Assembly (NCBI GenBank): GCA_018303575.1 | Contig: JAGVXW010000016.1 | Coordinates: 1 to 38,407 of the forward strand | Direction: 5' to 3' | Source of the DNA: Candidatus Woesearchaeota archaeon | GTDB lineage: Archaea; Nanobdellota; Nanobdellia; Woesearchaeales; WJIZ01 | Length of the DNA: 38,407 nt | Shown here: positions 1 through 38,407 of the stretch, one piece after another | How positions within the stretch are numbered: the stretch's first letter is position 1 | Layout: each line of letters opens with the position of its first letter | The notes under the pieces: generated by a model | Told to the model about the DNA's origin: nothing | What the model saw: only the letters and a program-made list of their open reading frames with translations | Database searches by the model: none | Made by a program: the position numbers and the translations under genes

Positions 1-88
1 CAACAAAATCAATTTCACACCCGAAGCATTCCACGGGGACTGGAATTACTCAATTAATCCCAACGAAGTTGACCAGCTCATTTCTTGA
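1..88 (+). mobile_element. 3' end of an ISAzo13-like (DDE_Tnp_ISAZ013 family) transposase gene, cut by the window edge
   Basis: Frame 2 (2..85, stop TGA 86..88) reads NKINFTPEAFHGDWNYSINPNEVDQLIS*. The FHG(D/E)WNY motif close to the C-terminus is what I recall for ISAzo13-family transposases. Only 28 codons are visible. Confidence 0.5.
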
Positions 89-399
89 CGACCCCTAAGC
101 TCGGCATTGACGGCAGAGTCATCTTGCATGAGGGCTTTTCAGAGGATATCGCGCGGGACTGGCGTGAACGGGTGGGCATGCTCTGGATTGACGGCAACCA
201 CACCCAAGCCTACGCTGACTTCCGCGCCTGGAGGCCCTGGGTTGCAGACGGCGGGATTGTAGCTTTCCACGACAGCCGCTATCCTGAAAATGGGTTTGAG
301 CCTGTGACGCGTGACGTGGAAAGGATCCTTCGGGAAGAGTGGAGTTCAGACCTTCGTTTTGTAGACAGCATCACGAGTTTCAGGCTGTATCGATACTAA
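85..399 (+). pseudogene. C-terminal half of a class I SAM-dependent methyltransferase (Methyltransf_24-like); N-terminal SAM-binding motif I is missing
   Basis: 104-aa ORF with a TTG start. The segment ...GRVILHEGFSEDIARDW...LWIDGNHTQAYADFRAWRPWVADGGIVAFHD matches the distal half of the fold (IDGdH...pGG.ivfhD). There are in-frame stops at 55-57 and 70-72 just upstream. It directly abuts the transposase stop. Confidence 0.5.
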
Positions 400-597
400 A
401 ATTGCCCACGGATTCTGCACATAAATGCCCTGGGACTCCCGGAACGCAGGATTTGGGATGTTTTGCGACGCAAGCATCCGGATACGCACGCCTGAAAAGG
501 GAGCTTTTCAGTACACGCATGATGCAGAGTACTGATTCTTGAAAAAAAGCCCCGCAAAAGGCGTTTTGGAGGCCCGCAGCTTAGAGGGCGCTCTCCC

Positions 598-1563
598 ATG
601 GCAAAAAGGAAAAACCCGAGACACGGAAGCATGCAGTTCTGGCCTAGAGTCAGGGCCAACCGCGAGCACGCCCGGGTCCGCAGCTGGGGCCTGGGCACGG
701 GGCTGCTTGGCTTTGCCGGCTACAAGGTGGGGATGACCCACCTCAAGATCACCGACAACAAGCCGACGTCCATGACCAAGGGCCAGGACATCTTCATGCC
801 CGCGACGATCATCGAATGCCCGCCGATGAAGGCGATCGGCATCCGTTTTTATCATGATTTGCCTTATGGCCCCCAACCGGTTTCTCAAGTGCTCGCTGAG
901 TCCCTCGACAAGGAGCTTGCGAGAGCCATCGCCCTGCCGAAGAAGCAGCATGGGAAAGAGCCTTCAGAATTTGATGATCTCACGCTCATCGTCCAGACAC
1001 AGCCGAAACTGACCGGCATCGGGAAGAAGAAGCCAGAGGTCTTCGAACTCGGGCTGGGCGGGAAGAAAGAGGAGAAGCTCGCGCTCGCGAAGCAGAAGCT
1101 CGGGCAGGACATCTCGGTGCAGGACGTGTTCAAGCCAGGCGAACAGCTGGACGCGCACGTCGTCACGAAAGGCAAAGGATATCAGGGGCCGGTCAAGAGA
1201 TTCGGGGTGACGCTGCGCGCTCATAAGTCTGAAAAGAGCGTGCGGCAGCCTGGAAGCCTGGGCGGATGGAGCGGCCAGGGCCATGTCATGTACCGCGTCG
1301 CGCATGCCGGCCACATGGGCTATCACCAGCGCACCGAATACAACAAATGGCTTCTCAAGATCGGCACCAGCCCGGCTGACGCAGCGCAGAAGGGCGGCTG
1401 GGTGCACTATGGAATCATCAGGAATCCTTTTCTTGTCGTCAAGGGCAGCGTCGGGGGGCCGCAGAAACGGCTGGTCAAGCTGAGCAAGGCGCTGCGGCCG
1501 GACAAGCTCACCCCGAAGGAAGCTCCCAGCATCACCTATTTCAGCTCGGTGGCGAAACAATGA
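598..1563 (+). CDS. rpl3: 50S ribosomal protein uL3
   Basis: 321 aa, MAKRKNPRHGSMQFWPRVRA... is a typical archaeal L3 N-terminus. First gene of the conserved cluster. Confidence 0.95.
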   Translation: MAKRKNPRHGSMQFWPRVRANREHARVRSWGLGTGLLGFAGYKVGMTHLKITDNKPTSMTKGQDIFMPATIIECPPMKAIGIRFYHDLPYGPQPVSQVLAESLDKELARAIALPKKQHGKEPSEFDDLTLIVQTQPKLTGIGKKKPEVFELGLGGKKEEKLALAKQKLGQDISVQDVFKPGEQLDAHVVTKGKGYQGPVKRFGVTLRAHKSEKSVRQPGSLGGWSGQGHVMYRVAHAGHMGYHQRTEYNKWLLKIGTSPADAAQKGGWVHYGIIRNPFLVVKGSVGGPQKRLVKLSKALRPDKLTPKEAPSITYFSSVAKQ

Positions 1564-2366
1564 AGCTCGACATCGTCTCAAAAAACCTGGAGAAGAAGGG
1601 AAGCATAGACTTGCCTGCGCAGTTCCAGGAGCCGGTGCGCGTGGACATCATCCAGCGCGCGATTGAATCGGAGCAGGCGGCGGCGAGGCGGCCGTATGGC
1701 GCGAAACCCACTGCAGGACGGAGGCACAACGCGTACGTGAGCAAGCGCAGGCGCGACTATCGAACCACGTACGGAATCGGGCAATCAAGAACTCCAAGAA
1801 AGATTGTCAGCAGGCACGGCACGCGGCTGAACTGGGTCGGCGCTGTCGCTCCCCAGACCGTGGGCGGAAGGCAGTCGCACCCACCCAAGGCGCTGAAAGT
1901 CTGGACAAAAAAAGTGAACAGCAGGGAGATGCAGCTGGCGGTGCGCAGCGCAATTTCAGCCACACTCTCCAAAGAGCTGGCGAAGCGCCGCGGCCATAAA
2001 GTCCCGGATTCCTATCCTTTCATCGTCGACAATTCCATTGACGCGGTAGCGAAGACCAAGGACGCTGCCGCGTTCCTCTCAAGCCTGGGCTTGGCTGCTG
2101 ACCTTGAACGGGCGCAAGCCACCAAAATCAGGGCAGGCAAGGGCAAGTCAAGAGGCAGGCGCTACAAGTCGAAGAAGAGCGCGCTCCTCGTCACCGCGAA
2201 GGAATGCGCGCTGTCGAAGGCGGCTCGAAACTTGCCCGGGGTGCAGATCGTGGCGGTCGACAAGCTCACCGTAGACCTCCTAGCGCCGGGAAGCGCTCCT
2301 GGCCGGCTCACGCTCTGGACCCAGGGCGCCGTGGAGCGCCTGGCGAAGGAAAAATTGTACTCGTGA
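1560..2366 (+). CDS. rpl4: 50S ribosomal protein uL4
   Basis: 268 aa, position after L3, ATGA overlap with the rpl3 stop. Contains the archaeal L4 motif RRPYGAKPTAGRRH...GQSRTPR. Confidence 0.93.
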   Translation: MKLDIVSKNLEKKGSIDLPAQFQEPVRVDIIQRAIESEQAAARRPYGAKPTAGRRHNAYVSKRRRDYRTTYGIGQSRTPRKIVSRHGTRLNWVGAVAPQTVGGRQSHPPKALKVWTKKVNSREMQLAVRSAISATLSKELAKRRGHKVPDSYPFIVDNSIDAVAKTKDAAAFLSSLGLAADLERAQATKIRAGKGKSRGRRYKSKKSALLVTAKECALSKAARNLPGVQIVAVDKLTVDLLAPGSAPGRLTLWTQGAVERLAKEKLYS

Positions 2367-2371
2367 TCACC

Positions 2372-2623
2372 ATGGACGTCATCAAATATCCCCTGTCAAC
2401 GGAAAAAAGCATCCGGCTGCTCGAGGCAGAGAACAAGATGCTCTTTGTCGTCGACAGGAAGGCCAAGAGGAGCGACGTGAAGAAGGCCATCGAGGAAGTA
2501 TTCAAGGCCAAGGTGCTGAAGGTCAATATTTTCAACAACAACAAGGGCGAGAAGCGCGCGTATGTCACCTTCTCTCCTGAAACGCCGGCGATAGACATCG
2601 CGACGCAGCTGGGGCTGATGTAA
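2372..2623 (+). CDS. rpl23: 50S ribosomal protein uL23
   Basis: The ORF track starts at 2204, but that part overlaps rpl4. The internal ATG at 2372 gives 83 aa, MDVIKYPLSTEKSIRLLEAENKMLFVVDRKA..., a classic L23. Confidence 0.93.
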   Translation: MDVIKYPLSTEKSIRLLEAENKMLFVVDRKAKRSDVKKAIEEVFKAKVLKVNIFNNNKGEKRAYVTFSPETPAIDIATQLGLM

Positions 2624-2671
2624 TATGAAAATCATAGATTTTCAAAGTTCCAACCTTAGGAGGTTGTAACC

Positions 2672-3385
2672 ATGGGAAAGAACCTATTATCACAGAGGAG
2701 GGGGCGGGGATCGCCGACATTCCGGGCACCGAGCTTCCGCTATGCCGGGCGCGCGGAACACCCGAAAGCTGTCGCGGACGGAGCAGTGGGGGTCATCGAG
2801 AGCTTTGTCAAGAGCCAGGGCCACAGCACGCCGCTTATGGTCGTGTCCTATGGAAAGGAAGAAGCGCTGACGCTCGCCCCTGAAGGAGTGCGCGTGGGCG
2901 AGAGTCTTCCTTATGGCTCTGGCGCTGACCTGACGCCGGGAAGCGTGCTCACTCTCGCAGATATTCCTGAAGGCACGGCAGTCTTCAACATCGAGGGCAG
3001 GCCTGGAGACGGCGGACGCTATGCGCGGACATCGGGAGCTTCAGCCAGAGTTGTCGCGAAGACTCCGGAGACTGTCACTTTGCGCCTTCCGTCCAAGAAA
3101 GAGAAGGAGTTCAACGCCAAATGCAGGGCCACTATCGGAGTGGCTGCGGGCGGCGGAAGGCCTGAGAAGCCGCTCCTCAAGGCAGGATTCGCCTATCATC
3201 GCGCGAAAATGAAGAACAAGTTTTACCCGAGCGTGTCGGCGACGAGCATGAACGCGGTCGCGCACCCCTTCGGCGGAAAGGGCAGCCACACCAAGGGAAG
3301 GCCGCACCAGTCCGGAAGAGGATATCCCCCGGGCAGGAAGGTCGGAAAGATCGCCCCGCGCAGGACGGGACGCAAGCAGAGGTAA
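2672..3385 (+). CDS. rpl2: 50S ribosomal protein uL2
   Basis: 237 aa. GGAGGT Shine-Dalgarno at 2659-2664, 7 nt before the ATG. L2-type C-terminus ...HPFGGKGSHTKGRP. Confidence 0.95.
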   Translation: MGKNLLSQRRGRGSPTFRAPSFRYAGRAEHPKAVADGAVGVIESFVKSQGHSTPLMVVSYGKEEALTLAPEGVRVGESLPYGSGADLTPGSVLTLADIPEGTAVFNIEGRPGDGGRYARTSGASARVVAKTPETVTLRLPSKKEKEFNAKCRATIGVAAGGGRPEKPLLKAGFAYHRAKMKNKFYPSVSATSMNAVAHPFGGKGSHTKGRPHQSGRGYPPGRKVGKIAPRRTGRKQR

Positions 3386-3390
3386 TCACT

Positions 3391-3774
3391 GTGGCCAAGA
3401 AAGAATTCACCTACCGCGGAAAGCGGCTCGAGGAACTGCAGGCGCTGACGCTGGCTGAGATCGGGCAGATGCTGCCATCGCGCGCCAGGCGGAGCCTGAA
3501 GCGCGGCCTCAGGCACGAGCAGAAAGTCGTGCTCGAGAAAGTTGGGGCCAAGGACCCTGACATCAGGACGCACTGCCGTGATTTGGTGGTGCTGCCGGCC
3601 ATGGTCGGAGCCACCATCAAGATCCACACGGGAAAGGAATTTTTCCCTGTCCAGATCCAGCCGGAGATGATCGGCCATTTCCTCGGCGAGTTCGCGCTCA
3701 CCAGGAAAGGAGTGACGCATTCTGCGCCCGGACTGGGAGCGACCAAGAGCAGCTCGAACGTGGCTGTGAAGTAA
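3391..3774 (+). CDS. rps19: 30S ribosomal protein uS19
   Basis: 127 aa, GTG start, ...IKIHTGKEFFPVQIQPEMIGHFLGEFALTRK. Cluster position fits. Confidence 0.93.
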   Translation: MAKKEFTYRGKRLEELQALTLAEIGQMLPSRARRSLKRGLRHEQKVVLEKVGAKDPDIRTHCRDLVVLPAMVGATIKIHTGKEFFPVQIQPEMIGHFLGEFALTRKGVTHSAPGLGATKSSSNVAVK

Positions 3775-3776
3775 CC

Positions 3777-4337
3777 ATGACCTACCACTATACGCACACG
3801 CTGGCAAAGGAGCACACGGCGCAGGCGCTCGGCCTAGGCCTGCCCATCTCCTTCAAGCAAAGCCTGATGATCGCGAACATGGTGCGGAGCAAGCCGCTAA
3901 TAAGAGCTAAAGCGATCCTCCATGATGCCATCGCGCTGAAAGTGCCCATCAAGTTCACCCGCTTCACGAACGCCCTTGGCCACAAGAAGGGCCATTTCGG
4001 CCCTGGAAGATTTCCGCAGAAAGCTGCTGGGCACATCCTCAGCTTATTGGAATCTGCGGAGGCGAACGCGCAGTTCAAGGGGCTGAACACGAGCGGACTG
4101 GTCGTGGAGCATATCGCGGTGCAGGACGGGGGCAACGTGTGGAGATACGGCAGGAGAAGGCGCATCCGCGCCAAGCGCTGCCATATTGAGGTTGTGCTGG
4201 CTGAAGGAAAAGCTGATGACTCAAAAGCAAAGAAAGATGGGGGGAAAGAGCCTCACGAAGAGAAAAAACATGCTCCTCAGATGAAGAAAGAAAAGAAGGA
4301 TGAGAAGAAAACTGAAAAGAAAGGAAGCTCACCATGA
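3777..4337 (+). CDS. rpl22: 50S ribosomal protein uL22 with a ~45-aa Lys/Glu-rich C-terminal tail
   Basis: 186 aa. L22 core (ISFKQSLMIANMVRSKPLIRAKAILHDAI...) followed by KADDSKAKKDGGKEPHEEKKHAPQMKKEKKDEKKTEKKGSSP. Confidence 0.92.
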   Translation: MTYHYTHTLAKEHTAQALGLGLPISFKQSLMIANMVRSKPLIRAKAILHDAIALKVPIKFTRFTNALGHKKGHFGPGRFPQKAAGHILSLLESAEANAQFKGLNTSGLVVEHIAVQDGGNVWRYGRRRRIRAKRCHIEVVLAEGKADDSKAKKDGGKEPHEEKKHAPQMKKEKKDEKKTEKKGSSP

Positions 4338-5215
4338 TCGAAAGAAAATTCGTCGCGGCGAACATGAAGGAATACCTGATCGAGGAGTTCATCAGCCAGA
4401 GCATCCGGGGCGCGGAGCACAGCAAGACCAAGATCCAGCGCACGCCGCTCGGCGAGAAAATCGTGATCTTTTCGTCGCGGCCGGGCATCATCGTCGGAAG
4501 GAAGGGGCAGAGCATCAAGCAGCTCACTAAAGTGCTGAAGAAGCGCTTCAGCCTCGAGAACCCGCAGATCGAGATCGCTGAGGTGCCGAATCCGGCGCTG
4601 GACGCGAACATCATGGCCGAGCGCATCTGCTCCTATCTAGAGCGCTTCGGCATCAGCAAGTTCAAGGGCATCGCGCACCGCATCATGACTGAAGTGATGG
4701 GCGCCGGGGCGATGGGCATCGAGATCAACATGGGCGGGAAAATCCCGAGCTCGCGCGCGAAGAGCTGGAGATTCTACCAGGGCTACCTCAAGAAATGCGG
4801 CGACATCGCGCTCACGGGCGTGCATATCGCACACAAGCAGGCCCTGCTCAAGTCCGGGATCGTCGGGGTGAAGGTGAGCATCATGCCGCCTGAAACCATC
4901 CTGCCTGACAAGATCACGTTCATCGAGGAGAGCGCTCCTGCAACGGCTGAACAGAAAGTTGAGGAGAAGAAGCCGGCGGAAGAGCTGAAAGAAGAGAAAC
5001 CCAAGAGAAAGGCGGCTCCAAGAAAGCGCTCCCCTAAGAAGAAGGCAGAAGGGGAGGGAAAGGCTGGGAAGGGGGAGACAGAAGGGGAGAAAAAAGAAGA
5101 AGTGAAATCGGAGACCGACAAGCCTGCGGCGCCAAATAAGAAGGAAAACAAAGAAGCGAAAGGGAAGGAAGAAGAAAAAGAAAAGGAGCCTGCGAGCGCT
5201 CTTGAGGCAGCATGA
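4334..5215 (+). CDS. rps3: 30S ribosomal protein uS3 with a ~90-aa Lys/Glu-rich C-terminal tail
   Basis: 293 aa. KH-domain S3 core (MIERKFVAANMKEYLIEEFI...), then a low-complexity EEKKPAEELKEEKPKRKAAPRKRSPKKKAEGEGKAGKGETEGEKKEE... tail. Confidence 0.93.
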   Translation: MIERKFVAANMKEYLIEEFISQSIRGAEHSKTKIQRTPLGEKIVIFSSRPGIIVGRKGQSIKQLTKVLKKRFSLENPQIEIAEVPNPALDANIMAERICSYLERFGISKFKGIAHRIMTEVMGAGAMGIEINMGGKIPSSRAKSWRFYQGYLKKCGDIALTGVHIAHKQALLKSGIVGVKVSIMPPETILPDKITFIEESAPATAEQKVEEKKPAEELKEEKPKRKAAPRKRSPKKKAEGEGKAGKGETEGEKKEEVKSETDKPAAPNKKENKEAKGKEEEKEKEPASALEAA

Positions 5216-5421
5216 AGAAGCGCGACCTGAAAGGACAGAGCACGGAGGAGCTGAAGGAGAAGCTCGCCGAGCTGCGGCTGGAGCTCATCAAGGCCAACAG
5301 CCAGGTTGCGTCAGGCAGCGCTCCCAAGAATCCCGGACAGATCAGGCAGATGCGCAAGACCATAGCGCGTATCCTCACGTTCATCCACCACAAAACGGAG
5401 GCAACCCACAAGGATGGTTGA
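5212..5421 (+). CDS. rpl29: 50S ribosomal protein uL29
   Basis: 69 aa, MKKRDLKGQSTEELKEKLAELRLELIKA... is a canonical L29 helix. Confidence 0.93.
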   Translation: MKKRDLKGQSTEELKEKLAELRLELIKANSQVASGSAPKNPGQIRQMRKTIARILTFIHHKTEATHKDG

Positions 5422-5722
5422 GATCGACCCCATTACGGGACTGCCCAAGGAGCTTGGCGTTTGGGAGTCCATCGCCAAGGAAGACCAAGAGATTACCATT
5501 GCCCTCGAAAGCAAGAAATTCAGCAAGAAATACACGGTGATCACAGGAATCGACAGCAAGGAAATCGACCTGGACGACCTAGTGAAGAAGCTCAAGTCGA
5601 AATTGGCCTGCGGAGGCACGGCCAAGGACGGGAAGATCGAGCTGCAGGGCAACCATGTCAGCCGCGTGCGGGAGATCCTCATCGAGCTGGGCTTCCCGCC
5701 TGACGCGCTGGTGACGAAATGA
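5414..5722 (+). CDS. sui1: Translation initiation factor SUI1 (aSUI1/eIF1 homologue)
   Basis: 102 aa. ...KKYTVITGIDSKEIDLDDLVKKLKSKLACGGTAKDGKIELQGNHVSRVREILIELGF is the SUI1 signature. It sits in the conserved archaeal position after L29. Confidence 0.9.
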   Translation: MVEIDPITGLPKELGVWESIAKEDQEITIALESKKFSKKYTVITGIDSKEIDLDDLVKKLKSKLACGGTAKDGKIELQGNHVSRVREILIELGFPPDALVTK

Positions 5723-5949
5723 GTCTCGCGCAGGGCGAACTCATTGGCCTCGCGGTCGATGTGGACGGAAAGAAAGGAAAAGTTGTGGACGAGACCCGCA
5801 ACCTGCTCGTCATCGAGGATGGCGGGAAGGAGACCCGATGGGTCAAGAAGGATCATGTCTTCCGGTTCCCGGAGAAGGACGCGGCCATCGAGGGCCGGCT
5901 CCTCGTCGGGAGCCCGGAAGAGAGAATCAAGCGCATGGTGAAGCGATGA
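5719..5949 (+). CDS. rnp1: RNase P protein component 1 (Rpp29/Pop4), short form
   Basis: 76 aa. The Sm-like core LIGLAVDVDGKKGKVVDETRNLLVIEDGGKE..VKKDHVFRF resembles the archaeal Rpp29 consensus (G.VvDETrNtlvI). Conserved position before S17. Confidence 0.85.
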   Translation: MSLAQGELIGLAVDVDGKKGKVVDETRNLLVIEDGGKETRWVKKDHVFRFPEKDAAIEGRLLVGSPEERIKRMVKR

Positions 5950-6320
5950 CAACAAAGCAACGGGACATCAGCTTACGGGGCAGGAGCTTCGTGGGCACGG
6001 TGATCTCCGCACGGATGCAGAAGACCGCGACGATAGAATGGGAGCGGCGAGTGGATCTCCCGAAATACGAGAGATACACGACCAAGCGCACGCATGTCAA
6101 GGCGCACAATCCGGAGAGCATCCGCGCCGAAGAAGGAGACATCGTCCGCATCCAGGAGTGCAGGCCGATGTCCAAGACCAAGCATTTCATGATCGTCGAG
6201 AAACTCGGCAGGGAAAAGGGATTCACCCAGCGCAAGGAAGCGCTCGAGGCGGGCAAGAAGCGCGCTGTGGAAGTGCCGGCAACCGAGGAAAAGAAGGAGG
6301 AGAGCCATGCAAGCCATTAA
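5946..6320 (+). CDS. rps17: 30S ribosomal protein uS17 with a charged C-terminal extension
   Basis: The internal ATG at 5946 (ATGA overlap with the rnp1 stop) gives 124 aa, MTTKQRDISLRGRSFVGTVISARMQKTATIEWERR.... The upstream part of the 5838 ORF overlaps rnp1 out of frame. Confidence 0.92.
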   Translation: MTTKQRDISLRGRSFVGTVISARMQKTATIEWERRVDLPKYERYTTKRTHVKAHNPESIRAEEGDIVRIQECRPMSKTKHFMIVEKLGREKGFTQRKEALEAGKKRAVEVPATEEKKEESHASH

Positions 6321-6708
6321 AGCGAACATGACCAAGGGCCTCAACTTCGGGGCCTGGATTTCGACGTGCGACAATTCGGGAGCGAAAATCGTCAAGCTCT
6401 ACGGAGTCAAGGGCGGGAAAATGGTCAAGGGCAGGCAGGGCTCGGCTGGCATCGGTGATTTGGTTATGGTGAGCATCGTGCGCGGCAGGCCGGAACTGCG
6501 AAAGCAGACTGCGCTGGGCGTGATCGTCAGGCAGCGCAGAGCCTTCCGCAGGCCGGACGGCATGCGCGTGAAATTCGAAGACAATGCAATAGTCATCGTC
6601 AAGGATGACAAGGCCAATCCCAAGGGGACGCTCATCAAGGGCCCGGTCGCGAAGGAGGCGATCGAGCGCTGGGGCAACCTGGCAAAGATTGCGACAATCG
6701 TCGTATAA
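6307..6708 (+). CDS. rpl14: 50S ribosomal protein uL14
   Basis: 133 aa, ...ISTCDNSGAKIVKLYGVKG...; cluster position fits. Confidence 0.94.
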   Translation: MQAIKANMTKGLNFGAWISTCDNSGAKIVKLYGVKGGKMVKGRQGSAGIGDLVMVSIVRGRPELRKQTALGVIVRQRRAFRRPDGMRVKFEDNAIVIVKDDKANPKGTLIKGPVAKEAIERWGNLAKIATIVV

Positions 6709-6720
6709 ACGTGAACTGAA

Positions 6721-7101
6721 ATGAAAACCTGGTCAGCACACTGGAAAGCAAGCAGGCAGCCGAGGAAGCAGAGAAAATACAGATACGAGGCTCCACTGCA
6801 TGTCGTGCGCAGATTCGTGGCTGCTCACCTGTCTAAGGAACTGCGCGGCAAATACAGCACCCGCTCCCTCGGCTTGAAAATGGGGGATACGGTGAAAATC
6901 GTCCGCGGCCAATACAAGGGCAAGCAAGGCAAGGTGGAAGAGGTGGACCTGAGCCGAAGGAAAGCGCGCGTCGCCGGACTCTCGCTCCAGAGAAAGGACG
7001 GCACCAAGGCACCTGTCTTCCTCGAGCCGTCCAACCTCCTGATCATCGAGCTCAAGATGGATGACAAGCGCCGCCAGGCAGTGCTGGAGCGCAGGAAGTG
7101 A
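6721..7101 (+). CDS. rpl24: 50S ribosomal protein uL24
   Basis: 126 aa, KOW motif GDTVKIVRGQYKGKQGKVEEVD. Confidence 0.93.
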   Translation: MKTWSAHWKASRQPRKQRKYRYEAPLHVVRRFVAAHLSKELRGKYSTRSLGLKMGDTVKIVRGQYKGKQGKVEEVDLSRRKARVAGLSLQRKDGTKAPVFLEPSNLLIIELKMDDKRRQAVLERRK

Positions 7102-7105
7102 ACGC

Positions 7106-7792
7106 ATGAAGAACCATATCAAGAGTGTCGCGGCTCCGCGCGCGTGGCCGGTGCGCGTGAAGAAAGCCCAAAAGTACATCCTCAAGCCGGCTCCGGGCAC
7201 GCATAGCCTCGCGCGAGGCATGGCGCTGGCGGCTGTGTTAGCTTCACTTGGGCTGGGAAAAACAAAGCGCGAGCTCACGCATCTTTTGCATGCCACTGAA
7301 GTCCTTGTGGACGGGGTGCGGAGAAAAAAGAACGAATTCATCATCGGGCTCTTCGACGTGCTGTCCGTGCCTGCCCTCGGCAAGCAGTGGAGGATGATCC
7401 TCGACGCGCATGGCGAGCTCAGGACGCTCCCGGTTTCGCCAGAGGAAGCGGGGATCAAGCCGCTCAAGATCATGGACAAGCACCTGTACAGGGGCAAGAT
7501 CCAGCTCAACTGCTCCGACGGCAGGAACCTGCTGACGGACAAGGCCTCCTTCAAGGTGGGGGACACGGTGCTCTACAGCCTCGGCAAGAAGGAAATTTCG
7601 AAGCACCTGCCCCTCGCGAAGGGCAGCGTCATCTTCCTCATCGGGGGCAAGAGCCTCGGCAAGCTCGGCACCGTCGAGGACGTGCTGGGAAGGACCATCG
7701 TCTACAAGGTGGGCGATGAGGTGAACCAGACCAAGAGAAGGTACGCATTCGTGATCGGCGACCAGAAGGCGCTCATCAGCGTGGAAGCATGA
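7106..7792 (+). CDS. rps4e: 30S ribosomal protein eS4
   Basis: The internal ATG at 7106 gives MKNHIKSVAAPRAWPVRVKKAQKYILKPAPGTHSL..., a typical S4e start. The earlier ORF start at 7061 overlaps rpl24. Confidence 0.92.
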   Translation: MKNHIKSVAAPRAWPVRVKKAQKYILKPAPGTHSLARGMALAAVLASLGLGKTKRELTHLLHATEVLVDGVRRKKNEFIIGLFDVLSVPALGKQWRMILDAHGELRTLPVSPEEAGIKPLKIMDKHLYRGKIQLNCSDGRNLLTDKASFKVGDTVLYSLGKKEISKHLPLAKGSVIFLIGGKSLGKLGTVEDVLGRTIVYKVGDEVNQTKRRYAFVIGDQKALISVEA

Positions 7793-8298
7793 ATCCCATG
7801 AGACGCATCAGGATTGAGAAGCTGACCCTGAACATCGGCACAGGGAAGGACCAGAACAAGCTCGACAAGGCTGTCCTGCTCCTGAAATCCCTGACAGGCA
7901 TCGAGCCGGTGAAGACGATCACGAACAAGAGGATCCCGGCCTGGGGCGTGCGGCCTGGCCTGCCCCTCGGCTGCAAGCTCACGCTGCGGAAAGGAGCGGC
8001 GGAAATGCTGGCGAAGCGGCTCATCGAGGCAAAGGACAAGAAACTGAAGCCGGACTGCTTCGACAACTCCGGCAACATCGCCTTCGGCATCCATGAGTAC
8101 ATAGATATCCCCGACATCAAATATGACCCCAAGATCGGCATCATGGGCCTCCAAGTGTGCCTGACCCTCGAGCGGCCGGGATTCAGGGTCAAGCGCAGGA
8201 GCGTCCGGCAGACAAAAGTTGGGCACAAGCACGCGATCACAAAGGAAGAGGCCATCGGGTTCCTGCAGGAAGCCTATGGACTGACGGTGGGAGAATGA
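7789..8298 (+). CDS. rpl5: 50S ribosomal protein uL5
   Basis: 169 aa, [19 protein letters not shown]...[25 protein letters not shown]. Confidence 0.94.
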
Positions 8299-8525
8299 CG
8301 ACCAGCAATTACAAGAAAGTGTTCCGGCAGCTGAGGCACAAGCCAGTCAAGCTCAAGAAATACCTGAAGCACAACGCGCCAGATGAGCGGAGCTGCGGCC
8401 TGAGCCTGAAGCCGTGCCGGCGCTGCGGCAGATACGGGGCGCACATCGACAAGTATGGCATCGACGTGTGCAGGCAGTGCTTCCGCGAGATCGCGACAAA
8501 GATCGGATTCAAGAAATACTCTTAG
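8295..8525 (+). CDS. rps14: 30S ribosomal protein uS14 (zinc type) with a longer than usual N-terminus
   Basis: The ATG at 8295 (ATGA overlap with the rpl5 stop) gives 76 aa ending [36 protein letters not shown] (CxxC...CxxC). Confidence 0.9.
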
Positions 8526-8532
8526 GTGAACC

Positions 8533-8922
8533 ATGACCCTCAACGACACACTGGCAAACGCGCTTTCCCGGATCGAACAGCATGAGAAGCTGGGAAGGAA
8601 GGAATGCGCCGTGGAAAGCTCAAAGCTCGTCAAGAACGTCCTTGGCATCCTGAAGCAATTCGGCTACATCAAGGATTTCAGCGCGAAGAAAGAGGGCGCG
8701 AAGGAGATCCTGACCGTGCAGCTGTCCGGAGCCATCAACAGCGTCGGGGTGGTGAAGCCGCGATTCCCGCTCCAGACAGCGACATTCACCAAGTGGGAGA
8801 AGAGATACCTTCCCTCCAAGGACATGGGCATCCTCGTGCTCTCGACGGTAGAGGGGCTGATGGACCATGCCAAGGCGAAGGAAAAACACATGGGGGGCAG
8901 GATCCTCGCCTATTGCTACTAA
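8533..8922 (+). CDS. rps8: 30S ribosomal protein uS8
   Basis: 129 aa, MTLNDTLANALSRIEQHEKLGRKE... is a canonical S8 N-terminus. Confidence 0.94.
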   Translation: MTLNDTLANALSRIEQHEKLGRKECAVESSKLVKNVLGILKQFGYIKDFSAKKEGAKEILTVQLSGAINSVGVVKPRFPLQTATFTKWEKRYLPSKDMGILVLSTVEGLMDHAKAKEKHMGGRILAYCY

Positions 8923-8924
8923 CC

Positions 8925-9479
8925 ATGACAGAATCCAAAGGACTGGAAACGCGCATCACGCTCCGGCAGGGGCAAAAAGCGAGCTTCGAACAGGGCACAC
9001 TCCGCATCACGGGAAAGAACGGCGAGGCAAGCCGGGAGATCTCCCACCCGATGATCCAGGTGGGCGTCGAAGGGAATGAAATCGTGATGCGCGTGCCCAG
9101 GGACACGAAGAACCAGAAGCGCATGCTCAACACGCATGACGCCCATGTCCGGAACCTTGTAAGAGGCGCGGATGAAGGCCATGTCTACAAGCTCAAGATC
9201 TGCGCCAGCCATTTCCCGATGACTGTCCAGGTGGCCGGCAGCCAATTGGTCATCAAGAATTTCCTCGGCGAGAAATTCCCCCGGACGCTGGCGCTCAAAG
9301 AGGGGGCAACGGTAAAAGTGGATGGGCAGATCATCACTGTTGAGAGCGCGAACAAGGAAACTGCTGGCACCGTGGCCTCAGATATTGAGAAATTGACCCG
9401 GAGGCCGGGATTTGATCCCCGCGTTTTCCAGGACGGCATCTATATGATCCTCAAGGACGGCAAGGGGGTGGCGGAATGA
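8925..9479 (+). CDS. rpl6: 50S ribosomal protein uL6
   Basis: The in-frame ATG at 8925, just after the rps8 stop, gives 184 aa, ...VYKLKICASHFPMTVQVAGSQLVIKNFLGEK.... The 8604 ORF start overlaps rps8. Confidence 0.92.
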   Translation: MTESKGLETRITLRQGQKASFEQGTLRITGKNGEASREISHPMIQVGVEGNEIVMRVPRDTKNQKRMLNTHDAHVRNLVRGADEGHVYKLKICASHFPMTVQVAGSQLVIKNFLGEKFPRTLALKEGATVKVDGQIITVESANKETAGTVASDIEKLTRRPGFDPRVFQDGIYMILKDGKGVAE

Positions 9480-10042
9480 GCCACCTTGAAGTGAGAAAGG
9501 CGACCAAGCGGAGGAAGCCGGAATTCCTTCAGCAGGACTATCATATCCTCAAAAGGGTGGCGAGGCACTGGCGGAGGCCGAGGGGCATAGACAGCAAGAT
9601 GCGCCTCCATCTTAAAGGCTACCAAAAGGAAGTCGAGCCGGGATATGGCTCGCCAAAAGACGTGCGAGGCATGCACTTTTCCGGGCTGTGGCCTGTCAAA
9701 GTTGCGACAGCCGAGGAACTCGGCCGGCTGGACGCCAAGACGCAGGGAGCAGTGCTGCTCAAGGTCGGCATGAGACGGCGAAAGGAACTGCTCCTCAAGG
9801 CCAAGGAGCTGGGCATCAGGATCCTCAATATCAGGGAAGCCGATAAGGCGGTGGCTGCCATTGACAGCGCGCTTCAGGAGCGGAAAAAGGAACGGAAGGA
9901 GAAGCTCAAGCGCCGCGACCGCGCGCCGAAAGAGGAGAAGAAAGCGAAGAAAGACAAGCTCGCTGAAAAAGTGAGCGATGAAGAGAAGGCGCTCGCTGAA
10001 AAGAAGGAGAAAGATAAGCTCCTGACACAGAAGGCACCATGA
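9476..10042 (+). CDS. rpl32e: 50S ribosomal protein eL32 with a ~60-aa Lys/Glu-rich C-terminal tail
   Basis: 188 aa. L32e core (RRKPEFLQQDYHILKRVARHWRRPRGIDSKMR...), then ERKKERKEKLKRRDRAPKEEKKAKKDKLAEKVSDEEKALAEKKEKDK. Confidence 0.9.
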   Translation: MSHLEVRKATKRRKPEFLQQDYHILKRVARHWRRPRGIDSKMRLHLKGYQKEVEPGYGSPKDVRGMHFSGLWPVKVATAEELGRLDAKTQGAVLLKVGMRRRKELLLKAKELGIRILNIREADKAVAAIDSALQERKKERKEKLKRRDRAPKEEKKAKKDKLAEKVSDEEKALAEKKEKDKLLTQKAP

Positions 10043-10485
10043 AACTCACAGTACAGAAACGGCTTGCGGGAGATTTGCTGAAGTGCAGCCCCAAGAAGAT
10101 ACGCTTCGATCCCGCGCGGCTCGAGGAAATCAAGGAGGCGATCACGAAGAAGGACGTCTGGCGCCTCATCTCCGAGGGCGCGATCAGCTACCGCAAGACG
10201 CAGGAAACGTCCAGGAGCCGGGCCAGGGTGCTCCAGCACCAAAAAAGCAGGGGCCAAAGAAAGGGGCCGGGCAGCAGGAAAGGAAGCAAGTTTTCCCGCG
10301 TCAGCAGAAAGACGCGCTGGATCCTGCGCATGCGCGCGCTCCGCGGCCTGCTGAAGGAACTCAAGGAAAACAAGAAAATCACCAATGAGACGTTCAGAGA
10401 TGTTTACACCAAGACGAGCGGCGGCTACTTCAGAAGCAGAAGGCACATCCTGCTCTACCTTGAGGAGAAACAGCTGATCAAATGA
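10039..10485 (+). CDS. rpl19e: 50S ribosomal protein eL19
   Basis: 148 aa, MKLTVQKRLAGDLLKCSPKKIRFDP... is a typical L19e. Confidence 0.93.
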   Translation: MKLTVQKRLAGDLLKCSPKKIRFDPARLEEIKEAITKKDVWRLISEGAISYRKTQETSRSRARVLQHQKSRGQRKGPGSRKGSKFSRVSRKTRWILRMRALRGLLKELKENKKITNETFRDVYTKTSGGYFRSRRHILLYLEEKQLIK

Positions 10486-11060
10486 GCACCACAACCCGAA
10501 GCGTGCCTTTCCGCAGGAAGCGGGAGGGGAGAACGGACTACCGGAAGCGCATCAAGCTCCTGATGTCCGGAAAGCCGCGGCTCACTGTGCGGATGAGCCT
10601 CAAGAATATCCGCGCGCAGCTGATCACGTTTTCCGAGAAGGGCGACATCGTGCAGGCGCAGGCAGACACGAAAGAGCTCAAGAACTATGGCTGGAACTAT
10701 CCGGCGAGCAATACGCCGTCCGGCTATCTCCTCGGCATGCTCATCGCGAAGAAGGCGAAAGAAAAGGGCGTTGGGGAAGCGATCCTTGACATCGGTTTCA
10801 GGAAATCCGTGCCGGGAAGCACTGTCTTCGCGGTGCTGAAGGGCGCGGTAGATTCTGGCCTGCGCATCCCCCATGGCGAGGCAATCGTGCCCAAGCCGGA
10901 AAGGCTGTCGGGCAAGCATATCGCCGAGTACGCCGCCAAGCTCAAGGCAAACGGAAGCTATGAGAAAAAGTTCTCCGGCTACCTCAAGCTCGGGGCGAAG
11001 CCCGAGGACATGCCGCAGGCTGTCGAGACCGTAAAACAGAAGCTCCAGGGTGCATCATGA
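10482..11060 (+). CDS. rpl18: 50S ribosomal protein uL18
   Basis: 192 aa, ...VPFRRKREGRTDYRKRIKLLMSGKPRLTVRMSLKNI.... Confidence 0.93.
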   Translation: MSTTTRSVPFRRKREGRTDYRKRIKLLMSGKPRLTVRMSLKNIRAQLITFSEKGDIVQAQADTKELKNYGWNYPASNTPSGYLLGMLIAKKAKEKGVGEAILDIGFRKSVPGSTVFAVLKGAVDSGLRIPHGEAIVPKPERLSGKHIAEYAAKLKANGSYEKKFSGYLKLGAKPEDMPQAVETVKQKLQGAS

Positions 11061-11830
11061 GACGCAGAAGATCCGACATCAAGGAAGAACCGGCAGAACA
11101 GATCGAGAAGCTCCTTTCCGACATCGAGGCCTGGCAACCCAGGACAGAACTCGGAAGGAAAGTGAAATCCGGCGAGATCACTGACATTGATTTCATCCTG
11201 GATTCCGGGCTGAAAATCCTTGAGCCGGAAATCGTGGACAAGCTGCTCCCGGGCATGGAGAGCGAACTGCTGCTCATCGGCCAGAGCAAGGGAAAATTCG
11301 GCGGCGGACAACGCAGAGTATTCAAGCAGACCCAGAAGAAGACCGCTGAAGGCAACAGGCCGCAATTCGCGACGGTCGTCGTCATTGGAAACAAGAATGG
11401 CTATGTTGGATTAGGAAACGGGAAGAGCCGGGAGACCGTACCCGCACGGGAAAAGGCGATCAAGAACGCGAAAAAAAATCTCTTCAAGATCAGGCGGGGG
11501 ACTGGCAGCTGGGAAGACAGCTCGACCGAGCCTCACAGCCTTCCTTTCGCAGTCAATGGCAGGTGCGGGTCGGTGCGGCTGAGGCTGATGCCGGCGCCGC
11601 GCGGCTCTGGCCTGGTGGCGCACAAGGAAGTCCAGAAGATCCTCAGGCTTGCCGGAGTCAGCAATGCCTTCTCCAAGACTTTTGGGCATGTCGGCACCAC
11701 AACCAACCTCATCAAGGCCTGCGAGGCCGCGCTGCGGCAGCTCATGCGCGTCAAGGTGAGCAGCAGCCTCAATGTGGCGGAAGGAGCGAAGCGCACGCTC
11801 AGGCAGGAGTTCCAGGACGTGATGCCATGA
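11057..11830 (+). CDS. rps5: 30S ribosomal protein uS5 (with an N-terminal charged extension)
   Basis: 257 aa, ...ATVVVIGNKNGYVGLGNGKSRETVPAREKAIKNAKKNLFKI... Confidence 0.93.
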   Translation: MRRRRSDIKEEPAEQIEKLLSDIEAWQPRTELGRKVKSGEITDIDFILDSGLKILEPEIVDKLLPGMESELLLIGQSKGKFGGGQRRVFKQTQKKTAEGNRPQFATVVVIGNKNGYVGLGNGKSRETVPAREKAIKNAKKNLFKIRRGTGSWEDSSTEPHSLPFAVNGRCGSVRLRLMPAPRGSGLVAHKEVQKILRLAGVSNAFSKTFGHVGTTTNLIKACEAALRQLMRVKVSSSLNVAEGAKRTLRQEFQDVMP

Positions 11831-12255
11831 AGATCGCCGTTGTCCGGGTACGGGGGCTGGTCAGGGTCAAGACGCCAGTGCAAGAGACCATGCGACATCT
11901 CCGGCTCATGAACCGCAATTACTGCGTGTTCCTCGACCCCACGCCCCAGAACCGGGGTATGGTGCGCCGGGTGCGGGACTATGTCACATGGGGAGAGGTG
12001 GACGATGGCTTTTTCGCCGAGGTAGCGGAAAAGAAAGGCGATGCGTATACGGGCAGGGAGCAGGACGCAAAGGGGAAGATCTCCTATTCCAGAAGGTACC
12101 ATATCGTGAACGGCAAGAAAATACGGAAGTACTTTAGGTTGAATCCGCCTCGCGGCGGCTACGGCAGAAAAGGAGTGAAGGCGCCTTTCTCGCTGGGTGG
12201 GGCGCTCGGCGACAGGAAGGAGAAGATCGTTAGCCTGATCAGAAGGATGATGTAG
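11827..12255 (+). CDS. rpl30: 50S ribosomal protein uL30
   Basis: The in-frame ATG at 11827 (ATGA overlap with the rps5 stop) gives 142 aa, MKIAVVRVRGLVRVKTPVQETMRHLRL.... The 11563 ORF start overlaps rps5. Confidence 0.92.
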   Translation: MKIAVVRVRGLVRVKTPVQETMRHLRLMNRNYCVFLDPTPQNRGMVRRVRDYVTWGEVDDGFFAEVAEKKGDAYTGREQDAKGKISYSRRYHIVNGKKIRKYFRLNPPRGGYGRKGVKAPFSLGGALGDRKEKIVSLIRRMM

Positions 12256-12256
12256 C

Positions 12257-12700
12257 ATGGTTCACAGAAAACGCAGGAAGTTCTCGAGGATGCGCGGCCT
12301 ATCCACGCATGGCTGGGGAGCGAAGAAGAAGCACCGCGGCTCTGGCAATCGCGGCGGGGTCGGCATGGCTGGGACAGGAAAGAAGGCGCACGGCAAGAAG
12401 CCCATGATCTGGGACAATCCCCTGTACTTCGGCAAGCACGGCTTCAAGAAGAAGGGCGAAGTCACGATTGACACGTGCATCAACCTGGACCAGCTCGAGC
12501 TGATGCTGCCGAAACTTGTCTCGGGGGGGAAGGCGAGGATGGAGGGGAAGACTTTTATAGTCGACCTGCCGAGCCTCGGATACACGAAGCTGCTCGGCTC
12601 CGGCAAAGTACAGCACAGCCTGAACATCACGGTGCCTCGGGCGTCCGAAAAGGCCCGGGCGAAAGTGCAGGAGCAGGGCGGCGCTGTCAAGGCGGAATAA
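12257..12700 (+). CDS. rpl15: 50S ribosomal protein uL15
   Basis: 147 aa, ...HGWGAKKKHRGSGNRGGVGMAGTGKK... Confidence 0.93.
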   Translation: MVHRKRRKFSRMRGLSTHGWGAKKKHRGSGNRGGVGMAGTGKKAHGKKPMIWDNPLYFGKHGFKKKGEVTIDTCINLDQLELMLPKLVSGGKARMEGKTFIVDLPSLGYTKLLGSGKVQHSLNITVPRASEKARAKVQEQGGAVKAE

Positions 12701-12701
12701 G

Positions 12702-14117
12702 ATGTCCTGGTTCAAAACCATCATCTACAACCTGCCCGAGGTCGCGGCGCCGGAGCAGCGCCGGCTGGCCTTCGGCGAGAAGCTGAAATGGACGCTCATC
12801 GCGCTGGTTCTCTATTTCGTCCTCGGCATGATGCCGTTGTTTGGGCTCGGCGAGAACTCGCTGCAGCAGTTTGAGTTCCTGTCCATTGTTCTTGCGTCTC
12901 CTTTCGGTTCGATCATTTCTCTGGGGATCGGGCCGATCGTCACCGCATCTATTGTGTTGCAGTTGCTGAATGGCGCGGGCATCGTGAAGTTTGATCTGAC
13001 TTCACATGAAGGGAAGCGGCTGTTCCAGGGCGTACAGAAGCTTTTGAGCATCTTCTTCATTATCTTTGAAGGTTCCATCTACGTCTTCATGGGCGGGCTG
13101 GCGCCGTCGAACGCTTTGATCGGCACTTCCCAATACTTCCAGCTTCAGATGATCCTTGTCTTCCAGCTTGTCCTGGGCGGGCTGATGATCATGTTCATGG
13201 ACGAGGTTGTGTCGAAATGGGGCTTCGGTTCCGGCATCAGCCTGTTCATCGCGGCGGGAGTGTCGCAGAGCATCTTCATCCAAGCTTTCAGCTGGCTTCC
13301 GGGGCCTTCTGGGCTGGCTGGGGTGACCTACGCCATCGGCGCGATCCCGGCGCTGTTCCAGTCGCTGGCAGCCGGCGACCCGACGACAGCCGGGGTGCGG
13401 CTGGCCGCGCTTCTTTCGACGGCGGTGATCTTCCTCGTGGTTGTGTACGTGCAGAGCATGAAGGTGGAGATTCCTTTATCGTTTGGCAGGATCCGCGGGC
13501 AGGGCATCCGATGGCCTCTTTCATTCATGTACACTTCCAATATTCCGGTGATCCTTGTCGCTGCCTTGCTGGCGAACTTTCAGTTGATTGGAAGATTGCT
13601 GCAGAACTGGATCGGGCCTAATTTATTTGCCAGGTTCTCCGACACCGGACAGGTAGTGGGGGGTTTTGTTTACTGGGTGCAAGCGCCGGATCTTCTCCGG
13701 ACGATCATCGAGCAGAAGACGCTGTTCTTCGGCTCAGCGCCTTATCTCCAGTCGCTCGTATACATCATCGTGATGATTGCGGGCAGCGTCGTGTTCTCCA
13801 TCTTCTGGGTGCAGACAGCTGGCATGGACGCCAAGAGCCAGGCCAGGCAGATGATGTCGGCCGGGCTGCAAATCCCCGGGTTCAGGCGGGATGAGCGCGT
13901 GCTGGAGAGTTTATTGAACCGGTACATCTGGCCGCTGACAATTATGGGCGGCATGGCGGTCGGGCTGCTTGCTGCGCTGGCTGATCTTACTGGGGCATTG
14001 TCTCGCGGAACAGGCATCTTGCTTGCGGTGATGATCGTCTACAAAATGTATGAGGACATCGCGCGGCAGCATCTCATGGACATGAACCCCGCGATGCAGA
14101 AGTTCCTGGGTGGCTGA
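12702..14117 (+). CDS. secY: Preprotein translocase subunit SecY
   Basis: 471 aa, 10-TM pattern, ...LGIGPIVTASIVLQLL... plug/TM2 signature. Conserved position after L15. Confidence 0.95.
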   Translation: MSWFKTIIYNLPEVAAPEQRRLAFGEKLKWTLIALVLYFVLGMMPLFGLGENSLQQFEFLSIVLASPFGSIISLGIGPIVTASIVLQLLNGAGIVKFDLTSHEGKRLFQGVQKLLSIFFIIFEGSIYVFMGGLAPSNALIGTSQYFQLQMILVFQLVLGGLMIMFMDEVVSKWGFGSGISLFIAAGVSQSIFIQAFSWLPGPSGLAGVTYAIGAIPALFQSLAAGDPTTAGVRLAALLSTAVIFLVVVYVQSMKVEIPLSFGRIRGQGIRWPLSFMYTSNIPVILVAALLANFQLIGRLLQNWIGPNLFARFSDTGQVVGGFVYWVQAPDLLRTIIEQKTLFFGSAPYLQSLVYIIVMIAGSVVFSIFWVQTAGMDAKSQARQMMSAGLQIPGFRRDERVLESLLNRYIWPLTIMGGMAVGLLAALADLTGALSRGTGILLAVMIVYKMYEDIARQHLMDMNPAMQKFLGG

Positions 14118-14872
14118 TGGCATTTTCTTCTTTCTTGGATCCGGTGCTCGGGCCGTTGCTCTTGCTTGATCCGCTGCTGGCGATGGTTCTGGTTTCTCTC
14201 CTGATCAGCGTCCTGATCACGGTCATCTACAAGTATACCACAGACCAGAACTTGATGAAGCGATTGAAGGAGGAGATGAAGGAGCTGCAGAAGCAGACGC
14301 GGGAGCTCAAGGACAACCCGGAAAAGATGATGGAAGTGAACCGGAAGGCGATGGAGAGTAACATGAAGTACATGACGCAGAGCTTCAAGAGCACGCTCTA
14401 TACTTTGCTGCCCTTGCTGCTGATCTTTTCCTGGATGAGCAACAATTTCGCGTATGAGAGCATCCAGCCCGGCGAGCAGTTCTCGGTGACGCTGAGTTTT
14501 GCGAAGAATTCGCTTGGCAATGTGTCTGTATCTCCTCCTGCAGGTATTGAAATGGTAGGTGAAGAGACGCAGGCAACCGCCAACGGGAAAGCGACGTTCA
14601 ATTTCAAAGGGGAAGAAGGGAGCTATACCGAGGGGAAGGCGCTGACTTTTCATTATAACGGCAAACTCTTTTATAAGGACGTGCTCATCACTTCGGAGCC
14701 GAAATACGCTCCCAAAGACGAGAAGATCAATGACCCGAACCTGAAGCTGATTTCCATCGATTACCCGAAGAGAAAAATCCTTCCGGTGATCGGATGGGGC
14801 TGGCTGGGGACGTATATCGTCCTTTCGATTGTCTTCTCGATGCTGCTGAGAAAGTGGATGAAAGTGTATTGA
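14117..14872 (+). CDS. DUF106/EMC3-TMCO1-like (Oxa1-superfamily) membrane insertase homologue with a ~110-aa insertion between TM2 and TM3
   Basis: 251 aa: TM1, coiled-coil KRLKEEMKELQKQTRELKDNPEKMMEVNRKAME, TM2, a beta-rich insert (aa ~109-220), TM3. The position next to secY is typical of archaeal DUF106 (MJ0480 family). Confidence 0.7.
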   Translation: MAFSSFLDPVLGPLLLLDPLLAMVLVSLLISVLITVIYKYTTDQNLMKRLKEEMKELQKQTRELKDNPEKMMEVNRKAMESNMKYMTQSFKSTLYTLLPLLLIFSWMSNNFAYESIQPGEQFSVTLSFAKNSLGNVSVSPPAGIEMVGEETQATANGKATFNFKGEEGSYTEGKALTFHYNGKLFYKDVLITSEPKYAPKDEKINDPNLKLISIDYPKRKILPVIGWGWLGTYIVLSIVFSMLLRKWMKVY

Positions 14873-14984
14873 TCTCCGCCTGAAAGCCATCTGGTTAAGT
14901 CAAATGGAACTTCTCAAAGCAGGCCTTCCTGGCGGCTGTCGGACTGCTTTGTCGCCTAACTTGACTGCGTCAGGCCATCTAAAG

Positions 14985-14993
14985 CTTTATAAA
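14985..14993 (+). promoter_or_regulatory. TATA box (CTTTATAAA) for rpl34e; spacing implies a leaderless mRNA
   Basis: The centre lies ~27 nt upstream of the ATG at 15016. No Shine-Dalgarno in between. Confidence 0.5.
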
Positions 14994-15015
14994 CGCTCCG
15001 GGACTCCTTTTCGGC

Positions 15016-15282
15016 ATGGTACGCAGAAGCTTGCGCTCGACGTCATGGAGGCAGATCAAGGTGAAGACCTCCAGCGGGGTTCGAATCCATTACCGAAAAG
15101 CTCGGCCGAAGAAGGCGCACTGCGCTGTCACCGGAAAGCCGCTGCAGGGAGTTGCGCGGCTGTGGCCAAGCGAAAAGGCGCCCAAGATCGCCAAGAGGCC
15201 GGAGAGGCCTTATGGCGGAGTGCTGAGCTCGGAAGCGATGCGCAAGCTGTTCAAGGAGAAAGTGAGAAAATTAGATTCTTAG
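15016..15282 (+). CDS. rpl34e: 50S ribosomal protein eL34
   Basis: 88 aa, MVRRSLRSTSWRQIKVKTSSGVRIHYRKARPKKAHCAVTGKPLQGV...KRPERPYGGVLS matches the archaeal L34e pattern. Confidence 0.88.
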   Translation: MVRRSLRSTSWRQIKVKTSSGVRIHYRKARPKKAHCAVTGKPLQGVARLWPSEKAPKIAKRPERPYGGVLSSEAMRKLFKEKVRKLDS

Positions 15283-15287
15283 CTCTT

Positions 15288-15308
15288 GCCAGGGCGGCGA
15301 CGCCTGGC
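15288..15308 (+). promoter_or_regulatory. Stem-loop (8 bp plus 1 bulge, GCGA tetraloop) immediately upstream of the extended SD GGAGGAGGAGAG (15309-15320) of rpl14e
   Basis: GCCAGGGCG-GCGA-CGCCTGGC read directly from the sequence. It occupies the slot where cmk normally lies. Confidence 0.4.
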
Positions 15309-15322
15309 GGAGGAGGAGAGCC

Positions 15323-15727
15323 ATGTTCGAAACCGGAAGAGTATGCATGAAGATCGCCGGCAGGGACGCCGGAAGGATGTGCGTGATTGTTGACAGCATT
15401 GACGGCAGATTTGTCCTCATTGACGGCGATGTCAGAAGGAGGAAGTGTAACATCTTCCATCTTGAGCCCCTGGAGAAGACTGTTTCTTTGAAGAAGGGCG
15501 CATCACATGAAGAGGTAGCGAAGGCCTTCAAGGAGCTTGGCTACAGCGTGTGGAGCACCAAGCCGAAGCAGAAGACCGTGAGGCCGAGGAAAGTGCGCGA
15601 GCATCTGAAAGTTCAGGAAGAGAAGAAGGGGCACAAAGCCGAGAAACCGAAGAAGGAAAAGCCCGCCGCCAAGCCGAAGACCGAGAAGAAAGCTCCGAAC
15701 GTTCCCAAGGAAGAAATCAAAAAATAA
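15323..15727 (+). CDS. rpl14e: 50S ribosomal protein eL14 with a ~55-aa Lys-rich C-terminal tail
   Basis: 134 aa, MFETGRVCMKIAGRDAGRMCVIVDSIDGRFVLIDG..RRRKCNIFHLEP (KOW/L14e), then KPKQKTVRPRKVREHLKVQEEKKGHKAEKPKKEKPAAKPKTEKK. Confidence 0.88.
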   Translation: MFETGRVCMKIAGRDAGRMCVIVDSIDGRFVLIDGDVRRRKCNIFHLEPLEKTVSLKKGASHEEVAKAFKELGYSVWSTKPKQKTVRPRKVREHLKVQEEKKGHKAEKPKKEKPAAKPKTEKKAPNVPKEEIKK

Positions 15728-15757
15728 GTAATGGATCAGCTCTTTCGAGAAGCTCTG

Positions 15758-17392
15758 CTAAAGAAGCAGATTGACATCAATTTCGAAAACGGATACCGGC
15801 ATGATCAACTGCCAATTTTCCAAGACTTTGGGGTGCAGCTCGCCAATGAGTCCGGCGTCCTTATTTCCTATCAGGATTTTCGCGACCCTGCCGGGGATGA
15901 AGCTGGGATGGGCGGCCTTTTCTATGGCGCAGTCCTTGCCGAGCATGCGCAGGAGATAATCGAGAACCTGCTTTGCTTTCGTGTAATCCGCCTTCTCGTC
16001 CGCAATGCCGACGACGAGCTTCTGCACTTCAGTTATTCCAGTCTCGCTCTGGCCTTTGGCGAACGTCGTGAGAAACGTGAAGAGATGCTGGGGATACTCG
16101 TGCTGCCTGTTGCGGTGGAAAATGTCCATGAGCGCCGGGACAGCCCAGGCGGGGAGGACATTGTATTCCTGGTTGACGGCGTTTAAGAGCGGGATGAGAT
16201 GCTCTTTCGCGAGCATTTTCTCGTTTTGTGTTTCTTTCGAAGTGAGATGAAGCGTGGCGCATTCCAGGAAACCGAGGCCGGCTAAGATTTCGCTGATCTT
16301 TCGCTTGAGAATGCTGATGCCTTGCTCCTTGCCGATGGTCGCGACCGCCGGAAGCTCTTCGGTGAAATTCTCGAAGCCATACGCGATGGCGATGTCCTCA
16401 ACAAGATCAATCGGATGGAGGATGTCGGCCCGGTACGCCGGGATTTTCGCCTTGCCTTTCTCATATCCATAGCCCATGCGCTCCAGGAGTGGCTTGAGAT
16501 CGGACTCTTTTAACGCAAGGCCGAGAATCTTGTTGACATAGGCGATAGTGATGGGCATTTCTTCTGGTCTCAGATCAGGGGATACCAGTTTTTTGCCGTA
16601 GGCCTCGATCTCCATCGCGTGAATTGAGCCGCCCATATCCGCAAGGGCGGTAACGATCATGTTAAGGCACTTCGCCTGCGCGCTGTAATCGAAGCCGGAG
16701 CATTCAATGAACACTTCTTTGGTTTTTTCTGTCACCTTGCCTGTGTCGTGGCTGTTGATGACCGGTGGCATTGAGAGGATGCTCCCTTTTGCGTCGACGA
16801 AAACCGGGTATCGCGCCTTTCCCTCGAGAAGATGGCCGTAGGCCTTTCCTGCTGGATGCGTTTCCAAGATTTCAGCGGCTGACTGCACGCCTTTTCCTTC
16901 TAAAGCGTGGAATTTAATCTGCTGAGGTGCGAGCGCCTTGAAGGTGATAGGCATCTGGATGCTCTCGAGGGGATAGATGCCAATGGCGACTTTCTTCCTG
17001 TTCCTTCCGAATGTGATGTGGAGCTTCTCCTGGATCTGGATGAGTTCCCTGATTTTTTCATCGTCGAGTTTCAGGCCTGTGACAATCGCGCAGGCGCTCC
17101 AGGGACGCACGTCTTTCACGGAGGGGTCGATGATGAGCTTGTGCTTTGATTTCGTGATTTTGTATTCTTTAAGGCCTGTCTCGGCACCCAGAAAACTCTT
17201 GAATGTCCTCGCGAAGCCGGAATCTGACAGCAAATCCGGGCGGTTGGGGAAGATCTCGACGATGATTTCATCCTTTGTGACGGATTCCAGATCTGTGCCG
17301 AGCATGCTGATGCGCTCCTTCAGCTGATCCTCTGCGAGCTTCTTGCCTATCGCGGCTTCGAGCACCTTCCGGTTAAGAGTTATCGTGGGCAT
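15758..17392 (-). CDS. pheT: Phenylalanine--tRNA ligase beta subunit (archaeal type)
   Basis: 544 aa, MPTITLNRKVLEAAIGKKL...VEIFPNRPDLLSDSGFAR is typical of the B3/4 domain. It overlaps the pheS stop by 13 nt. Confidence 0.92.
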   Translation of the reverse strand: MPTITLNRKVLEAAIGKKLAEDQLKERISMLGTDLESVTKDEIIVEIFPNRPDLLSDSGFARTFKSFLGAETGLKEYKITKSKHKLIIDPSVKDVRPWSACAIVTGLKLDDEKIRELIQIQEKLHITFGRNRKKVAIGIYPLESIQMPITFKALAPQQIKFHALEGKGVQSAAEILETHPAGKAYGHLLEGKARYPVFVDAKGSILSMPPVINSHDTGKVTEKTKEVFIECSGFDYSAQAKCLNMIVTALADMGGSIHAMEIEAYGKKLVSPDLRPEEMPITIAYVNKILGLALKESDLKPLLERMGYGYEKGKAKIPAYRADILHPIDLVEDIAIAYGFENFTEELPAVATIGKEQGISILKRKISEILAGLGFLECATLHLTSKETQNEKMLAKEHLIPLLNAVNQEYNVLPAWAVPALMDIFHRNRQHEYPQHLFTFLTTFAKGQSETGITEVQKLVVGIADEKADYTKAKQVLDYLLRMLGKDCAIEKAAHPSFIPGRVAKILIGNKDAGLIGELHPKVLENWQLIMPVSVFEIDVNLLL

Positions 17393-18900
17393 CTCATCCA
17401 GTATCTCGTCTCTTTCAGTTGCCTGATGTCGTTCCTGTAAATATCTCTCAAGTCGGTGATCTTGTAATAGTCTGCGAGGATGCGCTCAAGGCCGAGGCCC
17501 CAGGCGAGGACCGGGACTTCCTTTCCCAAGAGCGGCTTCACCACTTCAGGCCTGAACACCCCGGCTCCGCCAAGCTCAATCCATTGCTTTTTTTCCGGGT
17601 GGAAGACTTCCACTTCGCAGCCGGGCTCGACATAGGGGAAATGCGCGGGGCGGATGCGAATCTTTTCGAAGCCCATCTTCTGGAAGAACTGCTTCAGGTA
17701 GCCAAGCAGGTGGCAGAAGGTGACGCTCTCGTCGACGACGATGCCGCCCACCTGGTAGAACTCGAAGAGGTGCTTCCAGTCCAAAGCTTCATTCCGGAAG
17801 ACCTTCATGATCTGGAAGGTCTTTATCGGCAGGGTCTTGGCCTGACTGAGCACCTGTGCGCTCAAATACGTATCATGGGTGATGAGCATGAGTTGCTTTG
17901 CCGCTTCCGCATCCCATTTTCCGCCCCAACCCTTCGAACCGGTGGAATGGCCGGATTCGTGAGCTTTCCTGACTTCATCCGCGATTTTTGGCAGCTTTCC
18001 CTTTCCGTCGATGAAGAAGGTGTCCTGCATCTGCCTGGCTGGATGATCCTGCGGGACAAATAAAGCGTCAAGGTCCCAGAACGCTGTCTGCACCAAGGGG
18101 CCGGTGAGCTCGGTGAAGCCCATCTCGAGCCAGATGGAGCGCACATAGTCAATGGCCTGGCTGACGAAATGGCGCTTGCCGCCGTAGACTGAGGGCACTT
18201 TTGACGTGAGATCGTATTCACGAAAGGCCTTTCCCTTCCATTTTCCTGCCTGGAGGAGGTCGGGAGTGAGACGATCAAGGGCAGAAAAGGATTCGAGATT
18301 TAAGGAGAGGAGATCCTTGCCAAGCGTGGTGGGCTCGGCTGTCCAGAGCGTCGCCTTCTCGAGACGGATGATGTCCTTCCTTTTCAGGAGCTCGTCGCTT
18401 ATGGATTTGTCTTTTGGTTCGATAGTTATGAGGGGAAAGGCTTTCCTGAGAAAGGCCTCTTCAGGCAATTCGGCCTCTGTCAATTTTTTCCCTTCTTGGG
18501 TTAGGGATGCGATCAATTCCTTTTCTTTCACAAGCGATACGGCGTTTTTCTTTCTTAAGAGGCCCAGGCAGATATTGAGCTCGTTGATGTCGAGCTTGGC
18601 TTTCTGCATTGCTTCTTTTACCGGAAGCGGGCCTTTTGCCAGCGCGTTGAGGAAGCGGCGCTCGGGAAGGCCCTGCTTGAGATAGAGCTTGCCGTTATTG
18701 CCTAGGACAAGCTGTTCCTTCTCTTCCTGGGTGAGCGTGATGGCCTGCTTATTGGAGAGCCATTGCAGGGCGCGCATCACTTCCACGTCCTGCATCCCTG
18801 AAGCTTTCGCGAGCTCTGGAAGCGTGGAACGCTGCCTCAGGAACGGCAGGAGCTTGCGCTCCAAGGGGTGAAGATTCTGGGCGAGATGCTTGACGTCCAT
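17380..18900 (-). CDS. pheS: Phenylalanine--tRNA ligase alpha subunit (archaeal/eukaryal type with N-terminal wHTH repeats)
   Basis: 506 aa. Class II aaRS motifs ...HPARQMQDTFF..., ...FRNEALDWKHLFEFYQVGG..., ...GCEVEV...ELGGAGVFRPEV...LAWGLGLERI. Confidence 0.93.
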   Translation of the reverse strand: MDVKHLAQNLHPLERKLLPFLRQRSTLPELAKASGMQDVEVMRALQWLSNKQAITLTQEEKEQLVLGNNGKLYLKQGLPERRFLNALAKGPLPVKEAMQKAKLDINELNICLGLLRKKNAVSLVKEKELIASLTQEGKKLTEAELPEEAFLRKAFPLITIEPKDKSISDELLKRKDIIRLEKATLWTAEPTTLGKDLLSLNLESFSALDRLTPDLLQAGKWKGKAFREYDLTSKVPSVYGGKRHFVSQAIDYVRSIWLEMGFTELTGPLVQTAFWDLDALFVPQDHPARQMQDTFFIDGKGKLPKIADEVRKAHESGHSTGSKGWGGKWDAEAAKQLMLITHDTYLSAQVLSQAKTLPIKTFQIMKVFRNEALDWKHLFEFYQVGGIVVDESVTFCHLLGYLKQFFQKMGFEKIRIRPAHFPYVEPGCEVEVFHPEKKQWIELGGAGVFRPEVVKPLLGKEVPVLAWGLGLERILADYYKITDLRDIYRNDIRQLKETRYWMRCPR

Positions 18901-18921
18901 GGCGCCTCAAATCCCGAGGGA

Positions 18922-18930
18922 CTTTTAAGG
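18922..18930 (-). promoter_or_regulatory. TATA-like box (minus strand CCTTAAAAG) for pheST, leaderless spacing
   Basis: Centre ~26 nt upstream of the pheS ATG at 18900. Confidence 0.4.
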
Positions 18931-18984
18931 ATTGTGGTAGTGTTCGGGGGGAAAAATGGGGCTGCGGCCGGAAAGGCTGAAACA

Positions 18985-18992
18985 TTTATATA
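18985..18992 (+). promoter_or_regulatory. TATA box (TTTATATA) for the P-type ATPase, leaderless spacing
   Basis: Centre ~26 nt upstream of the ATG at 19015. Confidence 0.5.
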
Positions 18993-19014
18993 GGAAGGAA
19001 GGAAAGAAGGCGGC

Positions 19015-21717
19015 ATGGAAAAAGAGGAGTGGCATCTTCTCAGCCTGCCGGAGGCCTATAGGAAGCTGGGCTCCTCTGAGAAGGGACTTTCTGCCAAGGA
19101 CGCTGTGGAGCGGCTGAAGGGGGGGGCGAATGTTTTCTCAGAGGAGAAGCATGCTTCATGGCTCACAATCCTGACGACGCAATTTTCTTTTGTTGTGCTG
19201 ATCCTCATCTTTTCGGCCGGGGTTTCGTTCTGGACCGGCGACACTGTGGAGGCTGTGGTTATCTTCATTATCGTGGCCCTGATTGTGGCGCTTGGGTTCT
19301 TCCAGGAGTTCAGGGCTGGCAGGGAGATGGAGGCGCTGAAGAACCTGACTCCCAGGAGAGCAAAAGTGCTCCGCGACGGAAAAGCGGTGGAGCTTGAGGC
19401 TAGGGAGATCGTTCCGGGAGATGTCCTCTTGTTGGAGCGCGGCAATCTTGTGCCGGCCGACGCCCGGCTGCTCTCCTGCAACGGCCTGGAGTGCGACGAG
19501 AGCGCGCTTACAGGGGAGAGCACGGCTGTGGCGAAGGCTACGGCTACGCTTTCGGGCTCAAAAGCTGTGTCTGAGCAAAGCAATCTCGTGTTCGCCGGGA
19601 CGCAAGTGACGAGCGGCAACGCGCTGGCATTGGTTGTACGCACAGGCCGGGAGACGGAGATCGGGAAAGTCAGCACGCTGCTGAGAGATATCGGGGTGGA
19701 TGAGACACCCTTGCAGAAGAAGCTCAAGAAGCTCAGCAAGATCCTTTCTTATATCGTCCTGGGGATCTGCGTCATCATCTTCATGGTGGGACTGTATCAT
19801 GGGCAGAGGATGGCTGATGCGCTCCTCCTTGCTGTGGCTGTCGCTGTTTCCGGGATTCCGGAAGGATTGCCGACGATCATCGCCATTACGCTGGCTTTGG
19901 GCGTGAAGCGGATGGCCCGGCGCAATGTCATCATCAAGCGGCTGCCTGCGGTGGAGACTTTAGGAACGTGCACAGTGATCTGCTCTGATAAAACCGGGAC
20001 GCTGACGCAGAACAAGATGGTGGTGGAGAAGATCTTCTTGTCTGACAAGGAGTTTTCCATTTCCGGGCAGGGATTCGAGCCGAAAGGGTTCTTCTTCTTT
20101 GAAGGCAAGAAAGTGGATCCTCGCAAGCACGCGGGGCTGACAAAGATCTTTGAGATCGGAGTTTTGTGCAACAATTCCGAGCTTACCCGGCGGGAACAGG
20201 ATTGGGCGATCGACGGCGAGCCGACAGAGGGAGCGTTCATTGTCTTGGCGAAAAAGGCGGGAATTGAGAAGGGAGCCCTGCACCGGAAGCACCCCCGCAT
20301 CAAGGAGCATCCCTTCGATCCTGTGAGAAAGTGCATGAGCACGGTGCATCTCGTGGAGAAGCAGCCGATGGTGTACTCGAAAGGCGCTCCTGAAGTGCTC
20401 TTGAAGAAGGCGACGCATTTCTTCGAAGATGGAACCGTAAAAAAAATGACTTCCCACGCAAGGGAAATGTTCCTGGCGAAGAATGAAGCTTACGCGTCGC
20501 AGGGCATGCGCGTGCTTGGGCTGGCTTTCAAGAAGCATCTCTCTAAGAGATTAGAGCTGGAGCATGTGGAATCAGAGCTCGTGTTCACAGGCCTGGTTGC
20601 GATGCGCGACCCTCCGGGGCCGAACGCGAAAAAGTCAGTTGAACTCTGCAAGCAGGCCGGCACCAAGGTTGTGATGATCACCGGAGACAATAAGATAACG
20701 GCGCAGGCCATTGCCCGCGATCTGGGCATCTGGACTGAAGGAGACTTGATCCTGGTTGGGGGGGAACTGGACAAGATCGACGATGAGAGATTCCTGCGCA
20801 TGGTGGAGCGCGTCACGATCTACGCGCGGACAACGCCCAAGCACAAGCTGAGGATTGTGGACGCTTTGCAGCGCAAGGGGCACATTGTGGCCATGACTGG
20901 GGACGGGGTGAATGACGCTCCCGCGCTGAAAAAAGCTGATATCGGGATCGCCATGGGGAAACGAGGAACGGACGTCGCGAAAGAGGCGGCGGAGATGGTG
21001 ATCAAGGATGATAATTTTTCCACCATCGTTGTGGCGATAGAAGAGGGAAGAAACATCTATTCCAATATCCAGAAGTTCATGTACTATTTTTTGGCGTGCA
21101 ATATCACGGAAGTGATGATGATCTTCATCGCGATTGTCTTGGGGATGAATCCGCCGCTTACCGCCTTGATGATCCTGTTCATCAATCTGATCGTCGGCGA
21201 TTTTCCCGCCTTGGGGCTGGCTGTGGAGTCAAGTCCTGCCGCGATCATGCACGAGAGGCCGCGATCGCCCAAGGAGAACGTGCTTTCCGATTACTTGATG
21301 CTGAAGATCGCGCAAGTGGTGCCGTTGATGCTCTTGGGGACGCTTGGGCTGTATGTTTGGATGATCTTCCAGGGGGCGGGATTGGCTAAAGCGCAGACTG
21401 TCGCTTTTACAGCGCTCGTGTTCTTCGAATTGTTCCATGTGTTTAACGCGAAAGCGTGGCATGACTCGGTGTTTTCGCTCAAAACCTTGCAGAACGTGTC
21501 GATCAACGGCGGGATCATCTTCTCAACGCTGTTTCTCTTTTTGGCGATCTACCTGCCGCCGGCGAATCTCATCTTCGGCACCGTGCCCTTGTCTGGAAAG
21601 GAGTTCCTTATTATCCTCGCGGTGGCGTTCACGATCGTAATCGTGACAGAAATCCAGAAGACGGCGATCAATGCCGAGATTCGGGAGAGGGAACGGATGC
21701 TGGTGAAAAGCGGGTAA
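19015..21717 (+). CDS. P2-type cation-transporting ATPase (Ca2+-ATPase-like)
   Basis: 900 aa. TGES, PEGLP (TM4), CSDKTGTLTQN phosphorylation site, TGDN, MTGDGVNDAPALKKADIGIAMG hinge. Confidence 0.92.
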   Translation: MEKEEWHLLSLPEAYRKLGSSEKGLSAKDAVERLKGGANVFSEEKHASWLTILTTQFSFVVLILIFSAGVSFWTGDTVEAVVIFIIVALIVALGFFQEFRAGREMEALKNLTPRRAKVLRDGKAVELEAREIVPGDVLLLERGNLVPADARLLSCNGLECDESALTGESTAVAKATATLSGSKAVSEQSNLVFAGTQVTSGNALALVVRTGRETEIGKVSTLLRDIGVDETPLQKKLKKLSKILSYIVLGICVIIFMVGLYHGQRMADALLLAVAVAVSGIPEGLPTIIAITLALGVKRMARRNVIIKRLPAVETLGTCTVICSDKTGTLTQNKMVVEKIFLSDKEFSISGQGFEPKGFFFFEGKKVDPRKHAGLTKIFEIGVLCNNSELTRREQDWAIDGEPTEGAFIVLAKKAGIEKGALHRKHPRIKEHPFDPVRKCMSTVHLVEKQPMVYSKGAPEVLLKKATHFFEDGTVKKMTSHAREMFLAKNEAYASQGMRVLGLAFKKHLSKRLELEHVESELVFTGLVAMRDPPGPNAKKSVELCKQAGTKVVMITGDNKITAQAIARDLGIWTEGDLILVGGELDKIDDERFLRMVERVTIYARTTPKHKLRIVDALQRKGHIVAMTGDGVNDAPALKKADIGIAMGKRGTDVAKEAAEMVIKDDNFSTIVVAIEEGRNIYSNIQKFMYYFLACNITEVMMIFIAIVLGMNPPLTALMILFINLIVGDFPALGLAVESSPAAIMHERPRSPKENVLSDYLMLKIAQVVPLMLLGTLGLYVWMIFQGAGLAKAQTVAFTALVFFELFHVFNAKAWHDSVFSLKTLQNVSINGGIIFSTLFLFLAIYLPPANLIFGTVPLSGKEFLIILAVAFTIVIVTEIQKTAINAEIRERERMLVKSG

Positions 21718-21726
21718 GCAAAAAGT

Positions 21727-21912
21727 TCAGATTTCCGATTGTTTTGGCACCCTCTTCGGGGGATTGCTTTTTGCCAAGGGACGCTGATGAGCCGTGAAAG
21801 CCGCCTTGACTGAAGAGAACTCTGTCCCTTTTTCTATGGCAGCATAGCCGTCAAGAGATTCAAGATACTCCTGAAGCTGCTCAAGAATCAGTTTCTTGAC
21901 TGGGTTCGGCAT
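21727..21912 (-). CDS. Hypothetical 61-aa ORF (possible remnant)
   Basis: ORF only. It overlaps the next ORF by 25 nt and runs into the T-rich region 10 nt after the ATPase stop. No recognisable motif. Confidence 0.2.
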   Translation of the reverse strand: MPNPVKKLILEQLQEYLESLDGYAAIEKGTEFSSVKAAFTAHQRPLAKSNPPKRVPKQSEI

Positions 21913-22166
21913 CCACGCCGCGCGGCCTTCAGAAGGCCCTCAGCTGTCCTGATAAGATTTCCTTCCAGATTGCTCGCTGGGGCAAATCGATATGGGGGGA
22001 TGAAACATTTTTGCAATCCATGAAGGAGTCTTAGAAGCTTTGGATAATTTCTATGCTGGAGGACATCGCCAAAGACTGCTCTCCAAGCGGCGGGCACTCT
22101 CAGCTGGCAGAAATGAAGAATAGAGCATTCATCGAAGGCGTACTGATTTTTAGGATCGAGGGCCAT
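21888..22166 (-). CDS. Hypothetical 92-aa ORF (possible remnant)
   Basis: ORF only, no recognisable motif. It starts 1 nt after the stop of the 40-aa ORF upstream. Confidence 0.2.
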   Translation of the reverse strand: MALDPKNQYAFDECSILHFCQLRVPAAWRAVFGDVLQHRNYPKLLRLLHGLQKCFIPPYRFAPASNLEGNLIRTAEGLLKAARRGCRTQSRN

Positions 22167-22167
22167 G

Positions 22168-22290
22168 TTATGCCGGAACCAGTTTTTTCAAGTCTGGATT
22201 TTCCAAAGAAAAGGGGTACTCCTTCACGGAGTTGACGATAAACTGATAGTATTTATTGATTACCCGGGAATCCTTGTCTTTCTTCCCCAT
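22168..22290 (-). CDS. Hypothetical 40-aa ORF (MGKKDKDSRVINKYYQFIVNSVKEYPFSLENPDLKKLVPA)
   Basis: Hand-translated and below the ORF-track cutoff. It starts 11 nt after the stop of the 215-aa gene. Confidence 0.15.
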   Translation of the reverse strand: MGKKDKDSRVINKYYQFIVNSVKEYPFSLENPDLKKLVPA

Positions 22291-22301
22291 TTCTTCTTTA
22301 A

Positions 22302-22949
22302 TCATGGGGATCGCCCTGGAGAGAATATGCAAAAAGCATCATGGTCATACGCTTCTTCCAGCCGTTTGAATCGCTTGTCGCGAAGATATTTTGTCAAATA
22401 ATAGCAATACTCTATCAGCGCCCTCAGCGTGATATTCACTATACTATCTTCCGGTATCTTATCAAGCTCTTGATAGAGGTCATAGAAATCGACGTGCAAC
22501 GTATTGACTTTCTGAAGCAAGGTATCCCTGTCCTCGACCTCTACAAGCAGTTTCCTATGTTCGGTATCGGAAATATCTGAAGCACTCAGTGTGCTCAGAT
22601 GCTGAATCTCCTTCTTGAACGCAAGCAATTCCCCTACTGATAATATTTTCTCCAATTTTGTCCTTATTGTTTTCTCCGCGAGCTCAGTTGCGGGCGGCTT
22701 CATCCGATATCCTATGCATGGAGTTCCGTTATACTCATAAGCGTATTTTTCGAAATAGTCATTTGACGAAAGCTTATCCACATCAGGGCTGAAAGAGCCA
22801 AATTTATTCAGCTTGAATTCAATATCTATTGGGATAAGATGGAGATTAAAGCTGGCCAAGAGCTTATTGAGCAAGGTTTTAGAAGAGATTCTATGATTCG
22901 GGGCAAAGCGCAAAATGAGGCTCATGGCCTCGTCTTTTGTCAACCTCAT
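22302..22949 (-). CDS. Hypothetical protein; the N-terminal ~65 aa resemble a winged-helix Panacea/DUF4065-like module, and the C-terminal part is helical/charged
   Basis: 215 aa. SKTLLNKLLASFNLHLIPIDIEFKLNKFGSFSPDVDKL loosely resembles the LKLQKLLY...F.AW.YGPV.P.VY pattern of DUF4065. Low-GC coding region. This is by-eye similarity only. Confidence 0.6.
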   Translation of the reverse strand: MRLTKDEAMSLILRFAPNHRISSKTLLNKLLASFNLHLIPIDIEFKLNKFGSFSPDVDKLSSNDYFEKYAYEYNGTPCIGYRMKPPATELAEKTIRTKLEKILSVGELLAFKKEIQHLSTLSASDISDTEHRKLLVEVEDRDTLLQKVNTLHVDFYDLYQELDKIPEDSIVNITLRALIEYCYYLTKYLRDKRFKRLEEAYDHDAFCIFSPGRSP

Positions 22950-22971
22950 AAAGGCATGAGCGAGAAAGCCC

Positions 22972-22979
22972 TTTAAATA
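22972..22979 (-). promoter_or_regulatory. TATA box (plus-strand TTTAAATA) for the 215-aa gene, leaderless spacing
   Basis: Centre ~26 nt upstream of the ATG at 22949. Confidence 0.45.
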
Positions 22980-22995
22980 TGTTTCTGAGAAAAAA

Positions 22996-23010
22996 CCGGA
23001 AAGTTTCCGG
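22996..23010. promoter_or_regulatory. Perfect 15-bp palindrome CCGGAAA-G-TTTCCGG in the divergent promoter region; candidate operator
   Basis: Read directly from the sequence. It lies between the two divergent TATA boxes of the island. Confidence 0.4.
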
Positions 23011-23108
23011 GAAATCCGACGGAGATTTTATTAAGGACCATCGCTTTGCGTGCTCACAATGTTTATATAGAAAAGAGCGTTATCCGCCCTTCAGGGGACA
23101 CCCAAAAA

Positions 23109-23117
23109 TTATATAAA
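23109..23117 (+). promoter_or_regulatory. TATA box (TTATATAAA) for the 3-gene cassette; a second TTTATATA lies at 23062-23069
   Basis: Centre ~33 nt upstream of the ATG at 23146. Confidence 0.45.
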
Positions 23118-23145
23118 GCCAGTATACGAAAAGGTAAACATCAGA

Positions 23146-23346
23146 ATGGACGCCAACGAATATGACAGGCTGAAAACAACGTTCCTGCAGCTCTTCCCCA
23201 ATGTGCCCACTCCCTTGAGAACCCAGATTATCGCGGTTGTTGAGAATCATACTTTCAGCTGGTTTACGGCCAAAGAGGAGATTAGCCGGAATGGCCCTTA
23301 CGCAAAGCCCATTTTAAAACAGCTGAAAGAGATGAGGGTGATTTGA
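23146..23346 (+). CDS. Small hypothetical protein (66 aa), distant paralogue of the next gene
   Basis: ORF with its own TATA box, ATGA overlap with the next gene. No recognised family. Confidence 0.55.
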   Translation: MDANEYDRLKTTFLQLFPNVPTPLRTQIIAVVENHTFSWFTAKEEISRNGPYAKPILKQLKEMRVI

Positions 23347-23564
23347 TGACAACCTATGGAGAAGATATCAAGAACCTCGTAAAAGAACGGCTTCGTGCAA
23401 TTCCGGCCAACGTGAGGTTTTCTGTAGGGAGCTATGGAGAGTTTACAAGAGAGCAGCTCATACAGGAAATTGACTTAAATACCCCTATCGGCAAGGACAT
23501 CATAGAGATGCAAGTCAACTTCATACGGGAAATGCCGAAAATCATCGCAAAGGCCTCGAACTAA
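23343..23564 (+). CDS. Small hypothetical protein (73 aa)
   Basis: ORF. 1-nt gap to the next gene. It shares the pattern hK..h...h..hP...R ... T.(K/R)E..I...N.P...K.I with the 66-aa protein. Confidence 0.55.
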   Translation: MMTTYGEDIKNLVKERLRAIPANVRFSVGSYGEFTREQLIQEIDLNTPIGKDIIEMQVNFIREMPKIIAKASN

Positions 23565-23565
23565 G

Positions 23566-24207
23566 ATGCTCCTCATTAGAACAGATCACGATTCTGCGAC
23601 CCATTACCTCTTCGAGGCCTGCCATGAGGTCATCGAAGAAGCCAAACGCAAAGGTTTCCAACCCCTTTGCATAGAATCGAAAGAGATAACCCTAACCACC
23701 ATTCAAAAGAGGGTCAAAAAATCACATCCCAGATTCTTTTTCTTTAACGGGCATGGATCGGACTCGAGCGTCTTCGATAATAAAGGCAAAGAACTGATCG
23801 CGAGAAAGGACGCTGACGTCTTTTCAGAAACGATAGCCTTCACACGTTCCTGCAGCTGTTTGCAAAAATTAGGGGAAGAAGCAGTTAACCAGGGCTGCCG
23901 AAGCTTTATCGGATACCGGAGAAGCTTTTACATCTCGCATCTTGATAGCTATGCGACCCGGCCATTGAAGGATCCGGCAGCGAAGCCAGTACTAGAAACA
24001 TCGAATCTTGTGGCGCTTTCGCTGATAAGAGGAAAAACAGTGGGAGAGTCTATTGAAGCATCAAAAAGAAAGTCCGCAGAATATATTCGAGACTTGAGTT
24101 ATAGCAACGATCCCTATCTATCGGCTACCCTCCCCGCACTGATCAACAATGTCGCGGCATTAGGGTTTTGCGGTGATGAAGGGGCTTCTTTGAACGTAAG
24201 CAAATAG
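23566..24207 (+). CDS. Hypothetical cytoplasmic protein with a caspase/gingipain-like (clan CD) His...Cys signature
   Basis: 213 aa. The alternating beta-alpha pattern MLLIRTD / helix / FQPLCIES / helix / PRFFFFNGHGS (His63-Gly) ... ETIAFTRSCSC (Cys96/Cys98) matches the strand-HG and strand-C topology of clan CD peptidases. GHGS recalls the C25 gingipain motif. No signal peptide. Confidence 0.6.
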   Translation: MLLIRTDHDSATHYLFEACHEVIEEAKRKGFQPLCIESKEITLTTIQKRVKKSHPRFFFFNGHGSDSSVFDNKGKELIARKDADVFSETIAFTRSCSCLQKLGEEAVNQGCRSFIGYRRSFYISHLDSYATRPLKDPAAKPVLETSNLVALSLIRGKTVGESIEASKRKSAEYIRDLSYSNDPYLSATLPALINNVAALGFCGDEGASLNVSK

Positions 24208-24220
24208 CAGCAATAAAGAG

Positions 24221-25237
24221 CTACCTCATCCCTTCCAGAACCTTCTTAATCAAGTCTTCTTGGATATCGATGTTCTGCTCAACCTTACCCAGCTTCCTTG
24301 GGAAGACGAACTGCCTGCTCGGGAGGTGCTCGAGCACTTGGTCGACTCCATAGGAATGCTTCTGGGGCGCGCCGAGCTTTTCAAGCAGAGCGTAGACTTT
24401 CCTTGCCTGCGGCGGGTTGAGGATGCCGGCGGCTTCCGCCAATCTTGTTTCGGTCAAGACCCCTAGAGCGAGCCAGTCGCGGTCGCCTAATCTTGAGAAC
24501 GCGTGGCCAAGACGCGTGCCAAAGCGCAGCTGCTTGATGTCAGTCTCCAAGAGCTTGAGCTTCAACTCCAGCGCCTTCTTCAGGCATTTGGCGAGCAGCT
24601 CCTTGTCTGAGGCGAGCTTGGAATGATAATCCTCGAGCAGGATGAAGAAGCGGTCATCGGCGACAATCGCGACGCGCAGCATCTCGATAATGCCCGGAAT
24701 ATAAGCATCCGGAGGCAAGGAATCCAGAAACGCCAAGTCGATCAGGACGCGCTTCGGGCGGTAATAGGAGCCAATCACCTTCCTGCTCTTCTCGGTGTCT
24801 ACCCCCACCCGGCCGCCAATCGGGTGGTCGACCATGCAGTAGAGCGTCGTGGGAAGCAACAGATAGGGAATCCCGCCGTAATAGGTCGAGGATACAAAAC
24901 CTGCCAAATCGGCGATGGTTCCGCCTCCTAAAGCCAGGATCACGGACTCCTTGCCTAGCCCATGCGCAAGCATGATGTCCTCGATCTGCGCCTTCATGTC
25001 GCGGTCATTCTTCCCTGGAGGGATGGAAACCATCACGGCGTTTATCCCGCGGGACTTCATGACACCATGGAACTTCTCTCCGTAGAGCCGCTTAACCGTG
25101 GCATCCGTTATCACACATACCCTGCCGAGATTGAGCTTCAGGAGCCCGTCAGCGACATTGTCAAGGATGTTCGTCCCGATGACAATGTCGAACGAATCAT
25201 CGACTTCCCGCGTAAGATGCACCCGGATCTTTTCCAC
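24221..25237 (-). CDS. aroB: 3-dehydroquinate synthase-like protein (AroB family) with an apparently degenerate metal site
   Basis: 338 aa, GTG start. GGGTIADLAGFVSSTYYGGIPYLLLPTTLYCMVDHPIGGRVGVD...VIGSYYRPKRVLIDLAFLDSLP matches the DHQS core. LRFGTRLGHAFS replaces LNxGHTxGHAxE. Confidence 0.75.
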   Translation of the reverse strand: MEKIRVHLTREVDDSFDIVIGTNILDNVADGLLKLNLGRVCVITDATVKRLYGEKFHGVMKSRGINAVMVSIPPGKNDRDMKAQIEDIMLAHGLGKESVILALGGGTIADLAGFVSSTYYGGIPYLLLPTTLYCMVDHPIGGRVGVDTEKSRKVIGSYYRPKRVLIDLAFLDSLPPDAYIPGIIEMLRVAIVADDRFFILLEDYHSKLASDKELLAKCLKKALELKLKLLETDIKQLRFGTRLGHAFSRLGDRDWLALGVLTETRLAEAAGILNPPQARKVYALLEKLGAPQKHSYGVDQVLEHLPSRQFVFPRKLGKVEQNIDIQEDLIKKVLEGMR

Positions 25238-25259
25238 GGCTGGGCAAGGGCAAAGGAAA

Positions 25260-25267
25260 CTTATAAG
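25260..25267 (-). promoter_or_regulatory. TATA-like box (CTTATAAG) for the aroB-like gene
   Basis: Centre ~26 nt upstream of the GTG at 25237, and 14 nt after the transketolase stop. Confidence 0.35.
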
Positions 25268-25280
25268 GCTTTTGCCAGAA

Positions 25281-26225
25281 TTAGAGATCTTTTTTAATCC
25301 GCTGGATCAAATGTTTTACTGATAGGCCATACTTGTCATAGAGCTCTTCCGGCTGGCCGGACTCGCCGAACGTGTCCTGGACGCCATGGCGCACAAGCTT
25401 GGCACCGGGATTCTCGGCCAAGAGCTCGGCCACAGCTCCGCCCAGGCCGCCGATAATCGAGTGATCCTCGGCTGTGATGACGCGCTTGGTCTTCTTCGCT
25501 GACTTGAGGATGAGTGCTGAATCCAACGGCTTGATTGTTGACATATTGATGACTTCGAGCGAGATGTTTTCCTTGGCCAAGAAGCCAGCGGCTTCTAAAG
25601 CGATCGAGACGAGAGGGCCGCAGGCGACTATGGTTGCATCTTTTCCTTCTCTCATTATTTTTCCCTTGCCAATCTCAAAAATATATTTGTCATCAAACAA
25701 AATAGGCGTCTTATCGCGGGTGAGGCGCATATATGCCGGCCCCTTATGTTTCGCCAGGGCAAGCGTGGCCTTCTCCGCTTCCACGGAATCAGCAGGGCAG
25801 AGGACTACCATGCCGGGAAGGGTGCGATAGATGGCCATATCCTCTATGGCCTGGGCCGAGGAGCCGTCTGTGCCGGTCATCAATCCCGCATGAGAGCCGA
25901 TGATCTTGACATTCATCTTCATGCGGCAGACACAGTTCCTAATCTGCTCGAAGGCGCGCTCGGTGAAGATGGCGAACGTTGAGGCGAACGCGACCTTGCC
26001 GCTAGAGGCGAGGCCGGCTGCCATCACCATCATGTTCTGCTCCGTGATGCCGCAGGAGACCCAGCGCTCCGGGAATGCTTCCTTCACAGTCCGTGATTTC
26101 GTTGACTTGCCGAGATCAGCTTCGAGAGCGACGACATTCGGGTCTTTTTCCGCGGCCTTCAGAAGGCCCCTTCCATACCCTTCGCGGGACGCTTCCATAG
26201 GGGCCTCCGAACGAAGTTCACTCAT
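25281..26225 (-). CDS. Transketolase, C-terminal (pyrimidine-binding) subunit
   Basis: MSELRSEAPMEASREGYGRGLLKAAEKDPNVVALEADLGKSTKS.... I chose the ATG at 26225 (GGAGG 9 nt upstream) over the GTG at 26261 given by the ORF track. Confidence 0.88.
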   Translation of the reverse strand: MSELRSEAPMEASREGYGRGLLKAAEKDPNVVALEADLGKSTKSRTVKEAFPERWVSCGITEQNMMVMAAGLASSGKVAFASTFAIFTERAFEQIRNCVCRMKMNVKIIGSHAGLMTGTDGSSAQAIEDMAIYRTLPGMVVLCPADSVEAEKATLALAKHKGPAYMRLTRDKTPILFDDKYIFEIGKGKIMREGKDATIVACGPLVSIALEAAGFLAKENISLEVINMSTIKPLDSALILKSAKKTKRVITAEDHSIIGGLGGAVAELLAENPGAKLVRHGVQDTFGESGQPEELYDKYGLSVKHLIQRIKKDL

Positions 26226-26392
26226 CTCCACTGCCTCCGGGCGCCGGCACTCAGCTTCCACGTCTTTCCTTCTGCGCCCTGAGGAATCTCCGTGAAGCTC
26301 GCCCTCGACGCGTCGTGGACATATTTTGGAACTCCCGGGGCAGCCGCCTTCACGATGGGGTGCGCCTTTGTCTCTGCCGGTTTCTTGTGCAT
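26222..26392 (-). CDS. Possible 56-aa ORF filling the spacer between the two transketolase subunit genes
   Basis: Hand-translated: MHKKPAETKAHPIVKAAAPGVPKYVHDASRASFTEIPQGAEGKTWKLSAGARRQWR. Its TGA overlaps the ATG at 26225 in an ATGA junction. No recognised family. Confidence 0.2.
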   Translation of the reverse strand: MHKKPAETKAHPIVKAAAPGVPKYVHDASRASFTEIPQGAEGKTWKLSAGARRQWR

Positions 26393-26397
26393 TTTTT

Positions 26398-27195
26398 TCA
26401 TCTCAGCTCCTCTAACGCTTTCTTCAATTCCTCGTCATTCGGGGCAGCGCCATGCCACTTCGGGTTGTTCTCCATGAACGAGACTCCTTTGCCCTTGACC
26501 GTTTTCGCAATGATGCACCACGGGCCTTTCTCCTTCTTCGCCTTCTCAAAAGCGGGGACGATCTCGTTGAAGTCGTGGCCATCTATTTCCATGATTTTAA
26601 AACCGAAAGATCTCCATCGCTCAGTCAAGGGCTCGATATTGCTCGTGACCGCGACATAATCATCGTTCTGGATGCCGTTCTTGTCAACGATGACGACGAT
26701 ATTGTCGAGCTTATGGAAGGTCGTGTTCTCGGCCGCTTCCCAGACCATGCCTTCCTGGCACTCGCCGTCGCCGACCATCACCCAGACTTTGTACGATTTC
26801 TTGTCCAGCTTTCCGGCGTAGGCGACGCCATTGCCGAAGGAGAGGCCCATTCCTAGGGAGCCGGCGGACATCTCCACACCCGGCACTTTAGTATCGGTAT
26901 GGCCCTGCAACAACCGATTGATCTTCCTGAAGCCGTCCAACTCCTTGCTTGGGAAATATCCTTTACGAGCGAGGACAGCATACATTCCAGGAGACGCGTG
27001 GCCTTTTGAAAGGATGAAGCGATCCCTGTCCGGATCCGAAGGCTTCTTGGGATTCACGTTGAGGATGCCGCCGAAGTAGAGCACCGAGAGCATGTCGATC
27101 TCTGACAAAGAACCGCCGGGGTGGCCTGCTCCTGCCTTGTTGAGCATGACGAGAATGTCCTTCCTCAATTCTTTTGCGAGAGAGGCGAAGTCCAT
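26398..27195 (-). CDS. Transketolase, N-terminal (thiamine-diphosphate-binding) subunit
   Basis: 265 aa, ...GHPGGSLSEIDMLSVLYF...ILSKGHASPGMYAVL...VMVGDGECQEGMVWEAA.... Confidence 0.92.
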   Translation of the reverse strand: MDFASLAKELRKDILVMLNKAGAGHPGGSLSEIDMLSVLYFGGILNVNPKKPSDPDRDRFILSKGHASPGMYAVLARKGYFPSKELDGFRKINRLLQGHTDTKVPGVEMSAGSLGMGLSFGNGVAYAGKLDKKSYKVWVMVGDGECQEGMVWEAAENTTFHKLDNIVVIVDKNGIQNDDYVAVTSNIEPLTERWRSFGFKIMEIDGHDFNEIVPAFEKAKKEKGPWCIIAKTVKGKGVSFMENNPKWHGAAPNDEELKKALEELR

Positions 27196-27217
27196 AGTTA
27201 ATGGAGGATATCAAGCA

Positions 27218-27225
27218 TTAATAAG
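27218..27225 (-). promoter_or_regulatory. TATA-like box (minus strand TTATTAAT) for the transketolase operon, leaderless spacing
   Basis: Centre ~26 nt upstream of the ATG at 27195. Confidence 0.4.
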
Positions 27226-27293
27226 GTTTGCTCCTTCCTAACAATAGGGGCTGGGAATAAGATGGATACGTATATTTCGCACAATTATTCAAC

Positions 27294-27308
27294 AAAAAAA
27301 GAAAAAAA
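27294..27308 (-). terminator. Oligo-T terminator (T7-C-T7 on the minus strand) directly after the trmB stop
   Basis: Plus strand AAAAAAAGAAAAAAA, 1 nt downstream of the stop codon at 27310-27312. Archaeal intrinsic termination uses oligo-T tracts. Confidence 0.6.
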
Positions 27309-27309
27309 T

Positions 27310-28131
27310 TTATTTCTTCGCCGGAGCGGAGATCGCCGGCTTCATCTCCTTCCACGCGAGATCGAAGAGCTGGCTCATCGCGGAGGCGAAAAAAGGAGTG
27401 TTGACCCAGATTCCGACATCATAGGTTGGATGGACATCCGTGTCGTTCATCACCATGAAGATGATCTCCTTGCCGTCCACAATGGTGAAGCGGGCGTTCA
27501 TCTTCGTGTCCCGGACTTCGGCGATGCCCGTCAGCTCTTTCGCCGCCTGCTGGGTCTCCTTTGAGAGCGGGGCGGCGATGCGGATCCTGACGCCGCGCTT
27601 CTTGAGCTTTTCAAAGGTGGGCTTCAATCCCTCGACCTTGCGGACCAGGCCCTGGGAGGTGGTCATGATGAGCACATCCTCCTCGGCGTCCCGGATGGTC
27701 AATTCAATATGGTTGTAGAGATTGTGCCTGCCGCGCAGGCTGCCGGAAAGGTCAGAGGGCTCGATGAGCTCCACTCCTTGCTTGTGCAGCGAGTTGAGCT
27801 CCTGGATGATGTCCGTGTTCTTGAGGTCCTCGAGGCGCTCCATCCGATCCTTGGCGTCCTTCTGGACGTTCTTCTTGACGCGCTCCAAAACTTCAGAAGG
27901 CTCCACGGCGATGTACTTGATGGGCTTGCCCAGCTTCATGACGACGAAGCCCTTCTTCTCGAGACTTTCCAGGACGTCATAGCTCCTGGATCTCGGCACG
28001 TTGGCGATGTCAGAAAGTTCCCCTGCTGTAGAGACGCCCCTGCTCAGCAACGCCGACCAGATCTTGACCTCATAGAGGTTCAGGCCGAAGTAGCGCCTCA
28101 GCTTGCTCAAAAACTCGTCTTTCACTATCAT
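27310..28131 (-). CDS. trmB: TrmB-family transcriptional regulator
   Basis: The internal ATG at 28131 (GAGGGGG ~7 nt upstream) gives MIVKDEFLSKLRRYFGLNLYEVKIWSALLSRGVSTAGELSDIANVPRSRSYDVLESLEKKGFV..., a TrmB wHTH plus C-terminal domain. Confidence 0.88.
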   Translation of the reverse strand: MIVKDEFLSKLRRYFGLNLYEVKIWSALLSRGVSTAGELSDIANVPRSRSYDVLESLEKKGFVVMKLGKPIKYIAVEPSEVLERVKKNVQKDAKDRMERLEDLKNTDIIQELNSLHKQGVELIEPSDLSGSLRGRHNLYNHIELTIRDAEEDVLIMTTSQGLVRKVEGLKPTFEKLKKRGVRIRIAAPLSKETQQAAKELTGIAEVRDTKMNARFTIVDGKEIIFMVMNDTDVHPTYDVGIWVNTPFFASAMSQLFDLAWKEMKPAISAPAKK

Positions 28132-28282
28132 GGTTCTACCCCCTCTTTTTCCCACACGATGGTGGTGGAGTGAATCAACAACTACTACTATTAATATGTT
28201 ACTATTTTTCACCCTTAGTTAGTAAGGTATAATCAGAGATAATGTCCCTCCTTGGTGTTGACCAACTTTCCTTCATTGATTT

Positions 28283-28299
28283 AAAAATAACGAAAAAAA
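28283..28299 (-). terminator. Oligo-T tracts (T7 and T5 on the minus strand) downstream of the pyrophosphatase gene
   Basis: Plus strand AAAAATAACGAAAAAAA, ~28 nt after the stop at 28327-28329. Confidence 0.45.
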
Positions 28300-28326
28300 T
28301 TCAGATGGATACGCGAAGATCGAAAT

Positions 28327-30182
28327 TTAAAACAATAAAAATAATGGCGCGAACACCAGGCTGACGATGGACATCAGCTTGATGAGGATGTTCATGCTCG
28401 GGCCGCTCGTGTCCTTCATCGGGTCGCCGACCGTGTCGCCGACGACCGAGGCCTTGTGCGGTTCAGAGCCCTTGCCGCCGAACCTGCCCTGCTCGATCCA
28501 CTTCTTCGCGTTGTCCCAGGAGCCGCCTGCATTGGCCATCATGATCGCCATGAGCACTCCTGTGACAAGGGAGCCCGCTAGCAGGCCGCCCAGCGCCTCT
28601 ATGCCGAGCCACAGGCCTGTGGCGACGGGCACAAGGATGGCGATGAGGCTGGGAACGATCATCTGATGCAAAGCGCCCTGCGTCGCGATGTCGACGCATT
28701 TTTTATAGTCGCCCTTGGCCTTGCCCTGCATCAGGCCCCGGATCTGCCTGAACTGTCTCCTCACTTCATCGATCATCTTATGCGCGGCCCTTCCCACTGC
28801 GCGCATCGTTAAGGCGGAGAAGAGGAAGGGCAGCGCGCCTCCGACGAGCAAGCCGATCGTCACTTTGGGGTCGAGGATGTCAATGGCCGCGATGCCCGCC
28901 GCCTGCGTGTAGGCGGAAAACAGCGCCAAAGCAGTTAAAGCGGCTGAACCAATAGCGAAGCCCTTGCCCATGGCCGCGGTTGTGTTGCCGACGCTGTCCA
29001 GGGTGTCGGTGCGCTTCCTGACCGCCTTCTCGAGCTGGGCCATCTCGGCGATGCCGCCCGCGTTGTCCGCGACAGGGCCATAGGCGTCCACGGCGAGGGA
29101 GATCCCCAATGTTGACAGCATGCCGACAGCGGCAATCGCGATGCCGTACAGGCCGGCAAAATAATACGAGACCCAGATGCCGGCGCAGATGACAAGAATG
29201 GGAAGGACTGTCGACATCATGCCGTTGGCGAGGCCTTCGATGATGGTAGTGGCTGCTCCGGTGAGGGACGCTTCTGAAACCCTTTGTGTCGGCTTGTACT
29301 CAAACGCCGTATAATATTGCGTCAGGTAGCCGATGAGCACGCCGGCGACGAGGCCGGCGACAGTCGCATAGAAGATCCCCATGCTGAAATAGGTGGTGGC
29401 GCCGAGGAAAAACGTCAAGGGCATGGCATATTTTATCACCAGCCACGTCAAGGGGATGAGGAGGATAGATGCGATAATCAATCCCCGGTTGAGCGCGGCG
29501 TGCACGCCCTTCTCTGAAGCGAGCCGGACGAACAAGGCGCCGATGATGCTGGAGACGATGCCGATAGCGGCGATGACAATGGGAAGGATGACAAAAGGAG
29601 CTTTCACTCCCACGATGCTCAGCGCAATCACCATTGTCGCGAGGATGGAGCCGACATAGCTCTCGAACAAATCCGCGCCCATGCCCGCGACATCGCCGAC
29701 ATTATCGCCTACATTATCGGCGATAACAGCCGGGTTGCGATGGTCATCTTCCGGAATGTTCTTCTCCACCTTGCCCACAAGGTCAGCGCCGACGTCCGCG
29801 GCTTTTGTGTAAATGCCGCCGCCGACCCTCGCGAACAAGGCGACGGAAGAGGCGCCGAAGCCGAAGGTGATGATGAGATTTGGATCATTGGTGATGAGAT
29901 AGAAGATGGTGACTCCGAGCAAACCGAGGCCGACAACGGAAAAGCCCATGACGGGATGAGTTTGAAGAAATACCCGAGGATTCCGGCGACAATGATGACG
30001 AAGATAGCGAGCATCCTGTATTCGCGGAACAGGAACGCCATGGCTCCCTGGTGGATCGCGTGGGAGATCTCCTGCATCTTGTCGGTGCCGGCGTCTTTCG
30101 CCAGGATGCCCCTGGCCTTGGCGAACACGTAGATGAGCGCCACTACGCTGATTATCAGCGTTGCTGTCAAGAATGGTTCCAT
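28327..30182 (-). pseudogene. hppA: K+-dependent-type H+(Na+)-translocating pyrophosphatase, interrupted by a frame change and apparently missing ~50 codons near the N-terminus
   Basis: The true N-terminus ([14 protein letters not shown]...[30 protein letters not shown]) is in the frame of the 157-aa ORF. From [13 protein letters not shown] onward the protein continues in the frame of the 621-aa ORF (...[56 protein letters not shown]...[18 protein letters not shown]...). The switch is at ~29947-29957. Confidence 0.8.
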
Positions 30183-30194
30183 TGTTTAACACCC

Positions 30195-30701
30195 CTACTT
30201 TGGAGGGGCAAATATCTGCAGGGTATAAAAAGCTGATGGTTGCTTAAAGTTGGACGAGGATGCGGCGATAGTAGCCGGGCTCAAGCTGCCAGGCCGGATC
30301 GCCGTCCGGAAGAGGATCGCGGAGCGGAGGCGCAGGGGCCTGGCGACTAGGTCAACGATGGAGCGTACACTTCCACCATGCTCCACCCTCATGTCCGGAG
30401 GCAAAGACTCGAAATATGCGACCATTGCGTTGAACCAGGGCGGGGGCCCGTACCTCTGTTCCACATAGCGCGGGACTGTTGGAAGAAATTGCTGGAGGAA
30501 CTCCCGAAGGCGCTCGCGATCATACCCGACTCCCATCTGCGATCGCATTGCGTCGTGGAGTTCTGCCTGAAGCCTGACCGTCTGCACGAAGCCGGAAGCA
30601 TCCCCAAACGGAAAATGATTTTCGACAACAATGTCAAGGCCGGCCAAATCCCTGCGCTCTCTCAGCGTATTCGCGACATACGACAGCTTCGCGGGGCGCA
30701 T
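30195..30701 (-). CDS. Hypothetical protein (168 aa), orphan
   Basis: ORF 35 nt downstream of acs. The first two-thirds have a plausible composition. The last ~45 aa are low-complexity and cover the hppA promoter. No recognised family. Confidence 0.35.
30224..30231 (-). promoter_or_regulatory. TATA box (minus strand TTTTTATA) for hppA, with a GGGGTG SD ~8 nt before the ATG
   Basis: Centre ~45 nt upstream of the ATG at 30182. It lies inside the 3' end of the 168-aa ORF. Confidence 0.4.
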
Positions 30702-30735
30702 GCTTTGAGAAATCCTTCTGAGTTTAAGAAATTTT

Positions 30736-32691
30736 TTACTCTATGCGATGCTTCAGCAATTCATCTACGACAGTTGGGTCCGCGAGCGTGGTTGTGTTGC
30801 CGACATCCGCGGCGCCCTCGGCGATCGCCTTGAGGATGCGGCGCATGATCTTTCCCGAGCGCGTCTTCGGGAGGCCGTCGGCGAACTGGATGTAATCGGG
30901 CTTGGCGATCGGGCCCATGGTGGTGGAGACATGCTGGATGAGCTCCTGCTTGAGCTGGTCTGTGCCTTGGATGCCGTGCTTGAGGGTGACGAACGCGTAG
31001 AGGCACTGGCCCTTGATCTGGTGGGGCCTGCCGACGACTCCCGCTTCCGCGACGCTCGGGTGGCTGACAAGGGCGCTCTCCACCTCTGCGGTGCCGATGC
31101 GGTGGCCACTCACTTTGATGACGTCATCGATGCGGCCCATGAGCCAGATGTCGCCGTCCTTGTCTATCCTGGCTGCGTCTTCTGTGAAATACTCTCCCTT
31201 GTATTTCTCCCAATAGGTTTCGATATATCTCTCGTGATTGCCCCAGACCGTGCGCATCAAGCCAGGCCAAGGATGAGTGATAGCGAGATAGCCGCCCTCG
31301 TCGCGCTTGGCGAGATTGCCTTCCTCGTTATAGACGACGGGCCTGATGCCGAAAAAGGGCCTGGAGACGGAGCCGGGCTTGAGCGTCATGGCTCCGGGCA
31401 AGGGCGAGATCAGGATGCCGCCCGTTTCCGTCTGCCACCACGTGTCGACGATGGGGCACTTGCTGTTGCCAATCGTGCTGTAATACCACATCCACGCTTC
31501 AGGATTGATGGGCTCTCCCACAGTGCCGAGGAGGCGGAGGCTCGAGAGATTGTGCTTTTTTACAGGAGCGTCGCCGAAGCGCATGAGCGCGCGGATGGCT
31601 GTGGGGGCTGTGTAGAAAACCGTGACCTTGAATTTCTCGATGACGTGCCAGAAGCGGTCATTGTCCGGATATGTGGGCACGCCTTCGAACATCAAGACCG
31701 TGGCTCCGTTGGACAGGGGGCCATATACAATATAGCTGTGGCCCGTGATCCAGCCGACATCAGCAGTGCACCAGAAGATGTCGGAATCCTTGTAATCAAA
31801 GATATCCCGGAAGGTGAGATGGACATAGACGAGATAGCCGCCTGTTGTGTGGAGGGCGCCTTTCGGCTTTCCGGTTGTGCCTGAAGTGTAGAGGATGAAG
31901 AGCGGGTCTTCGGCGTCCATGTGTTCGGGCTCGCAAATATCGGAGATTCCGCACATTTCCTCGTGCCAGAAGGAGTCCCTGCCTTTTCTCATCGCCGCGC
32001 TGTTCTTCACGTGCTGGACGACGATGACATTCTTGATGCTCGGGCAGTCTTTGATGGCTATATCCGCCATCTCTTTCAGATTGATGTCCTTTCCCGAGCG
32101 CCGGCTGCCGTCAGCGGTGACAAGAATCTCGGCTTGCGAATCCTGGATGCGGTCTTTCAATGCCGCGCTCGAGAAGCCGGCGAAGACGACGCTGTGGATC
32201 GCTCCTATCCTGGTGCAGGCGAGCATGGCGATGGCCGCCTCGGGGATCATGGGAAGATAAACGCAGACACGATCGCCTTTCCTGAACCCTTTTTTCTTCA
32301 GGACATTGGCGAACTTGCACACCTCTTGGTGGAGCTGGCGGTAGGTGAGCATTCTCACTTCCTGTTCCGGCTCTCCCTGCCAGATGATTGCCACTTTTTC
32401 AGGATGTGCTTCGAGATGGCGGTCGAGGCAGTTGTCCGAGACGTTCAGCTTTCCAGCCTTGAACCAGGTGAACCTGCAGGCTTCCCTGTCCCAGTCAAAA
32501 ACCGAGTCCCAGCCCTTGAACCAGCGCAAGAGTTCCGCTTGCTTGGCCCAGAATTGCTCGGGATGGCGGATGGACTCCTCGTAAAGAGAATTGTATTCCG
32601 CTATGCTCTTGATGCGCGCCTTCGCCTTAAATGCTTGTGGAGGAGGGAAGCGCCTTTCCTCCTCGTGAATGTGCAGAATTGCCGGATCCAT
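30736..32691 (-). CDS. acs: Acetyl-CoA synthetase (AMP-forming)
   Basis: 651 aa, ...FWAKQAELLRWFK...WFKAGKLNVSDNCLDRHL...YTSGTTGKPKG...WWQTETGG...GRIDDVIKVSGHRIGTAEVESAL...LPKTRSGKIMRRIL. Confidence 0.95.
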   Translation of the reverse strand: MDPAILHIHEEERRFPPPQAFKAKARIKSIAEYNSLYEESIRHPEQFWAKQAELLRWFKGWDSVFDWDREACRFTWFKAGKLNVSDNCLDRHLEAHPEKVAIIWQGEPEQEVRMLTYRQLHQEVCKFANVLKKKGFRKGDRVCVYLPMIPEAAIAMLACTRIGAIHSVVFAGFSSAALKDRIQDSQAEILVTADGSRRSGKDINLKEMADIAIKDCPSIKNVIVVQHVKNSAAMRKGRDSFWHEEMCGISDICEPEHMDAEDPLFILYTSGTTGKPKGALHTTGGYLVYVHLTFRDIFDYKDSDIFWCTADVGWITGHSYIVYGPLSNGATVLMFEGVPTYPDNDRFWHVIEKFKVTVFYTAPTAIRALMRFGDAPVKKHNLSSLRLLGTVGEPINPEAWMWYYSTIGNSKCPIVDTWWQTETGGILISPLPGAMTLKPGSVSRPFFGIRPVVYNEEGNLAKRDEGGYLAITHPWPGLMRTVWGNHERYIETYWEKYKGEYFTEDAARIDKDGDIWLMGRIDDVIKVSGHRIGTAEVESALVSHPSVAEAGVVGRPHQIKGQCLYAFVTLKHGIQGTDQLKQELIQHVSTTMGPIAKPDYIQFADGLPKTRSGKIMRRILKAIAEGAADVGNTTTLADPTVVDELLKHRIE

Positions 32692-32753
32692 GCTGCCTCT
32701 TTTTCCCCGTGGCTTATGGGTGAGGAGATTATAAGGATTGCGATTTCATAAAA

Positions 32754-33797
32754 CTAGAATATCTTGTATCTCAACATCGCCGCTATCCCTCCCAAGCCAT
32801 CCAAGCGCTTCCCGGCGTCATTCTTGGAGGAGATGACGTGGATTGCGGCTTTCTGGCTGTCCGCGGTTTTCAATAGCGACTCAATGGGCTGGAAAGCTGC
32901 ATCCTGGCGCTTCATTTGGATGAAGCCGTCGGTAATCAAGAGCTGTTCCGCGGCCCCGGATTGGACGGATCTCGCGACCTCCTTTTCTCCATACGCGGCC
33001 TTGCCTGAGACCGCGATTTCCTTTAGCAAAGCTTCGACGAGCTTGAGCTCTTTCGCTGTCCTGTCTGCCGAGAGTGCTGTCTTGACTTCCTCTCTCTTGA
33101 GCACCTCATCGATCGCCTCCTTTCCGACAGAAGAGCAGGTTGCCAGCACGATGGATTTTTTTCTTGCCTGCGGAACCACTTTCATCAGCTCTTCTTTCCA
33201 GAACGCGGGGGAGGCGATGACGAGGACAGAAGGCTTGATTCGGTCGGCGACCTCAAAGAGCTTGGCCGCGATCTCCTCATAGAAGTTTGATGTTTGGCCA
33301 GAATCCATTCCCTTCTTCGCTACCTTCCCTTCAAGATGGGCGATAACCTCATAGCCGTATTTCTTCGTCGCCGCGAGATAGGCCTCTTCGCGATCGTGGA
33401 CAAGGATGAGGATGGGAGCGTGCTGCTGGGCACAGGCCTCTTCTAACTTCTCCTTCTGGTAGGAGAGCCAATGCTCCTTTTCAAGCGTGAAATCGACGTG
33501 CGGCTCCAGAATGAAGCTATGATGCTCGCCGTGGGACAAATCTTCCGGGCCTTCCACGACCCTGCCCAGGACGCGGAGCGTGTCCCCCCATTCCAGCTTC
33601 TCCACCTGGATCTTGATGAAAACCGGGATTTTAGCCGCCTTCTGGGTGCGGTCTTCCTGCGTGCCTACTTTCATCTTGCGGAGCGTCTTGCCGGACACGA
33701 AATCTCCCGAGTCTATGATCTGGCTCAGGTACCAAAGATCATCCTGGGTCTCCACCATCAGATGGAACTTCCCGCGCTCTGAGGACAGCTTTTTCAT
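32754..33797 (-). CDS. pelA: Pelota/Dom34 mRNA-surveillance (no-go decay) factor
   Basis: 347 aa, ...GKFHLMVETQDDLWYLSQIIDSGDFVSGKTLRK... Sm-like N-domain plus eRF1-like central and C-terminal domains. Confidence 0.9.
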   Translation of the reverse strand: MKKLSSERGKFHLMVETQDDLWYLSQIIDSGDFVSGKTLRKMKVGTQEDRTQKAAKIPVFIKIQVEKLEWGDTLRVLGRVVEGPEDLSHGEHHSFILEPHVDFTLEKEHWLSYQKEKLEEACAQQHAPILILVHDREEAYLAATKKYGYEVIAHLEGKVAKKGMDSGQTSNFYEEIAAKLFEVADRIKPSVLVIASPAFWKEELMKVVPQARKKSIVLATCSSVGKEAIDEVLKREEVKTALSADRTAKELKLVEALLKEIAVSGKAAYGEKEVARSVQSGAAEQLLITDGFIQMKRQDAAFQPIESLLKTADSQKAAIHVISSKNDAGKRLDGLGGIAAMLRYKIF

Positions 33798-33820
33798 ATG
33801 GGTTTGAGCTTGAACTTGTT

Positions 33821-33829
33821 ATTTAAAAG
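33821..33829 (-). promoter_or_regulatory. TATA box (plus strand ATTTAAAAG) for pelota, leaderless spacing
   Basis: Centre ~28 nt upstream of the ATG at 33797. Confidence 0.45.
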
Positions 33830-33870
33830 TATCTTCGATGCAATTTCTGGATTAACTGCTTAGGCATAAC

Positions 33871-33879
33871 ATTTAAATA
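33871..33879 (+). promoter_or_regulatory. TATA box (ATTTAAATA) for the envelope operon
   Basis: Centre ~44 nt upstream of the ATG at 33919. Confidence 0.45.
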
Positions 33880-33918
33880 GTCTCCCGCTCAGGTTGACGA
33901 CAAGACTTCGGTGATGCC

Positions 33919-35079
33919 ATGCGAAAAGCAGCCATGAATGCCACTATTCTCATCGCCGTGATCTCAGCGCTCATCATCCTCTACATCCTGTTTCTCCCGA
34001 GCGAAGAGAGATTGGATATCATCGGCGAGAACGAAAGCAGCCGTGATTTCGGGCCTGACAAGGAGGATGTGCTCCTGGAGGACACGAGCGTCATCATGGA
34101 GCACTTCGCCGAGGACGAGATTGAGCATACGCTGCCCAGCCTGACGCTGTACAGCATCACCACAGCCAGCACGGTGAAGGAAGTGGCTTCCTTCTATGTC
34201 AAGAAGACGCTGTTCAGCGAGCAGAAACGAGACATCGACTTTGAACTGGGCGAAGAGGCGCAGAACGTGCTGCTCAGCTTCTCCGTGCGGAAGGCGAAGG
34301 GCGATCTTATCGTTGAAGTGAACGGCAAGCAAGTGTGGAGCGGGCCGATTGAGAAAGTGAACGCAGATCCTATCCGCGTGCCAAAAGACGCGCTTTCGAG
34401 CCAGAATACCGTAACGTTCCGGGCCTCGAGCCCCGGCCTCGCCTTCTGGAGGACGCATGAATATTTGATTGAGAATTTCAAGGTGACCGCTGACTTGGTT
34501 GACACGAGCAGCCAGCGCGCCAAAGTGGACTTTGTTGTCGGCAAGGAAGAGGCGGGGCACATTGAAAAAGCTACTTTGCGCTTCGTGGCTGAATGCGAGA
34601 CCGGGAGAGTGGGGGTGCTGGACATCCTGATCAATGACAGGGGCGTCTACAGCTCTGTGCCGGACTGCGGAGTGCCCCGGCCCTTGGTGTTTGACTCCAA
34701 ACTGCTGATCGAGGGCGAGAACACGCTCGAGTTCAGGAGCACAAAGGGGAGATATGTATTGGATCAGCTCAAGATCACCACCAAGCTTGAGGAGATCCCG
34801 AGCTTCACGTATTTCTTCGACGTTGATTCTGACCAGTTCAAGGACATCCGCGAAGGCAGGAAAACGGCCAACTTCACGCTCTTCTTCACCGACGACAAGG
34901 AAGACAAGGCCGCGGAGATCATCATCAATGGCAGGAAAACTTTCATGACGCGGCATGAGGAGTTCGAGTGGAGCCTCATCCTCGACCGGTTCCTGGAGCA
35001 GGGCTCGAACAGCCTGAAGATCATCCCTGACACGCGGCTGGAAGTGAGGCGGCTCCAGGTTGTTCTGGATGACACGTAA
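33919..35079 (+). CDS. Signal-anchored extracytoplasmic protein with three ~95-aa tandem repeat modules
   Basis: 386 aa. N-terminal TM ATILIAVISALIILYILFL. Three modules share ..DF.......L.F.........(L/I).(I/V).(I/V)NG+.V.........(L/F)..G.N.(L/V).F......Y.(L/I)..(L/F)K(I/V). Confidence 0.75.
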   Translation: MRKAAMNATILIAVISALIILYILFLPSEERLDIIGENESSRDFGPDKEDVLLEDTSVIMEHFAEDEIEHTLPSLTLYSITTASTVKEVASFYVKKTLFSEQKRDIDFELGEEAQNVLLSFSVRKAKGDLIVEVNGKQVWSGPIEKVNADPIRVPKDALSSQNTVTFRASSPGLAFWRTHEYLIENFKVTADLVDTSSQRAKVDFVVGKEEAGHIEKATLRFVAECETGRVGVLDILINDRGVYSSVPDCGVPRPLVFDSKLLIEGENTLEFRSTKGRYVLDQLKITTKLEEIPSFTYFFDVDSDQFKDIREGRKTANFTLFFTDDKEDKAAEIIINGRKTFMTRHEEFEWSLILDRFLEQGSNSLKIIPDTRLEVRRLQVVLDDT

Positions 35080-35093
35080 AAAAGAGGTGGCCT

Positions 35094-37163
35094 TTGGATA
35101 GGGCGCAACAGAGGGAGGCAGCAGCTAACGTTCTCGAGTCTGGAGTCGCAGGCCCTGAAGCCATTCCTGTGGGCATGGCGATGAAGGCATGGGGAGCGCG
35201 GAAATGGGAAGGCGCCAAAGCTTCTGCGCGCGACACTAAGGACCGCACTGTCGAAAGCGTGAGAGCGCTTCCGGGGAATGCGTGGGAGGGCATCAAGAGC
35301 CGCGCCTCGGATGCCATAGGCAAGAAATCCTGGGGGAACCTGGGCTTGCTCATGGTCGTTTTTGCTTTCATCATCAACATCTGGCTGGACACTTACTATA
35401 ACTTCGGCGGGTTTGACCTCACCAAGTATGGACAAATCAGCTCTCTAAGCGATCTTGCTGGGATTGCAAGCCTGTATTTCATCATCAAGGGCCCGATTCT
35501 GGTGATGCTCGCGTTAGTGGGGGCGTTCGTGCTCAACCGCGGACATGCCGGGCTGCGGCTTTTTGTCGCGATTGTTGCAGTGACCTACGGCCTCTCGCAG
35601 CTGCCTCTTATCGCGCAAGGCTACCTAGTGATGGCTGGCCTGGACATGCTCGTGTTCCTGGCATTCTGCATCCAGATGCTCACCAATCCCAGCCGCGAGG
35701 AATTCACTGAGAAGATGCTGTTCTGGATTCCTGTATACGGGCTCCTGACCATGAGCCTGGCCTCGGGGAACATGGGCGCTGTCATCCACCTCTCCTTCAT
35801 CATCGCCTTCTATCTTTTCCGCGGAAGGGCGTACAAACAGACAGATCGGGGGTTCCGGCTCAACTTCATCTATCTCGTGCTCTTCGACTTCTTCATCATG
35901 TGGGCACTGCAGTTTGCGCCGACGTACGGCTTTTTCCAGTGGACTGACATCCCGATCCTGCTCCTCGGCACGATGTTCATCGTGCAGATCTATGAGCCGA
36001 GCAAGCTCAGCGGCCTCCTGCTCTTTTTCGTCTGCCTTGGCCTGGTGTTCTCCTTCGGCTATGGCTACCTAGCCTATGCGGCTGGCGACGGAGGAGCGAT
36101 GAAAAGCATTGGTCTTGATGCCGATACCATGGCGCAGCGGTGGGCGATCGTGAACCCCGTCTCCTCCATCTCCAAGCTCGTCAGCGCGATGTATACTGGC
36201 ATCAACCGCAGCATCGCGATCGCGTCCGGGGACTCGTATACGGGAAGCGTGGACGAGAACGCGAAGAAGAAGCTGGGCGTATTTTTGGAGGATGTGGAGA
36301 AGAATCAAAAGCAGTTCACCCAGGGCGACAAGATCGTGCTCTTCGGCACGCTCACCGCTGAAAATCTCGTTGATGCACAGGGCAGGCCGCAGAAGCCGTT
36401 CATGGTGCATACAACGTGCGTCGCCTATAATCTCAAAGGTGAGCCATTTTACGGTGTGATCTACCCCCATGCCGACTTTCAAGTGGAGCAGTATCTTGTT
36501 GAGACGGTGCAGTGCAGCTTCGATCCTGAAAAAGAGATCCCGCTTCCTCCGGGAAGGTATGAGTTGGCCATCCGGGCTGATTTCGAGTTCCTGAGCGAGG
36601 CGTATCTCAAGCGCTACTTCGTCTCAAAGGAACGGGTGGATGCGCTCCGGAGGCAGCGGCAGATCGAGAAGGACGAGGACATCCTCACGCTCAACGGCAT
36701 CTCCGACACCAGGCCAGAGGCGGAGAGCAGCGCCGGGCCGGTGAAGATCAAGGCGAGCGACCGCATCCCTGCTGTCCTGAAGCTCGGCAACGACTCCACC
36801 ATCCTTTATTTCGGCCTCCTGCTCGAGAATGCCTGGAAGGGCGCGATCCAGAACATCACCGAAGTGAGGATCTCCGTGCCTGAAGGCATTGAAATAGAGA
36901 ACTGCGCGCCCTATGAGATCGGCGGGCGGGAAGACCTTCCTGAGGAGAGATACAGTGTTTACAGCATCGCGCCGCGCACCGGGGCGCAGACCGCATATAC
37001 CACCGTGCCCTGCTACCTCAATCTTCCATCGAGCAACGGCCTGCTGCTCGACCAGGGGGAGGTCACGACGCGCTATTTCCGGATAGCGGCGCTCTACAAT
37101 TACACGCTTGAGCAGAGATTCATGATGCGCGTGCTCGAGCCTTCTGCGCCGGTGAGTCCATGA
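35094..37163 (+). CDS. Polytopic (~9 TM) membrane protein with a ~360-aa C-terminal extracytoplasmic domain
   Basis: 689 aa. TTG start 5 nt after the GAGGTG SD (35084-35089). ~85-aa charged N-terminus, nine hydrophobic segments (aa ~83-330), then a soluble two-module domain. Confidence 0.75.
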   Translation: MDRAQQREAAANVLESGVAGPEAIPVGMAMKAWGARKWEGAKASARDTKDRTVESVRALPGNAWEGIKSRASDAIGKKSWGNLGLLMVVFAFIINIWLDTYYNFGGFDLTKYGQISSLSDLAGIASLYFIIKGPILVMLALVGAFVLNRGHAGLRLFVAIVAVTYGLSQLPLIAQGYLVMAGLDMLVFLAFCIQMLTNPSREEFTEKMLFWIPVYGLLTMSLASGNMGAVIHLSFIIAFYLFRGRAYKQTDRGFRLNFIYLVLFDFFIMWALQFAPTYGFFQWTDIPILLLGTMFIVQIYEPSKLSGLLLFFVCLGLVFSFGYGYLAYAAGDGGAMKSIGLDADTMAQRWAIVNPVSSISKLVSAMYTGINRSIAIASGDSYTGSVDENAKKKLGVFLEDVEKNQKQFTQGDKIVLFGTLTAENLVDAQGRPQKPFMVHTTCVAYNLKGEPFYGVIYPHADFQVEQYLVETVQCSFDPEKEIPLPPGRYELAIRADFEFLSEAYLKRYFVSKERVDALRRQRQIEKDEDILTLNGISDTRPEAESSAGPVKIKASDRIPAVLKLGNDSTILYFGLLLENAWKGAIQNITEVRISVPEGIEIENCAPYEIGGREDLPEERYSVYSIAPRTGAQTAYTTVPCYLNLPSSNGLLLDQGEVTTRYFRIAALYNYTLEQRFMMRVLEPSAPVSP

Positions 37164-38128
37164 AATGGATTCTCTTCCTCTCCTTGCTGCTGCTCACGGC
37201 CTGCATAGATGCCGGAACCACTTCCGACGAAAAGCTGCATACGGGCACTGAAGGGATTGTGCTGAACTTTCCTGAGGACGGCCTGACTGAGGAGATCGTC
37301 GAGGGGGAGCGCTTTGTGATTCCGCTCATCCTTGAGAACAAAGGGGCGGCTGACGTGAGCAGGGACGCGCCGGCTGTGCTGCAGTTGTCGCTTGAGCCTG
37401 ACGTGATGATCTTCTCATTATGGGACATCACGCCAGAGATGCGCGAATCCGGACAGAGCGTACTGTTCCCTTTGAACGGGAAAGCGCTGGCGACGATCGC
37501 CGGCGAAAAGACGCGGCTCCGAGCTTTGCTTCAGGCCAAGCCCATTGACCCGACGCTTAATAAGATAGAGACGCGGGTGCTGTTCTCGGCCTGCTATCCT
37601 TATCTGACCCAGCTTGAGGAGCAAACCTGCATCGATCCCAAGCCGGATAGCTTAATCAGAAAGAGTTGCACTCCTGAGACTCTTGAGAGCGATGAGGGGC
37701 AGGGCGCGCCTGTGGCAATCACGGAAGTGAAGCAGACCATGCTTCCAGGGGACCATCCTGACGACGTGCGTGTGCAGTTCCTGATCACCGCGAAGAACGC
37801 CGGAGAAGGGGTTTTGCTGCACCATGAAGATTATCCTTTGGCCTGCCTCGGAAGGGACGGCTCGAAGAAGCCGGGGATTTATGTGACCAAGGTCGCGTTT
37901 TCCGACTTTTCCTTCATTGAAGGCAAGGGCGGGGACATCGAATGCAACCCCCAGCCCATGCGAGAGATCGAGGACGGCTTCGAGACGCGATGCACGCTGA
38001 ATAATGGCATCCCCCGGAGCACGCCAGCTTTTACGACTCCGCTCAGCATTGAACTGCGCTATGGATATAGAGAGACGATCTCGCACGAATTGAGCATCTT
38101 AAGCGCGACGGCGGAAAGGGATTCGTAG
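37160..38128 (+). CDS. Predicted lipoprotein, paralogous to the ectodomain of the preceding membrane protein
   Basis: 322 aa. MKWILFLSLLLLTAC has a lipobox L-T-A-C. ATGA overlap with the upstream stop. The module GIVLNFPEDGLTEEIVEGERFVIPLILENKG parallels GVFLEDVEKNQKQFTQGDKIVLFGTLTAENL in the upstream protein. Confidence 0.75.
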   Translation: MKWILFLSLLLLTACIDAGTTSDEKLHTGTEGIVLNFPEDGLTEEIVEGERFVIPLILENKGAADVSRDAPAVLQLSLEPDVMIFSLWDITPEMRESGQSVLFPLNGKALATIAGEKTRLRALLQAKPIDPTLNKIETRVLFSACYPYLTQLEEQTCIDPKPDSLIRKSCTPETLESDEGQGAPVAITEVKQTMLPGDHPDDVRVQFLITAKNAGEGVLLHHEDYPLACLGRDGSKKPGIYVTKVAFSDFSFIEGKGGDIECNPQPMREIEDGFETRCTLNNGIPRSTPAFTTPLSIELRYGYRETISHELSILSATAERDS

Positions 38129-38149
38129 TCAAAGATTTCTTATTTGATG

Positions 38150-38235
38150 TAGCGCCGGCAGTGGCGGTGCGACGGCTTTTTCTATGAAAAAGCCTACTCA
38201 GGCAAAGCCTTCGCCGCACGCCAGAGCCGGCGCTA
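38150..38235. repeat. 86-nt imperfect palindrome / extended hairpin (10+5+4 nested bp, apical hairpin GGCTTTTT-CTATG-AAAAAGCC at 38174-38194)
   Basis: Paired by hand: TAGCGCCGGC/GCCGGCGCTA, TGGCG/CGCCA, TGCG/CGCA. It starts 22 nt after the stop of the lipoprotein gene. Confidence 0.5.
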
Positions 38236-38306
38236 TGCTCGACGCACGTATCCTCATAATTTTTGCAACGATATACCCCCTATGCGTCTCGTAATAAGCG
38301 AGCGCA

Positions 38307-38313
38307 TTTATAC
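38307..38313 (+). promoter_or_regulatory. TATA-like box (TTTATAC) ~25 nt upstream of a 14-bp hairpin
   Basis: Sequence motif and spacing only. Confidence 0.3.
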
Positions 38314-38331
38314 TCACGGACAAAAATAATT

Positions 38332-38378
38332 ATAGCAAATCGCAGAAATAATCGAACTTTTTGCCTGCGATTTGCTAT
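38332..38378. repeat. Perfect 14-bp inverted repeat ATAGCAAATCGCAG / CTGCGATTTGCTAT with a 19-nt loop
   Basis: Read directly: arms at 38332-38345 and 38365-38378. Confidence 0.6.
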
Positions 38379-38407
38379 TCTAGCGAATCCTCGACCGTAG
38401 GGAGAGG

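Follow-up and report, generated by a model that had tools for sequence, protein, structure and literature searches.

The cassette lies in a 38,407-nt stretch of DNA (contig JAGVXW010000016.1, positions 1 to 38,407) of a Candidatus Woesearchaeota archaeon MAG, assembly GCA_018303575.1, and this whole stretch is referred to below as the window. Three same-strand ORFs span ~1.06 kb. Gene A (23146..23346, + strand; J4419_01695) is the first cassette gene and encodes a small soluble protein of 66 aa; gene B (23346..23564, + strand; J4419_01700, MBS3106363.1) encodes a second small soluble protein, of 72 aa; and gene C (23566..24207, + strand; J4419_01705, MBS3106364.1) encodes a 213-aa protein, a stand-alone clan-CD cysteine peptidase candidate. 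NCBI labels A, B, and C alike as 'hypothetical protein'.

The three reading frames and the 1-nt gap between B and C, both proposed in an earlier note on this DNA, were confirmed from the sequence: a single base separates the B stop codon TAA (23562-23564) from the C ATG at 23566. At the A/B junction the A stop codon TGA (23344-23346) overlaps the B ATG (23346-23348) by one base, giving TGATG. The same note described an ATGA overlap at this point; the overlap itself is real, but A does not terminate at the TGA within ATGA (23346-23349), so that the description was slightly inexact and otherwise correct. B is 72 aa long from the ATG of the NCBI annotation and 73 aa from a TTG at 23343, a start that gives a 4-nt overlap with A (TTGA). 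Reading the sequence upstream, we detected an archaeal TATA-box-like element, TTATATAAA (23109..23117, + strand), ~30-37 nt before the A ATG, a candidate operon promoter. A sigma-70 promoter and terminator scan gave background-level results; it models bacterial promoters and is unsuited to an archaeon. The gene arrangement is best explained by a co-transcribed, translationally coupled, self-contained three-gene module.

The AlphaFold2 model of C (pLDDT 90.6) alternates strands and helices, with six core strands at residues 2-5, 34-37, 57-61, 90-94, 113-117, and 199-203. Foldseek comparison with the PDB detected only clan-CD peptidases at E <=0.001, as anticipated by the earlier assignment of a caspase-like fold. 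The best match was SAVED-CHAT (8tl0; E 1.5e-6); gingipain R followed with E 3.8e-5 and a TM-score of 0.65 on the query, and further matches were the Craspase CHAT protease, a C11 protease, and separase. The hallmark of clan CD is an alpha/beta/alpha sandwich around a six-stranded sheet, with His-Gly after strand 3 and Cys after strand 4. The predicted fold of C agrees with this clan-CD (caspase-haemoglobinase) arrangement, with six strands and with H63-G64 and C96 in the canonical places. The predicted catalytic histidine, His63 (codon 23752..23754, + strand), lies in the motif N-G-H-G directly after strand 57-61, and the predicted catalytic cysteine, Cys96 (codon 23851..23853, + strand), lies in the motif (A/T)-R-S-C directly after strand 90-94, with the helix 99-108 and the strand 113-117 directly behind it.

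The motifs PRFFFFNGHGS (His63) and ETIAFTRSCSC (Cys96/Cys98) are present as previously read, with His-to-Cys spacings of 33 and 35 residues. His63 and Cys96 are invariant in 129/129 relatives and in 145/145 sequences of an independent alignment, so that the alignments point to a dyad conserved across the family, as expected of clan CD. The expected conservation did not extend to Cys98 (codon 23857-23859), where only 24/145 relatives carry a cysteine; the catalytic cysteine is therefore predicted to be Cys96. The third invariant residue, Asp136 (codon 23971..23973, + strand), is conserved in the 129 relatives and is Asp in 144/145 rows of the other alignment, the remaining row being gapped. It lies in a loop after strand 113-117, within the residue blocks 121-140 where the model confidence is lower (pLDDT 70-74). 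By analogy with the S1-pocket residue positions of other clan-CD enzymes, Asp136 is a candidate substrate-pocket residue; D/E9, D136, and also R5 are conserved and close to the predicted pocket. On the basis of the model, C is probably an active, cytoplasmic, single-domain cysteine peptidase with a His63/Cys96 dyad, of about the smallest size at which the caspase-haemoglobinase fold occurs. The earlier note predicted no signal peptide in C, and hydrophobic segments of transmembrane or signal type are missing from all three families A, B, and C.

Clan CD includes GPI transamidase and ligase-like legumains, and C shows no detectable sequence membership in curated peptidase families. C could accordingly be a transpeptidase/ligase or a non-catalytic scaffold, with A/B as acceptor or donor proteins. 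We consider this very improbable: the invariant His-Gly and Cys at canonical positions argue for catalysis, the closest structures are all hydrolytic peptidases, and A and B carry no conserved terminal motif (GG, sorting signal) of the kind expected for ligation.

C belongs to a large family with 1956 representative clusters at 50% identity (as a range, about 850-1950), and the label throughout is 'hypothetical'. Nearly every member is a stand-alone protein of ~210-218 aa, and the best 150 are without exception stand-alone and <=221 aa. Searches of A, B, and C against Pfam, NCBIfam, PADLOC, and PHROGs assigned no family, and PADLOC-DB v2 gave no match for any of the three at E up to 1. A Pfam check of C, suggested previously, detected no match of the window protein to PF01364 (Peptidase_C25) at E up to 1 and none to CHAT (PF12770), while sub-threshold Peptidase_C25 matches occur in 5/129 relatives (best E 7.2e-7) and CHAT matches in 2/129 (E ~0.01); C14 in Pfam matched neither the window protein nor its 129 relatives. 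Single-sequence and profile HMMER searches of C against the PDB sequences returned noise only and did not retrieve gingipains. An hhalign comparison of the C profile with gingipain R (RgpB) placed GHGS on GHGS in an alignment that is weak and not significant, and phmmer with RgpB against C family members gave nothing significant. With C25 matches few and sub-threshold and the PDB profile search free of gingipains, the relation of C to C25 is one of clan or superfamily, not of family, and since the sequence searches against RgpB were not significant, the C25/CHAT link is drawn from structure and from the few sub-threshold Pfam matches.

The likeness to RgpB (MEROPS C25, PF01364) comprises the clan-CD fold, the G-H-G-S histidine motif, and a His-to-Cys spacing of 33 in both proteins, 63->96 in C and His 211 (GHGS) to Cys 244 (ACV) in RgpB, whose sequence was checked against 4ief_B and whose His211 we take to be the catalytic histidine. 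Unlike gingipains, C is a predicted cytoplasmic protein of 213 aa without N-terminal subdomain, Ig-like domain, propeptide, or secretion C-terminal domain, is encoded together with two small partner genes, and occurs in DPANN/CPR organisms rather than in Bacteroidota pathogens. The CHAT proteases of SAVED-CHAT (8tl0) and Craspase (TPR-CHAT/Csx29; 7xsr, 7y84) are the best structural matches of C, with E 1.5e-6 to 6e-3. CHAT immunity proteases are cytoplasmic clan-CD enzymes that are inactive until a signal arrives and act in conflict systems. C differs from SAVED-CHAT and Craspase by the absence of a fused sensor (SAVED, TPR) and of nearby CRISPR or CBASS genes; any regulation of C would fall to A and B, which are encoded as separate small proteins. 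Orthocaspases and metacaspases (C14) share with C the clan, the His/Cys dyad, and prokaryotic cytoplasmic members. Members of C14 exceed C in size and usually carry additional fused domains, and C differs from them in having no p20/p10 linker.

A and B were described earlier as diverged duplicates, and our profile comparison lends this moderate support: hhalign aligned the two families colinearly with E 7.6e-5 and a probability of 62%, while column-shuffled controls scored 12.4 or less. From these profiles we regard A and B as probable distant paralogues. The residues F13, P21, R25, W39, and E45 are invariant in the A family alignment (n=39), and R15, G28, and G49 in that of B (n=43). A is identical to an NCBI Woesearchaeota protein and has no match in Pfam, PHROGs, or the PDB sequences, and a Pfam search over 43 B and 39 A sequences detected no recurrent match. 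The AlphaFold2 model of B (pLDDT 86.7, built from 3 sequences) predicts a helix, a beta-hairpin, a helix, and a long helix. Foldseek comparison of this model with the PDB and BFVD gave no significant match, the best being prefoldin beta with E 0.5. One HMMER match of B among the PDB sequences, to a designed double-psi barrel (E 0.004), was distrusted as a match to a 20-residue repeated motif. Both proteins are soluble and mostly acidic, with a family median pI of 6.1 (A) and 5.4 (B); the C family has a median pI of 8.6. Conservation extends over the entire length of the A, B, and C family alignments; for A/B, this and the lack of a variable core led us to reject a role as RiPP precursors.

Small proteins encoded upstream of a protease match the architecture of an ImmR/ImmA-type switch, in which A and/or B would be DNA-binding repressors that govern a mobile element or nearby genes and are cleaved by C on a signal. 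Sigma-70 region 4/HTH motifs bear a loose resemblance to the pattern L-P-x3-R ... E-I ... G-K-x-I-L, B has a weak NCBIfam sigma-factor match (E 0.064), and integrase or mobile genes adjoin some loci. The reading of A/B as HTH/sigma-region-4 proteins from this sequence pattern was dropped as the primary one in view of the model of B and the pI values: the predicted topology of B is unlike HTH, RHH, and other DNA-binding folds, no match to an HTH or RHH family was found for A or B, and the two proteins are mostly acidic. Upstream of A in seven loci there is no recurrent operator-like palindrome, and no conserved neighbouring gene set exists for such a switch to regulate. We regard a switch of this type as quite unlikely.

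The genes A, B, and C occur in the same order at all loci of the set L001-L055 with enough upstream DNA (~50 loci), A being found by HMM directly upstream of B wherever the locus has room. The gene junctions across loci are mostly -4 to +10 nt. Within 4 kb of the cassette no other gene family recurs. The same genes in the same order in every informative locus, in two domains of life, mean that the cassette is not a product of chance, and the co-occurrence elsewhere that the earlier note proposed is strict. Fold, dyad conservation, and co-occurrence were the points on which that note said its reading could fail, and on none of them was the reading refuted. That note knew of no described system of this composition; our literature searches found none either, in line with the searches of Pfam, NCBIfam, PADLOC, and PHROGs. 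A pattern scan of GTDB detected the C family in 43/185,579 species; since the scan pattern fits only ~10% of family members, a few hundred species may be nearer the true figure, and judged from this sequence scan the distribution looks patchy.

In the window a low-GC island (22000..24220), inserted between housekeeping genes, contains the cassette together with a single unknown gene of divergent orientation. The island, already noticed in the first reading, has a GC content of 0.40-0.47 (about 22000-24220) vs 0.52-0.58 in the flanks, which encode a P-type ATPase, 3-dehydroquinate synthase, and a split transketolase. The window contains no tRNA gene, and thus none available as an integration site. 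Across loci, cassette GC is >3 points below the flanks in 19/40 and >3 points above in 3/40. Part of the lowering of GC may stem from the abundance of Lys and Glu in the proteins.

The neighbourhoods are heterogeneous. By raw count, 4/10 unselected immediate downstream neighbours matched families of PADLOC: AbiEi (6e-45), mad2 (1e-21), PDC-S05 (4e-127), and PDC-M05A (7e-16). A separately selected set of neighbours gave matches to SoFic, PDC-S01, PDC-S11, PDC-S13, and a DpdF-like family. Among the PDC families, several represent generic domains of mobile elements. Genes for an integrase and for PRiA4_ORF3 adjoin the cassette in two loci, and many of the other neighbours have ordinary housekeeping functions (aminoacyl-tRNA synthetase, Lon, Cdc6, and others). 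At 4 loci the C gene is disrupted and A and B are intact; one of these disruptions is a 7-bp deletion in a sibling contig that is otherwise identical. A count of 4 disruptions in C vs 0 in the shorter A+B does not decide the matter statistically, and errors in MAG assembly could account for some of them; as a TA-like sign, the decay of C alone is suggestive only.

These data bear on a housekeeping role, in which C would mature or turn over A and/or B, or use them as adaptors, in a normal cell process specific to ultra-small episymbionts. The size and age of the C family, whose tree shows deep DPANN and CPR clades mostly separated by domain, fit such a role, as do the full-length conservation of the three proteins, the many housekeeping neighbours, and searches of IMG/VR, the INPHARED phages, and the PLSDB plasmids that found no homologue of C. 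The patchy-looking distribution and the non-conserved synteny around the cassette speak against it, as do the frameshift loss of C in 4 loci, including the strain-level deletion, the location in compositional islands, and the frequent neighbours of defence or mobile families. On balance we find a housekeeping function unlikely.

The preferred reading is that A-B-C is an accessory conflict module of the TA or abortive-infection type, in which the A/B pair controls, or is cleaved by, the protease C, and we give it about an even chance. The idea draws support from the defence- and mobile-rich neighbourhoods and from the decay of C alone. A, B, and C have no match in PADLOC, Pfam, NCBIfam, or PHROGs, so a defence role is argued entirely from the neighbourhood. 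As far as can be read from the sequences, the cassette has a type II-like TA architecture, with small proteins and an enzyme, overlapping genes, variable context, and patchy spread, the patchiness being roughly estimated. The omega-epsilon-zeta system is a TA operon of three genes, and like operons of this type the cassette has two small upstream genes, a larger enzyme gene, and tight or overlapping junctions. With three-gene TA operons it also shares acidic small proteins and a basic enzyme, an enzyme gene that decays while the small genes persist, and variable, mobile-rich contexts. Unlike in omega-epsilon-zeta, A and B appear to be mutual paralogues without a recognisable DNA-binding fold, and the two systems are unrelated in sequence and fold; we know of no TA toxin that is a clan-CD protease.

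In the mechanism that we propose for this conflict module, A and B would pair up, probably as a heterodimer joined via beta-hairpins, and would bind the mostly basic C as an inhibitor ('antidote') or as a dedicated substrate/sensor. A trigger, for example infection or the loss of A/B, would free C, which would then cleave cellular or invader proteins. The module may have spread horizontally among the ultra-small episymbiotic DPANN archaea and CPR/Patescibacteria. That it is an undescribed three-component conflict system specific to DPANN/CPR episymbionts, with an effector that is one of the smallest free-standing caspase-fold proteases and a paralogous A/B heterodimer of a fold absent from the PDB, we propose more tentatively, at somewhat under an even chance. 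The recurrent gene order, the lack of prior annotation, and the frequent defence or mobile neighbours recommend the cassette as a candidate for a conflict system of a new kind, built on a protease.

Caspase-fold proteases are executioners in prokaryotic immunity, as in Craspase, SAVED-CHAT, and the gasdermin-activating proteases. To our knowledge, the immune caspase-fold proteases described so far are all large and multidomain and are tied to CRISPR, CBASS, or gasdermins. If the proposal holds, the cassette would be a minimal form of that fold, with the regulation handed to two separate small proteins. The CPR and DPANN lineages are mostly uncultivated, with a poorly known defence and conflict repertoire, and the cassette defines three unannotated protein families in a system compact enough to suit heterologous expression. 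Sharing of the cassette by archaeal and bacterial episymbionts would be a concrete case of cross-domain gene flow; members of the C family were detected in DPANN archaea and in CPR/Patescibacteria alike.

The three genes lie on the forward strand of the window: gene A (23146-23346, 66 aa), gene B (23346-23564, 72 aa from the ATG, with an alternative TTG start at 23343) and gene C (23566-24207, 213 aa). The products are identical to J4419_01695, J4419_01700 and J4419_01705, respectively, of a Candidatus Woesearchaeota MAG, all annotated as "hypothetical protein". The A stop codon TGA (23344-23346) and the B ATG have one base in common, and a single base separates the B stop from the C ATG. The earlier note described an ATGA overlap followed by a 1-nt gap; the gap and the tight coupling were confirmed, while the exact string is TGATG, or TTGA if B is taken to start at the TTG. 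A TATA-like TTATATAAA (23109-23117), read from the sequence, is a candidate operon promoter element, and a putative Shine-Dalgarno-like GAGGGTGA precedes B.

We detected a strict linkage of the three genes. The word-indexed search with C returned only six close relatives, each preceded by 65-69-aa and 71-75-aa genes, contig ends excepted. The pattern scan for C, covering one genome per GTDB species, yielded 43 further loci. HMMs for A and B detected exactly one A and one B per locus, in the order A-B-C and on the same strand, wherever upstream DNA suffices, so the proposed co-occurrence holds; genes are missing only where the contig stops (A in L012, L024 and L048; also L019 and L033). Adjacent cassette genes mostly overlap by 4 nt or 1 nt or are separated by <=10 nt, and clustering of all flanking ORFs within ~4 kb detected no other recurrent gene family beside the cassette.

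The full profile search with C found 1956 representative clusters (E <=1e-3), 856 of them at 1e-10 and 249 at 1e-30. Since the scan pattern suits only ~10% of the C family representatives, 43 species is a lower bound, and by a rough estimate some hundreds of species carry the cassette. Nearly all of the top 150 relatives are full-length, at 200-221 aa, with a small number of shorter sequences that resemble fragments; C thus belongs to a stand-alone, single-domain family.

The AlphaFold2 model of C (pLDDT 90.6, pTM 0.89) has core strands at 2-5, 34-37, 57-61, 90-94, 113-117 and 199-203 with helices between. In the model the third core strand leads to His63 and the fourth to Cys96, which is the arrangement defining the caspase-haemoglobinase fold. 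All Foldseek matches to the PDB with E <=0.001 are clan-CD peptidases, in agreement with the fold suggested previously: the best is the SAVED-CHAT filament 8tl0 (1.5e-6), the next gingipain R 1cvr/4ief (3.8e-5, TM 0.65), followed by Craspase TPR-CHAT, C11 zymogen and separase. Structurally, C is thus closest to gingipains and to the CHAT proteases of type III CRISPR-linked systems. The model has no long linker following the catalytic Cys, so caspase-type intersubunit cleavage should be unneeded.

The GHGS histidine of RgpB (residue 211) and its ACV cysteine (residue 244), which form the catalytic dyad of that enzyme, are 33 residues apart, the same spacing as in C; the RgpB sequence used is identical to 4ief_B. 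The hhalign comparison of the C profile with RgpB placed GHGS on GHGS in a weak alignment, and pairwise alignments of some C members with RgpB have both dyad residues in register. Among 129 C relatives, Pfam Peptidase_C25 matched five below threshold (best E 7e-7) and Pfam CHAT matched two weakly; C is not a C25, CHAT or C14 member by those families' own sequence models, and Pfam, NCBIfam, PADLOC and PHROGs contain no curated family that matches it. We therefore regard C as a new clan-CD family, closest to C25 and CHAT and outside both by their models.

The motifs PRFFFFNGHGS (His63) and ETIAFTRSCSC (Cys96, Cys98) were found in C as noted earlier. His63, Cys96 and Asp136 are the only invariant columns in 129 aligned members, with Asn61, Gly62, Gly64, Gly116 and Tyr117 nearly invariant, and an independent 145-sequence alignment agrees. 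Position 98 is cysteine in just 24/145 relatives; of the two cysteines proposed for the Cys site, Cys96 is therefore retained as the candidate nucleophile and Cys98 is dropped. Non-hydrolytic chemistry or a scaffold role for C appears very unlikely. Position 9 is Asp or Glu in 143/145 relatives; this acidic residue, Asp136 and Arg5 map to loops that, in other clan-CD enzymes, make up the S1 pocket.

A and B have no family match, and 39 A and 43 B sequences scanned singly against Pfam gave no recurrent match; profile searches against PDB sequences produced nothing credible. The profile-profile comparison of A with B is colinear over ~50 columns (E 7.6e-5, probability 62%), and its score of 25.6 exceeds that of 20 column-shuffled controls (<=12.4), giving moderate support to the suggestion that they are diverged duplicates. 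The AlphaFold2 model of B is fairly confident though built from three sequences only (pLDDT 86.7). It consists of helices 3-18, 35-43 and 47-71, the last of them long, with a hairpin (24-27/31-34) after the first. Searches of the PDB (best prefoldin beta, E 0.5) and BFVD with this model gave no significant match. Neither family has a hydrophobic segment, and the median pI is 6.1 for A, 5.4 for B and 8.6 for C. These features fit protein partners of C, inhibitor or substrate. Classical DNA-binding regulators are disfavored by the unmatched B fold, the lack of a hydrophobic segment and the low pI. The same pI and fold speak against an ImmR/ImmA-like repressor-protease switch, which we consider improbable.

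A conserved segment of B (residues 45-65 in the alignment of 43 sequences), (E/D)-x-G-K-x-I-I-E-x-Q-L-x-F-L, gave a repeated 20-residue match to the designed double-psi beta-barrel 7dww (whole-sequence E 0.004). The motif probably matches by chance, although a cradle-loop-barrel-like beta-alpha unit is a conceivable alternative.

We suggest that A-B-C would be one operon, in which a minimal clan-CD cysteine protease is encoded together with two small paralogous partners. A and B most likely act as a heterodimer, either inhibiting C as its cognate partner or serving it as a dedicated substrate or sensor. The module would be an accessory element in biological conflict, of toxin-antitoxin or abortive-infection type, moving among DPANN and CPR genomes. 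The analysis demonstrates the fold of C, its dyad and the linkage of the three genes; the protease activity of C, its contact with A and B, the trigger and the biological role are what we infer, and the reading as a whole is evenly poised between right and wrong.

The archaeal carriers, by record titles, are Woesearchaeota, Nanoarchaeia/Nanoarchaeota, Altiarchaeota, Aenigmatarchaeota and Micrarchaeota, and the archaeal tRNA enzyme TiaS adjoins the cassette in one metagenomic locus. The bacterial ones include many Patescibacteria/CPR (Microgenomates, Daviesbacteria, Roizmanbacteria, Saccharibacteria, Gottesmanbacteria, Nomurabacteria, Andersenbacteria, Magasanikbacteria, Shapirobacteria). Contigs titled Methanosarcinales, Gammaproteobacteria or Pseudomonadales (L014, L021, L022, L025, L035, L039, L043, L044) have low GC (0.33-0.42). 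Despite these titles, some of them carry cassette proteins near-identical to Woesearchaeota or CPR (Microgenomates/Daviesbacteria) ones (L014 with L016; L025 with L024 and L026), so we suspect mislabelled co-assembly bins and unreliable labels. The neighbor-joining tree of C sets an archaeal clade apart from a bacterial one, except for one Nanoarchaeota MAG sequence (L050) nested within the bacterial CPR clade, reflecting either inter-domain transfer or a misbinned contig.

The low-GC island of the earlier note is real (~22000-24220, GC 0.40-0.47 versus 0.52-0.58 in the flanks). Housekeeping genes flank it on both sides: upstream lies a P-type cation ATPase, downstream 3-dehydroquinate synthase with a split transketolase. 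Cassette GC is >3 points below the flanks in 19/40 loci (for example L013, 0.364 versus 0.509) and above in 3/40. The island and the generally lower cassette GC point to horizontal acquisition; amino-acid composition may also contribute.

C is disrupted with A and B intact in four loci. The sibling metagenomic contig L001 is 98-99.8% identical to the window overall, with an identical cassette save a 7-bp deletion (GCATCTT, window 23937-23943) that splits C (L001 5001-5635) into 131 and 80 aa, reflecting either loss of function at the strain level or an artefact of assembly. C is frameshifted in L029 (6001-6632, Altiarchaeota) and L054 (6013-6512, Aenigmatarchaeota), and in L055 (6010-6234) it ends just past NGHG, followed by an unrelated cupredoxin-like ORF.

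The cassette neighbors vary. Housekeeping genes are among them (aminoacyl-tRNA synthetase, Lon, Cdc6, nucleotidyl transferase). Mobile or defense genes form a notable share: tyrosine integrase (L049), PRiA4_ORF3 (L023), Fic (L039) and AAA_14/DUF4143 (L014). Ten immediate downstream neighbors sampled irrespective of content gave a raw count of four strong PADLOC matches (AbiEi 6e-45, mad2 1e-21, PDC-S05 4e-127, PDC-M05A 7e-16). A further, selected sample of neighbors matched SoFic or PDC-S04 (two loci), PDC-S01, PDC-S11, PDC-S13 and DpdF-like helicases. Certain PDC families represent generic domains of mobile elements, and the association with defense or mobile neighbors is suggestive only. The pattern scan of IMG/VR and searches of INPHARED phages and PLSDB plasmids yielded no C homologue. 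The distribution of the cassette looks patchy, not universal, and a housekeeping processing module is unlikely.

Fic/DOC genes adjoin the cassette in two unrelated loci, one upstream and one downstream (L039 4127-5182, SoFic E 1e-40; L050 6811-7812, 6e-30), which may be a defense-island coincidence or a recurring association. In L050 the cassette has both Fic (SoFic/PDC-S04) and a DpdF-like helicase as neighbors.

A full-text literature search found no description of such a three-gene cassette, and A, B and C match no PADLOC system, in line with the earlier statement that no system of this composition was described. The nearest architecture is that of three-gene toxin-antitoxin operons such as omega-epsilon-zeta. 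Bacterial caspase-like domains serve as toxins and processing peptidases (PMC3482391), but these lie within large secreted multidomain proteins. We classify the cassette with clan-CD protease-based conflict or regulatory modules, with a previously undescribed composition. Its three protein families are all unannotated, and its small size makes it open to direct testing.

The same island contains a divergent 215-aa ORF (22302-22949, minus strand) with no credible match in Pfam, NCBIfam, PADLOC or PHROGs (best DndD E 0.016, phrog_32364 E 0.04). Clustering of flanking ORFs did not find it recurrent beside the cassette at other loci, and it may be an accessory gene unrelated to the cassette or one that arrived together with the island. 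Its L001 counterpart was called as 264 aa and has indels and an N run. ARAGORN detected no tRNA gene in the 38 kb window, whose GC of ~0.56 is high for Woesearchaeota. On the minus strand, genes of aromatic amino-acid and pentose-phosphate metabolism cluster at 24221-27195, with transketolase as two genes (N-terminal 26398-27195, C-terminal 25281-26261) adjoining 3-dehydroquinate synthase, a cluster somewhat unexpected for a reduced DPANN genome.

Follow-up and report, generated by a model that had tools for sequence, protein, structure and literature searches.

What kind of cell-surface apparatus is encoded by three adjoining genes of unrecognised family at the end of a Candidatus Woesearchaeota contig? 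The window, i.e. the whole stretch of 38,407 nucleotides that was analysed, carries these genes (here g1, g2 and g3), and an earlier note based on the sequence alone had described them as a three-gene operon and a candidate novel system whose products lack any recognisable family or catalytic motif. We report that they appear, from sequence comparison, to be the front of a cell-envelope module of the Woesearchaeota (GTDB Nanoarchaeota) that comprises five genes, is inherited vertically and matches no described system. Specifically, g1, g2 and g3 of the window have no Pfam or NCBIfam match, generic folds aside, g1 to g5 have no counterpart in Pfam, NCBIfam, PADLOC, PHROGs or PDB sequences, and searches for viral relatives of the five proteins gave none; the earlier view of a candidate novel system is supported in that no characterised system is matched by sequence or fold. 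We tentatively propose, at somewhat short of even chances, that the module is a clade-wide hetero-oligomeric envelope complex with an outer tip contacting bacterial cell walls.

Gene order, expression signals and extent of the cluster

The ORFs of g1 (33919-35079; 386 aa, ATG start), g2 (35094-37163; 689 aa, TTG start) and g3 (37160-38128; 322 aa) are on the + strand, as are all features of these genes given below. A TATA box, ATTTAAATA, is located at 33871-33879, 40-48 nt 5' of the g1 ATG, and a TTTAWATA box is present 5' of g1 in 12/12 related loci, including GC-rich ones (54-60% GC). A Shine-Dalgarno-like GGTGAT element (33910-33915) lies 3 nt 5' of the same ATG, and GGTGA precedes g1 also in several related loci. 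The g1-g2 spacing is 14 nt, identical to that in two related loci (L012 and L016), with the GAGGTG Shine-Dalgarno of g2 (35084-35089) 4 nt 5' of the TTG, while an ATGA overlap joins g2 and g3 and a g2/g3 overlap is seen in most related loci. Of these features of the window, the co-orientation, the TATA box, the g1-g2 gap with its GAGGTG and TTG, and the ATGA overlap had been noted before and were read again in the sequence; the tight coupling and the TATA box conserved before g1 are counted in favour of one module.

The boundary of the operon had, on the other hand, been set wrongly. In 12 other Woesearchaeota/Nanoarchaeota loci from independent genomes the order is g1-g2-g3-g4-g5 on one strand, flanked by housekeeping genes, with pelota on one side and the RFC small subunit (RFC-S) on the other, and order and strand are kept though g1 identity drops to ~31% and genome GC spans 35-60%. 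Two further lipobox paralogues, g4 and g5, follow 3' of g3 in every related contig that is long enough. The window shows only three genes because its contig breaks 279 bp past g3: the non-coding tail where g4 is expected (38129-38407) has no g4 start in an ORF search and is without Rfam family or tRNA, and the break falls 95-321 bp past g3 in all assemblies of the source population. The co-occurrence of the genes, with order and strand conserved across divergent genomes, answers the synteny check proposed earlier and supports a dedicated, co-inherited extracytoplasmic module. The suggested reduced archaeal genome is likewise supported, pointing to a reduced DPANN archaeon, with Candidatus Woesearchaeota as the NCBI label on the g2 protein.

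Predicted architecture of the five products

The g1 product is predicted to be membrane-anchored and to combine a pilin-like signal with three jelly-roll repeats; its homologues (>100, all ~390 aa) are without any Pfam domain. The N-terminus (aa 1-27; 33919-33999) consists of MRKA-AMNA and a hydrophobic helix ending in LP, i.e. a class III-like signal/anchor, and hydropathy gives a single N-terminal TM segment. Immediately upstream of the helix 82/103 homologues have [KR][GA]Q (KAQ, KGQ, RGQ or RAQ), and the claim that a pilin class III signal is absent therefore fails at the family level. In the clade of the window the Q is lost; its RKA-AMNA presumably still fits the FlaFind pattern (Szabo et al. 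2007). EppA substrates, the Epd pilins, are processed at RAQ/KGQ sites (PMC4371748), and we infer from the motif that a pilin-type signal directs the insertion or processing of g1. Methanococcus maripaludis EpdA-E have the same kind of RAQ/KGQ-type site followed by a hydrophobic helix (PMC4371748); unlike these, g1 is far larger (~360 external residues in three jelly-rolls), is encoded apart from pilus biogenesis genes and has N instead of E near +5, with any processing of g1 being putative. A role of g1 as a large pilin with lectin domains, at the tip or as a minor component, its machinery being encoded elsewhere and g2-g5 forming a membrane/surface dock, would agree with the family motif, the polar residue near +5, the conserved hydrophobic helix and the EppA-type sites. 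We regard this as very improbable given that no PilB/PilC (pilus ATPase/platform protein) or prepilin-peptidase gene adjoins any locus examined, that the Q is missing in the window's clade and that the motif may have been conserved as part of a signal anchor rather than for cleavage. The lack of pilus genes beside the loci is also counted against the wall-contact model proposed here.

The external part of g1 comprises repeats D1 (aa 48-197; 34060-34509; AF2 strands and hhalign), D2 (aa 198-293; 34510-34797; AF2, conservation and hhalign), which has an invariant Cys226/Cys250 pair, and D3 (aa 294-386; 34798-35076; hhalign). The repeats are homologous (hhalign, D1 vs D2 E=1.2e-9; D2 vs D3 E=4.4e-5), in agreement with the earlier description of a repeat protein with one TM segment. 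The AF2 model (pLDDT 88) shows three jelly-rolls with Foldseek matches to GH35 beta-sandwich domains, BcsB, reelin and PNGase F, and also AftD; the best PDB matches are the GH35 beta-galactosidase beta-sandwich and the BcsB carbohydrate-binding domains, and the jelly-rolls may act as lectins (sugar-binding). Although g1 is the obvious adhesin candidate, it ranks among the most conserved subunits of the cluster, which argues against a host-specific adhesin. Since g4 and g5 are also well conserved, the conservation of g1, g4 and g5 would be a better fit to a housekeeping envelope role than to host-specific recognition.

The g2 product (35094-37163) is a polytopic membrane protein with a large ectodomain, as predicted by AF2 (pLDDT 82.6 overall, ectodomain ~96); its family has 917 representatives at E<=1e-3, and NCBI holds the identical protein as hypothetical protein J4419_01760. 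A K/R-rich cytoplasmic N-terminus (aa 1-82; 35094-35339), of low model confidence and variable length in the family, is followed by a nine-helix TM domain (aa 83-329; 35340-36080; AF2 helices, conservation, loop charge) and an extracellular helical stalk (aa 330-394; 36081-36275; AF2, conservation), which ends in the most conserved motif of the family (consensus ATGGYYxGxVExN...LGV). The ectodomain (36276-37160; AF2, Foldseek) has two beta-sandwiches, aa 395-511 and 550-681, with a helical linker between them; Cys442/Cys474 and Cys604/Cys640 are invariant or near-invariant. Foldseek matches of the ectodomain are confined to generic tandem beta-sandwiches. K/R residues are confined to predicted cytoplasmic loops, consistent with the charged N-terminus, about nine TM helices and outside ectodomain described before. 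The conserved D99, F104, G106, H232, D265-F-F and P287 sit towards the outer face of the TM domain. Nine TM helices together with conserved D99, H232 and D265 near that face exceed the needs of an anchor and may hint at an enzyme or transport activity, an observation outside the explanatory reach of the wall-contact model.

One such activity would be glycan processing, with the g2 TM domain as an outward-facing GT-C, Wzy or ligase-like enzyme acting on lipid-linked donors and g1 as a BcsB-like partner. In TM1 the conserved acidic D99 lies at the outer end, and a conserved F-x-G loop with two short helices comes next; this would fit, as would the conserved aromatic/Gly motif after the last TM helix and Foldseek matches, i.e. 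the AglB C-terminal domain among the generic tandem beta-sandwich matches of the g2 ectodomain, and BcsB and AftD for g1. BcsA-BcsB is similarly composed of a polytopic protein and a single-TM-anchored periplasmic partner of jelly-roll carbohydrate-binding domains, and g1 has BcsB chains among its top Foldseek matches (E 5e-6 to 1e-4), a similarity at the domain level only (TM-scores ~0.2). Unlike BcsA-BcsB, the module is without GT2 domain, PilZ domain and Pfam BcsB match, and the anchor is N-terminal in g1 but C-terminal in BcsB. Moreover, there is no STT3, PMT or Wzy Pfam match, the family profile detects no GT-C sequence in PDB even at E<=10, no full-length GT-C structure is among the best 50 Foldseek matches listed, WWDYG is absent and TM-scores are all <=0.15; we find glycan processing highly unlikely.

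The g3 product (37160-38128; ORF, family alignment, orthology) is predicted to be a lipoprotein and comes first in the row of three ancient paralogues. Its signal peptide and lipobox L-T-A-C (Cys15; 37160-37204), recognised already in the earlier note, have a Cys that is invariant in 24/24 family members, and the family alignment has six further conserved Cys. g3, g4 and g5 each best match their positional counterpart in six other genomes, which shows that the triplication is ancient and that each copy was retained, a pattern to be expected if the three are fixed subunits of a single assembly. Homology of the g2 ectodomain with g3-g5 is only suggestive: hhalign gave E=1.2e-3 and 19% probability, and in an HMM-versus-sequence search the signal did not exceed that of the reversed-sequence control. 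For all products an external, membrane-tethered location is predicted from the positive-inside pattern, the conserved Cys pairs and the invariant lipobox Cys.

The near clade-wide, single-locus, housekeeping-like conservation of the cluster could also mean that the five proteins are blocks and anchors of a Woesearchaeal (S-)layer or membrane-proximal lattice on which hydrolases are merely displayed. We count for this explanation the beta-sandwich/Ig-like and DUF11/CARDB-like folds, a typical trait of archaeal surface proteins, the anchoring through membrane helices and lipid, and the fact that DPANN archaea are without a single determined S-layer protein (bioRxiv 10.1101/2023.10.27.564410). 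Such a layer is nevertheless unlikely: N-glycosylation sequons are very few (three in g1, one of them within the TM helix, four in g2 and none in g3), the subunits are small and short-tethered, and five distinct fixed subunits with a 9-TM base carrying conserved polar residues would be atypical. Archaeal S-layer pairs such as SlaA/SlaB are likewise membrane-anchored beta-sandwich surface proteins encoded by adjoining genes; they match the module in neither sequence nor specific fold, and the module differs in having few sequons and five subunits, of which one is a 9-TM protein and three are lipoproteins.

Murein hydrolase domains and the proposed contact with bacterial walls

Among 54 long g2 homologues, 12 have a C-terminal murein hydrolase (SLT 8, NlpC/P60 2, M23 1, Amidase_3 1). 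Two g2 orthologues, P0139 (1017 aa, with SLT and Amidase_3) and, in L010, an SLT protein of 1146 aa, lie inside pelota|g1-g5|RFC clusters, and the sequences indicate that same-cluster g2 orthologues have repeatedly gained C-terminal hydrolases of four families. To our knowledge the archaeon has no murein, and the hydrolase target would thus have to be another cell. The window's own g2, like most of the family, has no hydrolase domain in Pfam, so that contact with murein may have been added in particular lineages without being the core function. These fusions appear to be the only functional lead for the module, and they add one independent line to the host contact suggested earlier, whereas the accompanying list of adhesion, assembly or uptake was too vague.

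Uptake in particular would make the g2 TM domain a permease or channel for host muropeptides, sugars or lipids, captured or funnelled by the ectodomains of g1-g5. The nine TM helices with conserved D99, H232, D265 and P287, hydrolases that would free substrates beside the membrane, the sugar-binding type of the g1 folds and the reliance of DPANN genomes on imported metabolites (PMC9723730) are counted for it. With only noise-level matches to transporter families in Pfam, NCBIfam and PDB, no ATPase or energy-coupling partner in the cluster, and beta-sandwich lipoproteins unlike known substrate-binding proteins, it seems quite unlikely.

Attachment to bacteria has been proposed for large SLT proteins of Pace- and Woesearchaeota (PMC8204110; PMC9723730; PMC12352652). 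PMC8204110, which defined its family by the SLT domain and proposed attachment to bacterial cell walls, concerns the same lineages, and P0139 and the L010 protein are likewise large, membrane-bound, extracellular and SLT-bearing; unlike the present analysis, it describes no 9-TM/stalk/beta-sandwich core, unarmed majority or five-gene cluster. Its family fam00969 may correspond to the g2 family.

In the wall-contact model the five products would assemble as one hetero-oligomeric complex outside the cytoplasmic membrane, with g2 (nine TM helices, helical stalk, two outward beta-sandwiches) as its membrane-embedded base. The non-redundant lipid-anchored paralogues g3, g4 and g5 would pack around the g2 ectodomain, and g1, via its pilin-type signal, would add three jelly-rolls like sugar-binding domains. 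The distal g2 C-terminus would be an exposed, fast-evolving tip that takes up extra domains in many lineages, murein hydrolases included. Such a platform would touch bacterial cell walls, which armed lineages would digest locally, in episymbiosis, predation or scavenging, and the window's g2 would be an unarmed version. If true, the module may be how small symbiotic Woesearchaeota dock onto bacteria.

Finally, murein hydrolases acting locally on a surface or trans-envelope apparatus are known from VirB1 (T4SS), EtgA (T3SS), FlgJ and phage virions, where the first three open the producer's own wall and the phage hydrolases that of the host. No other component is homologous between the module and these machines; what armed g2 would share with them is the logic of local hydrolase attachment.

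The g1-g5 locus

Three forward-strand ORFs lie near the right end of the window: g1 (33919-35079, 386 aa), g2 (35094-37163, 689 aa, TTG start) and g3 (37160-38128, 322 aa). The gap between g1 and g2 is 14 nt long and includes GAGGTG 4 nt 5' of the g2 TTG, while g2 and g3 overlap through ATGA. As read from the sequence, ATTTAAATA is located upstream of g1 at 33871-33879 and GGTGAT is positioned 3 nt 5' of the g1 ATG. The gene upstream of g1 is a divergent pelota gene (eRF1 domains 1-3, Pfam) and the remaining genes of the window are core housekeeping genes, i.e. those for ribosomal proteins L3/L4/L2, SecY, the two subunits of PheRS, a P-type ATPase, an H+-pyrophosphatase and acetyl-CoA synthetase. 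The same locus was found in several groundwater metagenome assemblies, and the identical g2 protein is listed at NCBI as a hypothetical protein of Candidatus Woesearchaeota archaeon.

Related loci were collected using an alignment of closer relatives as query, and gene order was obtained by running profiles from three families against every ORF of all fetched loci. On the contigs of relatives, g3 is followed by two more same-strand genes of ~310-340 aa, g4 and g5, and then by a convergent RFC small-subunit gene. The order g1-g2-g3-g4-g5 is kept in 11 loci (L007, L010, L012, L013, L015, L016, L017, L018, L020, L022 and L023) and also in L019, where the g2 slot is occupied by a divergent 896-aa protein with the same architecture. 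The genomes having the cluster vary in GC content between 35 and 60%, and their g1 shares 31-79% identity with the reference. A TTTAWATA box precedes g1 in 12 of 12 loci and the g2/g3 overlap was seen again in most of these. The earlier note had described three co-oriented and coupled genes; its ORFs, gap and overlap stand and the synteny that it proposed to check is conserved, but the operon consists of five genes. These data establish a conserved, co-oriented and tightly coupled five-gene module.

In the window the contig ends 279 bp past g3, without a g4 start. Since independent assemblies of this population (L001, L002, L003 and L006 among them) all end 95-321 bp past the g3 stop, we attribute the ending after g3 to an assembly break and not to a different operon structure. 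The tail at 38129-38407 contains no Rfam family and no tRNA. What lies between g3 and the expected g4 and g5 in the window's population is probably a repeat, an IS element or strain-variable DNA.

Architecture of the encoded proteins

The earlier note had recognised no family among these genes and this was borne out: scans of g1-g5 against Pfam, NCBIfam, PADLOC and PHROGs produced no meaningful match, and searches of the PDB by sequence, with single sequences as well as family profiles, returned noise only. For g2, a word-indexed search found four relatives only, and with an exhaustive profile search the number rose to 917 cluster representatives at E<=1e-3, of which 234 reach E<=1e-30; the named representatives all belong to Nanoarchaeota/Nanoarchaeia. 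The g2 structure model, based on an 83-sequence alignment (pLDDT 82.6), comprises a cytoplasmic N-terminus (aa 1-80, low model confidence), a TM domain with nine helices (aa 83-329), a helical stalk outside the membrane (aa 343-390) and two beta-sandwiches (aa 395-511 and aa 550-681), the second of which is modelled at pLDDT ~96. Lys and Arg are confined to the N-terminus and alternate short loops, as predicted for an N-in/C-out protein and in agreement with the external topology proposed earlier. The beta-sandwiches hold two near-invariant Cys pairs, and the conserved residues of the TM domain (D99, F104, G106, H232, D265-F-F and P287) all point towards the outer face in the model. Foldseek matches of g2 to the PDB (E ~1e-5, TM-scores <=0.15) correspond to generic tandem beta-sandwiches only (VPS26, integrin alpha leg domains, RbmA and the soluble domain of P. 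furiosus AglB), none of the matches listed apparently covers the TM domain, and against BFVD there was no match at E<=0.001. The cytoplasmic N-terminus varies between 5 and ~390 residues across the family and includes a long K/E-rich coiled coil in some members (the L019 locus, 11150-13840, was noted), a hint at a variable connection with something intracellular.

More than 100 g1 homologues were identified (30-79% identity), most of ~390 aa and a minority of 553-581 aa, with no Pfam domain in any of them. In the AlphaFold2 model of g1 (82-sequence alignment, pLDDT 88) a single N-terminal helix precedes three beta-sandwich domains, D1-D3. By hhalign these domains are repeats homologous to one another (D1-D2 E=1.2e-9 and D2-D3 E=4.4e-5). 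Its best Foldseek matches in the PDB were the beta-sandwich domains of GH35 beta-galactosidases, BcsB carbohydrate-binding domains, reelin repeats and PNGase F (E 1e-7 to 1e-4); the likeness is at the domain level, because the TM-scores are only ~0.2. With TM-scores for g1 and g2 all <=0.25, the structure and Foldseek check suggested in the earlier note thus yielded domain-level beta-sandwich/jelly-roll matches only and no characterised system.

The N-terminus of g1 is unexpectedly conserved, with the consensus KKAQxGxNAAxLVAIIAxLIILYILFLPxxER. Directly N-terminal of the hydrophobic helix, 82 of 103 homologues have [KR][GA]Q and most others have x[GAS]Q; the clade of the window has RKA-AMNA, lacking the Q, with K-A-A-M followed by the helix. 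The FlaFind pattern, reportedly described by Szabo and colleagues in 2007, is a charged residue and G/A at -1 followed by a hydrophobic helix, and the g1 family conforms to this class III signal pattern. Consequently, the absence of a class III pilin signal reported from the window is not upheld at the family level. EppA-type archaeal pilin processing sites (RAQI, KGQV, KGQL and KGQI) have a conserved Gln at +1 (PMC4371748), and the [KR][GA]Q motif of the g1 family matches such a site as predicted from sequence.

Like g3, to which they are paralogous, g4 and g5 encode products with a conserved N-terminal signal; all three have a lipobox-ended signal peptide and six further conserved Cys residues. 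The pattern [LVI][ASTVI][GAS]C is present in 23 of 24 g3-g5 family members with the Cys being invariant (24/24), and on the basis of signal peptide and lipobox we predict that g3-g5 are lipoproteins; to our knowledge, the archaeal lipoprotein pathway has yet to be characterised in DPANN. Neither family libraries nor the PDB gave any match for g3-g5. The L012 g3, g4 and g5 each score highest against the same-position gene in six other genomes, which shows that the triplication is older than the divergence of these lineages and that each copy has been kept. Profile-profile comparison (hhalign) of the g2 ectodomain with g3-g5 gave a collinear end-to-end alignment (E=1.2e-3), and HMM-versus-sequence comparison was no better than the reversed-sequence control; a shared origin of the g2 ectodomain and g3-g5 is possible. 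All five products are predicted to be external and membrane-tethered; jelly-roll and beta-sandwich folds are seen in the g1 and g2 models, and the triplication is ancient and retained.

Hydrolase tips and candidate functions

Most g2 homologues exceed the conserved core by 100-560 residues. Among the extended homologues (n=54), 12 carry a murein hydrolase domain (SLT in 8, NlpC/P60 in 2, Peptidase_M23 in 1 and Amidase_3 in 1), located C-terminal to the core wherever its position was checked. Both the homologue P0139 (SLT and Amidase_3) and a 1146-aa SLT protein in L010 are encoded between g1 and g3 in the arrangement pelota, g1-g5, RFC, and they are true g2 orthologues. Four unrelated families of enzymes, each acting on bacterial murein, were thus joined independently to one exposed end of g2; fusions to murein hydrolases at the g2 tip are recurrent. 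Murein is not made by archaea, and these fusions provide the sole functional lead for the module.

Large SLT proteins of Pace- and Woesearchaeota have been noted and attachment to bacteria proposed (PMC8204110, PMC9723730), and a prominence of peptidoglycan hydrolases in Nanoarchaeota has been reported (PMC12352652). Closest among published entities is the family named "large lytic transglycosylase protein" by Castelle et al. 2021 (PMC8204110), which probably includes the g2 orthologues with a hydrolase; in the literature we found no description of the conserved g2 core or of the five-gene cluster.

We regard it as quite possible, if somewhat short of probable, that all five products make up a single hetero-oligomeric complex, in which g2 would be the base, the distal end would meet bacterial cell walls, and g1 would bind carbohydrate and be handled through its pilin-type signal. 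The surface-complex interpretation of the earlier note is supported in part. Three points count against the reading as one complex that meets bacteria: the g2 of the window, like most family members, lacks a hydrolase (no SLT, NlpC/P60, M23 or Amidase_3 domain in Pfam); the good conservation of g1, g4 and g5 suits a housekeeping envelope role; and the nine-helix domain with conserved Asp/His suggests an activity outside this model.

Four rival readings, which partly overlap, were weighed. Archaeal S-layer glycoproteins are present at very high abundance, form a lattice and are densely glycosylated; g1-g3 have few sequons (0-4 per protein). A structural S-layer-like lattice is considered unlikely. 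An uptake system, for which the transporter reading was examined and found unsupported, appears quite unlikely. A glycan-processing enzyme that faces outwards and has a BcsB-like partner is considered very unlikely. The likeness of g1 to BcsB is at the level of the jelly-roll domain only, there is no Pfam match, the anchor is N-terminal in g1 and C-terminal in BcsB, and the cluster contains no GT2 gene for a BcsA partner. Finally, the signal of g1 would suit a pilus-related structure, a reading that is highly improbable; no PilB/PilC-type assembly genes were found among the called neighbours at any locus, and such genes could be encoded elsewhere.

Other named systems were compared with g2. 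In agreement with the earlier note, the WWDYG motif of AglB/STT3 is absent, and the corresponding conserved motif of g2 is ATGGYYxGxVExN (SGDSYTGSVDEN in the window). Pfam gave no AglB/STT3 match, the g2 family profile meets no GT-C chain among PDB sequences even with a cutoff of E<=10, in Foldseek the likeness to P. furiosus AglB is limited to its soluble beta domain (TM 0.14-0.19), and the model has 9 helices, not the 13 of the GT-C fold. Presenilin/GxGD proteases have YD and GxGD in TM6/TM7 and PAL in TM9; the profile match of g2 to presenilin-1 (E=8.5e-4) was rejected as a hydrophobic alignment with a low accuracy of 0.54, in which the conserved D265 is not aligned to a catalytic Asp, and g2 has neither YD nor GxGD. 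PADLOC and PHROGs gave no match to defence systems or phage proteins, and no relatives were present on IMG/VR contigs as a viral origin would imply. Only two generic features were recovered: g1 has the class III-like signal motif, and g3-g5 have lipoboxes. The module thus agrees with none of AglB/GT-C, BcsB, presenilin, transporters, defence systems and phage proteins. With respect to gene families and architecture it is of no known kind, with common folds as building blocks and a putative function.

Few uncultured archaea are as widespread as Woesearchaeota and Pacearchaeota. A bolder version of the bacterial-contact reading, which we find rather doubtful, is that the module represents an undescribed clade-defining surface machine of these groups, where a new-fold 9-TM base, three ancient paralogous lipoproteins and a pilin-signal lectin dock onto and breach the bacterial murein wall; if true, archaeon-on-bacterium episymbiosis or predation would have its molecular apparatus in this module. 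The case for a lifestyle of attachment to bacteria in these groups has so far rested mostly on scattered SLT genes (PMC8204110, PMC9723730). The SLT proteins now have their place in a single conserved surface module of five genes, whose chromosomal site is the same with or without a hydrolase. This provides a defined, testable protein set for the question of how this very abundant uncultured group lives and adds five sizeable unannotated protein families, including a 9-TM domain without detectable relative.

Other features of the loci

In one variant of the window's population (L005, 3490-5000) an IS66-family transposase gene and a DUF2080 gene are inserted between the acetyl-CoA synthetase gene and pelota, showing that mobile elements are active at the locus. 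The cluster is rearranged in a marine Woesearchaeon (L008/L009, 6067-13089), with no g1 upstream, a g3 homologue of 549 aa having additional Ig-like repeats at the C-terminus, and an unrelated opposite-strand gene of 369 aa between g3 and g4. The L019 contig (CAYMBN010000005.1) bears the label "uncultured Methanosarcinales archaeon" despite its Woesearchaeal g1-g5 cluster, and the MAG is probably mis-binned or mislabelled. In L022 a gene for a DsbD-type transmembrane protein (16490-17206) is present a few genes downstream of the cluster, a linkage seen in this one locus only, which fits the conserved extracellular disulfide pairs of g1-g5.

Within the window, a 168-aa ORF (30195-30701, reverse strand) between the H+-pyrophosphatase and acetyl-CoA synthetase genes has no Pfam domain and was called in all related contigs. 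The stretch 22000-24000 has a GC content of 0.43-0.46, compared to ~0.55-0.60 elsewhere, and includes two ORFs without Pfam match (22302-22949, reverse strand, and 23566-24207, forward strand); it may represent foreign or fast-evolving DNA.

Follow-up and report, generated by a model that had tools for sequence, protein, structure and literature searches.

An integral-membrane ectodomain and the adjacent lipoprotein as probable ancient paralogues in a conserved DPANN surface operon

Results

Organization of the locus

The window (the whole 38,407-nt stretch of DNA that was analysed) comes from a tiny DPANN archaeon of the Woesearchaeota type. Near its right end, three genes follow the pelota gene (Table 1): P3; ECTO, encoding a polytopic protein with a C-terminal ectodomain; and LIPO1, encoding a lipobox protein. 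P3 contains an internal triplication of three ~95-aa repeats (hhalign Prob 98%, E 2.4e-14), and the N-termini of P3 orthologues carry KKGQ followed by a hydrophobic stretch. The ECTO start codon is TTG, with the Shine-Dalgarno-like sequence GAGGTG located 5 nt upstream, and in the hydropathy profile of the protein, aa 79-328 contain about 9-10 hydrophobic segments. Both the length of this membrane region and the number of its hydrophobic segments differ widely among orthologues. In the ectodomain, Modules A and B are joined by a helical linker. The ATGA overlap of the ECTO stop and LIPO1 start codons points to putative translational coupling of the two genes. The N-terminus of LIPO1 (MKWILFLSLLLLTAC) conforms to the lipobox pattern [LVI][ASTVI][GAS]C. 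The lipobox cysteine, at which lipid anchoring is predicted, is invariant among LIPO family members (94/94) and stands in a lipobox-like [GAS]C context in 78 of the 94. No Pfam or NCBIfam match at E<=1 was found for P3, ECTO or LIPO1, including CARDB, DUF11 and other curated Ig-like families.

Table 1. Coordinates of the genes and protein regions in the window.
Feature	Position (nt)	Strand	Remarks
pelota gene	32754-33797	-	upstream of P3-ECTO-LIPO1
P3, 386 aa, first gene of the module	33919-35079	+	signal anchor or pilin-like N-terminus
ECTO protein, 689 aa, polytopic	35094-37163	+	
ECTO cytoplasmic N-terminal stretch and polytopic membrane region, aa 1-374	35094-36215	+	
ECTO ectodomain, aa 378-682	36225-37139	+	probable homologue of mature lipoprotein
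Ectodomain Module A, about aa 395-511	36276-36626	+	
Ectodomain Module B, about aa 543-681	36720-37136	+	
ATGA overlap, ECTO stop/LIPO1 start, 4 nt	37160-37163	+	GGTGAG upstream
Lipoprotein LIPO1, 322 aa, lipobox protein	37160-38128	+	
LIPO1 signal peptide with lipobox LLLTA-C15	37160-37204	+	
Mature LIPO1	37205-38128	+	position-1 paralogue of the LIPO family in the conserved operon
LIPO1 Module A, about aa 33-158	37256-37633	+	
LIPO1 Module B, about aa 185-314	37712-38101	+	
Non-coding tail, 279 nt, to contig end	38129-38407	.	site of LIPO2 and LIPO3 in relatives

Conservation of the operon

ECTO and LIPO1 occupy positions two and three in a surface operon that is conserved class-wide in DPANN archaea, and the window, with P3, ECTO and LIPO1 in this order on the forward strand beside pelota, matches the conserved module. 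The arrangement P3-ECTO-LIPO(xN) is present in 36 of 40 relative loci, the remainder being three loci that have P3 and LIPO without ECTO and one where LIPO stands alone. P3 lies upstream of ECTO in 38/41 loci and the module adjoins pelota in 26/41. Of 301 genomes of the class, 160 yielded an ECTO match and 153 a LIPO match. At the 50% identity level, the ECTO family alone accounts for 2,094 representative clusters in public data. There is no adjacent ECTO gene beside P3-LIPO in loci L056, L060, L064 and L067, so that LIPO is not always accompanied by ECTO at the same locus.

The lipoprotein copy number ranges from 1 to 4 and differs between orders. Relatives from the same order as the window show LIPO1, LIPO2 and LIPO3 followed by RFC; three lipoprotein genes occur in each of the 20 loci retrieved from these relatives and are contiguous in 17. 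Position-specific LIPO subfamilies are ancient across the wider sample. The window has a single copy, with the contig ending 279 nt later, and no further LIPO copies were found in this 69.6%-complete assembly. A homologue of RFC is located at the start of another contig (C46) of the same assembly, so LIPO2 and LIPO3 are probably missing because of an assembly gap.

In five of the 21 ECTO orthologues sampled, the C-terminus is formed by an SLT (murein lytic transglycosylase), glucosaminidase or M23 peptidase domain; SLT is present in the orthologues of loci L031 and L042. No SLT or other hydrolase domain was detected in the 689-aa protein of the window (Pfam, E<=1).

Sequence relationship between the ectodomain and the lipoprotein

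An earlier note on this DNA had proposed by eye a paralogous relationship between ectodomain and lipoprotein, with two shared modules. The peptides that it quoted are all present in the window sequence, and the similarity of these two sequences alone is not above chance. BLASTP of ECTO aa 380-689 against the lipoprotein, which the note had suggested as a check, gave a best E value of 1.4, which is not significant, and a shallow profile comparison (7 vs 15 sequences) gave a Prob of 0.15%. The BLASTP result indicates that the two window proteins do not prove paralogy by themselves.

Alignments from 40 related loci were then used as hhalign input, with 36 ectodomains against 94 lipoproteins. The two family profiles matched with Prob 75% and E 2.5e-5 in a collinear alignment of 159-164 columns, with the register that the note had given. 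The score of the real profiles was 43.5, against 17.7±2.9 (maximum 26.4) for block-shuffled controls, a gap of about 9 SD. Module B alone gave Prob 87% and E 3.7e-6, and the probability was at most 87% in any comparison of ECTO with LIPO. Module A alone was not significant by sequence (E 0.037). Full-length alignments of the LIPOfirst subfamily with ECTO (E 1.4-2.5e-5, 257-260 columns) span both modules in the register of the note and reproduce its pairing of the A modules; kinship of Module A rests on these alignments and on the predicted structures. Enlarging the ECTO profile with the 150 best ECTO representatives lowered the Prob to 12-54%, because the added sequences were order-biased, and left the register unchanged.

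The most conserved residues of ECTO and LIPO1 coincide at P549/P184, N579/N213 and G583/G217, and also at C640/C278, Y668/Y301 and Y670/Y303. The alignment is unstable from the N.G.G strand to the Cys pair, where C604 pairs with C229 or C262 depending on the alignment. Whether P3 might be a further member of the domain family was also examined; this was rejected, as it showed no similarity to ECTO or LIPO (hhalign Prob <0.5%).

Searches with single-family HMMs gave reciprocal matches. The LIPO HMM matched 4 of 150 ECTO representatives (best E 1.2e-6) and the ECTO HMM matched 3 of 94 lipoproteins (best E 9.8e-6), with no match at E<=10 for reversed, shuffled or P3 controls. In other orders, lipobox proteins of the same operon match both profiles, and do so on the same residues. 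Among these bridging proteins, L072_6994_7959 reached E values of 4e-7 (LIPO) and 3.9e-5 (ECTO), and L076_5019_6269 matched ECTO with 1.3e-14. A jackhmmer search seeded with the window lipoprotein reached the 9-TM ECTO protein of the window at iteration 6 (E 7.6e-22), aligning lipoprotein aa 37-315 with ECTO aa 378-682, and recruited neither P3 proteins nor unrelated ORFs. The cross-family HMM matches, the bridging proteins and the jackhmmer search thus link ECTO and LIPO1 of the window by sequence. In an unrooted FastTree phylogeny, from which the order of events is not drawn, lipoproteins of divergent orders cluster with ECTO (support 0.93). A homologue search with one of the alignments retrieved only 15 proteins, with no wider taxonomic reach.

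Predicted structures

AlphaFold2 models were obtained for LIPO1 (pLDDT 94.3, pTM 0.87) and for the ectodomain (pLDDT 90.3, pTM 0.86). Each model contains two eight-strand beta-sandwiches, with the strands in an identical order at the level of secondary structure, in agreement with the two-module layout that had been read from the sequences, and the terminal strand of every sandwich is 24-25 residues long. DSSP states were alike at 74% of the aligned positions, compared with 34-57% when the alignment was shifted, and alignment of the secondary-structure strings alone gave z = 3.3. The same generic tandem Ig-like PDB entries were matched by both models with Foldseek; searches of PDB and BFVD returned only such matches, with TM-scores of 0.2-0.3, and no specific family. 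Profile searches of PDB sequences with ECTO and LIPO found nothing.

Discussion

Profile matches, cross-HMM hits, bridging proteins, jackhmmer and predicted structures support the proposed paralogy: the ectodomain (aa ~378-682) and the downstream lipoprotein are most probably ancient paralogues of one two-module beta-sandwich domain. One of them is held by an integral membrane region and the other is predicted to be held by a lipobox cysteine. The whole explanation, i.e. paralogy within a conserved surface operon whose products would form a heteromeric complex, is given a probability of about 0.85. What is new here is that the membrane-fused ectodomain and the lipoproteins belong to one domain family, so that the module can be described with only two components, P3 and the ECTO/LIPO domain. 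The family is part of a widespread, unstudied set of cell-surface genes and has no sequence match in Pfam, NCBIfam or solved structures.

A heteromeric extracellular assembly of ECTO and LIPO proteins, which the note had also put forward, is plausible from the gene arrangement. It fits the strict conservation of the operon, the ATGA overlap and the gene content of relatives, which combine one integral copy with as many as three that are predicted to be lipid-anchored. In this model, the related ectodomains, probably with P3 as a further partner, would come together at the outer surface of the membrane as a complex of fixed composition, with the integral ECTO subunit as its anchor. In some relatives, ECTO would carry a C-terminal cell-wall hydrolase within the complex; the window ECTO lacks an enzyme domain and hence, the complex may serve here as a surface scaffold with a structural or adhesive role. 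The kinship of ECTO and LIPO suggests a hetero-oligomer of paralogues, and confident models are at hand for pull-down or multimer work.

One alternative is that the proteins are true paralogues that act independently, as adhesins or binding proteins of the cell surface that differ in specificity, and are arranged in tandem by duplication without being subunits of a complex. The variation from 1 to 4 lipoprotein copies between orders and the existence of P3-LIPO-only loci agree with this, as does the generic adhesin-like tandem Ig-like fold, for which Foldseek gives antigen I/II, PrgB, RbmA and pilins. However, all 20 loci retrieved from same-order relatives have three lipoprotein genes, the position-specific subfamilies are ancient, and the genes of the module overlap or abut tightly. 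Subunits of a complex show such a fixed composition more typically than redundant adhesins do, and independent action is considered possible but rather unlikely.

Analogy between tandem CARDB/Ig-like sandwiches with strand-type motifs such as x-V-x-V-x-N-x-G, instead of homology, would account for the results of BLASTP and the shallow hhalign comparison and for the generic beta-sandwich matches of Foldseek. This explanation is largely refuted and is regarded as very improbable in view of the reciprocal HMM matches, the bridging proteins matched on the same residues, the convergence of jackhmmer without drift and the score of block-shuffled profiles, which drops by 9 SD although local motifs are retained; moreover, the co-operonic and beta-rich P3 shows no similarity, and neither protein has a match to CARDB, DUF11 or other Pfam models. 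More improbable still is the note's carrier-substrate alternative, in which ECTO would be involved in the handling, export or maturation of the lipoprotein, a relationship suggested only by gene adjacency and the polytopic membrane region: this region matches no transporter or enzyme family in Pfam or NCBIfam, its poorly conserved length and number of hydrophobic segments suit an anchor better than a machine, and a carrier has no evident need for the fold of its substrate.

Returning to the heteromeric complex of paralogues, bacterial cell-wall hydrolases on the integral copy of relatives make the module a candidate for Woesearchaeota-like contact with other cells. In a speculative and doubtful extension, ECTO, three LIPO proteins and the pilin-like P3 might form a pseudo-symmetric, hetero-oligomeric and DPANN-specific envelope machine, a new cell-contact device whose integral subunit would present partner or prey cells with exchangeable effector domains (hydrolases in relatives). 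If so, the paralogy of ectodomain and lipoprotein would record the origin of the machine by duplication of a single surface domain.

Comparison with known systems

The fam00969 SLT proteins (Castelle 2021, PMC8204110) are membrane-bound or extracellular DPANN proteins and resemble, by description and not by family assignment, the ECTO orthologues that end in SLT, glucosaminidase or M23 domains. The window ECTO differs from them in lacking a hydrolase domain. In the searched passages of that 2021 paper (PMC8204110), neither the operon, the two-module ectodomain nor the lipoprotein kinship is described.

Archaeal lipobox lipoproteins of Haloferax volcanii are anchored through an archaeol thioether in an AliA/AliB-dependent manner, and AliA (arCOG02177) occurs in DPANN (PMC12462473). 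LIPO1 shares with such proteins an N-terminal signal peptide that ends in a lipobox with an invariant cysteine. No relative of its mature domain was found among described lipoproteins in searches of Pfam, NCBIfam and PDB.

Enterococcal and lactobacillal WxL (Csc) loci encode several secreted beta-sandwich proteins with varied anchors that form one cell-surface complex. The ECTO/LIPO operon is likened to these loci in its multiple secreted beta-sandwich proteins with different anchor types, and WxLIP (PDB 9i1y/9i25) is among the Foldseek matches of the LIPO1 model, as a weak and generic match (E 7e-4). It differs from them in its archaeal hosts, in its other anchors and in the absence of WxL, DUF916 and DUF3324 domains.

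Tandem Ig-like surface domains, like both models, consist of two consecutive beta-sandwiches. The Foldseek matches (E 1e-4 to 1e-7) include the thigh/calf legs of integrin alpha, complement MG domains, the C-domains of streptococcal antigen I/II, RbmA and the CfaB pilin. The ECTO and LIPO models differ from these entries, with TM-scores of 0.2-0.3 and 7-12% sequence identity, and they are distinguished by family-specific features, namely the terminal strands of 24-25 residues and the Cys and Y.Y motifs.

The operon in the window and in its relatives

The genes of the pilin-like protein P3, the polytopic membrane protein ECTO and the lipobox protein LIPO share one direction (see the table), with the divergent gene pelota upstream. 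ECTO starts with a TTG codon preceded by a GAGGTG site; at its end, an ATGA combines its stop codon with the start codon of LIPO. By hydropathy, ~9–10 hydrophobic segments are predicted within aa 79-328 of ECTO. No Pfam or NCBIfam family was recognised for any of the three proteins, whose homologues are labelled Nanoarchaeota/Woesearchaeota. Together with pelota, these labels place the organism among the DPANN archaea.

The LIPO family was searched in six frames in 301 same-class genomes and was present in 153, mostly with two or three copies in tandem. Searched across the class, the ECTO profile gave matches in 160 of the 301, with weak matches in ~290-aa frames. Forty relative loci were retrieved for comparison of the operon, and 36 showed the order P3, TM-anchored ECTO and one to three lipoproteins. 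In the window's order, each of the 20 relative loci carries three genes for lipoproteins, side by side in 17 of them. Pelota adjoins the operon in 26 of 41 loci, the window counted, and the RFC gene is often found at the opposite side. The ectodomain is conserved among ECTO orthologues; their membrane region differs greatly in length and in how many hydrophobic segments it contains. Four loci (L056, L060, L064 and L067) showed a reduced operon, in which P3 is directly followed by one lipoprotein with no adjacent ECTO gene. Position-1 lipoproteins with long C-terminal extensions (to 549–909 aa), partly Cys-rich, were observed in four relatives, and the two checked (L039 and L049) had no Pfam match.

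The contig ends 279 nt past LIPO, where relatives carry second and third lipoprotein paralogues (LIPO2 and LIPO3). This tail contains no ORF, and the intergenic gaps of the relatives are only ~30–60 nt. The RFC small subunit is encoded at the very start of another contig of the same assembly (69.6% complete), in which no further LIPO copy was found. Hence, an assembly gap, rather than gene loss, most likely accounts for the absence of LIPO2 and LIPO3.

Features of the operon in the window, its own genome and related loci
Feature	Location or protein	Strand	Remarks
P3	33919-35079	+	386 aa
P3 N-terminus	33919-34000		
P3 internal repeats	34216-35070		
ECTO	35094-37163	+	689 aa
ECTO Modules A and B	36216-37160		
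LIPO	37160-38128	+	322 aa
Contig tail	38129-38407		
RFC small subunit	C46:158-823		own genome
Prepilin peptidase	C1:13219-13539		own genome (L071)
Hydrolase-fused ECTO orthologue	L031:10628-12817	-	
Hydrolase-fused ECTO orthologue	L042:10257-13379	-	
Hydrolase-fused ECTO orthologue	L048:6321-8249	+	
Hydrolase-fused ECTO orthologue	L033:5228-7087	-	
Hydrolase-fused ECTO orthologue	L050:5797-7971	+	
Extended position-1 lipoprotein	L035:8899-10548	-	
Extended position-1 lipoprotein	L039:9619-11283	-	
Extended position-1 lipoprotein	L043:8775-10427	+	
Extended position-1 lipoprotein	L049:8731-11460	+	
Bridging protein	L072_6994_7959		LIPO hmm 2-303, E 4e-7; ECTO hmm 101-301, E 3.9e-5
Bridging protein	L076_5019_6269		ECTO E 1.3e-14
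Bridging protein	L077_5284_6366		ECTO E 3.6e-14
Bridging protein	L075_5869_7026		ECTO E 1.5e-12

Homology between the ECTO ectodomain and LIPO

The earlier note, whose quoted peptides were all found in the window sequence, had proposed that the ECTO ectodomain and LIPO are paralogues. The two window sequences did not reveal this: BLASTP of ECTO aa 380-689 against LIPO gave a best E of 1.4. A shallow profile comparison with few database homologues (7 versus 15 sequences) gave a probability of 0.15%. At this depth, the sequence part of the note's own refutation test went against the proposal. Using hhalign, 21 ectodomains against 61 lipoproteins reached 41% (E 2.8e-4), and 36 against 94 reached 75% (E 2.5e-5; 74.5% and E 2.7e-5 with a second implementation), pairing ECTO aa ~484-683 with LIPO aa 133-316. 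The real alignment scored 43.5, versus 14.8 for the reversed-profile control, 17.7±2.9 (maximum 26.4) for block-shuffled profiles (n=60) and 10.3±1.5 for column-shuffled profiles (n=60). Module B, the second beta-sandwich half, alone gave 87% (E 3.7e-6), and Module A, the first half, alone was below significance (E 0.037). Against a divergent ECTO-adjacent lipoprotein subfamily of other orders, the ECTO alignment was full-length (257–260 columns, E 1.4–2.5e-5) and returned the Module A register proposed earlier, GV.l.. / ..V.i.a.l.a with G..L.F / F.V.v...N.g. After the best 150 representatives from a library of 1.84 billion proteins were added to the ECTO profile the register was unchanged and the probability dropped to 12–54% (E 1e-4 to 3e-3), so the hhalign probability alone is indecisive. 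The most conserved residues coincide (ECTO/LIPO P549/P184, N579/N213, G583/G217, C640/C278, Y668/Y301 and Y670/Y303); the partner of ECTO C604 is ambiguous, being LIPO C229 or C262 depending on the alignment.

At the sequence level, we regard reciprocal HMMER hits, bridging proteins and jackhmmer as the decisive evidence for homology. The LIPO HMM matched 4 of 150 ECTO representatives (E 1.2e-6, 3.7e-5, 1.9e-4 and 5.7e-3) and the ECTO HMM matched 3 of 94 lipoproteins (E 9.8e-6, 3.1e-4 and 7.3e-4), in alignments of the same C...C and Y.Y register; reversed sequences, 750 shuffled sequences and P3 proteins gave nothing at E<=10. Seven bridging loci, fetched from weak matches of the ECTO profile, have the operon as elsewhere, and their lipobox proteins match both profiles. 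When jackhmmer was seeded with the window LIPO (inclusion E 1e-4; 1,960 ORFs), ECTO proteins entered from iteration 3, and at iteration 6 the window ECTO was matched at E 7.6e-22, aligning its aa 378-682 with LIPO aa 37-315. Neither P3 nor unrelated ORFs were included at any iteration.

Confident AlphaFold2 models of LIPO (pLDDT 94.3, pTM 0.87) and of the ectodomain (pLDDT 90.3, pTM 0.86) both show two beta modules of eight strands each, with matching strand-length pattern and an unusually long final strand (24–25 residues) in each module; the inter-module linker is helical in ECTO and coil in LIPO. DSSP states agreed at 74% of positions on the sequence-derived alignment, versus 34–57% after shifting, and secondary-structure strings aligned alone gave z = 3.3 versus element-shuffled controls. 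Foldseek grouped both models with one shared set of generic tandem Ig-like folds, among them integrin alpha legs, complement MG domains and AmoB, at TM-scores of only 0.2–0.3 and with no specific relative for either; matches in a viral structure library were equally generic.

Family profiles, reciprocal hits, bridging proteins, jackhmmer and predicted structures thus support the proposed paralogy, with a probability of about 0.93 for Module B together with the final part of Module A; extended to both modules in full, it is highly probable. Weak hints suggest that Modules A and B may be an old internal duplication of each other: ECTO Module A matched ECTO Module B at E 0.003 and LIPO Module B at E 0.007, and a C...aromatic-x-aromatic strand closes both modules.

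P3

P3 was excluded as a relative of this domain (probability <0.5%), though it is co-operonic and beta-rich. Its internal triplication, noticed earlier, was borne out by self-hhalign (98%, E 2.4e-14; aa ~97-281 against 194-376). The N-termini of P3 orthologues (L031-L070), M..KKGQ followed by ~20 hydrophobic residues, and that of the window P3, MRKAAMN|ATILIAV, resemble in sequence the class III (type IV pilin-like) signal peptides of archaea. A prepilin peptidase gene (PF01478, E 2e-14) is present in the window's own genome.

A putative surface complex

The operon, fixed in order and tightly coupled, encodes a single domain in one integral and as many as three lipid-anchored copies next to a pilin-like protein, and these copies may form a heteromeric, membrane-tethered surface complex. 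Lipidation and topology are predicted. We give the complex about an even chance. The same paralogues might instead be adhesins acting independently, which we consider rather unlikely and rank below the surface complex.

A cell-wall hydrolase domain follows the ectodomain in 5 of 21 ECTO orthologues of the window's order, the fused peptidoglycan hydrolases being SLT (n=2), glucosaminidase (n=2) and Peptidase_M23 (n=1); the window's own ECTO carries no SLT, glucosaminidase or M23 domain. Through such fusions, the module is connected with SLT proteins that Castelle et al. 2021 (PMC8204110) noted.
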